The position numbers and the translations under genes are program-made. From positions 1-64,000 of the forward strand of contig JAKLKB010000002.1 of assembly GCA_023150835.1 (NCBI GenBank): a DNA stretch of 64,000 nt. The letters run 5' to 3'. The DNA comes from Myxococcota bacterium (GTDB lineage Bacteria > Myxococcota_C > UBA6777). Shown here one piece after another: positions 1-64,000 of the stretch. Positions within the stretch are counted from its first letter, which is position 1; the number at the start of each line of letters is the position of its first letter. A model generated the notes under the pieces. It saw only the letters and a list, made by a program, of their open reading frames with translations, had not been told where the DNA came from and did not search any database.

Positions 1-138
1 GTTGAACATCTTCTCAAATGAGGCGGTGAACTCTTGTGCTTCGGCGCTTTGTGTGAACATCTCTATTCCCCTTTCGCGTTTTGAGGTGCGCCATTATGCC
101 ACAAGAATCTGCTTTTACTTCTTAACCTGATGCCAATG
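1..138 (-). mobile_element. Probable left end of an IS4-family insertion sequence running off the window: terminal repeat plus 5' start of a putative transposase
   Basis: Minus-strand CATTGGCATCAGGTTAAG (138-121) resembles family C ends (CATAGGCGTTAGGTTAAG). An ATG at 60 with AAAGGGGA upstream opens MFTQSAEAQEFTASFEKMFN... to the window edge. Confidence 0.5.
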
Positions 139-196
139 GGTACCCACAGGGGCCTGCCCCTACATCTTTACGCTCAAACAACGGGCGGATCTCGTA
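138..196. repeat. Family A MITE-like element, right half (REP-like hairpin plus right end)
   Basis: GGGTACCCACAGGGGCCTGCCCCTAC ... CGGATCTCGTA followed by TGA; matches copies at 10095 and 38043. Confidence 0.7.
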
Positions 197-330
197 TGAT
201 CCAGCCCTTGGTAGTTTGGGTGTCGACACAGTAACCCATCAAAAACACAACGGATCGACTTTACCCCCAAAGCTTCTTCTACCGATCACCACAATCCCAC
301 CACAAGCAACAAACGAAACAAGAGAGACTC

Positions 331-1143
331 ATGTCAAAGATCCAGCTTACATGGAAAAATGTGAAAAACAGCTACCGCTTGTTGAGCAAAGATAAGGAGA
401 TGCTTTTATTCCCCCCTCTTCATTTGGTGACTGTGGGGACAGGGGTTTTTTTGCTGCTTTTTTGTATGGAGTGGCTCTCCTCTATTTTGTTTCCGATCAT
501 GGGCGATTGGCTTGCGATTTTGTTGGTTTATTCTATTTTCTTTGTTTTTCATTTTTCGAATACGTTTTTTAGCGTAGCCATCGTTGCCTGCGTCTTAAAG
601 CGGATCGACGGAGAAGATCCCACTTTAATCGATGGTTTTTCGGAAGCTTTACAACGCATTCATTTGATCTTTTTGTGGTCTTTGTTGTCTGCGTTTGTTG
701 GAATGCTCTTAAAGATCATGGAGAGAATGCGTTACGTTGGATTTTTGGCTATCTTTTTTAATGTGGCATGGTTTCTTCTCTCTTTTTTGGCGATTCCTGT
801 GCTTGTTGAACAAAAGCTTAGCCCTTTTCGTGCGTTGTCCGAGTCAGGTCGCCTGTTATCTGAGAGGTGGGGAGAGGCGTGTGTTGCTGACTTCTCGTTT
901 TCTTTGATCGCTGCTGCTTTCTTTTTTTACTACGGCATATTGATAAATATTCTCTATGCTCTTGTCTTTGGCGGCGATGTGCCAACGGTTTTATTCTGGA
1001 CTGGCGCGATTGGTATCTGGTCCATCAACGTCACAGCATACTCAGCTTTTCGAGCTGTTCTTTATCGTTACGCAAAAGATGGCCTCGTTGTCGACTCTTT
1101 TGAAAAAGACGATCTCCGCCTCGCTGTCAAAAGTTCCGTTTGA
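331..1143 (+). CDS. Multi-pass membrane protein (DUF6159-like)
   Basis: 270-aa ORF with about 6 hydrophobic segments; SYRLLSKDKEMLLFP and PVLVEQKLSPFRALSESGRLLSERWGE resemble this family. Confidence 0.65.
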   Translation: MSKIQLTWKNVKNSYRLLSKDKEMLLFPPLHLVTVGTGVFLLLFCMEWLSSILFPIMGDWLAILLVYSIFFVFHFSNTFFSVAIVACVLKRIDGEDPTLIDGFSEALQRIHLIFLWSLLSAFVGMLLKIMERMRYVGFLAIFFNVAWFLLSFLAIPVLVEQKLSPFRALSESGRLLSERWGEACVADFSFSLIAAAFFFYYGILINILYALVFGGDVPTVLFWTGAIGIWSINVTAYSAFRAVLYRYAKDGLVVDSFEKDDLRLAVKSSV

Positions 1144-1178
1144 TAGGTGGTAGAATTTAGATGTCGGAGGCTTTTTTG

Positions 1179-2450
1179 ATGACAAATCAAACCACAGAAC
1201 AGGCGTTTGAGCGCCATTTTCGTCAATTCGATCTTCCCGAACCAGAACAAAAAAAACAGAGCAGACCTGAGCAGCAACGAACACAAGCGACTCGTAAAAT
1301 ATTCAATCTCTGGCTTTTGGGACTCATCTTGCTTTTGGGCTGCGCAGTCTTTCTTTTTTCGGAAACAGTAGACGGGCAAAAAGTAGATCTCGCTCAACGC
1401 CATTCGTTCTTTCCTCTCTTTCAAGCCTCATGGGCGCGCTTTGTTTTAGAGGAAGCAGCGTATGCTTATTTGGCGATGCTGATGGCCTTCTTCTGCTTTA
1501 TCGATTGGTTTCTTGCTGTTTTGTATCGCCTCAGAAACTTGTCTATCAATGATAACGCTTTGGGTGTGCCTCTCGCTTTTGTTGTAATTTTTTGTTTTGT
1601 TTCTGCTTTATTCTTAGATTTTTTTTCTGATGTAGAAGCTCTGTCTCTGCTCTTGCTCTCTGCTTTGTTATTGCCTGCTCTTCTGCTGCTGGCTTTAACG
1701 CTTCGATGTATGCTCTACCCCAACCACTACGCCCAAACACAAAGAAAAGGTTGGCTTGCTTCTTTGACTTTATTTCTGTTTTGGATAGGGGTCTTCGCTG
1801 GGTTTGTATGGTTTCTTTTCTCGCCTATTTCTGCTTCTTATCGGCACCTTCTTGCAACCGCGTTTTCAGCCTTACCTACACCAAAGATAAAAACCATCGA
1901 AAAAAAATTACAAACACAACACGGTACACTATTACTTGTCGATCAAGGCAAGATTCCTGATTTAAAAAAAGATACTGTACTCTTGTTTTATTGGGCGACG
2001 TGGTGCTCTCCTTGCAAATCATCTCTTCCACTGGTTCGGGATTTCCAAAAGAAATACCACAATCTTCATGTTTTCGCCATCTCATCCCAGCCCCTTGAGC
2101 GCATCGAGAGATGGCTAAAAGAGCACCCGAATGCTGCGCCTTTTTTGCACGCCATTGATTCATCTGGCACTTTTTCCGCATCATTTTCTGTTCGCTCGAT
2201 CCCTACATTTGTTTTGTTACATCAAAACCGCCTGATCGGAAAAGCTGTCGGACCCTCGCAACTCGCTGCAAATTTGGATGATTGGATGCTCTCCACAAAA
2301 GAAACATCCCCACAACCACGCACGCAGCCACAGCGCATACAAAAAAAGAAACACCTACGAAAAAAGAAACACCTACGAAAAAAGAAACACCTACGAAAAA
2401 AGAAACACCTACGAAAAAAGAAACACCTACAAAAAAAGAAACACAAATAG
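1179..2450 (+). CDS. Membrane-anchored TlpA/ResA-like thioredoxin with basic C-terminal repeat tail
   Basis: GGAGG RBS before ATG 1179; N-terminal TM helices; YWATWCSPC CxxC motif; SIPTF cis-Pro loop; (KKKHLR)n tail. Confidence 0.75.
   Translation: MTNQTTEQAFERHFRQFDLPEPEQKKQSRPEQQRTQATRKIFNLWLLGLILLLGCAVFLFSETVDGQKVDLAQRHSFFPLFQASWARFVLEEAAYAYLAMLMAFFCFIDWFLAVLYRLRNLSINDNALGVPLAFVVIFCFVSALFLDFFSDVEALSLLLLSALLLPALLLLALTLRCMLYPNHYAQTQRKGWLASLTLFLFWIGVFAGFVWFLFSPISASYRHLLATAFSALPTPKIKTIEKKLQTQHGTLLLVDQGKIPDLKKDTVLLFYWATWCSPCKSSLPLVRDFQKKYHNLHVFAISSQPLERIERWLKEHPNAAPFLHAIDSSGTFSASFSVRSIPTFVLLHQNRLIGKAVGPSQLAANLDDWMLSTKETSPQPRTQPQRIQKKKHLRKKKHLRKKKHLRKKKHLRKKKHLQKKKHK
2342..2445 (+). repeat. 18-bp in-frame tandem repeat, about 5.5 units, encoding KKKHLR
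   Basis: AAAAAAGAAACACCTACG repeated. Confidence 0.95.
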
Positions 2451-2539
2451 TCGAAGGGCGGTTTGGGTGACGGATCCAGAGTCGGGTATCTCGGATGTTT
2501 CCTATTGATTTTCGATATTCAATCGACATCTGCTATCGA

Positions 2540-2706
2540 TAGGTGTGACGCTTCTGCAACCCCCCATGTTCGAGGCATTTCAAGCAACAGAACCCTCCGA
2601 GTAGAAAACGATCGACCTCTTCGCCGATACGGGGTCAAGGGAGCCGCGCTAACCTAGCGCGTATGGGGTGAAACCCCACAAACACCATCCAACTGCGTAA
2701 GTCCTA
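2540..2706. mobile_element. Family G MITE-like element carrying a family D repeat and a solo family C end
   Basis: Ends TAGGTGTGACGC (2540) and ACTGCGTAAGTCCTA (2692-2706); D core at about 2557-2679; TAACCTAGCGCGTATG at 2650-2665 followed by GGGTGAAACCC. No matching TSD. Confidence 0.6.
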
Positions 2707-2923
2707 TACATAGTGAATATCCGTTCTGTAAACAACAAACGGTGAACTTGACAGGCCAACGCAAGATCTTGTACTTTTTGGTCGTTCGGGTTGGCCCTAC
2801 CACAAAACAAATGCCGACTCGCTGTGTTTTCCGCTCTATCGCTGCTTTCGAGCCACATACGCTATCTCCCTTTGCTCCGAGCCAAGACGAAGCGCTCGGA
2901 CAGGGAGGAAATTGAGGTTTGTG

Positions 2924-4747
2924 ATGCAAAGGTTGAATCTTTTTTGTGTTTGGATGATCGCTCTTTGGCTTGTTTGGATGGGAGGATGCGGTGAAAAAAC
3001 GGATCCGCTGCCCGACGGCGGCAACAACCGCACCGAATACACGATCTCGAAAGCAGAATGGACGGAAACAGCCGTCCGAAAAGTCCTTCACACATTTGCC
3101 TACGGCGGTTTTGCAAGCGATCAGCAAATCAAAGCATGGTCGGAGATGGAACCCCAAGACGCCATCGAAGATATCTTGAGCGCAAAGGTCTTCAACAAGC
3201 GGCTTTCTCCCCCTGATCCCGTGGACAATCTGCAAGATCGCGGTGGAACATTGCAGACGTTGCGCAACTTTTGGGCTTCGACAGACGCCTCCAACCCCAC
3301 ACAACCCGATGCGATCAAAAACTATTCTTTTGCCTCATGGAACGTGGCTGCAGAAACGTGGTTTTCTGCCGTCAAACGCCGAGGCATTAACCCCGTCCGA
3401 CAAGCCCTCGGATTTTGGGAAACCAACTACCATCTTTGCGTGAACTTATCGGTGGGTGTGAGTCCTCAACAGGCCCTCGCTTACTATGATCGGATCATGG
3501 ACGCCATCGCCGAAAACAAGCCTTACCAAACCATCCTCGCCGAAGCCGCTCTTTCTCCCGCTGTCGCCACACAATACAACCACAAAGACAACGTCTTCAA
3601 AGACGGCAAGTTTTCAGGCAACGAAGACTTCGCCCGAGAATTCCATCAGCTTTTCTTTGGTATCCTCGGCGGTTATGATCATGCCTACCACGAGTTCACC
3701 ACCATCCGAAACACCGCCAAAGCCCTCACCGATATGGTAGTAAAACGCGGAAAAGACGGAACCAACAGCTTTTGGGACGATCAAATCGAGTATGGAACCA
3801 AGTTCCATTATCCCGGTGGCCTCGAGATCCTCAAGCAAGAGATCGCTGGGAACTCCGCCAAAGAAAAAATTCAAAAACTCGCAGAAGTCGCCATCCAGCA
3901 CTCAGAATCCTTGGCGAATCTGCCTGTGATCATCGTCAACGGCTTCGCAGACGACAACCTCACCGATGAAAAACTACAGATCATCCGAAAGATCTGGGCT
4001 GATCTCCAAACCAAAGACCTGCTCGCTTTCCTCCGACGTTACGCGATCTCCACCGCCTTTCACAACGCAACTCGCGTCAAATACTGGTCTAGCATCAATC
4101 GCCTCGTTCTCACCCACAACTTGATGACGCTCGGCAATAAAGAGACGTATCTCGGTGCCTTCGACCTCTCCAATGCCTTTTACAACGAAGGCGTTTCACC
4201 CTTCCGCCCCAACCACGATGTCTTCGGCAGCCAGACGGGGCGCGAAGCCTCGCTCACGGCAGATATCTTCAAACGCGCCTACAACCGCAGCGTCTCGGGG
4301 GTTTGGGAATATGTGCGCATCTCGATTACAGACAAGCAAGACAAAAACAAGATCCTGTGGGAGAAAGATTGGACCTCCCATCTGCCGAAAAACGCGGACG
4401 GCTCGTATCGCGTCAAAGACACGGCAGAATGGTTGTGGAATCGGTTTGTTGCGGATGGCTTAAAGAACTTTGGCAGTTTGGAGCGCGCTCATGTCTATGC
4501 GCTGTTGGCGAGCGGATCGGACTTTGCGTACTGGATCAATAAAAACGATCCGCTCAAGGTCTACACCAAAACCGAGATCGAAACGGATCGCCTGTTGATC
4601 GATCGGATCCAAGATGTTGAAAAAGCCCGACTGGACGGTCTATCGAGCGCAGACGCCAAAGAAAAACAAACCGCAAACAAGCGCATCGGCCTTGCCATCG
4701 CCTTTATCACAGCCACCCCTTATATGTTCGCACAAGAAGGGAAATAA
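2924..4747 (+). CDS. DUF1800-like exported protein, probable lipoprotein
   Basis: Signal peptide ending GGC; NEDFAREFHQLFFG motif like the DUF1800 NENYARE motif; directly upstream of a DUF1501 gene. Confidence 0.7.
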   Translation: MQRLNLFCVWMIALWLVWMGGCGEKTDPLPDGGNNRTEYTISKAEWTETAVRKVLHTFAYGGFASDQQIKAWSEMEPQDAIEDILSAKVFNKRLSPPDPVDNLQDRGGTLQTLRNFWASTDASNPTQPDAIKNYSFASWNVAAETWFSAVKRRGINPVRQALGFWETNYHLCVNLSVGVSPQQALAYYDRIMDAIAENKPYQTILAEAALSPAVATQYNHKDNVFKDGKFSGNEDFAREFHQLFFGILGGYDHAYHEFTTIRNTAKALTDMVVKRGKDGTNSFWDDQIEYGTKFHYPGGLEILKQEIAGNSAKEKIQKLAEVAIQHSESLANLPVIIVNGFADDNLTDEKLQIIRKIWADLQTKDLLAFLRRYAISTAFHNATRVKYWSSINRLVLTHNLMTLGNKETYLGAFDLSNAFYNEGVSPFRPNHDVFGSQTGREASLTADIFKRAYNRSVSGVWEYVRISITDKQDKNKILWEKDWTSHLPKNADGSYRVKDTAEWLWNRFVADGLKNFGSLERAHVYALLASGSDFAYWINKNDPLKVYTKTEIETDRLLIDRIQDVEKARLDGLSSADAKEKQTANKRIGLAIAFITATPYMFAQEGK

Positions 4748-4751
4748 TCGG

Positions 4752-6173
4752 ATGAATCGACGAGACTTTATCAAATCGGCCCTTTGGGGTGCTGCTTTTT
4801 TGGGTGGTGGGCTTCACTTGCGGGAGATCTTGGCTGCTCCGCCCTTTCCGACCCATGAGAAAACGGTGTTTGTCAACCTCTTGCTCGAAGGAGGCCCCGA
4901 CTTTCGGCATCTTTTTGTGCCACCGTTTGATTCCAACAAGCAGAGTTATGGCTACCAGTATTGGTCTGCACGCGCCACGTCCCACGCGCTTGAACTCAAA
5001 GACGAAGCCTTCGAAAAGCGTTGGCAAGAGTACTTGCGTGTGGAGCGCGATGGTGTGGTGTTTGGCATCCACCCAACAGCCGCTTGGCTCAAAGAGGCGT
5101 TTGAGGCTGGAAAAGTCGCCATCGTCAACAACGTCCTACATTCAAACACCCGCGATCACGCCCATTCGCTGCTTGTGCTTCAAAGCGGAGACTACGCCAC
5201 TTCTCCGCACGAAGTCAGTCGCAGCGGCTGGGGAGGACGGCTGGCCAAAGCCGCCCAAGGCAACGTCCTGTCGATGACGCCCCATATCACGATGTTTTGC
5301 AACGGTCCCCACCCCACCAATGCCCTCGGCCACGACAACAGCGTCGTCCTTTCCGCCGCCACCACCCGACCTTTTGCCTTGGCCTATCCCGACCGACTCA
5401 AAACTGAACCCGCCTACATGGGCGATGATGCTGTGATGGCACGCGCTCTGCGCAGCTATTATGAAGCCAAGCGCCAAGAACTCGATGCCAACTCGCCTTA
5501 CGCACGTTTTCTGACGCACGAAAAAGCCTTGCGCGAGTTTGGAGACGCGATCTCCAAACGGCTCGACAACATCGCCATCCCCGATCCGATCAAAGCCTTC
5601 TACGGCAGCGATGCCGCTACAGCGATGGCCAACAAGCGCTTTGGCGAAGAACTCCGAAACCTTTACGATTCTTTTGCTTGTGCGGATCTCGTCAATCTAC
5701 GGATCGCTTCGCTGATCTATGGTGGATGGGATAGCCACAAATGGCAGAAGGACTCGATCGAACCGAAGTTCAAGGATATCTTTGGCAAAGATCGCGGCTT
5801 GGATATCTTTATGAGAGAACTCAAAACCGCGATGCCCGAAGCCCAAGAGCGCGTGGTCTTCGCGATCTCAGGAGAGTTTGGGCGGCAACTTAGCTCCAAC
5901 GGTGATCGCGGAACGGACCACGGGCGCGGAAATACCGTCTTGTTGATCGGTGAAAAAGTCAAAGGCGGGATCTACGGCGAGATGTTCCCCCAAAGCGAGA
6001 TCCCACGCTTCCAACAGCCGGGCGAAGATATCGAAGGCCGCACTTCTTTCGAGCGGGTATTCGGCGAGATCTGCGAATGGATCCAAACCGGCACCGCCGA
6101 CACTGTCTTCCCCAAACGCAAAGACTCTGCCGCTGAACAGGGCGTTCCCTTCGAGCAGCTCTTCAAAAAATAG
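4752..6173 (+). CDS. DUF1501 family protein with Tat signal
   Basis: MNRRDFIK twin-arginine motif; LLEGGPD, GGWDSH, SGEFGR and GTDHGRG motifs. Confidence 0.85.
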   Translation: MNRRDFIKSALWGAAFLGGGLHLREILAAPPFPTHEKTVFVNLLLEGGPDFRHLFVPPFDSNKQSYGYQYWSARATSHALELKDEAFEKRWQEYLRVERDGVVFGIHPTAAWLKEAFEAGKVAIVNNVLHSNTRDHAHSLLVLQSGDYATSPHEVSRSGWGGRLAKAAQGNVLSMTPHITMFCNGPHPTNALGHDNSVVLSAATTRPFALAYPDRLKTEPAYMGDDAVMARALRSYYEAKRQELDANSPYARFLTHEKALREFGDAISKRLDNIAIPDPIKAFYGSDAATAMANKRFGEELRNLYDSFACADLVNLRIASLIYGGWDSHKWQKDSIEPKFKDIFGKDRGLDIFMRELKTAMPEAQERVVFAISGEFGRQLSSNGDRGTDHGRGNTVLLIGEKVKGGIYGEMFPQSEIPRFQQPGEDIEGRTSFERVFGEICEWIQTGTADTVFPKRKDSAAEQGVPFEQLFKK

Positions 6174-6213
6174 CACTGTTGGGCTTGTTGGGACTTGTTG
6201 GGTGGCTCTGCCC

Positions 6214-6452
6214 CATAGGCGTTAGGTGAAGCGGAGGAAAGCCCCCCACCCCGCCCTCCCCCGTGAACAGGGGAGGGAGCGAAAGTCGGAAGCCTCGGGG
6301 ATTTTGTTTTTTCATGACGCACGCTGTATGCACGAAATGCAGACACTGCCCGTTCCAACTTCCCCCCGTTCACGGGGGGATTGAGGGGGGGGAGAAAAAA
6401 AAAGCGATCAAGACCGACTCTACGAGGTTTCCACCTTAACAAGGCGCGTATG
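6214..6452. mobile_element. Family C (IS4-like) MITE inserted in a family D hairpin
   Basis: Ends CATAGGCGTTAGGTGAAG and CTTAACAAGGCGCGTATG; flanks TGGCTCTGCCC and GGACTCTGCCC (imperfect 11-bp TSD); interior nearly identical to 15502-15726. Confidence 0.8.
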
Positions 6453-6592
6453 GGACTCTGCCCCACGCCCCGCAAGGGACTTACGCCCCTTGACCCCGTA
6501 TCGGCGAAGAGAGCATCGGTTTTCACACACAGACGGCGCTGTCGCTTGAAACGACACGAACACGGGGGGTTTTGTCTACTGCGTCAGCGCTT
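6453..6592 (-). repeat. Family D structured repeat (about 130 bp) with a degenerate G-type end
   Basis: CCCCACGCCCCGCAAGGGACTTACGCCCCTTGACCCCGTATCGGCGAAG ... TCGCTTG ... CGAACACGG ... ACTGCGTCAG. Confidence 0.75.
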
Positions 6593-6813
6593 CTGTTTTC
6601 TCGCACACGGGTTTTTTGGCTGCTGCGTCATCTCTCGTATTTTCTTGCGCAGAGCCTCTAGCCATCGCGCCTATCCATCAGACGCCCGCATCGCATCTTG
6701 CCAAAAACCGACAACTCCTCCATAGGAGGATCGCGAAAAATAGGCACTTGTCCGCCAAAGGCTGCGCATCACACGAGAAACGCAACAAGCATTCATCCGA
6801 GGAGTTTTGAGCG

Positions 6814-7929
6814 ATGACAAAAACAGAACAGATCTGGTGGTCCGAGATCGACGATGGTTCGGTCGAGATGAGCGATCAGCAGGGGCCACTTTACGAAGCG
6901 GGTCGAAAAGCCCATAAACGGCTACCACAGGGCAAGATCACCGAAGTGACACTGCGATGTCCGACGATCCGTGTGTGGCATATTCAATCGCTCTTCAAAA
7001 GCCTCCCTGCGATCGACAGCCTGTTGCTCTTGCATGACGAAGAGATCGAAGAAGGCGTCTTTGCGCAGCTATCGCAGTTTCCGAACCTGACTTCTCTGGT
7101 GATCGGAGCCGCACAGCAACCGTTGCGCCCTGCACAACTGCAAGAACTGTTGGCCTCCACTCGCCTCGAAGAATTACATCTCGGAACCCTCGAACAAACC
7201 GAAGGGATCTTGGCCCCGCTTACCGAGCAAAAACGCATTAAGACGCTTTCTCTTTCGGCCTTTGAGGGGCCGGCCTCTCTGTTGCGCGATGTCGCCAAGA
7301 TGACATGGCTCGAAACCTTCTCTCTGGCCTTTGAAAGCAACTTCAGCGCCGAAGGTTGGCGGATCTTGAGCGAGATGGAGGCTTTGCCGTCTCTTTCGCT
7401 GTATTTTTACGGTCAGGAAGAGCTCGAAGACTCCGACGAGGCCGAAGATCAAGAGTACGATGAAGAAGAGTCTTTACGGCTTCTGGCCGAAGATACAGAC
7501 TTTTCCTTCCTCCAAGGGATGCGCGCTTTGCGCTCGTTTGAACTCGAATGCTTCTCGCTTTCGGAAAAGCAGGCCCAACAGATCGCCTCGTTGGCCCCGC
7601 GACTTCAGGAGTTGGATTGCGAGGATTGCTTTTTTGAAAAAGGCGCTCTCGAAGCGTTCGCAGCACTGACCGAGATGCGCACCTTTGCTTTGGCATACTG
7701 CGAATCCGAATCCTCCGTAGACTGGGGATTTTTAGAGAAGCTGTTTTCGCTCGAAGACTTCGCTTTTTCTGCCGAAGAACTCCCCAAAGGCTTGTTGCCT
7801 GTGCTGTTCAAGATCAGCAGTTTGCGCCGTGTATCTTTGGTTCTCGATCAGATCGAAGACAAAGACCTGAAACGGCTTGAAAAAGGCTTTGGCCCGCACA
7901 TCACCTTGGATCTGGATATCCTCTCCTAA
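6814..7929 (+). CDS. Leucine-rich-repeat protein (RNI-like)
   Basis: Repeated LxxLxL units (FPNLTSLVI, RLEELHL, ALRSFEL, RLQELDC); acidic insert. Confidence 0.7.
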   Translation: MTKTEQIWWSEIDDGSVEMSDQQGPLYEAGRKAHKRLPQGKITEVTLRCPTIRVWHIQSLFKSLPAIDSLLLLHDEEIEEGVFAQLSQFPNLTSLVIGAAQQPLRPAQLQELLASTRLEELHLGTLEQTEGILAPLTEQKRIKTLSLSAFEGPASLLRDVAKMTWLETFSLAFESNFSAEGWRILSEMEALPSLSLYFYGQEELEDSDEAEDQEYDEEESLRLLAEDTDFSFLQGMRALRSFELECFSLSEKQAQQIASLAPRLQELDCEDCFFEKGALEAFAALTEMRTFALAYCESESSVDWGFLEKLFSLEDFAFSAEELPKGLLPVLFKISSLRRVSLVLDQIEDKDLKRLEKGFGPHITLDLDILS

Positions 7930-7959
7930 ACGACCCGAAACGAATGTTCTTGGGCTTTA

Positions 7960-8072
7960 CACGGTATCCGAGTGATGTGTGATCGAAGGAGAGTGCGTAG
8001 ACGCCCTGTAATAGAGCAGCCCCCTGTGGCTGCCCCTACCTCTTTACGATCACACAACGGGCAGATTTCGTA
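7960..8072. mobile_element. Family A MITE-like element (degenerate ends)
   Basis: CACGGTATCCG...GTGTGATCG and CGATCACAC...CAGATTTCGTA ends; internal GAGCAGCCCCCTGTGGCTGCCCCTAC hairpin. Confidence 0.7.
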
Positions 8073-8282
8073 TGGTGGGCGAACAGACTCCATGAATGCT
8101 CAGGGCGCGCATGGCCGACGCCAAACCACTCCCTTTCCGTTCGGTCCTCTACCTGCAAACACCTCGACACCGCAAGCGACCCCCTCCAGCAAGAAAAACC
8201 TTCCGCTCGGCCCTCTGCCCGCAAACGCCTCGCAACGCTCGTTTGGATCTTCGTAGGATGCGCTTGGCTCGTCTGGGCGTGG

Positions 8283-9335
8283 GTGGGGTGCGATCGCGCC
8301 TTGTGCGGAAAAGACCGCTCCTGTGGTGTTGGCGAGTCTTGTGTTGTCGATCGCTGTACACCTTGCATCGGCCCTTGCTCCGAAAGCCAAAGCGAAACAG
8401 GGAGAGAGAGCATCTCTGTCTTAGAACCACCGAAAGAATCCACGTCGTCGCTTGAACGGACAAACGAAGCCCCCCTGCCAAACGAGAACCCTCTCGCCGA
8501 AGAACCTCTCGCCGAAGCAGGCCCCATTGAGTCCCTCCCCGAACCCAAAGCCCCCGAATCTTCCGAATATCGAGAAGAACCCATCCCCGAACCCATCCCC
8601 GAACCCATCCCCGAAGGGCCTTGTGTCGAAGGCGTACAACGCCCTTGTTATGATGGCCCACAAAACACACGCGAGATCGGGCGTTGTCGAGATGGAAAAC
8701 AAACCTGCCAAGCCGACGGTAGTTGGGGGCCTTGCGTGGGATCGATTCTCCCCACAACCGAAACTTGCGACGGCACGGACGAAGATTGCGATGGTCATAT
8801 CGACGGTGGCAAGAGCTTGCTTGGGTGTGTAAGTACCATCGCAGGAAACGGCCAACGCGGTTTCGCCGAAGGCTTCGGGCGTTCTGCTCAATTCAACTAT
8901 CCCACCGAGCTTGCGATCGCCCCCGATATCGCGATCGATGCAACCAACCAATACCTCTTCGTCGGAGACAACGACAACCATCAGATCCGACGGATCCGCC
9001 TCTTGGACGGCTATGTCACAACCTATGCAGGTACAGGCCAACGCGGTTTTGCCGAAGGTGACGCCCTCAACGCACGTTTTTATGCGCCGCTCGGCCTCGT
9101 GAGCGAACCCAACGGCGCGGTCTTTGTTGCGGATTCGATCAACTACCGTATCCGCATGATCAACCCCCTTGGACAGGTGATCTCCGTCGCTGGAGGAACA
9201 CGTGGAAACCGCGATGGGTTCGGCAATCTAGCGCAGTTCGCTGGCCCCGCAAGTGTTCAACGCGGCCCTCGCGGCGATCTGTACGTTGCGGATTTTTCCA
9301 ACCACACCATCCGAAAGATCACGATCCATCCTTAA
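8283..9335 (+). CDS. Cys-rich protein with putative metal-binding (ETCDGxDEDCDG) motif and NHL-repeat beta-propeller; true start uncertain
   Basis: ETCDGTDEDCDG motif; NHL repeats (IAGNGQRGFAEG..AQFNYP, YVADFSNHTIRKI); EPIP repeats. Confidence 0.75.
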   Translation: MGCDRALCGKDRSCGVGESCVVDRCTPCIGPCSESQSETGRESISVLEPPKESTSSLERTNEAPLPNENPLAEEPLAEAGPIESLPEPKAPESSEYREEPIPEPIPEPIPEGPCVEGVQRPCYDGPQNTREIGRCRDGKQTCQADGSWGPCVGSILPTTETCDGTDEDCDGHIDGGKSLLGCVSTIAGNGQRGFAEGFGRSAQFNYPTELAIAPDIAIDATNQYLFVGDNDNHQIRRIRLLDGYVTTYAGTGQRGFAEGDALNARFYAPLGLVSEPNGAVFVADSINYRIRMINPLGQVISVAGGTRGNRDGFGNLAQFAGPASVQRGPRGDLYVADFSNHTIRKITIHP

Positions 9336-9479
9336 CGAACAAAAAAGGTTCTTCTTGTGGCCGCTGTCTTCTGCCATACTGCGCTTGCGTTGCTGTGGGT
9401 GTTGTGCCATAGATGCCCTTGCAAGCGAACCCAAACCCACAACAGGGCCTTGTTTTTGTGATGGAGACCGTCTGAGATC

Positions 9480-10094
9480 ATGAGCTTTCCCAAACCCTTT
9501 TATCGTTGGCGTCCACACCCTTGGCACGGCTTGAGCGTGGGTCCGCAACCTCCGCGTGTTGTCCATGCCTACATCGAGATCACCACCTACGACAGCGTCA
9601 AGTACGAAGTCGATAAAGAAACCGGCTACTTGCGCGTGGATCGCCCCCAACGCTTTTCCTCTCAACCTCCTGCCCTGTATGGCTTTATCCCCCGAACCTA
9701 CTGCGGAACCCGTGTCGGTCAACTTTCTCCCAAATCTCAGCGCGGTGACGGCGATCCGATGGATATCTGCGTCCTTTCCGAGCGCTCGATCTCCCGCGCA
9801 GAAGTGTTGCTCAACGCCCGTGTCATCGGCGGTTTACGCATGATCGATGACAACGAAGCCGATGACAAGGTGATCGCCGTCCTTGAAAATGACTCCTTCT
9901 GGTCCGATATCGAGCATTTTTCTCAGCTACCCGATGTTTTGATCGATCGCCTCCGACACTACTTTTTGACCTACAAGTCTGTCCCCGGCCAAGAAGCCGC
10001 CAAAGTCGCCCTCGACGGCATCTACGACGCGGACGAAGCCCAACGTGTCGTACAAGCCGCCATGCTCGATTATGTCGATGAGTTCGGCGACTAA
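9480..10094 (+). CDS. ppa: Inorganic pyrophosphatase (family I)
   Basis: HPWHG, KYEVDK, YGFIPRT, DGDPMDI and ADDKVIAV motifs. Confidence 0.95.
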
Positions 10095-10206
10095 TACGAA
10101 ATCCGCTCATCGTGTGATCGCAAAACGTAGGGGCAGACAGGTGTGGCTGCCCGATAGCAGGGCATCTACGCACGACCCTTCGATCACAGATCTTTCGGAT
10201 ATCGTA
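10095..10206. mobile_element. Family A MITE, complete, 3-bp TSD TAA
   Basis: TACGAAATCCG ... CGGATATCGTA flanked by TAA at 10092-10094 (the ppa stop) and 10207-10209; internal GTAGGGGCAGACAGGTGTGGCTGCCC hairpin. Confidence 0.85.
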
Positions 10207-10346
10207 TAAGGCGCTTTCTCGGCTGCGCAGCAGCTTCGCAACCAACGTGACTGATCGTGTCGTTGCGTTTGGCGATCCAGAAAAGGCCGCTGCACCGCTC
10301 TATCCGACGAGTTCCGCCACCATCCCTAAGCAAAGGAGGCCCCGAG

Positions 10347-10901
10347 ATGACCTCAGCAGCACGCGAACAACGTTTTCAAGCACTCCGCGAAGAGATCGCA
10401 GAAAAAGCCCGAACCTTGCGTGAGACCTACCCCGGCCCCACAGACGGCGTCTGGGATGAAAGCCAAGCCCCACAGCGCCTGTTGTCGGAGCGTTCGATGC
10501 GTGTGTGGATCGCCCTTGCAGAAGCCCTGCTTGATGACGGAGAAGGTACCCCCACTTCCGCTCAGTTGGCTTGGTTTTCTCGTGAGATTAACGACTTTTT
10601 CGCGACCTCTGCGGGGCTACCGCGCCTTGCGCTGTATGCGCTGCCTTGGCTGTTGGAGACCTCGCCTTGGCTGTCGGGTTCGCATCTGCTGCCCTTTTCC
10701 TTGTTGTCTCGCCCCCAACGTTTGCGGTGCTTGACGCGCATGGAACACGGCCCATTGCCTGCCCTTGGTTTGGTAGCCTTTATGGCAAAGACCTTGGTTT
10801 GCTCGATCTTTTTTGAACACCCCGAAGCCTTGGCCCGCCTTGACTTTGACGGTCGGTGCCTAGACGACAAACCATCGACCAAAACAGCATGGCTGCATTA
10901 A
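10347..10901 (+). CDS. Hypothetical protein, probable small partner of the downstream GMC oxidoreductase
   Basis: GGAGG RBS; PFSLLSRPQRLRCL..K.LV...FF pattern typical of such partner proteins; adjacent to the GMC gene. Confidence 0.55.
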   Translation: MTSAAREQRFQALREEIAEKARTLRETYPGPTDGVWDESQAPQRLLSERSMRVWIALAEALLDDGEGTPTSAQLAWFSREINDFFATSAGLPRLALYALPWLLETSPWLSGSHLLPFSLLSRPQRLRCLTRMEHGPLPALGLVAFMAKTLVCSIFFEHPEALARLDFDGRCLDDKPSTKTAWLH

Positions 10902-10997
10902 AACCTGTCTCAAAGAAATGGCACAGGTCATTTGGTGACTTCGGCCAAAACAGTACGGTTGCATGAAAACACGCGAGAAAGACGGAGATTGTCGACC

Positions 10998-12515
10998 ATG
11001 ATCTTACAGGGTTCCCAGCTTCAACGGGACTTTGCGCTGGAGACAGATGTACTGGTGATCGGCTCAGGCAGCGGAGGGGCCGTCGTTGCCCACGAGTTGG
11101 CACGAGCAGGCCGCGAAGTGGTGATCGTCGAAGAAGGCCGTTATATCCGCCCCGAAGTGTACGGACAATGGCGGCCCTCACAGACGTTGCGGCGGATCGG
11201 TCGAGCGGGCGGAACAACGGTGGCTTTGGGCATCGGAGACTCGCCGACGATCAACATCTTGGCGGGTTCGTGTGTGGGTGGCTCGTCTGTGTTGACGGGT
11301 GGCGTGTGTTTTCGCATCCCCGAAGAAGTCCACGAAGAATGGGTACGAAGTCTCAAAACAACCTCCTTGTCTGCGGAGGCGATGGCTCCGTTTTATGAAC
11401 ACATTGAGGCGATGAGCCATGTAAGTCCTGTGCCGATCGAGATGCGTACGCGAGGGACAGAGCTTTTTGCAAAAGGAGCCGAGCGCCTCGGACGCGAAGT
11501 CTTCCCGATCTCGCGCAATACCAAGGGATGTTGTGGATGTAGCCGCTGCAACTTTGGCTGTCCCAACCAAGCCAAACTCTCTGTCGACTTAACTTTTTTA
11601 CCGAAAGCCCAAGCCGCAGGGGCGCGGATCTTCTCGGACTTTCGGGTGGAACGGATCTTGGTGGAGGGTGGGCGTGCGGTGGGTGCGGAAGGTGTGATCT
11701 TACGCGAACCTGATCGGCGTGCGGCCCACCGCTTTACGATACGGGCCAAGACCGTGGTGATGGCGGCAGGTACGTTGCATTCTCCGTTGATCTTGATGCG
11801 CAGTCGGATCGGTCGGCGAAGTGGTCAGGTGGGGCGTGATATCACGTTGCATCCGGCCTTTCGGGTGGGTGCATTCTTTGACGATCCGATCTACAACTGG
11901 CGGGGAGCCTTACAAGGGGCGTATTGTACGCATCCAACTGACGACCGCTTGATCTTCATCGGGGCTTCTGCGCCCGTCAACTTCTTAACGGCGACTGTCC
12001 CGGGCTTGGGGCCTGCGTGGGTCCAACGGCTGCGCTCTCAGATGCGGCACATGGCGACCTTTGGGGGGATGGTTCATGACAAGGCGGGCGGGCGGATCTG
12101 GACGCGCCTTGGTAGCGAACCCGTCATCACCTATCGGCTCAACCCACAAGACAAAGCCTCGATGCTCGAAGGGATGCGGTTTTTGGCCGAAGCCTTTTTT
12201 GCAGCGGGTGCGCGTGAAGTCTTGCTCCCGATTATCGGGCTTGAACCGATCAAGGACATGGATCAACTTCGCCATCTCGATCTACCGTCGATGCCGGGAA
12301 GTCGGATCGAATGCCTGTCCTTTCATCCGCTCGGTTCTTGCCGCATGGGGGCCGATCCGCACCGCGCTGTGGTCGATGTCGAGGGACAATGCTTTGATGT
12401 GCAAGGTCTGTGGATCGCAGACGGTAGTGTTTTTCCGTCAAGCGTCGGAGTCAACACACAGATCCCCGTCATGACGATGGCTGCACGCACCGCTGCCGCC
12501 ATCTTGGAGCATTGA
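10998..12515 (+). CDS. GMC family oxidoreductase
   Basis: DVLVIGSGSGG FAD motif; CVGGSSV; CCGCSRCNFGC; HPLGSCRMG; ADGSVFPSSVGVN. Confidence 0.92.
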   Translation: MILQGSQLQRDFALETDVLVIGSGSGGAVVAHELARAGREVVIVEEGRYIRPEVYGQWRPSQTLRRIGRAGGTTVALGIGDSPTINILAGSCVGGSSVLTGGVCFRIPEEVHEEWVRSLKTTSLSAEAMAPFYEHIEAMSHVSPVPIEMRTRGTELFAKGAERLGREVFPISRNTKGCCGCSRCNFGCPNQAKLSVDLTFLPKAQAAGARIFSDFRVERILVEGGRAVGAEGVILREPDRRAAHRFTIRAKTVVMAAGTLHSPLILMRSRIGRRSGQVGRDITLHPAFRVGAFFDDPIYNWRGALQGAYCTHPTDDRLIFIGASAPVNFLTATVPGLGPAWVQRLRSQMRHMATFGGMVHDKAGGRIWTRLGSEPVITYRLNPQDKASMLEGMRFLAEAFFAAGAREVLLPIIGLEPIKDMDQLRHLDLPSMPGSRIECLSFHPLGSCRMGADPHRAVVDVEGQCFDVQGLWIADGSVFPSSVGVNTQIPVMTMAARTAAAILEH

Positions 12516-12533
12516 CAGGCTTTTTCTATCTAA

Positions 12534-12649
12534 TAGGACCTACGCAGTCCGATACGAAAAAGGCCAATGTTCGGGCGCGGGCGGTTCGCGAACCGCCCCT
12601 ACAACGTTATGATATCTCAGGGTTTCCCTTTTCAACTGCGTCACTCCTA
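12534..12649. mobile_element. Family G MITE, 5-bp TSD TCTAA, carrying a GTAG-type REP palindrome
   Basis: Ends TAGGACCTACGCAGT and ACTGCGTCACTCCTA; TCTAA at 12529-12533 and 12650-12654; internal GGGCGGTTCGCGAACCGCCCCTAC. Confidence 0.8.
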
Positions 12650-12669
12650 TCTAAGCAAAGGAGCATCTC

Positions 12670-12900
12670 ATGGTGAAGATTTATCTCACCGTTGTTCTCG
12701 GTACGATCCTGTCTTTTTTTGCCGATGTTGCCCCTTGGGGCGGCTGTTGTGGTGGCGGAACCCCCAAACGAGAGATCCCTCAAGACGAGCCTCCTGCCGA
12801 CTCACGCTTGCACAAAACCACACCTACCCGACTTGTCGCCGCCCTCGTGATCCAAAACAAAACGCTCGCTCATCCAGCCAAACAGGCACAACGCTCTTGA
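12670..12900 (+). CDS. Small hypothetical protein with hydrophobic N-terminus
   Basis: AAGGAG RBS; signal-like N-terminus followed by GGCC. Confidence 0.35.
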   Translation: MVKIYLTVVLGTILSFFADVAPWGGCCGGGTPKREIPQDEPPADSRLHKTTPTRLVAALVIQNKTLAHPAKQAQRS

Positions 12901-12951
12901 AAAGATCCCACTTCCCCAAAACCCAACCAACCACTTTTAGCCGAAAAGGAA

Positions 12952-13122
12952 TAGGTGTCACGCAGTAGCCAAAAAAAGCCGTGTTCGCACCCGCCCAAGC
13001 GACAGAGTCGTTGTTTTGAAAGACATCTGCTCTCTTCGCCAACACAGGGTCAAGGGAGCCGCGCTCTATGGCGGGGCGTGGGGTGACACCCCACAAAAAC
13101 CGACCCCCCTGCGTAATTCCTA
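12952..13122. mobile_element. Family G MITE carrying a family D repeat
   Basis: Ends TAGGTGTCACGCAGT and CTGCGTAATTCCTA; flanks AGGAA and AGAAA (4/5 match); D core at 12970-13094. Confidence 0.75.
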
Positions 13123-13140
13123 AGAAAAAAGAGAATGATC

Positions 13141-14658
13141 ATGGAAGAAATCTTAAAGCACTTTGGTCTGACCCAAGCTCATGCAGGCGCTTGCATCGGA
13201 GGCGACCGATGGATCGACACTCCGGGGGCTGCGCTGCTCACGTCGATGAATCCCAGCCAAGGAACTCCCCTTGCAACGGTGCAGATGGCGCATCGCGCCC
13301 AATACGAAGAAGTCGCTCAGGCCGCAACCAGCGCCTTTTCAAGCTGGCGGATGGTTCCCGCTCCCAAACGCGGAGAGCTGATCCGCGTGCTGGGCAACGC
13401 TCTACGCGAAGAAAAAGAACCGCTTGGCCGCTTGGTGTCGCTTGAGATGGGCAAGATCCTTCAAGAAGGACTCGGCGAAGTCCAAGAGATGATCGATATC
13501 TGTGACTTTGCGGTGGGCCTCTCGCGTCAACTTTACGGACTCACCATGCACTCCGAACGCCCGAAACATCGGATGGTTGAGCAATGGCATCCGCTCGGTG
13601 TGGTCGGGATCATCTCGGCGTTCAACTTCCCCGTGGCTGTGTGGGCTTGGAATGCTGCGATCGCTGCGGTCTGCGGTGATTCGATGATCTGGAAACCCTC
13701 TCCCAAAACACCACTGACCGCGCTTGCGGTGCAAAAGATCTGCGATCGCGTCTGCGCATCGTTCGGATACAAGGGCCTCTTTAACTTGATCATCGGCGCA
13801 GACCAAGAAGTCGGCGAAGCCTTGATCAACGATCCCCGTGTCCCGCTGATCTCCGCCACAGGCTCTGTGCGCATGGGCCGCCATGTCGGGCAAGTCGTCG
13901 CCAAACGCCTTGGCCGCTCGATCTTGGAACTCGGCGGCAACAATGCCATCCTCGTCGATGCTTCGGCGCGTCTCGATCTCGCGACCCGAGCGATCTTGTT
14001 TGGGGCGGTGGGGACAGCAGGACAACGCTGCACGTCGACACGCCGCATCTTTGCCCACGAAAGCATCGTCGACGCGCTACTAGAACGTCTGACCAAAGCC
14101 TACGCTTCTGTTCGGATCGGCGATCCGCTGGCTCCCGAAACCTTGATGGGTCCGCTGATCGATGAACAAGCCGTCACGCAGATGATGCACGCCATCGAAG
14201 CCGCAACATCCCAAGGCGGCGAGGTCTTGTGCGGTGGAACCAAGCTCGAACGCCCCGGCCACTTTGTCACACCCTGCATCATCCGTATGCCCGCGCAGAC
14301 CGAAGTGGTGCGCGATGAAACCTTTGCGCCGATCCTCTATGTGATGACCTATTCCACCCTCGAAGAAGCCATCGAACGACAAAATGAAGTCCCCCAAGGA
14401 CTTTCTTCCGCGATGTTCACCAGCGATCTCTACGCCGCCGAGCATTTCTTGTCGCACCAAGGCTCCGACTGTGGGATCGCCAACATCAATATCGGTACAT
14501 CAGGAGCCGAGATCGGCGGAGCCTTCGGCGGAGAAAAAGAAACAGGCGGTGGACGCGAAGCCGGTTCCGATGCTTGGAAAGCCTATATGCGCCGCCAAAC
14601 CAACACCGTCAACGGGTCTCTCGAACTCCCCCTCGCCCAAGGCATCCACTTCGATTGA
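13141..14658 (+). CDS. amaB: Aldehyde dehydrogenase family 7 (alpha-aminoadipic semialdehyde / piperideine-6-carboxylate dehydrogenase)
   Basis: EGLGEVQEMIDICDFAVGLSRQLYG, LELGGNNA, GTAGQRCT and GAEIGGAFGGEKETGGGRE, all characteristic of ALDH7. Confidence 0.9.
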   Translation: MEEILKHFGLTQAHAGACIGGDRWIDTPGAALLTSMNPSQGTPLATVQMAHRAQYEEVAQAATSAFSSWRMVPAPKRGELIRVLGNALREEKEPLGRLVSLEMGKILQEGLGEVQEMIDICDFAVGLSRQLYGLTMHSERPKHRMVEQWHPLGVVGIISAFNFPVAVWAWNAAIAAVCGDSMIWKPSPKTPLTALAVQKICDRVCASFGYKGLFNLIIGADQEVGEALINDPRVPLISATGSVRMGRHVGQVVAKRLGRSILELGGNNAILVDASARLDLATRAILFGAVGTAGQRCTSTRRIFAHESIVDALLERLTKAYASVRIGDPLAPETLMGPLIDEQAVTQMMHAIEAATSQGGEVLCGGTKLERPGHFVTPCIIRMPAQTEVVRDETFAPILYVMTYSTLEEAIERQNEVPQGLSSAMFTSDLYAAEHFLSHQGSDCGIANINIGTSGAEIGGAFGGEKETGGGREAGSDAWKAYMRRQTNTVNGSLELPLAQGIHFD

Positions 14659-14742
14659 TCGGCCTCCCCCTCTGCTGCATCTCCTCCACACCTCTACGCC
14701 CCGTCCTCTCGATCTGTTCTTCTCCTTTGTGGGGCTTTGCCC

Positions 14743-15075
14743 CATACGCGCTAGGTTAGCGCTGTAGACGCTTGAAAAGACACACAAAAAAAAGGATACG
14801 CTTCACGGTGTAAACCTTTTTCCAACAGAGGAGAAAAGCCATGAAGCATACCCCAAAGGAACGCACCTCATCTCTTCTTTTTGAGCAACAACGAACACTG
14901 ATCGAAGAGCTTGCGCAGAAGCACGGCATCTTGAAGCGGAGGAGACAGATCCGCTGCATCGGTGAGCTTCTTTTCATGTTACAACTCGTTGCTTTAGCAA
15001 ATACCTGCTTGCGCACTGCTGCGGAGTTGTTTTCTGGACAAAACAAAACTTTACACGCTTAACAAGGCGCGTATG
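14743..15075 (+). mobile_element. Internally deleted IS4-family element (family C ends)
   Basis: Ends CATACGCGCTAGGTTAG and CTTAACAAGGCGCGTATG; left flank GGGCTTTGCCC; contains a transposase-like ORF. Confidence 0.7.
14841..15062 (+). pseudogene. Truncated IS4-family transposase (N-terminal about 70 aa)
   Basis: GAGGAG RBS; IEELAQKHGILKRRRQI..ELL...LRTAAE resembles IS4 transposase N-termini; the stop codon lies inside the right terminal repeat. Confidence 0.6.
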
Positions 15076-15079
15076 GGGG

Positions 15080-15485
15080 CACTTGGACCAACTCATGCCA
15101 TTCGTTTGCGATCATCCTTCCTACAATATCCGTCAAAAGCGTATCCATAAGCGCCGATGCGGTTTGTTGTAAACGCCCTGTGATTGGGCAGCCACAGGGG
15201 GCACTTGGTCCAACTCATGCCATTCGTTTGTGAGCATCGTTCCTATCATATCCGTCAAAAGCGTATCCAAAAGTGTCGATGCGATTTGTTGTAAACGCCC
15301 TGTGATTGGGCAGCCACACCTGTCTGCCCCTACTTTTTCACTTACTTCATGGACGGAACTCGTAGAAACTGTTTGCTTTGAAAAAAGCAGCCGTCAAAGC
15401 GAACAGTCCGGAGCAGAAACCTCGTTACGCAGGGAAAAAACAGTCGTGTTGTCAGCGAAACGAATCGATTGAGTTGGTCCAAGTG
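15080..15485. mobile_element. Family B MITE, 9-bp TSD GTATGGGGG, with internal 122-bp tandem duplication
   Basis: Ends CACTTGGACCAACTCA and TGAGTTGGTCCAAGTG; GTATGGGGG at 15071-15079 and 15486-15494; left arm repeated at +122. Confidence 0.85.
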
Positions 15486-15501
15486 GTATGGGGGCTGCCC
15501 C

Positions 15502-15726
15502 CATAGGCGTTAGGTTAAGCGCTTGTTGGCCCCCCCACCCCAGCCCTCCCCCGTGAACAGGGGAGGGAGCGAAAGTCGGAAGCAGCGGGGATTTTGTTTT
15601 TTCATGACACACGCTGTATGCACGACGCGACTTCCCCCCGTTCACGGGGGGATTGAGGGGGGGCGACAAAAGAAACGGCGATCAGGCTAGACTATCCGGT
15701 GTTTCCACCTTAACAAGGCGCGTATG
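15502..15726. mobile_element. Family C (IS4-like) MITE with perfect 11-bp TSD GGGGCTGCCCC
   Basis: Ends CATAGGCGTTAGGTTAAG and CTTAACAAGGCGCGTATG; TSD at 15491-15501 and 15727-15737; two internal G/C-rich hairpins. Confidence 0.9.
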
Positions 15727-15772
15727 GGGGCTGCCCCTACGTTTTGCGATCACACGCTCTGCGGATCTCGTA
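15727..15772. repeat. Family A right end
   Basis: GGGGCTGCCCCTAC...CGATCACAC...CGGATCTCGTA followed by TAA. Confidence 0.75.
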
Positions 15773-15854
15773 TAACCTTACACTTCGCCGCCTCAATCGC
15801 CAAACAAGCGGCTCAACAAACAAACTTTCCCTCTCAACCCCAAGGAGTTCCAAG

Positions 15855-16226
15855 ATGCCCCGAAACATCGTGATCTTGTTTTTCGCGCTCATCGCTCTCT
15901 CAACGTTTTCTCCTCGCGCTTTCGCTCTCAAATGCGCCGAAGAAAGCTTCGAAGACAAAGTTCAGCGCGCTCCGACCGTCTTTATCGGCGAAGTTGTTTC
16001 CATCGCCCCCGCTCGTAAAACCCCCGATGTCTCCCGCAACAGCGTCCGCTACCAAATCCGCATCACCCGCATGCTCAAGCGCGATCCCAAACGACCACTC
16101 AAACAAGGCAGCCTTTTTTGGGTTCAACCCCACTTCTTCCGAAACAATCTCAACGGAAAAATCGGAAAACTCTATCTCTTCTTTAACACCTCTTGGCTTT
16201 GTCGATGGCCGATCCCCATCCGCTGA
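15855..16226 (+). CDS. Small secreted protein
   Basis: AAGGAG RBS; signal peptide ending AFA; C...APTVFIGEV pattern seen in TIMP/NTR-like bacterial proteins. Confidence 0.6.
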   Translation: MPRNIVILFFALIALSTFSPRAFALKCAEESFEDKVQRAPTVFIGEVVSIAPARKTPDVSRNSVRYQIRITRMLKRDPKRPLKQGSLFWVQPHFFRNNLNGKIGKLYLFFNTSWLCRWPIPIR

Positions 16227-16339
16227 TCTCTCCCTCTACTCTCCCTCTTCTCTCCCTCTACTCTTCCTCTTCTCTCCCTCTTCTTTTTCTGCCTTCTTTC
16301 CGTGTATTCCGTGTATTCCGTGGACTCTTCTTTTTCTGC

Positions 16340-17827
16340 CTACAAATTCCGAGGCCCCGTTGGGTCGCCTGCTGTGGGTGCCTCATGTTGGTGGCTTTGG
16401 AGGTTCCATGTAATCGCCAACAGCAAGGTCGCCAACACACCGCAAGCCAGAATCAAATAGATCACATTCAGCCAAGCCGCTTCGACCCCCAATGTGGCTT
16501 GCTGTTGCTTCAACAAAGCCCCAAATCCTTTGGCTTGGACTGTTCGGCCAATATAACCAAACAATCCGATGAAACCTGCCGCTGCGCCGATCGCTTTTTT
16601 GGACGTGAGATCCAGCGCAAGGATCACGATCAAGTTAATTACGGGGTAAATAAAAAAACCAATCGTCGCCAGCATCGCCATATCCAACCAAAGATAACCG
16701 GGCGGGGTGAACACCATCACCACAAATGCCCCGATAATCGGGATCATACACAACGTCGCGATCATCCCGCGCCGCCCACCCATCCGATCCGACAACCATC
16801 CCAACAAGATCGTCGACGGGATCCCCCCAAACTCCAAGACCAAGATCGCCACACCACCACTCGCCAGCGTCGCTTGTTTGACTTCCCGAAGATACATCGG
16901 ACCCCAATCCAACATACAATAGCGGGCAATGTACGCAAAAAAATTCGCAAACGCCAACAGCCACACATATTTGTTTGTTAGCACATAGTCAAACAAGATC
17001 TCTCGAAAACCAAGTTCTCGTTCTTCTTGTTTTTCGCTTTCTGCTTCGGTAATTTCTTTGTTTTTTTGTTCCGCGCTTTCTCTTGTCGCTTCGTCTGCCT
17101 TGACGGTCTTTTCATTCCATATTTTTTCTTTTTCAAATGCGGCGCGCTTTTTCAATGCCTCATATTCTTCGATCGGAGGAAGTCCCACAGATTGCGGCGT
17201 ATCGCAAAGCCGCCAAAACAGATACACCGCTCCCACCATCGACAACAATCCCGGAACCACAAAGGCATATTGCCATCCTCCGTAAGCCGTCACAGCCCAC
17301 GCCGCCAACATCCCCGCGATGCCGCCCCCAACGTTGTGCGACGTATTCCACACACTGAACATCAAACCGCGTTCAGACTTGGTGAACCAATGCCCCATAC
17401 TTCGCCCACACGGAGGCCACCCCATCCCCTGAATAAACCCATTCAACGACCACAAAAACAAGTGCATCTCATAACTGGCCACCCCACCAAACAACAGATT
17501 ACAGAGAGCCGTCAAAAACAGCCCAAACGCCATAAACACACGGGGATTGCTGCGATCAGACAAGGTCCCCATCACAAACTTGCCGACACCGTAGCTGATC
17601 GCCGAGATCGCAAGGATGTTGCCGATCATCGCGTGGTCGTAATGCAGGGCATATTCGATATCTTTGGCGACCACAGAAAGATTGTTGCGGACAAGATAAA
17701 AGACACCATAGCCAAGAAACGTCGACTCCATCACGCTCCAACGATAACGCGGATACAGGCGAGCAGCTTCTTGATCAGGAAGTCGAGAGATCGCAGGCGC
17801 AGGGCGAAAAGGATTTTTGGATAGCAT
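16340..17827 (-). CDS. glpT: Glycerol-3-phosphate transporter (MFS, OPA family)
   Basis: YLVRNNLS, SDRSNPR, QGMGWPPCGR, WNTSHNVGGG, DTPQSVGLPPIEEY and GAAAGFIGLFGY motifs. Confidence 0.9.
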   Translation of the reverse strand: MLSKNPFRPAPAISRLPDQEAARLYPRYRWSVMESTFLGYGVFYLVRNNLSVVAKDIEYALHYDHAMIGNILAISAISYGVGKFVMGTLSDRSNPRVFMAFGLFLTALCNLLFGGVASYEMHLFLWSLNGFIQGMGWPPCGRSMGHWFTKSERGLMFSVWNTSHNVGGGIAGMLAAWAVTAYGGWQYAFVVPGLLSMVGAVYLFWRLCDTPQSVGLPPIEEYEALKKRAAFEKEKIWNEKTVKADEATRESAEQKNKEITEAESEKQEERELGFREILFDYVLTNKYVWLLAFANFFAYIARYCMLDWGPMYLREVKQATLASGGVAILVLEFGGIPSTILLGWLSDRMGGRRGMIATLCMIPIIGAFVVMVFTPPGYLWLDMAMLATIGFFIYPVINLIVILALDLTSKKAIGAAAGFIGLFGYIGRTVQAKGFGALLKQQQATLGVEAAWLNVIYLILACGVLATLLLAITWNLQSHQHEAPTAGDPTGPRNL

Positions 17828-17921
17828 CTGTCTTCTTTCTCGCTGAGTAATCAGAGACTTATGCGATTTATTTTGTGAGTCGTCTTCCCAGATCCCACAA
17901 GAGGCGTTCGCCCCTTACCCC

Positions 17922-19169
17922 CTACTCTGTGAGGTAAGTTTCGGCCACAGCTCCCGCCACGATGGCCACGAAAAACAAGCCGAACATCCACCCCTCGGTC
18001 AGCATCCCAAAGCGATAAAGCAGCATCCCCCCTCCTGCCCCCACCGCGAGAGACGTCCCCCACTGCACCAACCACTTGATCCAGACAGCCGTTCCTTTCT
18101 TCTTAATCTCTAACACGGTTGTCATGGTAGACGGAAGCGCAGCCAACAATTTCTCTTTGCCTTTTTCGTCCATCGCTCCCGTCAGTTCAAGCCGTTGTAA
18201 TCCCCGAAGCTGCGGCAACACACGCGAAAGTGTTTTTGATATCTCGGTGCCCTCAAAAGAAAACTCTGTCAGCGTTTGGATCTGCTCCAAAAAATGCCAG
18301 TCCACAGGTTGTTCTGGATCGAAGGAAACCACCTGAAGACGCCGTAAGTTGGGCATTGCAGCACAGCCTTCGAGGGTGCCTTTTTTCCAATCGCAAGAGT
18401 CCAGCGTCAAATGCTCGATCGACTCGCAGCGTGCGATATCCGCCATCTGAGCGGCGTCTAGCAAATAACGACGCAAAGAAAACGTTCGCAATCCACGCAT
18501 CTTGCGCAAGAACGAGAGTCCCCCCTCAAGGGAGAGAGAAAGAGCTTCACCGCTATAATCAAAAGAAAGGCTCTGAAGTTGAGACAGCGATTCGATGTTC
18601 AACACCACTTCATCGACCATCCAGTCGTTGATCTCAAGGAAAAGTTCGCGGAGTCCTTGCATCCGAGGCAGCAGCCGCAGGATATCCGCATCCACACCGT
18701 CGGACTCTTGGAGGGAAAAAGCTTCCAGATGTTTCATCTCGGCCAGCGGTGCAAACTTCTCTTTTGAAAAATTGGTACATCCCACACGAATCTTTCGCAA
18801 AGAAGAAAGCCCAGCGATCTCTTCAAAGTGTTCAACCGTTAAGCCTTCATCATCATCGTAAACGCCGAGAGCTTTTAGCGAGTCACACGCTTCTAAAGCA
18901 GAAAAAATGCCTAAATTTTGTGCGTCTTCAAACCAAAAATTGATCTGCTCAACGCCTGTCACAGCCGTCAAGATCTCTTGGATCTGTTCGACACGAGGCT
19001 GCGCGATCAGGATCTCAAGGGACGTCACGGGTTCTTGTGGTGGTGTCGGTTGCGCTTGCTGGCCCGCACGCTCTTTGTCATCGCTGACGGCTGTGCAACC
19101 ATCCTCGACAGGCAACCAAAAGAGCAGGCTTTCGTTTTCGCTCAACACAAGACTTCCTTTCCGCGTCAA
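17922..19169 (-). CDS. Leucine-rich-repeat protein with two C-terminal TM helices; start uncertain
   Basis: LRR units similar in style to 6814-7929 (e.g. LSFLRKMRGLRTFSL, VDWHFLEQ); hydrophobic C-terminus. Confidence 0.65.
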   Translation of the reverse strand: MTRKGSLVLSENESLLFWLPVEDGCTAVSDDKERAGQQAQPTPPQEPVTSLEILIAQPRVEQIQEILTAVTGVEQINFWFEDAQNLGIFSALEACDSLKALGVYDDDEGLTVEHFEEIAGLSSLRKIRVGCTNFSKEKFAPLAEMKHLEAFSLQESDGVDADILRLLPRMQGLRELFLEINDWMVDEVVLNIESLSQLQSLSFDYSGEALSLSLEGGLSFLRKMRGLRTFSLRRYLLDAAQMADIARCESIEHLTLDSCDWKKGTLEGCAAMPNLRRLQVVSFDPEQPVDWHFLEQIQTLTEFSFEGTEISKTLSRVLPQLRGLQRLELTGAMDEKGKEKLLAALPSTMTTVLEIKKKGTAVWIKWLVQWGTSLAVGAGGGMLLYRFGMLTEGWMFGLFFVAIVAGAVAETYLTE

Positions 19170-19188
19170 AGCGCTCGATCAAACCACA

Positions 19189-21984
19189 CTAAGCACCATG
19201 CGAAACAATCAAGGAGCCCCATTGGCCTTCAAGGGCGGTGAGCATTTGCTCGCGTGTCACTTCGATGGTTCCGCCTTTGACGAGCGGATCACCCACGATG
19301 TATCCACCGTTTGCGGTGCGGCCAAGCACCGTGGCAAAATGACCGCGAGGATCGCCCGAATTAATGTAGTTGTCTGTGGTGGCGTCGTAGGTGTTTTGCG
19401 AAGAACCCCACGCTTGATAGGTGGTGTTGCTTCCGAGGATGATGGGATTTCCGTTGGCGAGGGCTTGATCAAGCTGATTCAGTTGAGCTTGGGTGGTTTG
19501 GTCGCTCGAAAGCCAAGTGACGGTGGCTCCGTGGGCTTCTAGGCCGTTTTTGAGTTGAGAAGAAGTAAGGAGTTGAGATTGCGCGGTATCCCAACCAAGG
19601 ATCGCGTCGCGCATCGCGTCGATATGAAGGTGAGCGTCCGAAGCATTGGGGCGTTGCGTGATCCCAAGCGCATTGAGTGCCATCAGCGAAGCGGTCGGGC
19701 CGCAATCGTTATAGCCAAAGGGGATATCCGAACCACCGGGCGGATCGTTGTAGGTATTTGGACCCCATTGCGTCAGAAAAAAGGAGTTGGCTTGTGCGGT
19801 GGTCGAGGGCAAGTTGTGGTTGAGGATCGGCGGGGTGACGGGGAGTGTGCTGACATTGGAAGGTGGGGTGACGCTTCCGTTGGGCAGAGTGAGAACTTGG
19901 CCGGCTTGGATCTGGTTGGGATTGGTGATGCCGTTGGCTTGTTGAAGCGCAGGAACGGTAGTACCGAAGCGCTGGGCGATTCCAAACAGCGTATCACCCG
20001 AACGAACGGTGTACGACCCAGCGGTTGGCGGCGGTGGAGCGGGCGTTGTAGAAGTGACGGGAGGTGCAGTGGTGGTTTGTTGGTTCGGGATGACCAGAGT
20101 CTGGCCGACTTGGATACGGTCGGGGTTGGCGATACCGTTGGCCTGTTGAAGCGCAGCTACGGTGGTTCCGAAGCGTTGGGCGATGCGTCCGAGAGTATCG
20201 CCTTGCTGGACGGTATAAGTGCTTCCTTGCGAAGGGTTGGGCGAAGTCGGCGAAGTCGCGGGCGGAGCCATGTTGGGGAGGTTGTTGAAATAGCTGTTGA
20301 TCTGATCGACGCGCTGTTGTGGGAGAGTGGAGTCGTTTCGTTGGACGCGGACGCGCTCGAAAGCCGCGATGATCTGTTCTTCGGAGACTTGTCCTGGGGC
20401 GGGGTTTCCAAGTTGTCGCAAGGCTTCTTGGAAGGCAGGGCCGACATAGGCGGGCCGGTTGATGTGGTAATCCAAGACTTGAGCAAGCCCTCGTCCCGAA
20501 GAAACATAATCGCCGATGGTGTAGCCATTGTTGGTACGGATCGATTGGATCTGATCGAGGCGATCTTTGGCGAGTCCCCACTGGGCTTGTTGCATCGCAT
20601 CGGAGTTTCGGGCGTTATAGAAGATGCGCTCCATCTTGTCGACTTCTTGTTGGCTGCTAAGCAAGACTTGTCCGACATTTTCGGCATTCACGACTTGCCC
20701 GTTGTAGCTCAGCACGTTTCCGTTGGGGCCACGCTGCACGTCGAAACCATATTTTCCGAAATATTGTTGGAACTCATTCGGATTGATCTCTTTCATTTTT
20801 CCGAGAAGGTTTTGCATCTCATAGCGCGCCGTCCACTGAAACATCCCATAAGAAATCGCGCCAGAGTCATATGTATTGATGGCATCCATACGCCCCTCGT
20901 TGTTGGTAGGAGCGAGAGCGGCGTGCATCTGTTGTTCGGTCATGCCAAGCGCAGGCCCAAAGCGTTCGAAGGCCACTCGTGGGTCCATCGTTCCGCCATA
21001 ATAGGTGCCGTTGACGCCGAAAGTGTTGTTGTAAAAGGTTCGACCGGGCGGACGGGGAAGATCAAAAGGATTGTCGGGAGTTTGGACGCTGCTCGTTGAA
21101 GACACGGGCGTTGTGGTCGGCGTTGTGGCGGGCGTTGTGGGTGCGGTGTTTGTGGTCGGCGTTGTGACGGGCGTTGTGGTCGGCGTTGTGGTCGGCGTTG
21201 TGACGGGCGTTGTGGGCGCGGTAGGTTGGGGAGGTTGTGGGAAAGCGGAAGGTGCGGTGGGAGGGGCGGGAGTGGGGGATGCACCTGCGGGGATGTTGAG
21301 CGACTCACCCACACGGATCAGGTTGGGGTTTCCGCCGAGTTGGGGATTGGCAGCGAGCATGGCATTCACATCGGTGCCATATTTGAGGGCGATCCGAAAG
21401 AGATTTTCGCCTTGTTGGACGGTGTGGGTGGATGGATTGGGGCCTGTTTGTGGGAGGGCGAGGACTTGTCCAGCGCGGATCAGGTTGGGGTTGCCGTTGA
21501 GCGAGGGATTGGCGAGCAAAAGCTGATCAACAGAAGTATTGTACAACTGCGCGATCCGTCCGAGGGTTTCGCCGCGAGCAACGGTGTGGTTTGTCGGTGT
21601 CCCGCCGCCGCCCATTCCCTCGGAAGAAAGGGCATTTGGAGCAGAGGTCGCGGTCGCGTTTGTGGGGGCTGCGATGCGGCTGGAAGTTCCCATGCCGCCC
21701 AAGCCGAGCCAGAGGGCGCTTTGCAACGAGGCTTTTTCTTCGGGAGCGAGCGAGCGTTGGTGAGGGGCTGTTGGGCTGGCTTGTTGAGGAGCACGTGGGC
21801 GTGAGCGCGTGGCGACAAAGCCGCTGTCTTGGGTCTGGTTTGATGTAGGAGAGGCTCCTTGAGCAGACGTTGAGGGCGAGGTACTTTGGGTTGAAGCGGT
21901 AGAGGCGGTCGATGGGGCATTCGAGGGCGCAGGTGCAGGTTTGGGGGCGGGCGGGGCTTTGGGTTTGTCGTCGATACGGCTCAT
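19189..21984 (-). CDS. Multi-LysM peptidoglycan hydrolase candidate: 2xLysM, lysozyme-like domain, 2xLysM, peptidase C39-like domain
   Basis: Four LysM motifs (HTVARGETLGRIA, HTVQQGENLFRIA, YTVQQGDTLGRIA, YTVRSGDTLFGIA); NEGRMDAINTYDSGAISYGMFQW; DCGPT...HF...GDP triad; AGGAG RBS before 21984. Confidence 0.8.
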   Translation of the reverse strand: MSRIDDKPKAPPAPKPAPAPSNAPSTASTASTQSTSPSTSAQGASPTSNQTQDSGFVATRSRPRAPQQASPTAPHQRSLAPEEKASLQSALWLGLGGMGTSSRIAAPTNATATSAPNALSSEGMGGGGTPTNHTVARGETLGRIAQLYNTSVDQLLLANPSLNGNPNLIRAGQVLALPQTGPNPSTHTVQQGENLFRIALKYGTDVNAMLAANPQLGGNPNLIRVGESLNIPAGASPTPAPPTAPSAFPQPPQPTAPTTPVTTPTTTPTTTPVTTPTTNTAPTTPATTPTTTPVSSTSSVQTPDNPFDLPRPPGRTFYNNTFGVNGTYYGGTMDPRVAFERFGPALGMTEQQMHAALAPTNNEGRMDAINTYDSGAISYGMFQWTARYEMQNLLGKMKEINPNEFQQYFGKYGFDVQRGPNGNVLSYNGQVVNAENVGQVLLSSQQEVDKMERIFYNARNSDAMQQAQWGLAKDRLDQIQSIRTNNGYTIGDYVSSGRGLAQVLDYHINRPAYVGPAFQEALRQLGNPAPGQVSEEQIIAAFERVRVQRNDSTLPQQRVDQINSYFNNLPNMAPPATSPTSPNPSQGSTYTVQQGDTLGRIAQRFGTTVAALQQANGIANPDRIQVGQTLVIPNQQTTTAPPVTSTTPAPPPPTAGSYTVRSGDTLFGIAQRFGTTVPALQQANGITNPNQIQAGQVLTLPNGSVTPPSNVSTLPVTPPILNHNLPSTTAQANSFFLTQWGPNTYNDPPGGSDIPFGYNDCGPTASLMALNALGITQRPNASDAHLHIDAMRDAILGWDTAQSQLLTSSQLKNGLEAHGATVTWLSSDQTTQAQLNQLDQALANGNPIILGSNTTYQAWGSSQNTYDATTDNYINSGDPRGHFATVLGRTANGGYIVGDPLVKGGTIEVTREQMLTALEGQWGSLIVSHGA

Positions 21985-22186
21985 CGAGGATTCTCCTGTT
22001 CGGGTTTGGGTAGATGACAAAGCGGCGGCCTCAAAGTAAAGATCAACGTAACGAAAGCTTTGCCAAGTGACGAAAAAAAAAGAGGATAGCAGCGAGAGAT
22101 GCGAACCGTCAAGACACTCGTCTCGTTATCGGACGCCTAGCACAGATCGTAGAATGCAAAGACAACTTCACGGAAAGGAAACCACG

Positions 22187-23032
22187 ATGGACACACAAAC
22201 GGTCGAACAAGCCGCCCAAGCGATCGCCCAAGCCGACGGGATGTTGATTGGAACAGGCGCGGGCATGGGTGTTGACTCAGGATTGCCGGATTTTCGGGGC
22301 GATCAAGGCTTTTGGAAAGCCTACCCGCCGTTTGCGAAACTCGGCCTGTCTTTCGTGGAATTGGCGAATCCTCGGTGGTTTTGGAGCGATCCACTAATGG
22401 CATGGGGGTTTTATGGACATCGGATGCACTTGTACCGCGACACCGTTCCCCACGCAGGTTTCGGGATCTTGAAGCGTTGGGCTGAAAAAATGCCCGCAGG
22501 AGCGTTTGTTTTCACCTCCAACATCGACGGACAGTTCCAAAAAGCCGGATTCTCCGAAGACAACCTCGTCGAGTGTCATGGTTCGATCCATACTCTCCAA
22601 TGCGTTGTGCCTTGCCGTCACGATCTTTGGAGCGCCCAAAATACCGAAGTGATCGTCGATCACAGCACCTTTCGTGCGGAGAAGCCCTTGCCGACGTGTC
22701 CACACTGTGGACAATTGGCTCGCCCCAACGTCTTGATGTTCGGAGATGGCGGATGGATCGAGGCTCGCAGTATGGCCCAAGAACGCCGCATGGTGCGGTG
22801 GCTCGACGAGATGCGCGGAAAAAAACTGGCGATCGTTGAATGTGGCGCAGGTGGGGCCATACCGACGGTTCGGATGACTTGTCAAGCCGCCATGCGCGAT
22901 CGCAACGGCACGCTGATCCGCATCAATCCACGCGAGCCAGAAGGGCCACGCGGCACCCTCTCTTTTGCAACAGGCGCACTCGTCGGACTCACCGCCATCG
23001 ACGAAGCCTTGTCGAGCTCGCCCCTTCGTTGA
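22187..23032 (+). CDS. Sir2-family NAD-dependent deacylase
   Basis: GAGMGVDSGLPDFRG, TSNIDG, ECHGS, CPHC..ARPNVLMFGD and RINP motifs. Confidence 0.92.
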   Translation: MDTQTVEQAAQAIAQADGMLIGTGAGMGVDSGLPDFRGDQGFWKAYPPFAKLGLSFVELANPRWFWSDPLMAWGFYGHRMHLYRDTVPHAGFGILKRWAEKMPAGAFVFTSNIDGQFQKAGFSEDNLVECHGSIHTLQCVVPCRHDLWSAQNTEVIVDHSTFRAEKPLPTCPHCGQLARPNVLMFGDGGWIEARSMAQERRMVRWLDEMRGKKLAIVECGAGGAIPTVRMTCQAAMRDRNGTLIRINPREPEGPRGTLSFATGALVGLTAIDEALSSSPLR

Positions 23033-23337
23033 GGCGCTGCACTCGCTTGCGGAGCCGAGGAATACAGTAACCACCGCACCTCATCCAAGAGCACTTTCTG
23101 CATAACAGTCCAGCCTTGACAATTTTCTGCGCCGTGTGCTAACCGACGATGCACCACAGCGGCACCCAACAAAAACGAAGTCACTCAAAAAATGACTCGC
23201 TCCAAGCGCAAAAACGTTCTTTTTGTGTTGCCGAACAACCGAGTTGTCTTCCGTCCGTGATCGAACACCCCACACCCCAGCGATCCCCCCAACGACAAAC
23301 GCGCTCGCCACCCGTCATTGCACTACATCTTTTGATC

Positions 23338-23403
23338 CAAAAGCATCGAAAGCATCGAAATTACCAAAAGCATCAAAAGCATCGAAATCGCCAAAGGAGC
23401 ATC
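23338..23403. repeat. 9-bp short tandem repeats (AAAGCATCG-like) ending at the RBS of the giant gene
   Basis: AAAGCATCG, AAAGCATCG, AAAGCATCA, AAAGCATCG, GAGCATC. Confidence 0.7.
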
Positions 23404-23404
23404 T

Positions 23405-26400
23405 ATGTTTTCCCAAAGTCGTCTGTCTATGGCCTTGTTGTTTCGTCTGTTTGTTTTGCTCTGCCTGTGCCTCGCGCCCACATGGAGTTGTACGCCTCCT
23501 GCCCCCGCCTCCTGCGAAGGCATCACCTGCCCCACAGGGCAAACCTGTAAAGACGGAAAGTGCGAAGCTTCTTGCAAAACAGGCGAGCTATCCTGCAACA
23601 GCGCCTGCGTCGATCTCAAAACCAACACGCAACACTGCGGAGCTTGTGCAAAAGCCTGTGCTTCTGGGCAAGTCTGCAAAAACGGAACGTGCGCTTCGAC
23701 TTGCGCCTCGCCGCTTGAGACGTGCGCAGGGGCTTGTGTCGATACGCGCTCCGATCCCAAACACTGCGGGGCTTGCGGCAAAGCCTGCAAGCAAGATGGC
23801 GGAGAGGTTTGTTCGGCGGGCGTTTGCGGTTTGTCTTGTGGCGTGGGAGCAACTCCTTGCAATGGAGCTTGTGTCGAGATCAAGTCCAATCGCCTGCATT
23901 GCGGGGCTTGTGGAAACGCTTGTGGCAAAGATGAGTCTTGTGCAGACGGCCAATGCAAGATCCTTTGCCCCGCAGGGCAACAACAATGTTCGGGCCAATG
24001 CAGCGATCCACAATCCGATCCCAAACATTGCGGATCTTGCGGAAAAAACTGTGCATCAGGCGAAGTCTGTTCGGGTGGTTTGTGCAAAGTCTCCTGTCAG
24101 TCTGGTTTGGCGAATTGCAGCGGCGCTTGCATCGACGTGAGCGCAGACAACCGACACTGCGGCGGTTGCGCAAAACCTTGCGCCCCCGGCCAAGTCTGTT
24201 CCGCTGGCATATGCCAAATTTCTTGTCAGATCGGACTGTTCGACTGCAACGGAAAATGCGTGGATACCCAAACCGACCGCGCTCATTGCGGCACTTGTGG
24301 GAATGCTTGTGCGTTTGAACAAGTCTGCTCCAACGGGACTTGCCAAGTCTCTTGTCAAGGCAGACTCACCAATTGCGGTGGAAACTGTGTCAATCTCAAC
24401 GAAAACCGCCGATTCTGTGGCACTTGCGAAAAGGCTTGTGCGCCCGGTGAGATCTGCGAAAACGAGCAATGCAAGCTGTCTTGCCCCACAGGTCAACAAG
24501 CCTGCGACAACCAATGCGCAAGCCTCCAAAATGACCGAAACAACTGTGGTTCGTGCAAAAATGTCTGCCCATCAGGCCAAGTCTGCTCGGGCGGCAATTG
24601 TCAAGTCTCCTGTCAAGTCGGACTGGCCGATTGCAACGGCGCTTGCGTCGATCTACAAGCCGACAATCGGCATTGTGGGGCTTGCGCAAATGCTTGCGCC
24701 CCCGGCCAAGTCTGTTCAGGCGGTAGCTGCCAGCTTTCGTGTCAGTCAGGACTCTCCGATTGCAACGGAAGCTGCGTCAACAAACAAACCGATCGCGGTC
24801 ATTGCGGCGATTGTGGGAAACCTTGCGCCTCCGGCCAAGTCTGCTCCGCTGGTGTGTGCCAACTCTCCTGTCAGACGGGACTCTCCGATTGCGGCGGAAA
24901 CTGCGTCAACACCCAAACGGACCGAGCGCATTGCGGTGGTTGCGCAAAAGCCTGTGTTTCGGGCGAGATCTGCGATGCGGGTGTGTGCAAGCTGTCTTGC
25001 CCCACAGGTCAACAAGTCTGCGGAAACCGATGCAGCGACCCCCAATCCGATCCGACAAACTGCGGTGGATGCGCAAAAGCCTGTGCTTCGGGCGAAGTCT
25101 GCTCGGGTGGAACCTGTCAAGTCTCTTGTCAGTCGGGTTTGACCAATTGCAACGGGGCCTGCGTCGATCTGCAAGCCGACAACCGCCACTGCGGAGCTTG
25201 TGTAAAACCTTGTGCCTCCGGCCAAGTCTGCTCAGGCGGTAGCTGCCGACTTTCTTGTCAATCGGGACTCTCCGATTGCAGCGGCAAGTGCGTTGATTTC
25301 CAAACCGATCGCGCTCATTGCGGCGGTTGCGGGAAGCCCTGCGCCTCCGGCCAAGTCTGTTCTGCTGGAACGTGTCAAGTCTCTTGTCAGGCCGGACTCT
25401 CCGAATGTAGTGGCAAATGTATCGATACCCAAACCGACCGCGCTCATTGCGGTGGTTGCGCAAAGCCCTGTGCCACCGGCCAAGTCTGTTCTACAGGAAC
25501 GTGTCAACTCTCTTGTCAGTCGGGACTCTCCGATTGCAGCGGCAAGTGCGTTGATTTCCAAACCGATCGCGCTCATTGCGGCGGTTGCGCAAAACCCTGC
25601 GCCTCTGGACAAGTCTGTTCCGCTGGAACTTGTCAAGTCTCTTGTCAGACTGGACTCACCGAATGTAGCGGCAAGTGCGCCAACACTCAAACGGATCGAG
25701 CGCATTGCGGTGGATGCGCAAAACCCTGTGCTTCGGGCGAGATCTGTGATGCAGGTGTGTGCAAGCTGTCTTGCCCCACAGGTCAACAAGTCTGCGGAAA
25801 CCGATGCAGCGACCCCCAATCCGATCCAAACAACTGCGGTGGATGCGCAAAACCCTGTGCTTCGGGTGAAGTCTGTTCATCAGGAACTTGTCGCGTCTCT
25901 TGTCAGTCGGGTTTGACCAATTGCAACGGGGCCTGCGTCGATCTGCAAGCCGACAACCGCCACTGCGGAGCTTGTGTAAAACCGTGTGCCTCCGGCCAAG
26001 TCTGCTCAGGCGGTAACTGCCGACTTTCTTGTCAGACTGGACTCTCCGATTGCAGCGGCAAGTGCGTTGATTTCCAAACCGATCGCGCTCATTGCGGCGG
26101 TTGCGGAAAGCCCTGCGCCTCCGGTCAAGTCTGTTCTGCTGGAGCTTGTCAAGTCTCTTGTCAGGCCGGACTCTCCGAATGTAGTGGCAAATGTATCGAC
26201 ACCCAAACCGACCGCGCTCATTGCGGTAATTGCGCAAAGCCCTGTGCCACCGGACAAGTCTGTTCTACAGGAACGTGCCAACTTTCTTGTCAGACGGGAC
26301 TCAACGATTGTGCCGGCAAATGCGTTGATTTCCAAACTGATCGCGCTCATTGCGGCGGTTGCGCAAAGCCCTGCGCTTCCGGCCAAGTCTGTTCCGCTGG

Positions 26401-28498
26401 AACTTGTCAAGTCTCTTGTCAGACTGGACTCACCGATTGTAGTGGCAAATGTATCGACACTCAAACCGATCGCGCTCATTGCGGTGGTTGCGCAAAACCC
26501 TGTGCCTCCGGTCAAATCTGTTCTGGTGGTGTATGCAAACTCTCTTGTCAAGCCGGACTCACCGATTGTAATGGCAAATGCGTTGACACCCAATCCGATC
26601 ACGCTCACTGCGGCGGGTGCGCAAAGCCTTGCATCTCAGGAACTGTTTGCTCAGGCGGGTGGTGTATGCTTTCTTGTCAACCGGGCTTGACCAATTGCGC
26701 TGGATCGTGTGTCGATCCGACTTCAAACCAGTTCCACTGCGGCACTTGTTTCAACCCTTGTGCATCGGGCGAAGCCTGTTCGGGCAGCGTATGCCGACTC
26801 TCTTGTCAGACTGGACTCACCGAATGTAGCGGAAAGTGCGTTGACACAAAAACCGATCGCGCTCACTGCGGCGGTTGCGCAAAGCCCTGTGTCACCGGCC
26901 AAGTCTGTTCTGCTGGAACGTGCCAACTCTCTTGTCAGGCCGGACTCAACGATTGTGCCGGCAAATGCGTTGACTTCCAAACCGATCGCGCAAACTGCGG
27001 CGGTTGTGCAAAACCCTGTGTCACCGGCCAAGTCTGCTTCGCTGGAACGTGTCAACTCTCTTGTCAAGCCGGACTCAACGATTGTAACGGCAAATGCGTT
27101 GATTACCAGACTGATCGCGCTCACTGCGGCGGTTGCGTAAGGCCCTGTGCATCGGGCGAGATCTGCGACAGCGGCCTGTGCAAACTATCCTGCTCCGCAG
27201 GATTAGCCAATTGCAGCGGAACCTGCCGCAACTTGTCCAACGATCCCCTCGCCTGCGGCAGTTGTACAACTCCCTGCACCAGCGGCCAGATCTGCTATCA
27301 AGGAGCCTGTGTGCTGTTGTGTAGCCAAGGACAAACCAATTGCAACGGAACGTGCGTCAACACAGCCTCCAACAACCAACACTGCGGATTTTGCGGGAAT
27401 GCTTGCAACACCACGCAACAGTGCCTCAAAGGAACCTGTCGCACTCGCATCCTCCAAATTTCCGTAGGCTACCACCATACCTGCGCTCTTCTTGATGATC
27501 AAAGAGTGAAATGTTGGGGAGGCAACTCGTACGGCCAACTCGGTAACGGCACCACCACCAACAGTTTGATACCTGTCTTGGTGAGTGGCTTGTCCGGCGT
27601 TACTCACATCTCCGCAGGTAACTACCACACCTGCGCCATCCTCGCCGACAGAACCGCACACTGTTGGGGCTACAACGGCGACGGTCAGCTCGGCAACGGC
27701 ACCACCACCTCCAGCAACGTTCCTGTACCTGTGACCGGCCTCGCCTACGTCACCAGCATCTCCGCAGGCGGAAACCACACATGCGCCGCCCTCGCCTACG
27801 CTACAGCGTATTGTTGGGGGGGCAATGGGTTCGGCCAACTCGGCAACGGCACCAATATCTCCAGCTACACGCCTACTGTGGTAAGCGGCTTGAATACCGT
27901 CCTCAGCATCTCCGCAGGCGGAAGCCACACATGCGCCGCCCTCGCCGACGATACAGCTCGTTGTTGGGGCAGCGGTGTATACGGCCAACTCGGCAACGGC
28001 ACCAACACCAACAGCAACGTCCCTGTGGTTGTGAGCGGTCTAAACACTGGTGGCTACCAGACCTCTGCGGGTGGTTATCACGCGTGCGCCATGAACAACG
28101 ACTTAACGGCGCGTTGTTGGGGATACAACAGCAACAGCCAACTCGGCAACGGCACCACTACCAACAGCAACGTCCCTGTGGTGGTGAGCGGCCTCACCAA
28201 CGTATTTAGGATCTCCGCTGGCGGAATTCACACGTGCGTTCTCCTTAGCGATGGGACAGCACGCTGTTGGGGCAGCGGTATATACGGCCAACTCGGCAAC
28301 GGCACCTACAACAATAGCAACGTTCCCTTGGTTGTGAGCGGCCTCACCAACGCCACAAACATCTCCGCAGGCGCATATCACACCTGCGCCGTCCTCACCA
28401 ACGGAACGGCTCGTTGTTGGGGCTACAACGGCGACGGCCAACTCGGCGACGGCACCACCACCACCAGCAACACACCTGTCGCCGTTCAGGAGATGTGA
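23405..28498 (+). CDS. Giant Cys-rich surface protein: about 30 x 43-aa 8-Cys repeats (MXAN_6577/STIG1-like) plus C-terminal RCC1-like beta-propeller
   Basis: Signal/lipobox-like N-terminus; repeat [43 protein letters not shown]; seven ISAGxxHTCA...CWGxNxxGQLGNGT blades. Confidence 0.88.
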
Positions 28499-28543
28499 CC
28501 GAAACAACACCACAAACGGCAAGACCCGCCGATGACCCGCCGA

Positions 28544-29635
28544 TCAACGCCTTGAAGCGCGCACTTGTTTGGGTTTGAATCCTGCCCGCTGAAGCAGATC
28601 GATGATGCTGTTTTTGCCGACAAAGTGGGCGGCTCCGACGATGATAAAATAGGGCTTCTTTTGCTCACGAAGAAAACCGATGATCTTTTGGGTCATTCGC
28701 ACATTTCGTTGATCCAAAAGAATGGTATAAGTCAGGCGAGCATCGAGATCTTTTTTTGAATCTTCTGCCAGTTTTTCTGCCAGTTTTTCTGCATCTCCTT
28801 GTTTCCAAAGTCTGAGGATGGTTTGCATCCCTTTGTGGAATTCTTTTTCTTCGAGGGAACTGATGAGCATCTGCGTTTGTAGGCGGGGTGGTAGCTGATC
28901 AAAGATCGTGAGTTGTTCTTGGAGGCTTTCGAGTTGGAGGATGGGGATCTTGCGTGCGCTGGCTTTTTTGAGAAAGTGTTGGTCGATGCCGTCTTGCGAG
29001 ATGCCCGACCGTTGGAGCATTTGGCCTTGGAGAGTGATGGCGAGGAACCAAGGCTTGAAGCGCATCATCGACGAAAGTTGTAGCCCAAAGCGCGGAAGCT
29101 CGCGCTGGAGGCGTTCGAGCAAGGCTGGCGAAACGTCATCGCGCAAACTGGCCGAACAAAAAGGATTGATCCCGCAGTACGTCCCCAATTGGAGGATCTG
29201 CCACGTCGCGCTCACGACGTTGATGTTGTGGATATCGGCTTCCACAGCGATGGCGACGGCTTGTTGAAAAGCCCGTTCGATCTTGGGATCGAGCGGAAAG
29301 AATCCTTTGGGCAGGATGTGGATCGAACCAAGCAAGGTGTGGGTGGTATAACGCCCACGCACCGTCCACATCATCAAATGCCGCTTTTTTGAGGCTTTGC
29401 GCCCACGCTTTTTTGCACCAGACTCTCGGCCTTTGGCGGGTTGAAGCTGTTGCGGTTTACGCGAATTAGACGGATTCGGCATACAGGATTGTGTAAGAAT
29501 AGCCGCACGAGACAAAGACGAAACGGGCCGAGGACTCGGCGATTTAGCCCAAGCATCGGCTGTTTGTAAAAGGCCGATTTCGACAAGAAACACAACCCAG
29601 ACCCCAATCCTCCATCGAAGCGATACACGGGCCAT
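28544..29635 (-). CDS. TraB/GumN family protein
   Basis: LLGSIHIL, KPWFLA, GIDQHF, LESLQEQL, QRNVRM and IIVGAAHFVGKNSI motifs. Confidence 0.9.
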   Translation of the reverse strand: MARVSLRWRIGVWVVFLVEIGLLQTADAWAKSPSPRPVSSLSRAAILTQSCMPNPSNSRKPQQLQPAKGRESGAKKRGRKASKKRHLMMWTVRGRYTTHTLLGSIHILPKGFFPLDPKIERAFQQAVAIAVEADIHNINVVSATWQILQLGTYCGINPFCSASLRDDVSPALLERLQRELPRFGLQLSSMMRFKPWFLAITLQGQMLQRSGISQDGIDQHFLKKASARKIPILQLESLQEQLTIFDQLPPRLQTQMLISSLEEKEFHKGMQTILRLWKQGDAEKLAEKLAEDSKKDLDARLTYTILLDQRNVRMTQKIIGFLREQKKPYFIIVGAAHFVGKNSIIDLLQRAGFKPKQVRASRR

Positions 29636-29731
29636 GACCAAACTCCTTTGATGTGAGACAACGGAAAGCCCCTAAGATGTAAGGGCGGCGCAAAAAAAGC
29701 AAGACAGAAGAACGGCTTGGAGCAAGAAAAG

Positions 29732-30592
29732 ATGGAAGTTTTTGGTTTACATGGATTTTTGGGACAGCCAAGCGACTGGAGGTTCGTCGAAGAGGATCTT
29801 CGGCAAACCATGCCGTGGGTCCGATGGCAGAGTCCTTCTTGTTGGCCAACACAAAAGGATACATCAAAAAGCCCGAGCGAGCAGACACGATGTCTCGATA
29901 CCAACGGGCAAGTCGAGCAGGCACGATGTCTCGATACCAACGGGCAAGTCGAGCAGGCACGATGTCTCGATGCTACGGGGCAAATCGAGCAGACACAAAG
30001 TCTGAGAGCTTGGGCGCGGCGCTTTTGCCAAGAAGTCGCACAAAGCACACAGGAGGCGCGGATCTTGGTGGGTTATTCGATGGGGGGGCGGTTGGCATTA
30101 CACGCATTGCTCGAACAGCCCGACTTATGGGCAGGTGCGATGATCATCTCGGCACACTACGGGCTACGCGATCAAGCAGCCCGAGAGGCCCGCAAACAAC
30201 ATGACGCACAGTGGGCGGCCCGCTTTCGGACGATGGATTGGGATGCGTTGATGCAAGCGTGGGATCAACAAAGCGTCTTTGGTGGGCAAGCTGATCAACG
30301 TCCATTGCGCCAAGAGAGCGATTTCGATAGAGAATCTTTAGCAAGAGCGTTAGAGGTTTGGTCTTTAGGGAATCAAGACTATCTCTTGCCTGCGCTGTAT
30401 GACGTTCGCCACAAGCTCTGTTGGTTGGTGGGTGCGGAGGATACGAAGTTTTGCCAACTGACCGAAGAGGCCGCATTTCTTGCGCAGGGCATCCGCACGT
30501 TGCGAATGGAGGGCCTCGGGCATCGGCTACCTTGGCAAGATCCATCTCGTTTTTTGGACGTGCTGCATCATACGATATCTGAGATGAGATAA
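29732..30592 (+). CDS. menH: 2-succinyl-6-hydroxy-2,4-cyclohexadiene-1-carboxylate synthase-like alpha/beta hydrolase with repeat insertion
   Basis: LHGFLG, GYSMGGRLAL, R...D..WA, W..Q.VF, GAEDTKF and GH motifs; near the men cluster. Confidence 0.85.
   Translation: MEVFGLHGFLGQPSDWRFVEEDLRQTMPWVRWQSPSCWPTQKDTSKSPSEQTRCLDTNGQVEQARCLDTNGQVEQARCLDATGQIEQTQSLRAWARRFCQEVAQSTQEARILVGYSMGGRLALHALLEQPDLWAGAMIISAHYGLRDQAAREARKQHDAQWAARFRTMDWDALMQAWDQQSVFGGQADQRPLRQESDFDRESLARALEVWSLGNQDYLLPALYDVRHKLCWLVGAEDTKFCQLTEEAAFLAQGIRTLRMEGLGHRLPWQDPSRFLDVLHHTISEMR
29879..29996 (+). repeat. 36-bp in-frame tandem repeat x3 within menH
   Basis: GAGCAGRCACGATGTCTCGATACCAACGGGCAAGTC (EQARCLDTNGQV). Confidence 0.9.
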
Positions 30593-30657
30593 GTGAACGC
30601 CCTGTTCTTGGGCAGCCACAGGGGGCGAATACTCGGACACATCTCTCGGATATCGTA
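30571..30657. mobile_element. Shortened family A MITE overlapping the menH 3' end
   Basis: Ends TACGATATCTG and CGGATATCGTA; flanks TCA and TAA; internal GGGCAGCCACAGGGGGC. Confidence 0.7.
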
Positions 30658-30668
30658 TAAGTCGGCAG

Positions 30669-33344
30669 CTATTTGACTTCGAGAGAGACAGGGGTCGTTT
30701 TTCCTGTATTTCCGAAAGCATCGGTGATCTCGATAGCGATCTCATAGATCCCGGGGGCGATCTGTCCGAGGTCTTGGGTGATCTTGGAGGCTTGTGTTTT
30801 TCGGGTGCGTTGGGTGGTTTGGCCTTGTGCATCACGCGAGAGTCTCACGGTGACATCGGCTTCTTGGGGGGCAGGGAGGCTTGCGATGGAAAGAGAAAGA
30901 ACAGACTTGCCTTGTTGCGTGACGATGATCTTGCCCGATACTTGGTCGAGTTGTTGAGTGACGGGGCTGATGGCGTCCCAAAAGGTGAGCGGAGATCGCA
31001 AGCGATGGCCGAGCCGTTCGAGCTTTGCAAAGGGCGATTTTCCATCGTCGTTGGTGCTGGGGGGATATCCGACGATAGCGGAGAGGGCCTTGCCTTCGAG
31101 CTTGACGTCTTGGATGCGGATCTGATCGGAAGCAACCACCGAAAAAGCATCGGACTTCACCTCGTAGGGGATGATCTTTTCGCCGTCCCATTGATTTCCA
31201 CGGATGGAAAAGCGGTAGGTTCCGAGCGGAAAGTCTTGCAACTCCTCAAAATCAAAATGATAAAGCCAACGCTCGTCTTTTTTCTCAAAGCGCATCACCA
31301 AACGAAACCCACCATCATCATACAAACGCCCACCTGTGCGGATGACATCCTTAAAGTCTGCGCCTTCTTGGCGTTGCAAGACCACGACGGGATTGTCGAT
31401 GCCGCTAAATCCCCCCGAAAGGGTGAAGGTGAACGGCGGATCAAGGCGGCGGTAGGTCTTGGGGGGTTGGGTGACGATCTGGCCGGCTTGGGGGGTCTTT
31501 TCACGCGGAACGGTCGGCGTCAGATCGATATCAAAAAAGTCTTGCGGGAGAAAGTCTGTTTTATTATCAGGCTTGGTCTCTTGGGCAAGCTGCAAGGCGA
31601 GGGCCGTCACCTGTTGAAGAAGGTATTCGCCAAAGCGCGGTCCCCAGATATTCATGGAGCTTTCGTAGCCACCGCGCCACCAGTCCTGTTCTTCGAGCAG
31701 ATAAAAGTGGTGATCCTGCGAATAGCCAAGCGTGATGATATCTTTGATCTTTCCGCTGCTTTGTTCTTGAAGCGCTTTGCGCAGACGGATCGCCAGAAAA
31801 GAAGTCACCTCACCCGGGAAGGTCGCCAGCGTGAGATCGCCGATGCGCGCTGCGGTCAAGTGCGTCTTGGAGAACTGCGGTATCGGAGCGCCATTGTTGA
31901 TAAATTCGGCCACAAGTCCACAGCTTAACTTTCCGTCTTGGTGGCGTTTTTCGGGAGCTTTTTGGTAATCGTATTCGAGGGTGGCGCATTGCAGCGCGCC
32001 GAAGCGATAAGGCTTTTTCTGTCCGTTTTTGTCTTCGTAAAACTCGTCTTCTTTGTAGCCGATCAAGCCACGCGAGATGCCGATGCGTTTGTTGACCACA
32101 TCCAGACGGATATCTTCTTTGGGCTGGATCTTTTCGTAGAGCGACCACGCATGCTTTGCGGCCAGATGCCCGATGATTTGGAGCTTTTGGACTTCTTCAT
32201 GTTCAAGGTGATCCCCCGCAGGAGAGACATCCCCCGCAGGGCCTTGCATAAAGAAGGCTTCCACGCGCTTGTTGAGACGTTGCTCAAAGAAGTCTTCGAT
32301 CTCCAATTCGACGCCGCCTGCGGCATCTTGGGTCAGCGCAAACTTCTTGGAAGAGACCGCTGTTCCGTGCATCGGAAAGCTCACCAGCGCAGCGAGGGGG
32401 CTGCCATCTTGCTTGTCCACACGCATCACCAACAAGACGGGCTGCTTTTCTTTGGGCGAGGCTCCCCGTCGATCGCGGAAGATGCGATCTTCGGGATCGA
32501 AGTTGTTGTCAAGGGCATAGCCGAAACGGGCGGGCTGAAGGGCTTTATTGGCCGCGATGATCGCCTCACCAAAGGAGACTACGTTGCGGCGGAAGGCTTC
32601 GGGCAAGAAGTTTCCGTAGCCAAGCACACCGAGCTTGAGTTCAGGCAATAGATACCAAAAGCGCGCAGGGCCCGAATGCGTGTGCGTTGCGGTGATGATC
32701 AGCCCGTCCGAGATATCCGTCCCCGTCTTTTCGATGACATATTGTACGATCTGCGTATAGAGAAAGTCTGAAACCCAACACATCGGGCTGCGCACCAAAA
32801 ACAGCCGACGAACGCCATCATCAAGCGCAAGGACTTTGACAAAAAACCGATCGTACTGAGCATCCGAAGCAGAAAGGGCTTCGGCATAAGGGCCGATCTT
32901 TCCGAGGCGTCCGCCATATCCCGCCATCGATATCCCAAGAGGCATATCCAACGGGGCGATCCCAAGGCCCGCTTGAAGAGGTTTGGGCGTAGAACCCGCA
33001 GGATGGGGAGGTGTGCCTGTTTTCCATTTGGGTTGATGGCATTGCCCGTCTGCGCAGACGTATGATTTCGGGCAATCCGTATCGAGTTCACAACGCGAGA
33101 CACAGCGGCCTTTGTAGCACATCTTGTCTGCCGCACAGTCGGCAAGTTTGGCGCACGGGTTGGTGGGAACACATTTTCCGCCCACGCAATCGCCGCTACA
33201 CTCTCGCGGGGCGACACATTGCGCCTTGTCACCGCCATCTTGCGTCATCTCCGAAATGGCTTCTTGTCCACCGTTGTTGGGACATCCCCACAGCGGCAGA
33301 AGAAGCGCAAAGGCCATCCAAAAGATCAACAACATCACACGCAT
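30669..33344 (-). CDS. Neutral/alkaline ceramidase-family lipoprotein with Cys-rich N-terminal module
   Basis: Lipobox LWGC; SMAGYG, ATHTHSGP, MHGT, QGPAGDVSP, FPGE and GGYE ceramidase motifs. Confidence 0.8.
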   Translation of the reverse strand: MRVMLLIFWMAFALLLPLWGCPNNGGQEAISEMTQDGGDKAQCVAPRECSGDCVGGKCVPTNPCAKLADCAADKMCYKGRCVSRCELDTDCPKSYVCADGQCHQPKWKTGTPPHPAGSTPKPLQAGLGIAPLDMPLGISMAGYGGRLGKIGPYAEALSASDAQYDRFFVKVLALDDGVRRLFLVRSPMCWVSDFLYTQIVQYVIEKTGTDISDGLIITATHTHSGPARFWYLLPELKLGVLGYGNFLPEAFRRNVVSFGEAIIAANKALQPARFGYALDNNFDPEDRIFRDRRGASPKEKQPVLLVMRVDKQDGSPLAALVSFPMHGTAVSSKKFALTQDAAGGVELEIEDFFEQRLNKRVEAFFMQGPAGDVSPAGDHLEHEEVQKLQIIGHLAAKHAWSLYEKIQPKEDIRLDVVNKRIGISRGLIGYKEDEFYEDKNGQKKPYRFGALQCATLEYDYQKAPEKRHQDGKLSCGLVAEFINNGAPIPQFSKTHLTAARIGDLTLATFPGEVTSFLAIRLRKALQEQSSGKIKDIITLGYSQDHHFYLLEEQDWWRGGYESSMNIWGPRFGEYLLQQVTALALQLAQETKPDNKTDFLPQDFFDIDLTPTVPREKTPQAGQIVTQPPKTYRRLDPPFTFTLSGGFSGIDNPVVVLQRQEGADFKDVIRTGGRLYDDGGFRLVMRFEKKDERWLYHFDFEELQDFPLGTYRFSIRGNQWDGEKIIPYEVKSDAFSVVASDQIRIQDVKLEGKALSAIVGYPPSTNDDGKSPFAKLERLGHRLRSPLTFWDAISPVTQQLDQVSGKIIVTQQGKSVLSLSIASLPAPQEADVTVRLSRDAQGQTTQRTRKTQASKITQDLGQIAPGIYEIAIEITDAFGNTGKTTPVSLEVK

Positions 33345-33524
33345 CTCACACACCTCCCAAGAAAACAGCCGCGCCCTACGGAACATCGTCTCCCAACAAG
33401 TCGATCACACCGCTGACACGTCGGCAAAGTCTATCCAAAGGCTCGCGCTTAGGGAAGGGCGGGCCGTTGTGCGGTCTGTGACGTTGTGATGAGGGGCTTG
33501 TGTCTTTTCGCAGCGTTTTTATGA

Positions 33525-33768
33525 TAGGAGCGACGCATTTCGGCAGACTTTGCGGGGCTTTGCCCCATACCCCACTTCCTTAGCGCGGCTCTATGGACCC
33601 CGTGTTTGGCGAACAGATCATCGTTTTTCAAACCAACGGCGCTCTCGATTGGACGGGTGCGCTCACGGGGCTTTTGTCCACCTGATGCGGCGATCCGACT
33701 GTGCCGCCACACGCACACTCGATTGGACGGGTGCGAACACGGGGCTTTTGTCCACCGCGTGGCTCCTG
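33525..33768. mobile_element. Family G MITE, 5-bp TSD TATGA, carrying a family D repeat with a duplicated segment
   Basis: Ends TAGGAGCGACGCATT and ACCGCGTGGCTCCTG; TATGA at 33520-33524 and 33769-33773; CTCGATTGGACGGGTGCG..CACGGGGCTTTTGTCCACC present twice. Confidence 0.8.
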
Positions 33769-33870
33769 TATGATATACGGTCTTCGCGCTTGCCCCACGA
33801 GACGCGAACATCAGCGGTGTTGTGTTGGACTACTTCTTTTCTCAAAGGCTTGTTATTTTCGAGGTTATGA

Positions 33871-36357
33871 ATGTCCCGTATGTTGGAAAGAACGGATGCT
33901 CGGTCGTTTTACGGCTACACCTCTTTTTTGCGTTTTTTGTTGCTTTGCAACTTTGTTTGCTTGGTGGTGTTGTTCTTTTTGTATATGCCGCCGCAAACGC
34001 TGAAACAGCCGAGTCTGTGGTTTTCGGTGTTTGCGTATGCAGCTTGTTGGCAAAGCGCGTTGTTGTTGGCGGGATCGTTGTTTTACCCGTTGCCGAGGGG
34101 CGTGGGGCGCCCGCTGTTGGTCTTCTTACACGGGATGTCGCTGATCTTGGTGGTGATCGATCTGGTCTTGTTTCTGAACTTGCGCATCCATCTCGATGAT
34201 CCGATGACCCTTGTCTTGCTACATCCGAAAGGGATGCAAGACATCGGTTTTTCATGGCTTTATGGGGCGTTTCTCGTGGGCCTCTTTTTGTTTGTGTTTT
34301 TGGTGCAATGGCTGCTCGGTCGGATCTGGTGGCGTTGGTTTCGCCCACCGTTACAGGTGTCCATGCGCCGCCAAGGATGGGTGTGGGGATGGACAGGCGC
34401 TTTTGTCTTGGCGGGTGGTATCGGGTATGCGTGGACGCCCAAGCGACTGGCGGAATCCCTGACGGAGCGTTTGCCGGGCTATCAAACCTTTAACCCGCGC
34501 CTCGCGCTGCATCCCGGCCAAGTGCTACGCAAGAAAAAATTAGTCGATCGCGCCAAAGCCCTGCGCTATCCGCGCAAAGCCTTTTCGCTCGCCGCTGCCA
34601 AACACGTCAAAAAACCGTTGCCGCACATCCTATTGATCGCCTCAGAGTCTGTGCGCGCAGATATGCTGAATCCCCAAGATATGCCGCAGATGTATCGATT
34701 CCTGCAAAAGCATCCGCATTTGTCTTCTTCTGCGCATTACAGCACAGGGCATCAAACGTGGGAGGGGATGTTTGGCCTGATGTACGGTCTCGCAGGCCAC
34801 CAACGACCGACCTTTTACGGCCAGCCGCTTACGCCGCACAACCTGTTGATGCTCAAACAGCTCGGTTATCGGCTGCTTTCGTTTTCGGCATCCTCTTTCA
34901 AAGAGCAAGGCTACGAGCCTTTGGTCAAGATCTTCGATCAGCATTACGATATCCAGATCTTCAAGCAATCGTTTGAAGCCTACAATTCAGCGATGCTTTC
35001 GTCAGATCTGCGGATCACAGAGATGGCGATCCAAGCCCTCGAAAAAGAACGCCGCCTCCCCCCCGAAAAGCAAAAGCCCCTGTTGATCGTGTTGTTCTAT
35101 GTTTCGACGCATTATCCGTATGAGTCGCAAGCCCAAGATCAAAAGTTTCGCCCATTTCTGCCCGACCGTTTTCAAAGCCTTGTGATCCACGACGGATACC
35201 GCGAAGGCTTGTGGAATCGTTATCGGAATTCGTGCATCTTTGTGGATCGACAGATCGGGCGGGTGTTGCAGGCTGCACAGCCCGAGATCTCCCAAGGCCG
35301 TTTGATGTGGTCTTTTGTCGGCGATCATGGTGAAGAATTCTGGGACGCAGGAGAATACGGCCATGCCTCGCGGCGCTTGCTCAGTTCGCGCACCCAAACA
35401 GCCTTTGCCTTGTATGCTCCAATGCTCAAAGCCTCCAAGCGCGTTGCTGTATCCAGCCACGCCGATATCTTCCCCACCTTTCTCGATCTGCTCGGTGTGG
35501 ACTTCCCCATCGAGCATTACAGCGATGGGGCCTCGTTGATCAAGCCGCGCACGCACAACTACGTCCAGATCAACGGCTACGGTTTCCCCGATCTACCGAA
35601 CTTTGCGATCGCAACTCCCCAACGCAAGATCTTTGCGCGCCGAACTCTTGGCTTTGAATTAGAAGTCAATGCCGTCCTCGATAGCGAGGATCGCCCCGTA
35701 CGTTGGACCCGCCAAGAGATCGAACCGATCCTGCGCGATTGGATGAAGCGTGTCGATCACTTTTACCCGAACTATCGGCTTTGGGAGTCTTCTCGCGTCC
35801 TCTATCACCCCCTCCCCTCTTTTCCATTTGCGCCCACCTACGGCCCGATCCGTACCGCTGAAACGCCCCATCTCAAACCTTGGGAGCGCCTCGGAAGTAC
35901 CCGCGACCATGTATCCACCAAGCCTTTTCCTGTCAAAACCCCTGTGGGCGTGCGTTTTGGCGAATACGTCGAGTGGGTGGGCTATACCTTCCACAAACCC
36001 GAAGTGCGCCTTGGCGATGATCTTGTGGTCGAATTTGTCTTCCGCTGCCGAAAAAAAATCCCCAAAGGATACAAGATCTTTTTTCACGGACACCGCGAAC
36101 GTACCCCCCAGTTTGTGGGTGCAGATCACGACCCTGTGTACAACACCTACCCTCTCTACGAGTGGAAAGAAGGCGAATACATCCGCGATATCATGCACAT
36201 GCCCACCACCAACGAATGGCAGCCGGGAAGCGGTCGCCTCCATATCGGCCTCTACAACAAAGCCAGCGGCCAACGTACCCCCGTGTATGAGATCAAAACA
36301 GGCCAAAAGTTAAAGACCACACACGCCGATGTGATCGCTTTTTGGTTCGTTCCTTAA
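33871..36357 (+). CDS. Membrane-anchored sulfatase-like protein (YejM/PbgA-like) with extra C-terminal beta-sandwich domain
   Basis: Five N-terminal TM segments; ILLIASESVRAD, HYSTG..T..GMFGLMYG, THYPY, GDHGEEF and SHADIFPT motifs. Confidence 0.8.
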   Translation: MSRMLERTDARSFYGYTSFLRFLLLCNFVCLVVLFFLYMPPQTLKQPSLWFSVFAYAACWQSALLLAGSLFYPLPRGVGRPLLVFLHGMSLILVVIDLVLFLNLRIHLDDPMTLVLLHPKGMQDIGFSWLYGAFLVGLFLFVFLVQWLLGRIWWRWFRPPLQVSMRRQGWVWGWTGAFVLAGGIGYAWTPKRLAESLTERLPGYQTFNPRLALHPGQVLRKKKLVDRAKALRYPRKAFSLAAAKHVKKPLPHILLIASESVRADMLNPQDMPQMYRFLQKHPHLSSSAHYSTGHQTWEGMFGLMYGLAGHQRPTFYGQPLTPHNLLMLKQLGYRLLSFSASSFKEQGYEPLVKIFDQHYDIQIFKQSFEAYNSAMLSSDLRITEMAIQALEKERRLPPEKQKPLLIVLFYVSTHYPYESQAQDQKFRPFLPDRFQSLVIHDGYREGLWNRYRNSCIFVDRQIGRVLQAAQPEISQGRLMWSFVGDHGEEFWDAGEYGHASRRLLSSRTQTAFALYAPMLKASKRVAVSSHADIFPTFLDLLGVDFPIEHYSDGASLIKPRTHNYVQINGYGFPDLPNFAIATPQRKIFARRTLGFELEVNAVLDSEDRPVRWTRQEIEPILRDWMKRVDHFYPNYRLWESSRVLYHPLPSFPFAPTYGPIRTAETPHLKPWERLGSTRDHVSTKPFPVKTPVGVRFGEYVEWVGYTFHKPEVRLGDDLVVEFVFRCRKKIPKGYKIFFHGHRERTPQFVGADHDPVYNTYPLYEWKEGEYIRDIMHMPTTNEWQPGSGRLHIGLYNKASGQRTPVYEIKTGQKLKTTHADVIAFWFVP

Positions 36358-36377
36358 CCACAGGCTCGTCGGGCTTA

Positions 36378-38027
36378 TCAAGAAGAAGCATCAGAAAGAG
36401 TGGAAAGGTGCGTGTGGGCATATTGTCGAAAAACCGAACGACTGGGCTTGATGCTGGGATGGGGAGGGAGAGCGGGCCAAGGCAAGAAATGATCAGGGAT
36501 CTTGAAACGAGCAAGACGAGAAGATAGAAATTCGCGCAAGGTTTTCTCGCACAAAGGTTGCGCATCGCGCATCTGCAAGAAGGCAACAGGTCGAGCGCCA
36601 TAGAGAGCATGAGGGATATCGACGACCAAAACGGACTCGACAGCGGGATGCTGTGTGAGATGCCATTCGATCTCTTCGGGCTGGATGTTTTCACCTCCAG
36701 AGATAAACATCGCGTCTTTGCGACCGAGGATGCGGAGAAAGCCGTTGTCGTCGATGCGACCCAGATCCCCCATCGCAAACCAGCCATCGGCATCAAAGGG
36801 GCATTGCAGCCCCTCTGGCGTGAGGTAGCCTCGAAAACGAGTTTCACCGCGAACCCAGATCTCGCCATCTTCGGCGAGACGAAGCGCACGATATGGAAGC
36901 AACAAGCCCGAAGAAGACCACGCCTCCAACCCATCGTTCGGGCGCGTGGTGGTGATCTGCGAAGCCATCTCTGTGGAGCCGTAGCTCGTAAAGATCCGAA
37001 GGCGCAAAGAGGCCGCCCGTTCGAGCAAAGCGTAGGGGATGGCACTTCCCCCCAACAAGATCGCTCGGGCCTGCTGAAGCTGCGGTAGGATCGAGGGTTC
37101 AGCATCAAGCAAGCGCAACAGTTGCGTAGGAACGAGAGAAAGATGCGTTGGTTGCATCGCTCGGATGGCTTCGTGCAAAGAAGAACGCGGCGAAGGGATC
37201 GCGACAGAAGCCCCCGCAAGAAACACGCGCATGATTAAACCGATGCCCGCGACGTGAAAGATCGGAAGGGACAACAACCAACGATCCTGCGGCTCGATCG
37301 GGATGTTTTGGTTTGAGCCGAGTGCGCTGTAGTAGTGGTTGGCGTACGAATGAAGTGCGGCTTTGGGTTCGCGGGTACTTCCCGAAGTAAAGATGATCGT
37401 GGCGTCCCGCTCAAGACCCTCTTTTGGGAAAGCAAACATCCAAGCAGGAGCACGATCGGCGTCTTCGGCTGTGGAGTGAGCTTCGGTTGTGGGGATCTTT
37501 TCGGCTCCAAGGATCTCTTCGGCTCTAAGGCTCTCTTCGGCTCTAAGGCTCTCTTCGGCTCTGGGGGTTTTGGGGTCATTGTTTTGGTGTTGTGGCTCTT
37601 GAGGGGGAGGCGGCAGAGAAGAAAGCGGGTGAACACAAAGCTCGGGATGTTGGGCTTTTTCAGCCAAGGCATCATCCACAAAGAGATGCTTTGCGGATAT
37701 CTTGCGGGCCATCGGGAAAAGCTGTTCTTGTGGGATGCGCGTGGAGAGCGGAGCGACGATGCAGCCTCGGCGCAGCAGGCCAAAAAAACAAGCCAGCGCA
37801 AAAGGCGAAGCCTCGGCCCAAAGCACGGCTCGCTCTCCTTCCAAAAGGCCGATCTGTTCGACTTTTTTGGCGATCGATTCGACCCAACGGGCCATCTGAG
37901 TGTAAGACCACCGTTGTTGGGGCGTGATCAATGCTGGGTCATGCGGCGTCCAGTCCATCGGCTGCGGCATGGATGCGGCAGAGAAAACATCTCTTAAAAA
38001 AAGAGAAGATGGAGGGAGATGCGTCAT
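36378..38027 (-). CDS. menE: o-succinylbenzoate-CoA ligase
   Basis: FTSGSTREPKA, SLPIFHVAG, SLVPTQL, YGSTEMASQ and GRKDAMFISGGENIQPEEIE motifs. Confidence 0.92.
   Translation of the reverse strand: MTHLPPSSLFLRDVFSAASMPQPMDWTPHDPALITPQQRWSYTQMARWVESIAKKVEQIGLLEGERAVLWAEASPFALACFFGLLRRGCIVAPLSTRIPQEQLFPMARKISAKHLFVDDALAEKAQHPELCVHPLSSLPPPPQEPQHQNNDPKTPRAEESLRAEESLRAEEILGAEKIPTTEAHSTAEDADRAPAWMFAFPKEGLERDATIIFTSGSTREPKAALHSYANHYYSALGSNQNIPIEPQDRWLLSLPIFHVAGIGLIMRVFLAGASVAIPSPRSSLHEAIRAMQPTHLSLVPTQLLRLLDAEPSILPQLQQARAILLGGSAIPYALLERAASLRLRIFTSYGSTEMASQITTTRPNDGLEAWSSSGLLLPYRALRLAEDGEIWVRGETRFRGYLTPEGLQCPFDADGWFAMGDLGRIDDNGFLRILGRKDAMFISGGENIQPEEIEWHLTQHPAVESVLVVDIPHALYGARPVAFLQMRDAQPLCEKTLREFLSSRLARFKIPDHFLPWPALPPHPSIKPSRSVFRQYAHTHLSTLSDASS
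37483..37563 (-). repeat. 18-bp in-frame tandem repeat in menE (AEESLR-like)
   Basis: GGCTCTCTTCGGCTCTAA units, degenerating leftwards. Confidence 0.8.
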
Positions 38028-38042
38028 CCGCTCACCTATTCA

Positions 38043-38164
38043 TACGATCTCCGCGTAATGTATGATCGCATGATGTAGGGGCGGTTCGCGAACCGCCCTA
38101 TTCTCGGGCAGCCACAGGGGGCTGCCCCTACATTTTTACGATCACACACCCTGCGGATTTCGTA
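38043..38164. mobile_element. Family A MITE, complete, 3-bp TSD TCA, carrying two REP-like palindromes
   Basis: Ends TACGATCTCCG and CGGATTTCGTA; TCA at 38040-38042 and 38165-38167; GTAGGGGCGGTTCGCGAACCGCCC and GGGCAGCCACAGGGGGCTGCCCCTAC inside. Confidence 0.85.
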
Positions 38165-38214
38165 TCACTCATGCAACATCCGCCAATTTGACTCGACTCA
38201 GCGCGACGCACTTG

Positions 38215-38341
38215 CAAAAAAAAGCCGTGTTCGTACACGCTCAAGCGACAGAGTCGTTGTTTTGGAAGACCTGCGATCTTTTCGCCAAACACGGGGTCAA
38301 GGGAGCCGCGCTCCCTTGTGGGGCGTGGGGCAAAGCCCCAC
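38215..38341 (+). repeat. Family D structured repeat
   Basis: AAAAAGCCGTGTTCG..CAAGCGACAGAGTCGTTGTTTTG..TTCGCCAAACACGGGGTCAAGGGAGCCGCGCTCCCTTGTGGGGCGTGGGGCAAAGCCCCAC. Confidence 0.85.
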
Positions 38342-38369
38342 AAACGCCATCGAACAAGCGACACCGCTC

Positions 38370-39623
38370 CTACTCACAACACGACGCAAAAGAAACGCTC
38401 GGCTCGGTAGGTACGAGGAGATTGGGGTGAGAGGTGATATCGAAGCAAGCGAGGTGGTTTGCGATGGAGGAGAGGTTGAGATGCCCGCCTTGAGACCAAG
38501 GAGGGAGGAGATCGGCGGCAAGAGCGCGGCGTGTATCGAGTCCTGCGGCACGATGCGGCAGGACAGAGGCAGCCCAAAGCGCGAGAAAAGACAGACCAAG
38601 CCCCGACTCAAAGGTGCTGCTAAAGACGGCGGTGCGTTGGTTCATTTGGCTCCACAGCAGCCAATCATCGGTCGGAAGGACCCCGCCAAGAACACTCGGT
38701 TTGAGAACGAGTGTTTTGGCGCAAGCAAGGCGGGGATCGTCACTTTTGGGGTGAAGTTGCGAAAGGCTTTCATCCAAAGCAACGGAAACGCCCGTCTCTT
38801 GGACGAGTTGAGGCAAGAGCAGCGGATTTTGCAGCGGTTCTTCGAGGTATTCGATCGGACAAGAGTGCAAAGCATCGAGAAAGCGGCGGGCTTGATCGAG
38901 CGTCCATGCACGATTCGGGTCGATGCGCAACGTAGCTTGTTTACCGAGCAGATCGTGTAAAGCGCGGACGCGCTTGATATCTTCGGCAAGTTCAGTGCGT
39001 CCGACTTTGAGTTTGAGATGCCGAACGCCTGTGTGCAAAGCGTCTGCGGCTTGTTTTTGCAAGGCATCCAAAGGACCCATCAACAGAACTTGGAGCGGAA
39101 GAGTCGGATGGATCGGTGTATACAGGTCGTGCGAGACGCGAGCAGTTCGGGAGTTTTTTTCGGTTGTGGCGTGTGTTTTGGGTGGACGACTCGGTTGTTT
39201 TGCGCGCAAGCAAAGGTGGGCGCGATAAGTCCAGAGCATCATATCGAGTCCAAAACGCGCAGAGGGCGGCAGATGGAGCGGTTCGAGATGGTGGTGAAAC
39301 GAAGTCATCGCACGCAAGGGCGGAGCGATCAGCTTGCGAGCAGAAGGAGGCACCCAACAGCGCGGATCGAGCAGTTCGTAAACAACTTCGAGCAACGCCA
39401 GCAACATCGGCTTTTGTCGCTGGAGGGTGCTGTAGATGGCGTCGAGCGATTCTTCGTGGAGACCGGGGAGCGGTGCGATCTCGCCGACGCCTTGGGTTCC
39501 ATCGCGATCGCGCAACACAAGCACCAGTCCCTCGCGTTGTTGAAGGCGGTGTGGGCCGATCTGAAGTGTTTCACGCAGAGGAAGAACATAACGGTGCAGA
39601 TCCAAGGAAAACAATTCAGCCAT
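38370..39623 (-). CDS. menC: o-succinylbenzoate synthase
   Basis: GEIAPLPGLHEE, LKLKVG, RIDPN, YLEEP, ALDES and VFSSTFES enolase-superfamily motifs. Confidence 0.9.
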   Translation of the reverse strand: MAELFSLDLHRYVLPLRETLQIGPHRLQQREGLVLVLRDRDGTQGVGEIAPLPGLHEESLDAIYSTLQRQKPMLLALLEVVYELLDPRCWVPPSARKLIAPPLRAMTSFHHHLEPLHLPPSARFGLDMMLWTYRAHLCLRAKQPSRPPKTHATTEKNSRTARVSHDLYTPIHPTLPLQVLLMGPLDALQKQAADALHTGVRHLKLKVGRTELAEDIKRVRALHDLLGKQATLRIDPNRAWTLDQARRFLDALHSCPIEYLEEPLQNPLLLPQLVQETGVSVALDESLSQLHPKSDDPRLACAKTLVLKPSVLGGVLPTDDWLLWSQMNQRTAVFSSTFESGLGLSFLALWAASVLPHRAAGLDTRRALAADLLPPWSQGGHLNLSSIANHLACFDITSHPNLLVPTEPSVSFASCCE

Positions 39624-39703
39624 CGCGCATCCTTACGCATCAAAAAACGTGTCAACAGAAACCACAAGACACCAAGCGCCGATATCGCTTTGGGATGGGC
39701 TTT

Positions 39704-40591
39704 TTAAGAGAGGATCCACCCGACCGAAAACAGCACGCTGTACAATAAAAGCAGCTGGCCTGTTGTAGCAAGTGCTTGATTGAGGGCTTGGCCGTCATGC
39801 GCGGTCCAAACGACCCGCAACGCAGGAAAGCCAAACAAGAAGATCAGCGAGGCAGAAAGAGCGTAGTGATGGGCCTTTGTCAAGAAGACCAACCACACAG
39901 GCAACAGCGCAGGGATCAACAAACACAAGAGATATTCGACCCGAGCAAAGGTCGCCCCAAAACGCACCGCCAACGTGCGTTTCTTGACTTTGCGATCACC
40001 CTCGATATCGCGGAGATTGTTGACGGCCAACAAGCCCGTCGCGATCAAGCCCGGCCCAAGGCCCGCAAGCAACACCAACGGCGAAAGCGTTAGACGTTGG
40101 AGATAGTAGGTTCCTCCGACCGCAACAGGGCCAAAGAACACCACCACAAAAAGATCGCCAAGGCCCGTATAAGCTAAGGCAAACGGCCCGTAGGTGTAGA
40201 GGATTCCCGCAGCAACCGAGACCAGCCCAAGCACCACGATCGGCCAGCCTCCGCGCCAAACCAACGGGACACCCGACAAGATCGCCAACGCAAACACCCC
40301 GATGTAAGCGCGTTTCATGGTTTGGGGGGACACATAACCCGCTTGCGTGACGCGCACAGGCCCCAAACGATCGGCATCATCAGCCCCCTTTTTGAAGTCG
40401 TAATAGTCATTCGCAAGATTGGTTCCGATCTGGATCAGCAGCGCGCCAAGCAAACAAAAGAAAGCCATCACCAGATGAAAACTGCCGTCGCTGTAAGCCA
40501 TCGCCGATCCAATCAAGACAGGCGCGATCGCCGCGCCAAGCGTTTTCGGGCGAATCGCCATCAAAACGATCTGAGAGAGTGAAGGTGTCAT
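39704..40591 (-). CDS. menA: 1,4-dihydroxy-2-naphthoate polyprenyltransferase
   Basis: RPKTL, NLANDYYDFKKGAD and VNNLRDIEGD..KRTLAVRFG motifs. Confidence 0.95.
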   Translation of the reverse strand: MTPSLSQIVLMAIRPKTLGAAIAPVLIGSAMAYSDGSFHLVMAFFCLLGALLIQIGTNLANDYYDFKKGADDADRLGPVRVTQAGYVSPQTMKRAYIGVFALAILSGVPLVWRGGWPIVVLGLVSVAAGILYTYGPFALAYTGLGDLFVVVFFGPVAVGGTYYLQRLTLSPLVLLAGLGPGLIATGLLAVNNLRDIEGDRKVKKRTLAVRFGATFARVEYLLCLLIPALLPVWLVFLTKAHHYALSASLIFLFGFPALRVVWTAHDGQALNQALATTGQLLLLYSVLFSVGWILS

Positions 40592-40626
40592 GCGCTTCCT
40601 ACGGTGTGAAAGGGGTGAGCTGTTTC

Positions 40627-42444
40627 CTACGATGTGAACGGGGTGATCGTGTGTGCGTGCAGCGCCTGATAAAAGGCCATGTTTCGGTCAGTATGGGTGA
40701 AGACTTCGATCAATACGGGTTGAAGTGCGTGAGTGGCTTCTCGGTAAGTGTCGCGAAAGGCTGAGCGAGAAGTCACTTGAGCAGCGGAAATTCCGATGGA
40801 TTGGGCGATCGGAGCGATCGAGATATCGTGGGGCGTGGTAAAGCAACGCTGAAAGATATCTTCGAAGCGTGCGACAGGCAGAAAGCGGAAGATACCGCCG
40901 CCGTGATTGTTGAGGACAACGATCACCAACGGGATCCGGGATTGTTTGAGCAAGATCAAGGAGTTCAAGTCGTGGATCAAAGACAGATCACCGATCAACA
41001 ACGTCCCTTTGGTGCGGGAACCTGCCACAAAACCAAGCGCCGACGCAAGCAAACCATCGATCCCACTGGCTCCACGATTGGCGGCCAGCGGGACCGCGTG
41101 ACCGAAACCATCCGCAAATCGGTCAAGATCGCGGATCGGCATACTGTTGCCGACAAAAAGCGCATGTTCTTTGGGGATCAGTCGAGAGATATCGAAGGCG
41201 ATGGCTGGTTCGTGAAGATCGTCCAGATCGAGGGTTTCGCGAACGTGCCGAAGATACGATTGGTCGGCTTCTTGCCAACTGCGCAGCCATTCTTGCGAAC
41301 GCTCGGCGATATCCACCGAAAGCAACGCACAAAGAGACTCCGCAAAGGCCGAGGGATGGCAGGCAAGGCGTGTCTGGACTTGGTGGGTGGGATCGAGGCG
41401 TTCGGGATGTTCGTGAACCGCAACATACGGTGTATCGGGATGTTCTTCGAGATAAGACAAAAAGTGCTTTGCGACCAGCGGTCCGCCGAGATGCAAGATC
41501 AGATCAGGCTTGGAAGAAGCGCGCCATCGGGGATCACGCAACAGCCCGTCAAACGAAAGGATGCGTTGGGAGGGTTGCATCCCAAGACGCACACCTGAGC
41601 CGATATCCGCAAAAAGCGGCCATCCAAGACGCCCGGCCAATCGGAGGATCGGAGTTCTGTCCCACCAAACAGGCATACGCCCCAACACCAACACCCCACG
41701 AACCGCCCGCACCACCGAAGCAAACAGCGTGGGAGGCAACGCAGGAAGACCTTGTGCTTGAGCGTGAGCGTACATCGTCCAAGGCTGCGAATCTTTCCAC
41801 CATTGCGCCAAAGGCTCCGTATAATCGGGCGATATCGGCGATTCGACAGGAACCAGCGGCTCACGAAAGCGCCAATTGAGATGAACAGGCCCCGCAAAAG
41901 GCCCTGTGGCGCGGTGGAGAGCTTGGGCCAAAGTCGTCAACACAAACTGCGGTGCGATCGACTCGGTCGGACAAGGGATATCAAAGAACCAGCGGGCATG
42001 ATGACCGAACAAGTGGGTTTGTGGGATGGATTGATTGGCCCCGCATTGTTCGAGTTCGGGGGGACGATCTGCCGAACAGATCAACATCGGAAGATGATCC
42101 ACCGAAGCCTCGATTACTGCGGGGAGATAATTGGCGACGGCGGTTCCTGATGTGCAGATCAACAACGCAGGAAGTCCCGTAGCACGGGCATAACCAAGCG
42201 CATAAAACGCAGCGGCTCGCTCGTCATAACAGATCTGTAGCCGCGCCTTGGGATGGCGCGCAACAGCCGCCGTCAACGGCGTAGAGCGCGATCCCGGCGA
42301 GACGCAAAAAGTCTCGATGCCGTGTCGGATGGCTTCTTCTACAAAGATCGCGGCCCACAGGGCGTTGAGATTGGGGGCATCAGGTCGGTTTCGATCGAGG
42401 GCATCGGGTCGGTTTTGGTGGGGGGCATCGGATCGGGTGCGCAA
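40627..42444 (-). CDS. menD: SEPHCHC synthase; start uncertain (TTG 42444 after GGGAG, or ATG 42492)
   Basis: SPGSRSTPL, DERAAAFYALG, TSGTAVAN, ADRPPEL, NRGASGIDG and GDLSLIHDLNS motifs. Confidence 0.93.
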   Translation of the reverse strand: MRTRSDAPHQNRPDALDRNRPDAPNLNALWAAIFVEEAIRHGIETFCVSPGSRSTPLTAAVARHPKARLQICYDERAAAFYALGYARATGLPALLICTSGTAVANYLPAVIEASVDHLPMLICSADRPPELEQCGANQSIPQTHLFGHHARWFFDIPCPTESIAPQFVLTTLAQALHRATGPFAGPVHLNWRFREPLVPVESPISPDYTEPLAQWWKDSQPWTMYAHAQAQGLPALPPTLFASVVRAVRGVLVLGRMPVWWDRTPILRLAGRLGWPLFADIGSGVRLGMQPSQRILSFDGLLRDPRWRASSKPDLILHLGGPLVAKHFLSYLEEHPDTPYVAVHEHPERLDPTHQVQTRLACHPSAFAESLCALLSVDIAERSQEWLRSWQEADQSYLRHVRETLDLDDLHEPAIAFDISRLIPKEHALFVGNSMPIRDLDRFADGFGHAVPLAANRGASGIDGLLASALGFVAGSRTKGTLLIGDLSLIHDLNSLILLKQSRIPLVIVVLNNHGGGIFRFLPVARFEDIFQRCFTTPHDISIAPIAQSIGISAAQVTSRSAFRDTYREATHALQPVLIEVFTHTDRNMAFYQALHAHTITPFTS

Positions 42445-44147
42445 TCGACAAACTCCCAAAATGTTTTCAGCTTTTGTTCTAATTCTTGCCATTCTGTTTC
42501 GGCATCTGAATCAGGAACAATCCCTGCGCCTGTGAACAACAACAACTGCTCTTGTGCCAACAACGCGGAACGGATCGCCACCGCGAACTCGGCCCCTTGC
42601 GCCCCCATCCATCCGACAGGGGCCGCATACCACCCTCGCCCAAAGCGTTCAAACTCCCGCAACAACGAAAGCGCCATCACAGAAGGTCGCCCCCCCACCG
42701 CAGGCGTCGGATGCAGCGCCCGAAGGATCGATGTATCGTCCACTTCTGCGTGCAAATGCCCTTGTATCGGCGTCCACAGATGTTGCACGTACTTGAGTTT
42801 TCGCAAGGCAGGAGCAGGGATCTCCGCAAGTGCATGACACAATAGGCCAAAACGCTCTCGCAAAGAACGGAGCACCAAAAGCTGTTCGTAGCGATCCTTG
42901 GGACTGGCGAGCAGCTCTTCTCCAAGCCGTTGATCCTGTGTGGGATCGCTTCGGCGAGGGCGAGTTCCTGCAAGGGCTTCGCTGAAAAGCAACTCGCCTT
43001 GGCGCGCATACAAACGCTCTGGCGAAGCCCCCAAAAACACCGTGTGACGGGTGGGTTGGAATGCAAAAACGTAAGAGTCCGCAGCTTGGGCGCGCAGGGC
43101 CGCCAGCAAAGCAAACGGAGCGTTGGAGTCAGACAAAACAACATCGCTTGTAGGCTCGCAAGCAGCGCAAGAGGCCGCCTCGTTGTGGAGGGGATGCGAA
43201 GCCTCGTTGTGAAGCGGATGCGATACCTCGTTGTGGAGGGGATGCGATGCCTCGTTGTGGAGGGGATGCGATGCCTCGTTGTGGAGGGGATGCGATGCCT
43301 CGTTGTGTTGGGATGGACATTGTGATCGCAGGCGGAGCGTTGTTTGGCGTGCAAGGACGATCTTTTCGAGGGAGCCTTGTGCGAAAGAGTCTTTGGCGCG
43401 TTTGATCGTGTCCTTCCAAAGAGGGAGGATGGGCGTATCTTGGCGCGATATCGCACGATACGCAGAAAAGGCAGGGGGAACACAAGAGCGCGGCGGAGAG
43501 AGCAGCCCCTCTTCGTCGATCAAACGGCGCTGCACAGCGATCTGTTTGATTCGGTCGGTGTCTGGAGCAAGAGCCAAGGCCAAAGCCAGCGAGTACTGGC
43601 CGCCTTCTTTGGTAAGCATCACACGCGGAAGCGTCCATTGGACGGGCGAAAAGGCGCTCCAAGCAGAGGGTAGCGGTCGTTCAAGATCAAAGGCTTGCCC
43701 GCCAAAAAATCGCAAGGTCGGAGGTGCATCGCAAAGGAAAGATCGCACTTTTTGTAAGACAGGTTCGGGCTGCTCGCCCGAAAGCTGCAACGCCACACCC
43801 AACCCCGCACAGATCAAAGAGCGTTCACGGTCAGACCAAAAGACCCGACAATCCGCGTCGTATGCACACAGCCATCCGATCAAGTCCAACGATGCGCTAT
43901 CTTCCACAGGACAGCAAAAAAACAACAGCATCTCGGCCTCTGTACGGGGCGGCTGACCAAGCTCCGCAAGCAGAGCCGAGGAAAGAGGCGAAGGGATCAA
44001 AGAGGGCATCTCTGCGCATTCGAGGGCTGAAAACGTTGCATGGAGGGCCAGATACGCATCCTCCAACGGGAGTGCTTGTTTCGAGACAGGCAACGACCAG
44101 AGGATCGGCTTGGAGGGTGTAGGGGTAGTTGCCCAAGAGGCTCTCAT
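42339..44147 (-). CDS. menF: Menaquinone-specific isochorismate synthase with His-rich repeat insertion
   Basis: KIVLAR, FLGASPERL, EALAGT, LHPTPAVGG, RGWYAAPVG, AVAIRS and GAGIVPDS motifs. Confidence 0.9.
   Translation of the reverse strand: MRASWATTPTPSKPILWSLPVSKQALPLEDAYLALHATFSALECAEMPSLIPSPLSSALLAELGQPPRTEAEMLLFFCCPVEDSASLDLIGWLCAYDADCRVFWSDRERSLICAGLGVALQLSGEQPEPVLQKVRSFLCDAPPTLRFFGGQAFDLERPLPSAWSAFSPVQWTLPRVMLTKEGGQYSLALALALAPDTDRIKQIAVQRRLIDEEGLLSPPRSCVPPAFSAYRAISRQDTPILPLWKDTIKRAKDSFAQGSLEKIVLARQTTLRLRSQCPSQHNEASHPLHNEASHPLHNEASHPLHNEVSHPLHNEASHPLHNEAASCAACEPTSDVVLSDSNAPFALLAALRAQAADSYVFAFQPTRHTVFLGASPERLYARQGELLFSEALAGTRPRRSDPTQDQRLGEELLASPKDRYEQLLVLRSLRERFGLLCHALAEIPAPALRKLKYVQHLWTPIQGHLHAEVDDTSILRALHPTPAVGGRPSVMALSLLREFERFGRGWYAAPVGWMGAQGAEFAVAIRSALLAQEQLLLFTGAGIVPDSDAETEWQELEQKLKTFWEFVDCAPDPMPPTKTDPMPSIETDLMPPISTPCGPRSL
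42376..42436. repeat. 24-bp degenerate tandem repeat in the menF/menD overlap
   Basis: GGCATCRGRTCGG recurring every 24 bp, three times. Confidence 0.75.
43177..43307 (-). repeat. 24-bp in-frame tandem repeat x5.5 in menF (HNEASHPL)
   Basis: GCCTCGTTGTGGAGGGGATGCGAT units. Confidence 0.92.
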
Positions 44148-44190
44148 CGTTCGGCTCCATCGGGTCTTTCGTGCGCTTGGTCAAAAAACG

Positions 44191-44949
44191 CTAGGCAGGG
44201 TGGGCGTTGGGCTTGTCCCCTTGGTAGAGGGTGGCGATCCCAAAGGTCAGGGGATGGGCTTCGACTTGTGTAAAGCCAGCCTCCCGCATCATCTGACAAA
44301 ATGCCTCACCATAAGGAAAAGCCTCGACGCTTTGGTTGAGATAGCTGTATGCGTAGCGATCGCCTGACACCAACGCGCCGATAAACGGCAAGATCCGACG
44401 AAAATACAACAGATACAGGCTGCGCATGACCCGCAAGCGCGGGAGAGAGAATTCGAGGATGATCGCACGTCCATTGGGTCGCAAGACACGGTACATCTCT
44501 CGCAAAGAAGCAGAGACATCGCTGACGTTGCGGATGCCAAAAGCGATCGTCACGACATCAAAGGATCCGTCTTTGACAGGGACTTGTGTCGCATCGCCCG
44601 TTTCGAGGGCGGTGGGCTGGGGAAGTTGAAGCGATTGAAGCTTTTGCCGCCCAATGGCCAACATCCCTTCGGAAAGATCCATCCCAAGCGCCCGTTGGAT
44701 GCGGGGTTCGGCTTGACAAAGCGTAATCAACAGATCGCCTGTTCCTGTCGCCATATCGAGCAATTCGAGGGGACGCTCTTTGGGCAGGTGGCGTGCAACG
44801 CGCCGCCGCCAGCGCTTGTCGATCCCCATAGACAAGACGCGATTGAGCGGATCGTAGGTTTGTGCGATCCGATCGAACATCTGCCAAGTTCGATCCTTTT
44901 CTTGTAGATTCACACCTGCTTTTTGATCAGACATACACACATACTCCAT
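44191..44949 (-). CDS. menG: Demethylmenaquinone methyltransferase (UbiE/MenG)
   Basis: MFDRIA..YD..N..LSMG, LDMATGTGD, IAFGIRNV and YSYL..S...FP motifs. Confidence 0.93.
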   Translation of the reverse strand: MEYVCMSDQKAGVNLQEKDRTWQMFDRIAQTYDPLNRVLSMGIDKRWRRRVARHLPKERPLELLDMATGTGDLLITLCQAEPRIQRALGMDLSEGMLAIGRQKLQSLQLPQPTALETGDATQVPVKDGSFDVVTIAFGIRNVSDVSASLREMYRVLRPNGRAIILEFSLPRLRVMRSLYLLYFRRILPFIGALVSGDRYAYSYLNQSVEAFPYGEAFCQMMREAGFTQVEAHPLTFGIATLYQGDKPNAHPA

Positions 44950-45024
44950 GAGACAACAACGGATGAGGAGGGGGCTTACGCGATGGGATGGTTTTTGTGG
45001 GGCGTTGCCGGGGTTCAGCGGTCA

Positions 45025-45882
45025 TCAAAGAGAGCGATCAAGGGCAGCAGCGATGCGGCGGATCTGGCCCATCATCGAAGCAAAGCGCTCGAAGTCTAAA
45101 CTTTGGCGGCCATCGGAGAGGGCTTGTTCGGGGCGGGGGTGAACTTCGATCAACAGCCCGTCGGCCCCCGCAGCGATCGCGGCACGAGCCACAGCCGCGA
45201 CATACTCGGACTTTCCTGTGCCGTGGCTTGGGTCGGCAAAGACGGGCAGGTGGCTGAGGCGTTTCAGGGCAGGGATCGCATTGATATCAAAAGTGTTTCG
45301 GGTTTCTTGCTCAAAAGTACGGATGCCGCGTTCACACAGGATGACTTGTGTATTTCCTTCGAGGAGGATGTATTCGGCGGAATACAGGAGTTCTTCGAGG
45401 GTGCTTGACATGCCGCGTTTGAGCAAGATCGGTTTTTGTGAGCGCGCAGCGGCCCGCAACAGCGGGAAGTTTTGCATACTGCGCGTGCCGATCTGCAAGA
45501 TATCGGCGCACTCTGCGACCATGCCGACCATCGCAGGGTCCATCACTTCGGTGACAACGGCCAATCCAGTAGATTCACGCGCCAAGGCCAGCCACTCCAA
45601 GCCTTGTTGTTGGCTACCTTGGAAGCTGTAAGGCGAAGTACGCGGCTTAAAGGCCCCTCCGCGCAGACCAAAGGCCCCTTGTGCCTTGACAAAAGACGCG
45701 ATCTCAAGGATCTGCTCGCGGCTTTCGACCGCACAAGGCCCTGCGATCACGCGCACTTGCTGCCCTCCAAGCAAACCTTGCGGGAGTTTTACCTCCGTAT
45801 CGGCTTGCCCGATCCCTCGCCGCGCAAGGGGGCGCGCAGGGGCGGAAGCTCCCAGTGGCTCTTGATCGACTTGCTTACCCAA
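45025..45882 (-). CDS. aroF: DAHP synthase, type I-beta
   Basis: [40 protein letters not shown] and DPSHGTG motifs; AAAGGAG RBS before TTG 45882. Confidence 0.92.
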
Positions 45883-46037
45883 CGTATTCGCTCCTTTACT
45901 GAGAGAGAAAGAACAGGCTCTCCAATACACCCCTTGAGATGCGAGGCTTGCAAAAAGGTGGCGGCCCCTGATGCCAAAGAAGCTCTATCCAAGGGACGGT
46001 AGAGATCAAAAGCAGCGAGGCTCGGTAAAAAAGCGTC

Positions 46038-46934
46038 TCAATAATGCCAAGGGAACTTGGTGTAATCTTGCTTGCGCTTTTCCAAGAAAGCATCGCGCCC
46101 TTCGACGGCTTCTTCGGTTGCGTACGCAAGCCGGGTGGCCTCGCCCGCAAACAGTTGTTGCCCGACGATGCCTTCGTCGGGGAGGTTGAAGGCGTATTTG
46201 AGCATACGGATCGCGGTGGGACTTTTGGTGGTGATCTCTTGGGCCCAATCAAGGGCAAAGCGTTCGAGATCAGCGTGATCGACCACAGCGTTGACCATGC
46301 CCATCGCAGCGGCCTCTTCGGCGCTGTAATTTTTTCCGACAAAAAAGATCTCACGAGCTTTCTTTTGGCCGACTTGACGCGCAAGCAAAGCCGAGCCGTA
46401 GCCGCCGTCGAAACTGGCGACATCCGCGTCGGTTTGTTTGAAGATCGCGTGCTGCCGACTGGCGATGGTGAGATCACAAACCACGTGCAGACTGTGTCCT
46501 CCACCCACCGCCCAGCCCGGAACCACCGCGATCACGACTTTGGGCATAAAACGGATCAGGCGCTGCACTTCGAGGATATGAAGACGTCCAAGCCTCCCGA
46601 TATCCGGCTGATGTGCAGCATCGCCTTCGTATTTGTAGCCGTCTTTGCCGCGAATCCGCTGATCTCCGCCCGAGCAAAAGGCCCATCCACCGTCTTTGGG
46701 GGAGGGACCGTTCCCTGTCAACAACACACAACCCACATCCGAGGACATTCGGGCATGATCGAGCGCTCGGTAGAGTTCATCGACGGTGTGTGGACGAAAG
46801 GCATTGCGGACTTCGGGGCGATCAAAAGCGATGCGAACCGTCCCTTGATCAAGCGCCCGATGGTAGGTGATATCGGTTAGATCAAGCCCTTCGACAGGGC
46901 GCCAGCGTTGGGCCTCAAACAATTCGGATACCAT
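46038..46934 (-). CDS. menB: 1,4-dihydroxy-2-naphthoyl-CoA synthase
   Basis: RPEVRNAFRP, AFCSGGDQ, GWAVGGGHSL, VASFDGGYGS and EGRDAFLEKR motifs. Confidence 0.96.
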   Translation of the reverse strand: MVSELFEAQRWRPVEGLDLTDITYHRALDQGTVRIAFDRPEVRNAFRPHTVDELYRALDHARMSSDVGCVLLTGNGPSPKDGGWAFCSGGDQRIRGKDGYKYEGDAAHQPDIGRLGRLHILEVQRLIRFMPKVVIAVVPGWAVGGGHSLHVVCDLTIASRQHAIFKQTDADVASFDGGYGSALLARQVGQKKAREIFFVGKNYSAEEAAAMGMVNAVVDHADLERFALDWAQEITTKSPTAIRMLKYAFNLPDEGIVGQQLFAGEATRLAYATEEAVEGRDAFLEKRKQDYTKFPWHY

Positions 46935-47160
46935 AAGCCTTTGTCACCTTTCCTTAAAGAGAAGACGGACTCGTTGGGTTTGTTCCGTGTGGTGGGGCGA
47001 TCTCGCCAGAAAGCAGCAGAACCGCGCCACCACCAAAAAACCCGAAGCCATCTAGCGCATCGTAGGAGACTTGTCCACACCTTTTCATTTTTACGCCTCC
47101 GTCTGGACTTTGCATATATCTTCATCTATGAACATATCGAAAGAAAGAATGGGTTTGCGT

Positions 47161-47243
47161 GCGCAGCGAAAACGGGCCGGGTTGGTTTGAGAGTGCAGCG
47201 CAGCGAAAACGGGCCGGGTTTGAGAGTGCAGCGCAGCGAAAAT
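47161..47243. repeat. 33-37 bp tandem repeat in the divergent menB/ArsR intergenic region
   Basis: GCGCAGCGAAAACGGGCCGGGTT..TGAGAGTGCA, 2.4 units. Confidence 0.85.
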
Positions 47244-47270
47244 GCGCCCAGATCGAGAGGGACAAAGGAA

Positions 47271-47633
47271 ATGCCCCACACAGTAGCAGCGGCAGAATTA
47301 GCGCGGTTGTTGAGTTTGTTGTCACACCCCCATCGCATCCAGATCGTGGAAGAACTGCGGCTTGGGGAGCAAGACGTCAACCACCTCCAACAAGCCTTGG
47401 GGGTAAGTCACTCGCGGGTGTCGCAACATCTTGCGCAGATGCGGGCAGCGCGTGTGGTCTCGGAACGAAGGGAAGGTCGGCATGTCTTTTACCACTTGAA
47501 GCAACCCGATATCGCGCATTGGCTGCTTGAGGGGTTGGGATTTTTGGAGGCGGAGTTACGCGAAGCCGAGGGGCTGCGCGATGCCGTAGAAAAAGCGCGC
47601 CACCTGTGGAGCGAAGAACCTGACGAAGGGTGA
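47271..47633 (+). CDS. ArsR/SmtB family transcriptional regulator
   Basis: LSHPHRIQIV..L, VSQHLAQMR and RREGRHVFY winged-HTH motifs; AAGGA RBS. Confidence 0.9.
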   Translation: MPHTVAAAELARLLSLLSHPHRIQIVEELRLGEQDVNHLQQALGVSHSRVSQHLAQMRAARVVSERREGRHVFYHLKQPDIAHWLLEGLGFLEAELREAEGLRDAVEKARHLWSEEPDEG

Positions 47634-47922
47634 CGGTGGTGTGCGTTTGATGGGCGGATCGGGGAGTAAAAAGAAGAAAAATCAGCGGTAGCTTCGGGCG
47701 TTAAGAAGGATTTGTGGGGCGGGGGCTGTGCCTCGTGTGCGATCTTGTAGATACTGCGGCGAGAGGAGGCGGACAGCCGAATCTGCCACAAAGAAAGGAG
47801 GAGACGCAGGGGGTTTGATGCGAGAAAGGGCCGTAAAAAGCTCTGAACCTGCTCGCAAACAGAGAGAGGGCGCGCTTTGGGTGCGCAACAAGCAAGACAG
47901 AAAGCTCCCTGCGCACAGCACG

Positions 47923-49815
47923 ATGCCGACGAACAAGTTGACCACAAAAGATCTTCTACGGGCCGATTACTTCGGCAGTTTGAGCGAAGAAAAATGCGCC
48001 TATTTGTTGCCGTTGTTTACACCGCGCCTGTTTTCACGGGGAGAGATCTTGTTTGAGCAAGGCGATGAACGCAAAGAGATGTACTTGATCGCACAGGGAG
48101 ATATCGAGCTGATCGATTCGTCGGTGGGATGGAGCCGCAAATTCACGGTTTGCGGCCCGGGGACGTTGCTTGGCGACACATTGATCTTGGAAGACGAAGC
48201 GCCGTATCGGACGACAGGGCGGGCGGTATCCGACGGGATGATCGGTGTTTTGCCCAAAGAAAAACTGAGCAAGATTCGGGAAGAAAACCTGTCCTTGTTT
48301 ACGGAGTTGGTGCTATCCGTGAGCAAAGCGATCGCAGATCGGATCATGCGGTCAGGGCGAGGTGATCAAGGCCGAGGCGCGGTATACGGTTTTAGTGCCC
48401 CCCGCAAAGAGCACGATCTCTTGGGCGAGCGCGATGTGCCTTCCTCGGCGTTGTGGGGGATTCAGACGCTGCGTGCGGTTGAAAACTTCCCGATCTTGGG
48501 TGTTCGCTTGGAAGCCTATCCCGAGCTGATCGAAGCACTCGCCGAGATCAAACGCGCTTGCACGATCGCCAACGTGCAGCTTGGCGATCTCGACGAAAAA
48601 CGGGGAAATGCGATCATCGAAGCTTGCGAAGAACTCTGCAAAGGCTTGTGGCATGGGCATTTTGTGGTGGATATGATCCAAGGCGGCGCAGGCACCAGCA
48701 CCAACATGAACGCCAACGAAGTCATCGCCAACCGCGCCTTGGAACTGCTCGGCCATGACCGCGCAGAATACGACATCTTGCATCCCAACAACCACGTCAA
48801 TATGAGCCAATCAACCAACGACGTCTATCCATCGGCAATTCGGATCGCCTTGCTTAAAGCGATCCGCAAAACCATCGAAGAGGCGGGGCGTTTGGTCGGA
48901 GCCTTTGAAGCCAAAGGCAGAGAGTTTTCAGGGATCATCAAGATGGGGCGGACACAACTTCAAGACGCCGTACCGATGAGCTTGGGGCAAGAGTTCCAAG
49001 CGTGGGGACGCACCTTGCGAGAAGGAAGCCGACGCATCGAACAAGCACTCGATAGTCTCTTGGAATTGAACCTCGGCGGAACAGCCATTGGGACGGGGAT
49101 CAACGCCGATCCAGAGTTTGCTCGCATCGCCATCCAAGAACTCTCCAAACATCTGGGGATGTCTTTCGTCCAAGCCGAAGACCTGATCGAAGCCACCCAA
49201 GATACCAGCAGTTTTGTCGAACTATCGGGCGTTTTGAAGATGTTTGCCGTACGCCTCTCCAAGATCTGCAACGACCTGCGTTTGCTGTCGAGTGGACCGC
49301 GTTGTGGCCTCAATGAGATCAATCTTCCGCCCGTACAACCGGGATCTTCGATCATGCCGGGAAAAGTCAACCCCGTGATCCCCGAAGTGGTCAACCAAGT
49401 GGCCTTCCAGATCGTCGGCCTCGATACCGCCGTGGCTCTCGCCGCAGAAGGCGGTCAACTCGAACTAAACGTCTTCGAGCCGCTGATCGCGTTCAACCTT
49501 TTTACTTCCATCCATATGCTGCACAACGCGATGCTGACCCTACGCATCCGTTGCATCGAAGGGATCACCGCCAACGAAGAAGTCTGCCGTCGCATGGTCT
49601 ACAATTCGATCGGCGTCGTCACCGCACTCGGCCCGAGTCTCGGCTACGAACGCGCCTCAGAAGTCGCCAAAGAAGCGTTGGTGACGGGCCGCCCTGTCTA
49701 CGAGATCGTGCTTGAACACGGATATCTCACCCGCGAGCAACTCGATATCCTCCTCGACCCCCACAACATGATCCGCCCCATCAAACGCCAACAAAGTCCC
49801 CCCGTTCTCGGATGA
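47923..49815 (+). CDS. aspA: Aspartate ammonia-lyase with N-terminal cyclic-nucleotide-binding domain
   Basis: N-terminal GEILFEQGD..MYLI..G...G...G; EHDLLG, QGGAGTSTNMNANEVIAN, KMGRTQLQDAVP and GSSIMPGKVNPVIPE. Confidence 0.92.
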   Translation: MPTNKLTTKDLLRADYFGSLSEEKCAYLLPLFTPRLFSRGEILFEQGDERKEMYLIAQGDIELIDSSVGWSRKFTVCGPGTLLGDTLILEDEAPYRTTGRAVSDGMIGVLPKEKLSKIREENLSLFTELVLSVSKAIADRIMRSGRGDQGRGAVYGFSAPRKEHDLLGERDVPSSALWGIQTLRAVENFPILGVRLEAYPELIEALAEIKRACTIANVQLGDLDEKRGNAIIEACEELCKGLWHGHFVVDMIQGGAGTSTNMNANEVIANRALELLGHDRAEYDILHPNNHVNMSQSTNDVYPSAIRIALLKAIRKTIEEAGRLVGAFEAKGREFSGIIKMGRTQLQDAVPMSLGQEFQAWGRTLREGSRRIEQALDSLLELNLGGTAIGTGINADPEFARIAIQELSKHLGMSFVQAEDLIEATQDTSSFVELSGVLKMFAVRLSKICNDLRLLSSGPRCGLNEINLPPVQPGSSIMPGKVNPVIPEVVNQVAFQIVGLDTAVALAAEGGQLELNVFEPLIAFNLFTSIHMLHNAMLTLRIRCIEGITANEEVCRRMVYNSIGVVTALGPSLGYERASEVAKEALVTGRPVYEIVLEHGYLTREQLDILLDPHNMIRPIKRQQSPPVLG

Positions 49816-49875
49816 TCTCGATCGTTCGTCTCCGACGAACTCCGAACGATGTACACAGCAAAGGATCACACGCAG

Positions 49876-50191
49876 ACGCCCTATTATCGGGCAGCCCCCT
49901 GTGGCACTTGGACCAACTCATGCCGTTCGTTTGCGATCATCGTTCCTATCATATCCGTCAAAAGCGTATCCATAAGCGTCGATGCGATTTGTTGTAAACG
50001 CCCTGTGATTGGGCAGCCACAGGGGGCACTTGGTCCAGCTAATTCCATTCGTTTGTGAGCATCGTTCCTATCATATCCGTCAAAAGCGTATCCATAAGCG
50101 TCGATGCGATTTGTTGTAAACGCCCTATTATCGGGCAGCCACAGGGGGCTGCCCCTACATTTTTACGATCACACAACGGGCGGATCTCGTC
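49876..50191. repeat. 122-bp tandem repeat (family B left arm plus hairpin, 2 units) ending in a family A right end
   Basis: ACGCCCT at 49876, 49998 and 50120; unit near-identical to 15080-15330; ends CGGATCTCGTC followed by TCA. Confidence 0.88.
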
Positions 50192-51349
50192 TCACTTTTC
50201 AAATTCAGAGAGCAGCGATTTGGCGATGGTCATGAGCTGCATATTGCTGGTGCCTTCGTAGATGGTGCCGATCTTGGCGTCGCGATAGAACTTTTCGACG
50301 GGGAATTCTTTTGTAAAGCCGACGCCGCCGTGAAATTCAACAGCTTTGGATGCGGATTGTTCGGCCACTTGGCTTGAATAGAGCTTTGCCATGGCGGCTT
50401 CTTTGGCGAAAGGCTTTCCAGCATCTTTGAGGCGAGCGGCGTTGTACACCATCAGACGGGCGGCTTCGATCTCGGTGGCGATCTGGGCGTACTGGAACTG
50501 CATCCCTTGAAAGTGGGCGATCGATTGGCCGAATTGTTTGCGCTCGATCATGTATCTCATCGCCAACTCAAAGGCCCCACGAGCGAGTCCGATCATCTGC
50601 GCGCCGATCCCGATGCGGCCTTCGTTGAGGGTTTCGATGGCGACTTTGTAGCCTTTGCCGATCTCACCCACGACATTTTCTTTGGGGACGATGCAATCTT
50701 CCATGATCAATTCAACAGTTGAGCTTGCGCGGATGCCGAGCTTGTCTTCCTTTTTGCCGACCGAGAATCCCGAAAAGGTACGCTCCACCAAAAATGCCGT
50801 AATGCCCTTGTATCCGGCCTCTGGCTTGACGTTGGCAAACACCAGATACACACCGGCTTCTCCGCCGTTGGTGATCCACATCTTGGTTCCATTGAGCTTC
50901 CAATGATCGCCGCAATCTTTGGCGGTGGTGGCCAGCGCAAACGCATCCGAGCCGCTGCCGGGTTCGCTCAAGGCGTAGCTTCCGACCCATTGGGACGTCA
51001 TCTTCGGCAGGTACTTGGCTTTGAGTTCCTTGTTGGCCCAACGCAGGATCGCATTGTTCACCAGCGTGTTTTGGACATCCACAAACACCGCATAACTCGG
51101 GTCCACCGCAGCAAGCTCTTCGATCGCAAGGATCGCCGTAAAGAACGAGCTTTCTGCGCCTCCATATTCTTCGGGGATCTCGATCCCCATAAAGCCTTGC
51201 TCAAAAGCTTTTTTGATCAGCACAGGATCCATCTTGGACTCGCGATCCATGCGCAAGACGTGCGGCGCAAGCTCGTTGCGAGCAAAACTTCTTACCGCCT
51301 CTTGGAACATCAACTCTTCTTCAGAAAGCAACGTCAGGGCTTGATTCAT
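50192..51349 (-). CDS. Acyl-CoA dehydrogenase (short/branched-chain type)
   Basis: ALSEPGSGSDAF, KMWITN, KEDKLGIRASST, LNEGRIGIG and YRDAKIGTIYEGTSNMQ motifs. Confidence 0.93.
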   Translation of the reverse strand: MNQALTLLSEEELMFQEAVRSFARNELAPHVLRMDRESKMDPVLIKKAFEQGFMGIEIPEEYGGAESSFFTAILAIEELAAVDPSYAVFVDVQNTLVNNAILRWANKELKAKYLPKMTSQWVGSYALSEPGSGSDAFALATTAKDCGDHWKLNGTKMWITNGGEAGVYLVFANVKPEAGYKGITAFLVERTFSGFSVGKKEDKLGIRASSTVELIMEDCIVPKENVVGEIGKGYKVAIETLNEGRIGIGAQMIGLARGAFELAMRYMIERKQFGQSIAHFQGMQFQYAQIATEIEAARLMVYNAARLKDAGKPFAKEAAMAKLYSSQVAEQSASKAVEFHGGVGFTKEFPVEKFYRDAKIGTIYEGTSNMQLMTIAKSLLSEFEK

Positions 51350-51384
51350 CGGACAACCTTTCGTGTGAGAGGGAACAAGACGGA

Positions 51385-51580
51385 TACGATCTCTGGGAGA
51401 TCTGTGATCGTAGGAGAGTGCGTAGACGCCTTGTGCTTGGGCAGCCACAGGGGCTGCCCCATTTTTACGATCACCCGCCATCGACCACAGACCCCTTGAC
51501 CCCGTATTGGCGGGATGAGCCTTCGTTTTTCAAACCCACAGCACAACCGCTTGAACGGCTGCGAACGCGGTTTTTTTGAT
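51385..51580. repeat. Family A element (truncated) fused to a partial family D repeat
   Basis: TACGATCTCTG..GTGATCG..GGGCAGCCACAGGGGCTGCCCC..CGATCAC, then CCCCTTGACCCCGTATTGGCG..CGCTTG..CGAACGCGGTTTTTT. Confidence 0.7.
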
Positions 51581-51623
51581 TGCCGCACAGAGTCGATGCT
51601 ATCGGATCGACGGAGTTTTGCGA

Positions 51624-52244
51624 CTAACCTTGGGAAGAGGCGGCCTGTTCTTGGGCGGCACGTTTTTTCCGACGCGATGCACCGCCGCATCCACCGCCGC
51701 CACCGCCACATCCGCAGCCACCCCCGCCGCCACCGCAGCCACCCTGCGCATGACTGTGTTCGTGGTCATGATCATGCGAATGGCCGTGGTGAGGGCCGTG
51801 ATCGTGCGAGTGACCATGATCGTGGTGATGGCCGTAATCGTGTGCGTGGCTGTGGTGATGGCTGTGATCGTGCGAATGGCTGTGATCGTGCGAGTGACCA
51901 TGATCGTGTGAGTGGCCGTGATCGGCAAGCGGAAGATCTTTGTAATAGGCTTCGGCTTTTTGGTAGAGATTCCAGAGCGCATCAAAGGTGTACATACCGA
52001 GGCTGTGCCCATCGGACCAATACATCTTGATGGCGTAACGTCCGATCGGCTCCCAACGCAGGAGACGAATAAAGTCGATCTGATCGGTTGTGGGCCGTAC
52101 GTTGGGGCCGTGTCCACCGCGACAGAGAGCGCAGGGACATTGACGCCGCAGATGCAAAAGCTCGTAAGTGCAGCATTCTTTGTTGTTCCATTGGATCGTC
52201 AGATAGCGATCATTGAAGGAGATGGTTTCGGGAGAGGGTAACAT
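51624..52244 (-). CDS. DUF971 (GBBH-N-like) protein with His-rich and Gly/Cys-rich tail
   Basis: LRRQCPCALC, IGRYAI and WSDGHSLGMY motifs, followed by (DHGHSH)n and GGCGG..CGC..GCGG. Confidence 0.85.
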   Translation of the reverse strand: MLPSPETISFNDRYLTIQWNNKECCTYELLHLRRQCPCALCRGGHGPNVRPTTDQIDFIRLLRWEPIGRYAIKMYWSDGHSLGMYTFDALWNLYQKAEAYYKDLPLADHGHSHDHGHSHDHSHSHDHSHHHSHAHDYGHHHDHGHSHDHGPHHGHSHDHDHEHSHAQGGCGGGGGGCGCGGGGGGCGGASRRKKRAAQEQAASSQG

Positions 52245-52397
52245 CGAAGCCTCGTGGGTGTTTTGGGTAGACGGTGGGGGAGATGCCGCCCTGTTTGCGA
52301 AGCCACCGTCGTGAGGATCAGCCTTTGGATTCGTGGAAAAAGTGAGGGGTGCGCGAGTATTCTTTGGGGAGCGAAGCCGTTTCGCGGTGGTTTGTGG

Positions 52398-52524
52398 ACA
52401 AAACCCCCCGTGTTCGGGCTATTTCAAGCGACTGGGCTGTTTGTTTGAAGCACATCCGATCCATCCGTCAATGCGGGGTGAAGGGAGCCGCGCTCCCTTT
52501 CGGGGTGTGGTACAGAACCCCACA
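52398..52524 (+). repeat. Family D structured repeat (degenerate)
   Basis: AAAACCCCCCGTGTTCG..CAAGCGA..GGGGTGAAGGGAGCCGCGCTCCCTT..GGGGTGTGG..CCCCAC. Confidence 0.7.
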
Positions 52525-52552
52525 AAACAAGCCCAACAACAGGAGTCCGATC

Positions 52553-53905
52553 TTAGAGAAACTCTTTCATATAATCGTAGTCGGGAGTGAAATGGCCCTT
52601 CCAGAGGATGGTTGCGCGATGGAGGGGACCGGGCAGACGAGCCTCAAGGAAGTCGGCTTGTAAGTCAGACTGCAACAGGCCGGGCAAAAAAGGATGAAGA
52701 TCGGCGGCAAACTGGACCGAAGCATCGGCGGAAAACTCACAAGGGAGGTTGGTGACGGCCATGACCACGACGCCCGGGGTTTGGTATCCGAGATGGATCG
52801 CTTGGGTTGCGGGGTTGTAGGTAAAGAGCGGTTGGTCGATCCATGTTTCTTGGGAAAACTCGACGGCACCGTTGGGATCGCAAGAGATATCGCCGATCAC
52901 CTTGAGGGTATCGTATGTTTGAGCGGTTTGCTGCATGAGGTCATAGGTGACAAGGCGAGGATACCGAGGCGACCAGATGACGCAGTTCATCAAGAGCGTG
53001 ATGTAGGGCAAGACGCCGTCGAGGTTGGATTCGTACATCTCGGGTTGAACGAGATAGTGTTTGAATTTCTCTTGTTCGGTCCATTGGTTCCAGACTTGGG
53101 GAGAGAGTTCGGCGTTGGCCTTGAGGCGATACATCTCATGGACTTCGAGGACAAGTTTGTAGACTTTTTTGCGCGATCCGTGTGCGAAGACATGAGGTAG
53201 ATCAGCGAGGGTGATGTGTTCGTGAGGCAAGAGATCGTACATGACTTGAGAGCCTTGGCTGGTTTTTCCGCGCCCAAGGATGCAAGTAATCAGCGGAGGC
53301 AACGTTGCGGGAGTTCCGTGTTTGCGGATCACGTCGCTGATTTCGTTGCGAAGGAGAGATTTAAGAGCATCGAGGCCGCCGCCGTGGATGGTTTGGGGGA
53401 TGCGCGAGAAAGGATTGGCATGGCCAAGCCATTCGAGGCGCATCCCGAGCGCCCACAAGGTATCGATCATTCCGGCATATCCGGCAAAATAGGTAAATGC
53501 CGTCAAGAACCGTACACCCGATTCGTTGGTGATCAGCTCGTAGTCGATCAAGCTGCATCGGCGTTCAACGAATGTTTTGAGCATCTTGCGATTTTTTTTC
53601 TGACCTTTGTGGGTATGCGAAAAAAGCAGGTACAATTTTTCGGGAAGGATGGTATCGATATCGACTTCTTTGAGTCCAAAGACGATATCTGCGGAGTGCA
53701 GGTCTTCTTGGAGGGACGCTCCCGCATGGGCGTAATCTTGATCGGGAAAGATACGTTTGTTTTCGTGTGTTTGCGGCGAATGTGCGGGCTGAACCAGTAA
53801 AGAATGCCCAAGTTCTGTGATCTCTTGTGCGATTGCGGGCGTCACCGCAGCACGCTGTTCACCTTTTTTGTCGAGATCTTCTCGACGGAGGGCGATCGTC
53901 TTCAT
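52553..53905 (-). CDS. Stand-alone lysine-ketoglutarate reductase / saccharopine dehydrogenase (AlaDh/PNT-like fold)
   Basis: IALRRED, GLKEV, FSHTHKGQKKN, LIDYELI, FAGYAGMIDTL, IGDISCD..G.VEF and MAVTNLPCE motifs, matching the LKR domain. Confidence 0.85.
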   Translation of the reverse strand: MKTIALRREDLDKKGEQRAAVTPAIAQEITELGHSLLVQPAHSPQTHENKRIFPDQDYAHAGASLQEDLHSADIVFGLKEVDIDTILPEKLYLLFSHTHKGQKKNRKMLKTFVERRCSLIDYELITNESGVRFLTAFTYFAGYAGMIDTLWALGMRLEWLGHANPFSRIPQTIHGGGLDALKSLLRNEISDVIRKHGTPATLPPLITCILGRGKTSQGSQVMYDLLPHEHITLADLPHVFAHGSRKKVYKLVLEVHEMYRLKANAELSPQVWNQWTEQEKFKHYLVQPEMYESNLDGVLPYITLLMNCVIWSPRYPRLVTYDLMQQTAQTYDTLKVIGDISCDPNGAVEFSQETWIDQPLFTYNPATQAIHLGYQTPGVVVMAVTNLPCEFSADASVQFAADLHPFLPGLLQSDLQADFLEARLPGPLHRATILWKGHFTPDYDYMKEFL

Positions 53906-54084
53906 GATCAAAAAAACCTTCCGTTTTCAGGCCCAAACCGCCACACTCGGCGCAGGGTAGGAGAATCCAAACGCTGTGGGCGATGGATCGGCGAATGAAA
54001 GGCTGCAACATACACAAAGTTTCCTTGGATGTCGACGCTGCGATGCAAAAGACATCCTTGATGCAACACAAAAGGGATGGGTTG

Positions 54085-54645
54085 ATGACCGAGAAGAAAG
54101 AGGACAAGACAAGCGATCTTCCTTCGTTTGATCCGCAAGGGACAGAGAGCCTCAAGGAGATCCCTGCACGCTTTTTGTTGGGAGGCTTGTTGAGGTTGAG
54201 TGCAGAAGGTCGGTGGTCTTTTCAAGGCGAATGGATCGAGCATACGGGGGTATGTCAATTTTTGCAACGCCAGATGCGCCGAACTGCCGAGGGAACCTAC
54301 TGGGTAATCAATGGTCCGCAGCGGGTGACGGTCGAGATCGAAGATGCCCCGTACCTGATCCGCGAAGTGTACGAGCAAGACGACGTTTTATGGGGGCGAC
54401 TTAGTGACGGAAGCCGAGAGATCTTGAGGTTGGAGTGTTTGTATGCCTCGGAAGATGCGGTGTTGTACGCAGAAGTCAAAGTCGGCGAGGCCGGCGCAAG
54501 CGAAGGAGAAGGGCATCGCGCACGATTTTCTCGCGAAGCCATCGGGCAGATCAGCGCGTGGCTGGAGGAGGACTCAGGGGGCCGCCTTGGGGTGGGGTAT
54601 CGAGAGCGGTTTTACCCGCTGTTGAGGGAGAAAAGATCGGGTTAG
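54085..54645 (+). CDS. Hypothetical protein (DUF1285-like)
   Basis: GRWSFQGEWIEH, VEIEDAPY and ARFSREA pattern. Confidence 0.6.
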   Translation: MTEKKEDKTSDLPSFDPQGTESLKEIPARFLLGGLLRLSAEGRWSFQGEWIEHTGVCQFLQRQMRRTAEGTYWVINGPQRVTVEIEDAPYLIREVYEQDDVLWGRLSDGSREILRLECLYASEDAVLYAEVKVGEAGASEGEGHRARFSREAIGQISAWLEEDSGGRLGVGYRERFYPLLREKRSG

Positions 54646-56129
54646 CGGGCCCAATGGCCGTATTGGAGTTCGATGCGAAAGCGGTCAAAGCGAGGCGCTT
54701 GTGGGTCGCTGAGAGAGAACGAACGGTTTTGGCCGGGGCGCAGATCGGGGAGGGAAAAATCCTTATGACGGATCTCTTCTTTGCCTTTCATGTAGATGAT
54801 CCGAAAAGAAAGGCCCTTCATGGTTTTGGGGGCATGGTTGGCCGCGTAGCCCGTGACACGAAAGGTGCGTTTGAAGACGAGATCAAGGGTGCTGCCGCTG
54901 AGGCGAGTGAACTTTAAGAAAGGACGCATATCTGCCGAGAGGTTGGGGGGATCGGCGGGTTGGGGTTCAAGCAGCATGGTTCCGCGTTGGTGATCCATCG
55001 TAAAGAGGAAACGTTGCAAGATATTGAGTCCGAGAAGTCCGACGACATCGCGTTGATCGTCAGCACAAGCATCACACAAGACAAACGCCACATCTTTGAT
55101 CCGAAAGGGTCCAAGTTTGATCTCGCGCAACAAGCCAACGCGAGTGCGTATTTTTCCATTGGCAGTTTGAAGGACCATCACAGGGGCATCACGCGGGGGG
55201 AGCGCGCCGATCCGTTCGGCAGTCGTGCGTGAGAGGGTGAGATAAGAGGCTCCCGTATCGAGCAAAAAGCGCAAAGACTCGTCACCCAAGCGCAAAGGGA
55301 CCACCGCAGAAGTGCCATAACGGATGTACTTGATCGCGGCACGCGGCTGCTGCGAGGCGGTACGTTGGGGGGATGGGATGTCTGCTTGAGGGGAGGGCGT
55401 TGCGGTGTCTGAAGAAGGCGAAGGATCGGCGGCATCAGGGCGAGGAGGGACGGCGGGGGCGGTGGGTTGGGAGGGATGGGCATCACGCAAGGGGAAACGC
55501 TCGATGGGAGGGGCGAGATCACGGATCGGAGGCGGAGTGAGGTTGGGCGTGCTGGAGGGTGTTGTGGGCGAGGCTTGTGTGGGCGAGGCTTGTTTGTTGG
55601 CGAGGGGGGACGAAGGTGTGGTGGGCGGAGGTTCTTCGCGGAAGATCGGGAGAGGACGGCCTTCTTCTTCGAGGAGGTAGGCCATCTGCCGAACGATCTT
55701 GCGACCTGTGCGCAAGACGGGATGGTGTTCGTTGATTTGAAAAAGCTGTGCGACTTGGCGGCTAAAGGGCCAATGGCCATGACGCAACAGCGCAGTTGCG
55801 GTGTCATGAGGCAAGACAAGGATCAAGGCCAAAAGCAGCACGGCGTTGTTGGTGAGGGTCGTGGAAAGGAAGGTTTCGCGAAAATTGGCGCGGCGATTCC
55901 ACAAGCGTCGCAGCCCGAGAACAAGCGCGTTGAGCAGCAAAGAAGGCAACAAGACCACCGCCGCCCCCACAAGCAACAGCAGAAAGATCGCATCCGAGCG
56001 AGTCCATGAAACCCACAACGCCCCCGCACACAAGACGATCAATCCCGAAGTCGCAACACACGCCAAAAAGATCAGGAAGATCGCGATCACACCTCCCAAT
56101 CCCAGTTCACGCTCGTGTTCGTTTTTCAT
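54642..56129 (-). CDS. Membrane-anchored retropepsin-like aspartic protease
   Basis: Three N-terminal TM segments, Pro-rich linker, FLLDTGAS, QTANG and GLLGLNIL motifs. Confidence 0.85.
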   Translation of the reverse strand: MKNEHERELGLGGVIAIFLIFLACVATSGLIVLCAGALWVSWTRSDAIFLLLLVGAAVVLLPSLLLNALVLGLRRLWNRRANFRETFLSTTLTNNAVLLLALILVLPHDTATALLRHGHWPFSRQVAQLFQINEHHPVLRTGRKIVRQMAYLLEEEGRPLPIFREEPPPTTPSSPLANKQASPTQASPTTPSSTPNLTPPPIRDLAPPIERFPLRDAHPSQPTAPAVPPRPDAADPSPSSDTATPSPQADIPSPQRTASQQPRAAIKYIRYGTSAVVPLRLGDESLRFLLDTGASYLTLSRTTAERIGALPPRDAPVMVLQTANGKIRTRVGLLREIKLGPFRIKDVAFVLCDACADDQRDVVGLLGLNILQRFLFTMDHQRGTMLLEPQPADPPNLSADMRPFLKFTRLSGSTLDLVFKRTFRVTGYAANHAPKTMKGLSFRIIYMKGKEEIRHKDFSLPDLRPGQNRSFSLSDPQAPRFDRFRIELQYGHWAR

Positions 56130-56449
56130 CGAAAATCCTCGATTTTTTGGCCTTTTCGTGAGTTGATGCCTTTTTGCGAAATGGACATCCGAACAAGGCC
56201 CCTTCCAAGGGTGCGCAAGCCAACGACGAGAGACGGCGTATCTGTCTTGAGACGCGCTCCGCCTCGCGTAGTGTAGGCAATGGCGGTGTGGATGGCAAGT
56301 TTCGCCTCTTGCATCTTGCAAGGCAGGGCGTCGGAAGATTCGGGGAGATCGCGTTTGATCTGTGCATGACGAGTTTCGCCTCTTGCTTCTCACAAAAGAG
56401 CGGGTTACTCTCGCGAGTTCCATTGAAGTGAAAACAAAGGCAAAGGACG

Positions 56450-57526
56450 ATGGCCAAAAAGAGCGAGAGTGGTGAGTTAACCGCAAAGCAATTGCTTACG
56501 CAGATCAAAAAAGGCGATCCCTGCGGGCCGCTGTGTTATTTGTACGGCGACGACCCCTACCTGTTGCAAGAAGTGGTGGAGGCCCTACGCGAACAGATCC
56601 AGCCCGCGTTCAAAGACTTCAATCTGCATCAATTTAGCGGCGCTGAGAGCGAAGGGCGGCAGATCGTCGCCGCCGCCAACCAGCTTCCTGTGATGGATCG
56701 GCAGACGTTGGTGTTGGTTCGAGAGCCCGATCAGATCAGCAAAGAAAGTTGGGATGAGATGAAGGAGTACCTCAAGTCTCCCTCACCAACCACTTGTCTG
56801 GTCTTTGTCGATCCCAACCGCAAGCCGTCTGTTCCCGGCAATACGTCTGCGGGTAAAGCCCTCAAACCTTACCAATTCGGTGCCTTACGGCCTTTTGAAA
56901 ACAAGATGCCTGCTTGGGTGTTGGAACGTGCGCGCCGCCACAAGCTCAAGATGTCGATGCCTGTGGCAGAACATTTGATCGAGCTGTTGGGATCGGAGAT
57001 GGCGGCGTTAGAACACGCCATGGCGCGGATCGCATTGTATTTGGGCGGCCAAGGCGAGGTCAGCCACGAGATCCTCGACGAAGTGATCGTGGCGCAGCGA
57101 GCGTACAATATCTTCGATCTATCGGGGGCCGTCGCCCAAGGCGATCTTCCTCAAGCCTTGCGGCTAACACGAAACCTTGTGGAACAAGGCGAACATCCGC
57201 TCAAACAGCTTGCCTTGATGACCAACGCCTTCCGCGATCTGTTGCGGGCTCGTGTCGAACTAGACGATGGGATGGCCCCTGTGGGGCTAGACAAGTACAT
57301 CCATCCTAGTTTACGATACAAACGCGAAGAACATCTCCAGCGATTTCGTCAACAAGTCGAGCGTTTTACACGCAAATCTCTGATCCGAGCCTTGGGCTTG
57401 ATCCATCAAACGGATCGCTCGCTGAAATCCTCCTCAGGCTTGCCCGAATTGTTGTTGATGGAGCATCTGATCTTGAACTTGTGCCAAGGCCAACGAGAAA
57501 ACAAATCCTTGTCCCAGCCGCGCTAA
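56450..57526 (+). CDS. holA: DNA polymerase III subunit delta
   Basis: YLYGDDPYL, DFNLHQF, ANQLPVM, NIFDL and DRSLKSS pattern typical of HolA. Confidence 0.85.
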   Translation: MAKKSESGELTAKQLLTQIKKGDPCGPLCYLYGDDPYLLQEVVEALREQIQPAFKDFNLHQFSGAESEGRQIVAAANQLPVMDRQTLVLVREPDQISKESWDEMKEYLKSPSPTTCLVFVDPNRKPSVPGNTSAGKALKPYQFGALRPFENKMPAWVLERARRHKLKMSMPVAEHLIELLGSEMAALEHAMARIALYLGGQGEVSHEILDEVIVAQRAYNIFDLSGAVAQGDLPQALRLTRNLVEQGEHPLKQLALMTNAFRDLLRARVELDDGMAPVGLDKYIHPSLRYKREEHLQRFRQQVERFTRKSLIRALGLIHQTDRSLKSSSGLPELLLMEHLILNLCQGQRENKSLSQPR

Positions 57527-57666
57527 GCAGCAAGACACGCAACATTCCAGTCGCGCCTAGTAACAAGGCGCGCAACATCCCAAACGCGCTAAGCAAGGCG
57601 CGCAACATCCCAAACGCGCTAAGCAAGGCGCGCAACATCCCAAACGCGCTAAGCAAGGCGCGCAAC
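57520..57666. repeat. 30-bp intergenic tandem repeat (3 perfect units plus degenerate units)
   Basis: CGCAACATCCCAAACGCGCTAAGCAAGGCG at 57571, 57601 and 57631. Confidence 0.92.
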
Positions 57667-57694
57667 TTCTCACTTTCCTAGAAAGGAAACCACC

Positions 57695-58474
57695 ATGTCT
57701 CTTGGTCAACCGCTTCCACCCGAACCCGTTTTTGTCCCTGAACCCGTCACCGTCGGCTCGATCATCGGAAATACCTTTCGTGTTCTGGGTCAAAACATCG
57801 TTGCATTTTCGGTGATCTCCGCGCTCGTATTGTTGCCGGGCATCGCATTTGTGGCCTTTCGCATGGTGAGCCTCTTCTCGTTGTCCGACTCTACGGAGAA
57901 GATGGCGCATATCATGGTGACGTTGGGGATCTTTTCGATGCTCCAGCTATTTCTCCAAATCCCCGCGCAAAGTGCCATGATGTACGGTGTGGCCAACCAG
58001 ATGAGCGGACGTGCGACGAATCTAGGTGAGAGCCTACGTCGAGGAGTGTCTTCGATCTTGCCGGTGATTGGGACGGCTATCGTCGTCGGTCTTGCGATCA
58101 TGGGTGGGTTCGTCTTGTGTGTTATTCCCGGGATTATCGCGATGGTCATGCTGTATGTTGCGATCCCCGTTGCGGTGGTGGAAAACCGAGGAATCGGAGA
58201 CAATTTGCGCCGCAGCAGCCAACTGACCGAAGGGTATCGCCTGAGCATTTTTTTGGCGGCGATCGTGATCGGCTTCGCGGTGGGCGTCGTGCAAACCATC
58301 GTGCAACAAGGGGTAATAGCGACCGGCAATGAGTACGCGATCATGATCGTGACCGTACTGGCGAGCGTGCTCACGATGCCGATCCAAGCGACGACGAGTG
58401 CGGTGACGTATATGCTCTTGCGTCAAAACAAAGACCAGATTAACGTGAGCGAGATCGCAGACGTCTTCCGTTGA
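57695..58474 (+). CDS. Multi-pass membrane protein
   Basis: AAGGA RBS; six hydrophobic segments; IPVAVVEN..NLRRSSQLTEGYR motif. Confidence 0.75.
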   Translation: MSLGQPLPPEPVFVPEPVTVGSIIGNTFRVLGQNIVAFSVISALVLLPGIAFVAFRMVSLFSLSDSTEKMAHIMVTLGIFSMLQLFLQIPAQSAMMYGVANQMSGRATNLGESLRRGVSSILPVIGTAIVVGLAIMGGFVLCVIPGIIAMVMLYVAIPVAVVENRGIGDNLRRSSQLTEGYRLSIFLAAIVIGFAVGVVQTIVQQGVIATGNEYAIMIVTVLASVLTMPIQATTSAVTYMLLRQNKDQINVSEIADVFR

Positions 58475-58638
58475 GATTGTCGTGCAAGTCACCTATCGTT
58501 CGGGTGGTTTCGCTGCATTGCTATTGAAAACATCTTGAGAAAATCAGGCCAAAGCAACGGCCTATCACAAGAGAGAATCCACGAGAGATCACGGGTTCTT
58601 TCTTGTGATAAGCCTCTATCGCACGGAGGAGAGAGGGC

Positions 58639-59382
58639 GTGTGGAGATATCTTGGGCGCGTTGTGTTGTGGGGGATGGTGTGCGTTGCCTTGCCCAAAGA
58701 AGCCAGCGCATCGCCAAGACCGGGTTCACGTGAATGGGTGCGTCAACAGGCCAAGCGCGTCCACAAAAGCGGCGGCTACCCGCGAGAACTCCCCCAGCAT
58801 CGGCTCCCAGAACCCAAAGAAGACTGGTTTACGCGCTTATTGCGGCGGATCTTTGATCAGCGCGAGTCTGCCGACCCGATCGCACGCGGTGTGCGTTCGA
58901 CCTTTTCGATCGTTGGCGATGTGATGATCTGGGTGCTTTATGCGCTGATCGCGGTGACGCTGTTGTTGGGTCTTTCCGTGTTTGTGCGTTTCTTGCGGGA
59001 AAGCATCGCGGATGCTCGCGATCGAACGGAGCCGCCGACGGGAACGGTCGAGTTTTTTGGGATAGAGCTTCCTCTTGACAAGAGTCCAGAAGCGTGGATC
59101 GCCGAAGGGCGGATGGATCTGGCGCTTTGTACGCTCTTGCTTCATGCGATGCGCCAAGTCGGTTGGACAGACGATCGGCGCGGCAAAAGCCAAACAGCCC
59201 GAGAAGTGATCGCTCGCGTTGAAGGGAATGATCCACGAAAACCCCCGCTGCTTGTGCTTTTGCGCATGGTGGAAAAAGTGCGGTTTGGCGGGTTTGAGGC
59301 CACACAAGAAATGTTCCACGAAGGGCAACAAGCCTTGCATCAGATCACCTCAAGCAAACCACAAGAAAGACGGCAAGGATGA
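58639..59382 (+). CDS. DUF4129-like membrane protein
   Basis: TM segment; SQTARE..., VEKVRFGG; typical position in MoxR operons. Confidence 0.7.
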   Translation: MWRYLGRVVLWGMVCVALPKEASASPRPGSREWVRQQAKRVHKSGGYPRELPQHRLPEPKEDWFTRLLRRIFDQRESADPIARGVRSTFSIVGDVMIWVLYALIAVTLLLGLSVFVRFLRESIADARDRTEPPTGTVEFFGIELPLDKSPEAWIAEGRMDLALCTLLLHAMRQVGWTDDRRGKSQTAREVIARVEGNDPRKPPLLVLLRMVEKVRFGGFEATQEMFHEGQQALHQITSSKPQERRQG

Positions 59383-60932
59383 CGACCGAAACGCCGAAGC
59401 CCTCGGAAGAATCCAACGAATCTCTTTCCACCGACGCTCCGTCGCCTACGTCCCCCCCTGCTTCGGCTCGGGCTGCGCGTTCAACGCCCAACGCGATCCC
59501 CAAAGAAGAACGCACGCAGATCGTGGCAGAACGCGCAGCAGCCGACTCGATGGACGAAGCGCAATTTGCGGTGCGGGTGTTTCCGCGTTGGATGCGGATC
59601 ACGCTGTTGGGGCTTTGTGTGCTGTTGGTGTTGGTGGTTGTGGCCTTGATCCTGTTTGAGCGCAAGTGGTTTGATCCACCCGCCAACCTGACAGACAGCT
59701 ATAGCCGAGAAGCCGTCGGGCATCGGGCTTTTTTTGAAGTGCTAAAGGGACTCAAACTGACGCCGTTGCGTTATCGAAAAGAGCAAGGACTCGACCAAGT
59801 ACGCGCCCCGCTCTTCTTGATCATGCCGGAAGTACTCGGCAGTTTCCAATTGCGAGTCGATCGCATCAAGGATCTCCGAAAACTGCTCGAAAAAAACCCG
59901 TCACAGCTCGAACAAGGGCCACGCCTTCAAAAAGCCATCACCTCTCGTATCCAGCAAGGACTGCATACGGTCGTGATCTTGCCCAAATGGCGGATCGAGA
60001 CCTCGTTTGCGACGCGCACGATGGAAGCCAAGCTGTTGGATCTGGATTTTTTGCGCAGCTACCTTCGCGGGTTCTTGCCAAAAACGCTACCTTCCCCGCG
60101 TATCGGGCGTTTGGATACACGCGATGAACACGCTTGGTCCCAAACCAAAGGTGCTCCCTTGAATACCGATCTGGCCTTTGCGCAGCACTTTTTGTTGGGA
60201 GAAGAACAAGCTCACTCGTCGAGCGAACATACCCACTGGGAGGCGTGGTTGGGCGACGCAAGACAAGCCTTGGTGATCGCCTCCAAACAAAAAACGCCAA
60301 ATGAAGGCCGTTTGTGGATTGTTGCCGATCCTGACCCGATCAGCAACTTTCGGATGGATCGGGCCGATCACAGCTACATTTTTTACGCATTGATCCGAGA
60401 CGGCCTGAAGGCCGACACCGTCATACTCGACGAAGTGTCGCATGGTCACGGCCAGCATCTTTCGCTGCGCGATGAGTTGGCGCGTTTTCCCAACATCTTG
60501 TTGTCGATCCACGCTTGTTTGTTGTTGTTGTTGGCGGCTTGGTTGGGATGGGTGCGCTTTGGAGTGCCGTTGCTGCCGCGACCGCACCCGCTACGCGGTC
60601 CCAAAGAGATGCTTGCGATCACGTCTCGCGTGTTGGCGGATGGCAAGCGTCGCCCCGCGCTGGTCTCTTCGTATCTGCTGTGTTTGTTGGAGGATATCGC
60701 CCAGCTACTCGATCTCAAAAAAGGCTCGCTGCTTCAGCGATGCGAGGCGATCGATCGTTGGTGTGCTTCGCGCAATCTGCCCGAAGAAGCCGTCTCGCTA
60801 TATCGAACAGCGATGGGCCTTCGTTCCAAAGAGAAGGCCGGTGAGACGGGGCTATTACGCAATGCCCAGCGGGCGTGGTCTTTGCGCAAACAGATCCTTG
60901 AAAAGCGTTTGCGTAGTGTGCGTGCGCGTTGA
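59379..60932 (+). CDS. DUF4350-like membrane protein
   Basis: SYSREAVGHRAF, VADPDPISN, LDEVSHG and W...RFG motifs; 4-bp overlap with the upstream gene. Confidence 0.7.
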   Translation: MTTETPKPSEESNESLSTDAPSPTSPPASARAARSTPNAIPKEERTQIVAERAAADSMDEAQFAVRVFPRWMRITLLGLCVLLVLVVVALILFERKWFDPPANLTDSYSREAVGHRAFFEVLKGLKLTPLRYRKEQGLDQVRAPLFLIMPEVLGSFQLRVDRIKDLRKLLEKNPSQLEQGPRLQKAITSRIQQGLHTVVILPKWRIETSFATRTMEAKLLDLDFLRSYLRGFLPKTLPSPRIGRLDTRDEHAWSQTKGAPLNTDLAFAQHFLLGEEQAHSSSEHTHWEAWLGDARQALVIASKQKTPNEGRLWIVADPDPISNFRMDRADHSYIFYALIRDGLKADTVILDEVSHGHGQHLSLRDELARFPNILLSIHACLLLLLAAWLGWVRFGVPLLPRPHPLRGPKEMLAITSRVLADGKRRPALVSSYLLCLLEDIAQLLDLKKGSLLQRCEAIDRWCASRNLPEEAVSLYRTAMGLRSKEKAGETGLLRNAQRAWSLRKQILEKRLRSVRAR

Positions 60933-60996
60933 TCCATCGTGTCGATCCTCAGCGTTGATCCATCGCGTTGATCCTGATCCATAGCGTTGATCCATC
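60926..60996. repeat. Short (about 13 bp) GATC-containing tandem repeats
   Basis: GCGTTGATCCATC-like unit about 5 times between DUF4350 and moxR. Confidence 0.75.
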
Positions 60997-61010
60997 AATG
61001 GAGAGAGAAG

Positions 61011-61967
61011 ATGTATGTAGAGCAGTTTCCGAGTTATTTGCGCCAGCTGCAGGATTCCGTGGGGCGGGTGGTCTACGGAGTCGAAGAGCAGACACGTTCG
61101 GCGATCATCGCTTGGATGGTACGTGGCCACTTGTTGCTTGAGGGGCCGCCCGGAGTTGCCAAGACGCTGTTTGTGCGGACATTGGCGCAATGTTTGGGCC
61201 TCAACACGCGACGTTTGCAGTGTACGCCCGATCTGATGCCGGGGGATGTGTTGGGGGCCAACATCTTCGATTTTAAGACACAGTCCTTTCAGCTTACAAA
61301 AGGTCCGATCTTTACGGACTTTTTGCTTGCGGACGAGATCAATCGCACCCCACCGAAAACGCAATCGGCGTTGTTGGAGGCCATGCAAGAGCGATCGGTG
61401 ACGATCGACGGTGTGACGCATGGCCTTCCTTCGTGCTTTTTGGTGATGGCGACACAAAACCCTCTTGAACACGAAGGAACCTATCCTTTGCCCGAAGCCC
61501 AGCTTGACCGCTTTTTGTTTAAGCTCGAAGTCACCTATCCACCGATCGAATCGGAAGTGCAGGCGGTATTGGCGCATTGCGACGGTGGGGGGATGCCGAA
61601 CCCCGCCAAGATGGGGTTGACACCGCTGCTTGCGCGTGAAGAGTTGATGAGCTTACACACGCTTCCGTCGCAGGTTCGGGTGGAACCGATGATGGCGCGT
61701 TATGCGGTGGAGCTTGCGCGAGCGACCCGCCAACACCAAGCCTTGGCCTTTGGGATCTCTCCGCGTGCGGCCACGATGTTGATTGCAGCGGCCCGTGCCA
61801 ACGCGCTGTGCGAGGGCCGAACGTTCATTGTCCCTGACGATGTCAAGACCTTGTTTTTGCCCGCAACACGCCATCGCGTCGCGCTATCCGCTTCCGCCGA
61901 GATGGAAGGACTGTTGTTGCCCGATATCTTAAAAGAGATCCTCGAAAGTGTCCCCGTTCCTCGCTAA
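61011..61967 (+). CDS. moxR: MoxR family AAA+ ATPase
   Basis: LLEGPPGVAKT, TPDLMPGD, LADEINRTPPKTQSALLEAMQE and EGTYPLPEAQLDRF motifs. Confidence 0.96.
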   Translation: MYVEQFPSYLRQLQDSVGRVVYGVEEQTRSAIIAWMVRGHLLLEGPPGVAKTLFVRTLAQCLGLNTRRLQCTPDLMPGDVLGANIFDFKTQSFQLTKGPIFTDFLLADEINRTPPKTQSALLEAMQERSVTIDGVTHGLPSCFLVMATQNPLEHEGTYPLPEAQLDRFLFKLEVTYPPIESEVQAVLAHCDGGGMPNPAKMGLTPLLAREELMSLHTLPSQVRVEPMMARYAVELARATRQHQALAFGISPRAATMLIAAARANALCEGRTFIVPDDVKTLFLPATRHRVALSASAEMEGLLLPDILKEILESVPVPR

Positions 61968-61994
61968 ACCACCTTCGAGGCAGGAGCTTTTCTG

Positions 61995-63305
61995 ATGAGA
62001 CCTTCTCCTTGGCTGGTTCGGCTTTTTTCGTTGGGACTGGTGTTTTCGCTCTTGCCGATCTTGTTTGCCCATGCGCTGTGGCCGTTGGTGGTGGGGATGT
62101 GGGCGTTGCTGTTGGGTGGAGCGCTCTTGGATGGGGTTGCACTCGCCAACCGCCGCGCAAGGCTTGACGTCCAGCAGCCCGCCCAAGCTTATGTGAGCGA
62201 GCCGATCGCGTTTCGCTTTACGCTGCACTGGCCGAAGAAACGGCGTTTGCGTGCGCGGTGGTGGGCAGAAACGCAAGCTCCGTTGGAGCAAGGTGAGGCT
62301 GTGACGCGGTGGATCGAATCCGAAGAAACACAGTTTTCGATCGATCTGATCGCACCGCGCCGAGGCGAGGGGCAACTGTTGGCGCTGTGGGCAGAGATCC
62401 GAGGTCCATTGGGTCTATTTGAGCGGGTGCAGCGCTTTTCGCTCGATCTGTCCCCGTTGCCGATCTTGCCGAGTCTACCTCACGTTCGGCGACTGGCCTT
62501 GCAACACTTTGGGCTGTGGCAATACCGCGAAGGCATTCGGATCGAACGGCTGCCGGGGGATGGAAGTGAGTTTGATGCACTTGAGAAATATTCTCCCGGC
62601 CATGATCTCCGAAGCATCGACTGGAAAGCATCGGCGCGTCACCAAAGCCTGTTGGTACGGCGCTTTCGGGTCGAACGCAATCAACGTGTGGTATTTTGCC
62701 TTGATACGGGGCATCTGATGGCCGACGATCTCCAAGGCATGCAACGGCTCGATCACGCCATCCACACGAGCCTTTTGTTGGGGCATTTTGCCCTGCGAGC
62801 GGGGGATCTTGTGGGCTTGCATTCTTATGCCGAAGCGCCAAAGTCTTGGTTGCCGCCCAAAAATGGGATCAAAAACTTTCACCGTATGCACCTTGCTTGC
62901 GCGGCGCTGCGCTCGACAGCGATCGAAACCAACCATGTGCGGGGGCTTCATCACTTGCTTGCCCAACTCAACCGCCGCACGTTGATCGTGTTGTTCACGG
63001 AATTTACAGGCACCACGACCGCCGAACTGATGCTCGAAACCGTCGGTCATCTGGTGCAAAAGCATCTTGTGATCTTTGTCGCGCTCGAAGATCCCGCGTT
63101 GGATCGGCCCTTAGAGAAAAAGCCCGAAGATGCCGAAGATATGGCTCGCGCCCTTGTATCCGTCGATATGCGCCAAGAACGTCAAGCGGTGTTGTTGCGC
63201 CTCCAACGCATGGGCGTTCACGTCGTCCAAGGTTCGGTCGATATCTCAGCGGCCAAACTGGTTCAACGCTATCTTGAGATCAAACGCCGCCAGCTTCTCG
63301 GATAA
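61995..63305 (+). CDS. DUF58 domain protein
   Basis: GSEFDALEKYSPGHDLRSIDWKASAR, LDTGHLM and RRTLIVLFT motifs. Confidence 0.92.
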   Translation: MRPSPWLVRLFSLGLVFSLLPILFAHALWPLVVGMWALLLGGALLDGVALANRRARLDVQQPAQAYVSEPIAFRFTLHWPKKRRLRARWWAETQAPLEQGEAVTRWIESEETQFSIDLIAPRRGEGQLLALWAEIRGPLGLFERVQRFSLDLSPLPILPSLPHVRRLALQHFGLWQYREGIRIERLPGDGSEFDALEKYSPGHDLRSIDWKASARHQSLLVRRFRVERNQRVVFCLDTGHLMADDLQGMQRLDHAIHTSLLLGHFALRAGDLVGLHSYAEAPKSWLPPKNGIKNFHRMHLACAALRSTAIETNHVRGLHHLLAQLNRRTLIVLFTEFTGTTTAELMLETVGHLVQKHLVIFVALEDPALDRPLEKKPEDAEDMARALVSVDMRQERQAVLLRLQRMGVHVVQGSVDISAAKLVQRYLEIKRRQLLG

Positions 63306-63358
63306 GACAAGCCGATCGTGCGGCGAAAAGCAGACAAGACGGGCTTGTGGGTGTTGTC

Positions 63359-63483
63359 TTGTGGGGTTTCACCCCACACCCCACAAGGGGCCGAAGTCCC
63401 CTTGACCCCGTATTGGCGGAGAGAGCAGACATTTTTTAAACCAACAGCACCGCCGCTTGACAGGACGCGAACACGGTTTTTTC
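63359..63483 (-). repeat. Family D structured repeat
   Basis: GTGGGGTTTCACCCCACACCCCACAAGGGGCCGAAGTCCCCTTGACCCCGTATTGGCG..CGCTTG..CGAACACGGTTTTT. Confidence 0.8.
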
Positions 63484-63491
63484 TCGACTAT

Positions 63492-64000
63492 ATGGAAGAA
63501 AAAAAGATGGATACCAACCAATCCCCTACATCCTCCGCCCCTTCGACGCCGCGTTCCGTTCAATTTCGCAAAGAACGCGAAGCCTCTTGGCGAGAGCTTG
63601 AAGATATCGTTGAGCGTGTCCAAAACAAAAGCCTTTCGAGCCTTGATGATCGAGACCTTCAACGCTTGCCTTTGCTGTACCGCGAAGCCATGAACAGTCT
63701 TTCTGTGGCCCGCGCCACAGCCTTGGATCGCTTGCTGATCCGTTATCTCGAAGCGTTGTGTTCGCAAAGCTACCTTGCGATCTACGGTGCGCGCCGCCCA
63801 AGCCGTCGGATGCTGTGGGCTTTGTTTGTCGCAGTCCCGTTGGAGATCCGCAAAGCCTCACGCGAGCTGTTGTTGGCGATCTTGTTCTTTGCTGCGGGGA
63901 TCGCGGTGGCATGGTCACTTGTGGATCGCGATCCGCAATGGTTTCATGTGTTCGTCTCTCCGCAAATGGCCGCTGGTCGGACGCCTTGGGCCACGACCGA
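63492..64000 (+). CDS. SpoIIM / DUF95-type membrane protein, truncated by the window edge
   Basis: Own translation (not in the ORF track): ...SVQFRKEREASWRELE...LPLLYREAMNSLSVARATALDRLLIRYLEAL...; usual neighbour of DUF58/MoxR. Confidence 0.8.
   Translation, partial: MEEKKMDTNQSPTSSAPSTPRSVQFRKEREASWRELEDIVERVQNKSLSSLDDRDLQRLPLLYREAMNSLSVARATALDRLLIRYLEALCSQSYLAIYGARRPSRRMLWALFVAVPLEIRKASRELLLAILFFAAGIAVAWSLVDRDPQWFHVFVSPQMAAGRTPWATT

Follow-up and report, generated by a model that had tools for sequence, protein, structure and literature searches.

An intergenic spacer packed with small non-coding mobile elements in an uncultured sludge bacterium

Described elements that insert into GC-rich palindromes

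The closest described relative of the elements treated here is IS186 of Escherichia coli (IS186A/B/C, insL; also known as IS421), an IS4-family insertion sequence (IS) with a single DDE transposase, InsL1, of 370 residues and a duplication that measures 10-11 bp if the boundaries annotated in K-12 are used; IS186A has the ends CATAAGCGCTAACTTAAGGG and occupies the insertion site GGGGATCACTCCCC in K-12. Its target is a G-run/C-run palindrome, GGGG(N6/N7)CCCC, which is used in either orientation and occurs at 54 sites in E. coli (PMC5009759). REP hairpins serve as targets of another set of ISs, comprising ISRm22 (IS4), ISPpu9/10, ISPa11, ISRm19 (IS110) and ISPsy8 (IS3); these are autonomous elements present in 4-10 copies, whose insertions fall at one set position on the axis of symmetry of a GC-rich palindrome abundant between genes, ISPsy8 and ISRm22 with duplications of 3 or 6 bp, and flanks of hybrid origin are attributed to recombination of one copy with another (Tobes and Pareja, 2006, PMC1525189). 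Within the IS4 family, De Palmenaer et al. (2008, PMC2266710, Table 1) list 10-12-bp direct repeats and the terminal signature CAT-------AA--TAA--- for the IS231 subgroup, which they describe as almost confined to the Bacillus cereus group, and 8-10-bp direct repeats with CA- termini for IS4Sa-type elements; IS186 is not named in the main text of that paper. Since the target of IS186 and the role of REP hairpins as IS targets are published (PMC5009759; PMC1525189), the statement of an earlier sequence-only reading of the present locus that no named system has its architecture was too strong. Among the papers searched, three mention both IS186 and MITE, none of them on this topic by its title, and a search for nested MITEs with REP returned nothing bacterial of use. 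In plants, MITEs preferentially nest in other MITEs, and E. coli has mosaic BIME clusters; there, in an apparent parallel to the locus described below, small non-autonomous elements are piled at preferred sequences into mosaic intergenic blocks, so the general architecture has precedents. Non-autonomous derivatives of IS231 are known as MIC231.

Parts of the spacer and their copies in the genome

The spacer is about 1 kb long, lies between two genes of an uncultured sludge bacterium (genome G000) and is packed with small non-coding mobile elements; coordinates refer to the window, the whole stretch of 64,000 nucleotides that was analysed. The upstream flank is an aldehyde dehydrogenase gene (13135-14658, plus strand; PF00171, E = 1.3e-132). 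It is followed by a D-type GC hairpin, TGGGGCTTTGCCCC (14730-14742), which forms the left flank of element E1 and stands here without the body of the D element. Read from the sequence, the hairpin TGGGGCTTTGCCCCA occupies 14730-14744, its final CA doubling as the first two bases of E1, and TGGGGCTTTGCCCC reaches ...CCCCA only through these two bases. E1 (14743-15075, plus strand) is an internally deleted IS186-like insertion sequence of the IS4 family with inverted arms and a relic open reading frame. Next comes B (15080-15485, plus strand), a composite MITE of 406 bp with 16-bp perfect inverted ends, CACTTGGACCAACTCA, enclosed by a 9-bp target duplication, GTATGGGGG, whose left copy (15071-15079) consists of the last 5 bases of E1 and GGGG and whose right copy lies at 15486-15494. 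Element C (15502-15726, plus strand) is a 225-bp MITE without an open reading frame, with the same inverted ends as E1, and it is flanked by the two copies of an 11-bp target duplication, GGGGCTGCCCC, at 15491-15501, where it forms an A-type core hairpin, and at 15727-15737. The spacer closes with the right arm of an A-family MITE (15738-15774; BLASTN repeat matches in the genome to 15731-15775), carrying the TIR GGATCTCGTA at 15762-15771 and the T-N-A flank TAA at 15772-15774, and lacking its matching left arm at the locus. A search of Rfam gave no family at E <= 0.1.

Sequence and repeat analysis thus recovered every feature that the sequence-only reading had placed in the spacer, and these features are not due to chance. 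Instead of forming a strictly nested stack, the elements adjoin one another at a single cluster of hairpins, and B alone sits on the junction of an element, E1, with a hairpin.

The hairpins themselves belong to two widespread repeats. A is a MITE of ~115 bp with TIRs (ends TACGAWATCC) and T-N-A flanks; 341 pairs of its TIRs enclose a core, and the 3-nt flanks are identical in 136 pairs, 133 of which show T-N-A. D is a longer repeat with a conserved part of ~120 bp; D-type GGGY-N3-RCCC sites number 793 genome-wide, and 338 oriented D copies stand at the end of the ~120-bp repeat. An A element at 10086-10208 of the window has a clean empty site in the sister-species genome G001, and D is variably present between G000 and G001 (a D+C block at ~6179-6622 of the window is absent from G001), in agreement with the proposal that small mobile elements of other kinds bear the hairpins. 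Being short and multi-copy, with TIRs and direct repeats and without a transposase gene, C, B and A all qualify as MITEs. Of the small elements, A and D carry such hairpins, and B has A-derived arms and cores, but C is without any internal target motif.

B yielded 300 BLASTN segments genome-wide, and its terminal 16-mer occurs 45 times at no more than one mismatch compared to no occurrence of the reversed control. In the copy described here the left end is tandemly duplicated (122 bp, 92%; units 15080-15201 and 15202-15323), each unit being composed of a B end and an A-like left arm; the element also holds an A-type TIR-like 10-mer at 15122 and an A2-type core at 15308-15333. Duplications flank five of the six complete copies and measure 8, 9, 9 (one mismatch), 9 and 10 bp; with the CA terminus, these lengths would be compatible with the IS4Sa type or another DDE family. 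Insertion of B into hairpins is borne out by its ends, at least 37 of 50 lying within repeat palindromes (A1 loops account for 15, A2 loops for 13 and the centre of GGGCGGTTCGCGAACCGCCC for 9). No IS with B ends was found in G000 or five relatives, and B-like ends around other interiors enclosed no transposase; in G001, all B-like ends lie at contig ends.

In addition to the clean empty site of A in the sister genome, a C copy (contig C56:12430-12670) occupies a D hairpin of which G001 has one copy, and the two genomes differ here by a net 252 bp, corresponding to 241 + 11, although none of three C-related comparisons with G001 is perfectly clean, as flanking loops differ or an extra rearrangement is present. 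No empty site was found for the present locus: G001 is non-syntenic across 12270-16353 of the window, and in G002 the orthologous gene is followed by different DNA. Joints in Logan contigs were rejected as empty sites, since what lies between the two joined sides does not match the sequence of this locus and the joints thus derive from other repeat copies.

The C/E1 family, its target and its transposase

E1 has the left end CATACGCGCTAGGTTA and the right end CTTAACAAGGCGCGTATG; repeat analysis showed that CATA(C/G)GCG ends are common to E1 and C and that their last 18 bases are identical. The deleted IS4-like element and the C MITE, previously counted as separate families, are therefore one, leaving three insertion families plus A and D rather than four unrelated ones. 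The ends of this family, CATACGCGCTAGGTTA... and CATAGGCGTTAGGTTAAGCG, begin with CA(T) as in IS186 and have the form of IS4-family terminal repeats. C is represented in the genome by 240 BLASTN segments, 42 of them full length, and the nearest complete copy is 92% identical; longer copies of the family (661-959 bp) contain minisatellites (tandem repeats) and no genes.

Ends were scored with a strict 18-nt pattern, an earlier looser one having been dropped on account of ~250 chance matches. GGG-N5-CCC directly adjoins 286 of the 361 strict C-family ends in G000 and a further 21 with one mismatch, and the full motif GGGG-N5-CCCC is completed at 240 of the 361, compared to a chance rate of 1.2e-4 per position. 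Among 72 evaluable adjacent end pairs of complete copies, 49 show an exact 11-bp duplication, whereas flank identity at 10 nt occurred in one pair and at 5, 7, 9 and 12-15 nt in none. The remaining 23 pairs have no exact duplication, and E1 is among them, its flanks being GGGCTTTGCCC on the left and GGGGCTGCCCC on the right. Repeats of 11 bp fall within the 10-12 bp, about one helical turn, of an IS186-like member of the IS4 family. Both in the constancy of the duplication and in the bias toward GC hairpins, the copies across the genome thus agree with what had been proposed from this one locus. The fraction of sites hit was estimated at 15% for D-type hairpins, 5% for A-type cores and 1% for other GGG-N5-CCC sites, and the low rate at the generic sites may in part reflect selection against insertions in genes. 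Orientation relative to D is unbiased (27 right ends and 26 left ends). GGGG-N5-CCCC occurs 907 times in the genome, and 236 of these copies adjoin a C-family end; excision footprints, sought as the same 11-mer twice within 12 bp, numbered 0. We also considered that the link to hairpins might merely reflect the persistence of insertions in harmless DNA, but rejected this since the insertions occupy a single, exact register of the palindrome.

The relic open reading frame of E1 (14841-15062) corresponds to the first 66 codons of a transposase gene, its product (P0001) matching the N-terminus of P0003 (residues 1-66) at 62/66 positions (94%); P0003 is an IS4-family transposase of 438 aa known from metagenome contigs. 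P0003 matches PF01609 with 32.8 bits (cut-off 23), and NF033592 (transpos_IS4_1) is the best NCBIfam model for P0003, P0008 and E. coli InsL1 alike, although P0003 (5e-23, 81.7 bits) and P0008 (64.7 bits) score below its cut-off of 115 and InsL1 reaches 133.3 bits. In a BLASTP comparison P0003 aligned with InsL1 over 343 residues (3e-12, 23% identity), pairing LFDGS with LVDGT, ADRAY with ADRGF and YRCRWQIE with YRLRWQIE, and its Y(2)R(3)E(6)K motif, YRCRWQIELGIKRWK, aligned with YRLRWQIELAFKRLK of InsL1. The inferred parent, represented by P0003, accordingly has a DDE_Tnp_1-type transposase, of which the window keeps only codons 1-66.

Searches of G000 with PF01609, NF033592, InsL1 (tblastn) and the relic proteins found no full-length transposase of this lineage, the matches being relics on contigs C174, C126, C214 and C120 plus unrelated ISs; the full-length IS with the same ends, which the sequence-only reading had suggested seeking, is thus represented in this assembly by relics only. 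The shortest contig of the assembly measures 2,391 bp, so that a collapsed IS contig of ~1.5 kb may have been filtered out. The 92%-identical 438-aa homologues (P0003-P0008) are represented here by their protein sequences, and the loci of relatives taken from genome and metagenome contigs are distant ones only (21-53% identity, best segment). Inverted ends of the CATA(A/G)GCG..TAA type were present at 39 of 160 loci encoding such distant relatives, and among 35 evaluable cases an exact 11-bp repeat was seen in 8 and an exact 10-bp repeat in 2, with no exact repeat in 25. The same type of ends and the 11-bp rule recur on IS copies whose contigs bear the labels Acidobacteriota, Verrucomicrobiota, Planctomycetota, Nitrospira and others.

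The C/E1 lineage is thus akin to IS186, with which it shares the ends CATA.GCG and ..TAAG (16/20 of the first bases of the left end match), a single DDE transposase with the Y-x2-R-x3-E-x6-K motif, a duplication of similar length and a G-run/C-run palindromic target used in either orientation (PMC5009759). It differs in the length of the transposase (438 versus 370 residues, 23% identity), in the spacer between the two runs (N5 rather than N6/N7) and in a fixed 11-bp duplication with three G and three C, whereby the flanks regain the whole motif. There are 907 target sites in G000, compared to the 54 given for IS186 in E. coli (PMC5009759), and the lineage is known here as relics and ~180 MITE copies, the host being uncultured and its phylum represented by six genomes in the collection. 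Like the REP-recognising ISs (PMC1525189), the C family enters an abundant, GC-rich palindrome of intergenic DNA at a constant position on its axis of symmetry, but in this genome the users are mostly MITEs (361 ends), the duplication is 11 bp, and at least one pad carrier, A, is a TIR-bounded MITE, unlike a classical REP. The C/E1 ends also fit the IS231 signature at CAT and TAA, with the 11-bp duplication in its range, although the host lies outside the group to which that subgroup is almost confined (PMC2266710).

Origin of the mosaic and its meaning

We consider it probable (about 0.8) that the spacer acted as a hot spot for insertion and now contains the relics of several non-coding mobile elements, of which C and E1 are IS186-like. 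The relics would have accumulated here because the GC-rich palindromes of the spacer are preferred by two kinds of DDE transposase. E1 and C represent one IS4-family lineage, which would work like IS186 of E. coli, with a transposase (438 aa in full-length relatives) that recognises the palindrome GGGG-N5-CCCC and cuts the strands 11 bp apart, leaving GGG-N5-CCC duplicated; with C as the first base of the element and G as its last, GGGG-N5-CCCC would be restored in either flank. A and D supply this motif in hundreds of copies. B is a separate MITE with 8-10-bp duplications and a preference for the loops of A cores and of a 20-bp palindrome; here it probably landed on the junction of the E1 end and a hairpin. 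For the mismatched flanks of E1, the best reading is that two IS copies recombined or that a deletion joined them; recombination has likewise been suggested for the REP-recognising ISs (PMC1525189). We infer the cutting geometry, the order of events and a symmetric complex of transposases that recognises the palindrome, and the MITEs were presumably mobilised in trans by an IS absent from the assembly. Duplications of 3, 8-10 and 11 bp point to different transposases.

Could the hairpins instead be part of the mobile unit, its true ends including the GGG...CCC arms? With a palindromic target and an element that runs from an initial C to a terminal G, moving the boundary by one or two bases indeed creates no conflict, but the loop letters vary between copies while matching across the flanks of a single copy (19 different sequences among the 49 exact duplications), one copy duplicates the non-palindromic ACCCTCACCCC with no GGG at its right tip, and distant relatives duplicate GGGCTGAGCAC and GGGGCTGATCG. 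As 587 D-type and 418 A-type pads moreover stand free of any C end, we regard this as very improbable. Hardly more credible is that all hairpin repeats are REP/REPIN sequences moved single-stranded by a RAYT (HUH tyrosine transposase) and not by a DDE enzyme. A RAYT-like gene does lie directly beside five tandem A-type cores, on one side only (C113:53266-54030; NF047646, E = 9e-16, 58 bits, below the cut-off of 80), but its frame is broken by in-frame repeat insertions. Movement of the RAYT/IS200 type is not known to leave TIRs or flanking direct repeats, whereas C, B and A all have both, and E1 encodes part of a DDE transposase. An equally slim chance attaches to an artefact of short-read assembly, in which repeat copies from different loci were stitched together. 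The assembly is a draft of 239 contigs, many ending inside these repeats, no Logan contig from four runs in four studies spans the whole stretch, and none of the listed contig pieces bridges the B/C and C/A junctions. Against this, when at least 31 letters on each side of a junction were demanded, the hairpin/E1 junction was bridged in two of the four runs, X1 (14300-14846) and X2 (14300-14775), the flank contig of X3 and X9 reaching only 14754. The E1/B junction was crossed in all four runs (14939 to 15092-15116) by 12-36 letters on the B side, of which X1 alone satisfies the 31-letter rule. Both target duplications are exact and correctly placed around B and C, and the 406-bp form of B recurs on another contig (C97:25885-26291; 407 bp, 94% identical) with an 8-bp duplication of its own.

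A further account is a self-reinforcing network, as the sequence-only reading had proposed, in which A, D and B spread pads, C/E1 and B use them, hits make more pads and stacks are the end state. Several observations fit this. The pad carriers A and D are mobile or indel units in their own right. B has cores derived from A and seems to have inserted into such a core borne by a B element, an event that would account for the doubled left units in this copy and on contig C64. The full motif was rebuilt on both sides in 36 of the 49 exact insertions, four pairs of C-family elements are spaced by exactly one 11-bp pad, and a similar stack (C12:~15349-15664) is absent from G001. On the other hand, duplications can account for ~118 (half of the 236 noted above) among the genome's 907 GGGG-N5-CCCC copies, and C has no internal pad. 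A C-family end within 200 bp of a B end was found once among 286, in this window, so that the use of B-borne pads by C is a one-off. One transposase, that of C/E1, was identified and no partner of A, B or D was found, so their placing in different families goes by duplication length. The evidence thus partly bears out a spread of pads by A and D, the rebuilding of the motif is observed, and the self-reinforcement of a multi-family system is a tentative extension to which we give less than even odds. The hot spot with IS186-like relics remains our preferred explanation.

The target choice of IS186 and the insertion of ISs into REP hairpins were already known, and what is new here is another lineage of that kind. 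The analysis explains a mosaic spacer in ordinary terms and bears on the clustering of hairpin repeats in bacterial intergenic DNA and on the break points of draft assemblies. A transposase aimed at a defined 13-bp palindrome could serve as a site-directed insertion tool. Furthermore, IS186 is placed in a considerably broader clade whose ends and target choice are conserved, and the genome offers a testable example of one set of selfish elements creating habitat for another. More speculatively, and rather unlikely as a whole, the genome may house a small ecosystem of mobile elements running on positive feedback, in which A and D seeded ~1,250 GC palindromes, the IS186-like and B transposases became tuned to them, and each hit copied the pad into twin targets and hence into stacks. 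Palindrome-seeking with target regeneration may then be a general, undescribed trait of the phylum-spanning IS186 clade, driving the clustering of hairpin repeats.

The spacer stack and its IS186-like family

Upstream of the spacer at 14727-15775 is an aldehyde dehydrogenase gene (13135-14658; PF00171, E = 1.3e-132), and downstream is a small gene (15855-16226) without a recognised family. The sequence belongs to a draft assembly of 239 contigs (7.56 Mb, 55% G+C) whose contig C235 begins with the 64 kb window. The host phylum was represented by six genomes in the genome collection. Direct reading and a repeat finder reproduced base for base the element-by-element parse proposed by the sequence-only reading, and the stack of mobile-element relics in the spacer is genuine and resolves cleanly into its parts: the hairpin TGGGGCTTTGCCCCA, the deleted insertion sequence (IS) E1 (14743-15075), the MITE B (15080-15485), whose 16-bp inverted ends match perfectly and which has GTATGGGGG on either side, the MITE C (15502-15726) flanked on both sides by GGGGCTGCCCC, and the right arm only of an A repeat at the right end. 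An Rfam search of the spacer gave no match. Just downstream, at 16300-16330, a short run of a GTACATTCC-type 9-bp minisatellite unit was observed.

E1 and C had been regarded as separate families; however, both share their ends and form one family. The final 18 bases are identical according to the repeat finder and sequence comparison, and the left ends follow the pattern CATA(C/G)GCG(C/T)TAGGT. The product of the 73-codon E1 reading frame (P0001) is identical at 62 of 66 positions to the N-terminus of a 438-aa full-length homologue (P0003), which belongs to a set of six proteins (372-442 aa, with five at 438-442) encoded on metagenome contigs of approximately 1.5-2.2 kb. P0003 scored above the cut-off for Pfam DDE_Tnp_1, and its top NCBIfam model, NF033592 (81.7 bits, under the cut-off of 115), is also the top model for the E. 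coli IS186 transposase InsL1. BLASTP aligned P0003 with InsL1 across 343 residues (3e-12), including the YREK block and the first two catalytic aspartate regions. IS186A of K-12 carries the ends CATAAGCGCTAACTTAAGGG and is inserted in GGGGATCACTCCCC. Judged from these comparisons, we regard the family as IS186-like, its putative parent IS being represented by protein sequences. Complete C copies showed best pairwise identities of 85.6%-99.3%, with the window copy at 92% to its nearest relative, and in some C-family copies minisatellites, whose units are 9 bp long (GTACATTCC-type) or similar, have raised the length to 660-960 bp (C117:8900-10100, L003; L229 12880-13070 on C56).

Using an 18-nt end pattern, we located 361 C-family ends in the genome. 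GGG-N5-CCC adjoins 286 of them and, with one mismatch, 21 more, while 53 ends lack it, many of these resembling chance pattern matches, and one end lies at a contig edge. Identical 11-nt flanks were found in 49 of the 72 evaluable pairs (73 adjacent pairs in total) and 10-nt flanks in one, with none at 5, 7, 9 or 12-15 nt. Since the 49 exact pairs hold 19 different duplication sequences, the hairpin arms belong to the target DNA rather than to the element. GGGG-N5-CCCC occurs at 907 sites compared to 64 for the control CCCC-N5-GGGG, and a C-family end adjoins 236 of the 907. The share of sites hit was about 15% for D-type hairpins, 5% for A-type cores and 1% for other GGG-N5-CCC, a gradient that may partly reflect selection against gene insertions. 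Orientation relative to the D repeat was even (27 vs 26), as expected for a palindromic target. For IS186 (PMC5009759), the published target is 5'-GGGG(N6/N7)CCCC-3' in either orientation at 59 sites; the target here is a G-run/C-run palindrome of similar kind, but its spacer is N5 rather than N6/N7.

No intact transposase copy of this lineage was found in the assembly, from which a collapsed 1.5-kb IS contig would be missing because the shortest contig retained is 2,391 bp. A second relic of the gene (P0002) lies at C174:243-650; at C174:1-2150 (L010) this relic forms an in-frame part of an open frame of 563 codons, and the opposite strand holds a long coding region of cysteine-rich repeats. 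In the Logan run X9, E1 is tracked to 15039 by a contig with a depth of 123, which goes on for 224 letters that, by eye, are similar to the full-length gene as at C174; unique flanks there have a depth of 14. Depths add up across organisms, and this contig is only a hint of the full-length gene.

Carriers of the hairpin pads and the B element

The A core GGGCAGCCACAGGGGGCTGCCCCTAC is present in 333 copies and its CCTGT variant in 129, centrally placed in an element of about 115 bp with inverted ends TACGA(A/T)ATCC. A core is enclosed by 341 A-type end pairs, 136 of which have identical 3-nt flanks, T-N-A in 133. A repeat with a conserved part of about 120 bp (338 oriented copies) terminates in the D hairpin, TGGGGY-N3-RCCCCA. 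A single RAYT-like gene was also observed (C113:53266-54030; L206 967-1731, minus strand; NF047646, E = 9e-16, below cut-off), its frame enlarged by IGQAQ-type repeats inserted in frame and by two A-like cores, with five tandem 43-bp A-type cores directly downstream (L206 620-830).

Comparison with the sister-species genome G001 (90-96% identity within syntenic blocks) showed that A, D and C turn over between the two species, the A case alone being clean. At 10086-10208 of the window, the A element is missing from G001, which reads gacTAAGGCGC against gacTAA[A]TAAGGCGC in our genome (G000), where [A] is the element; G001 thus has a clean empty site. G001 also lacks the complete D element at window ~6179-6622, whose hairpin holds a C MITE. 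At C56:12430-12670, hairpin-C-hairpin in G000 stands against a single orthologous D hairpin in G001, G000 being longer by 252 bp (241 + 11), and loop letters differ among the three hairpins. At C57:9932-10174, the C MITE of G000 lies between exact duplicates, with an additional rearrangement on one side of the G000 locus, whereas G001 has an intact unoccupied A element. Two families inserted independently at one TTCA point, which holds an A element in G001:C402:~5338 (L233) and D with a nested C MITE in G000:C57:~5370 (L228).

The 16-mer of B occurs 50 times at <=2 mismatches. These ends lie in A1 loops (15), A2 loops (13), the centre of the palindrome GGGCGGTTCGCGAACCGCCC (9) and elsewhere (13), several of the last in degenerate A cores or other hairpins. 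This perfect 20-bp palindrome is a fifth repeat family (123 copies at <=2 mismatches, e.g. C12:15450-15470 and 15530-15550, L231), and B insertion at its centre gives an 8-bp duplication. Among six complete B copies, five showed duplications of 8, 9, 9 (one mismatch), 9 and 10 bp; the sixth had none. The 122-bp left unit of B consists of a 42-bp B end and an A-like left arm, and a complete A2-type core follows the second left unit; pads derived from A are therefore present within B. The tandem left units resemble the outcome of B inserting into a B-borne A core with subsequent loss of one right part. The 406-bp composite recurs at C97 with its own, different duplication, indicating that the composite moved as a unit. 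No autonomous partner for B was found in this genome and the relatives searched. Its CA terminus and 8-10-bp duplications would be compatible with the IS4Sa row in Table 1 of PMC2266710, a comparison that is not a test of membership.

Proposed history of the locus

The left flank of E1 is a D-type half and its right flank an A-type half, so E1 did not arise as a simple insertion. The most economical explanation would be that two IS copies, of which one sat in a D hairpin and the other in an A core, underwent recombination or deletion between them, and this would also have removed the D body and the left arm of A. Tobes and Pareja (PMC1525189) explained hybrid repeats around ISRm22 in the same way. 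B would have inserted across the junction of the last five bases of E1 and the hairpin, and C in the hairpin to the right, in either relative order. A comparable stack at C12:~15349-15664, made of a pair of palindrome repeats, a fragment of a C end and one A arm, is missing from G001, and shows that such stacks recur.

No empty site for the window stack was found in G001, where synteny ends at window ~12270 and resumes at 16353. The G001 contig (C295) ends where synteny stops, and a different gene lies upstream where it resumes (G001:C348:8378); the block with the aldehyde dehydrogenase gene and the stack is either placed differently or unassembled in G001. Logan contigs bridged the hairpin-E1 junction in two of four runs (31-letter rule) and crossed E1-B by 12-36 letters in all four, giving partial support to the left junctions, while none bridged B-C or C-A in the four runs.

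Reach of the network idea and of the IS186 kind

The sequence-only reading had proposed a self-reinforcing network of elements from different transposase families without a named precedent. Spreading of pads by other small mobile elements, and two kinds of element aiming at them, are borne out. In 36 of the 49 exact hits, GGGG-N5-CCCC is rebuilt on both sides, and in four cases a single 11-bp pad is all that separates two C-family elements. A quantitatively important feedback is possible; about 118 of the 907 motif copies are creditable to duplications. Use of B-borne pads by C was seen in this window only (1/286). One transposase family was identified; the others, which would bring the number to four, have been read from duplication length. 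Precedents exist, as ISs seeking REP hairpins and the IS186 target are both in print (PMC1525189, PMC5009759); our literature search found no paper on IS186-derived MITEs. The network is thus a reasonable but unproven extension of the data.

Among 160 loci of distant transposase relatives fetched from genome and metagenome contigs, inverted ends of the IS186 type were present in 39, and the 35 evaluable for flanking repeats showed exact repeats of 11 bp in eight, 10 bp in two and none in 25; in 16 relatives the left side reads ...CCC and the right side GGG.... Contig labels of the 39 copies (L033-L175) include Acidobacteriota, Verrucomicrobiota, Planctomycetota, Nitrospira, Chloroflexota-type and others, and several copies are flanked by 11-bp GGG-N5-CCC duplications. 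The distribution of the IS186 kind appears to extend far beyond that of its namesake in E. coli, and the main actor of the stack is a new MITE-rich member of this kind with a target choice of known type.
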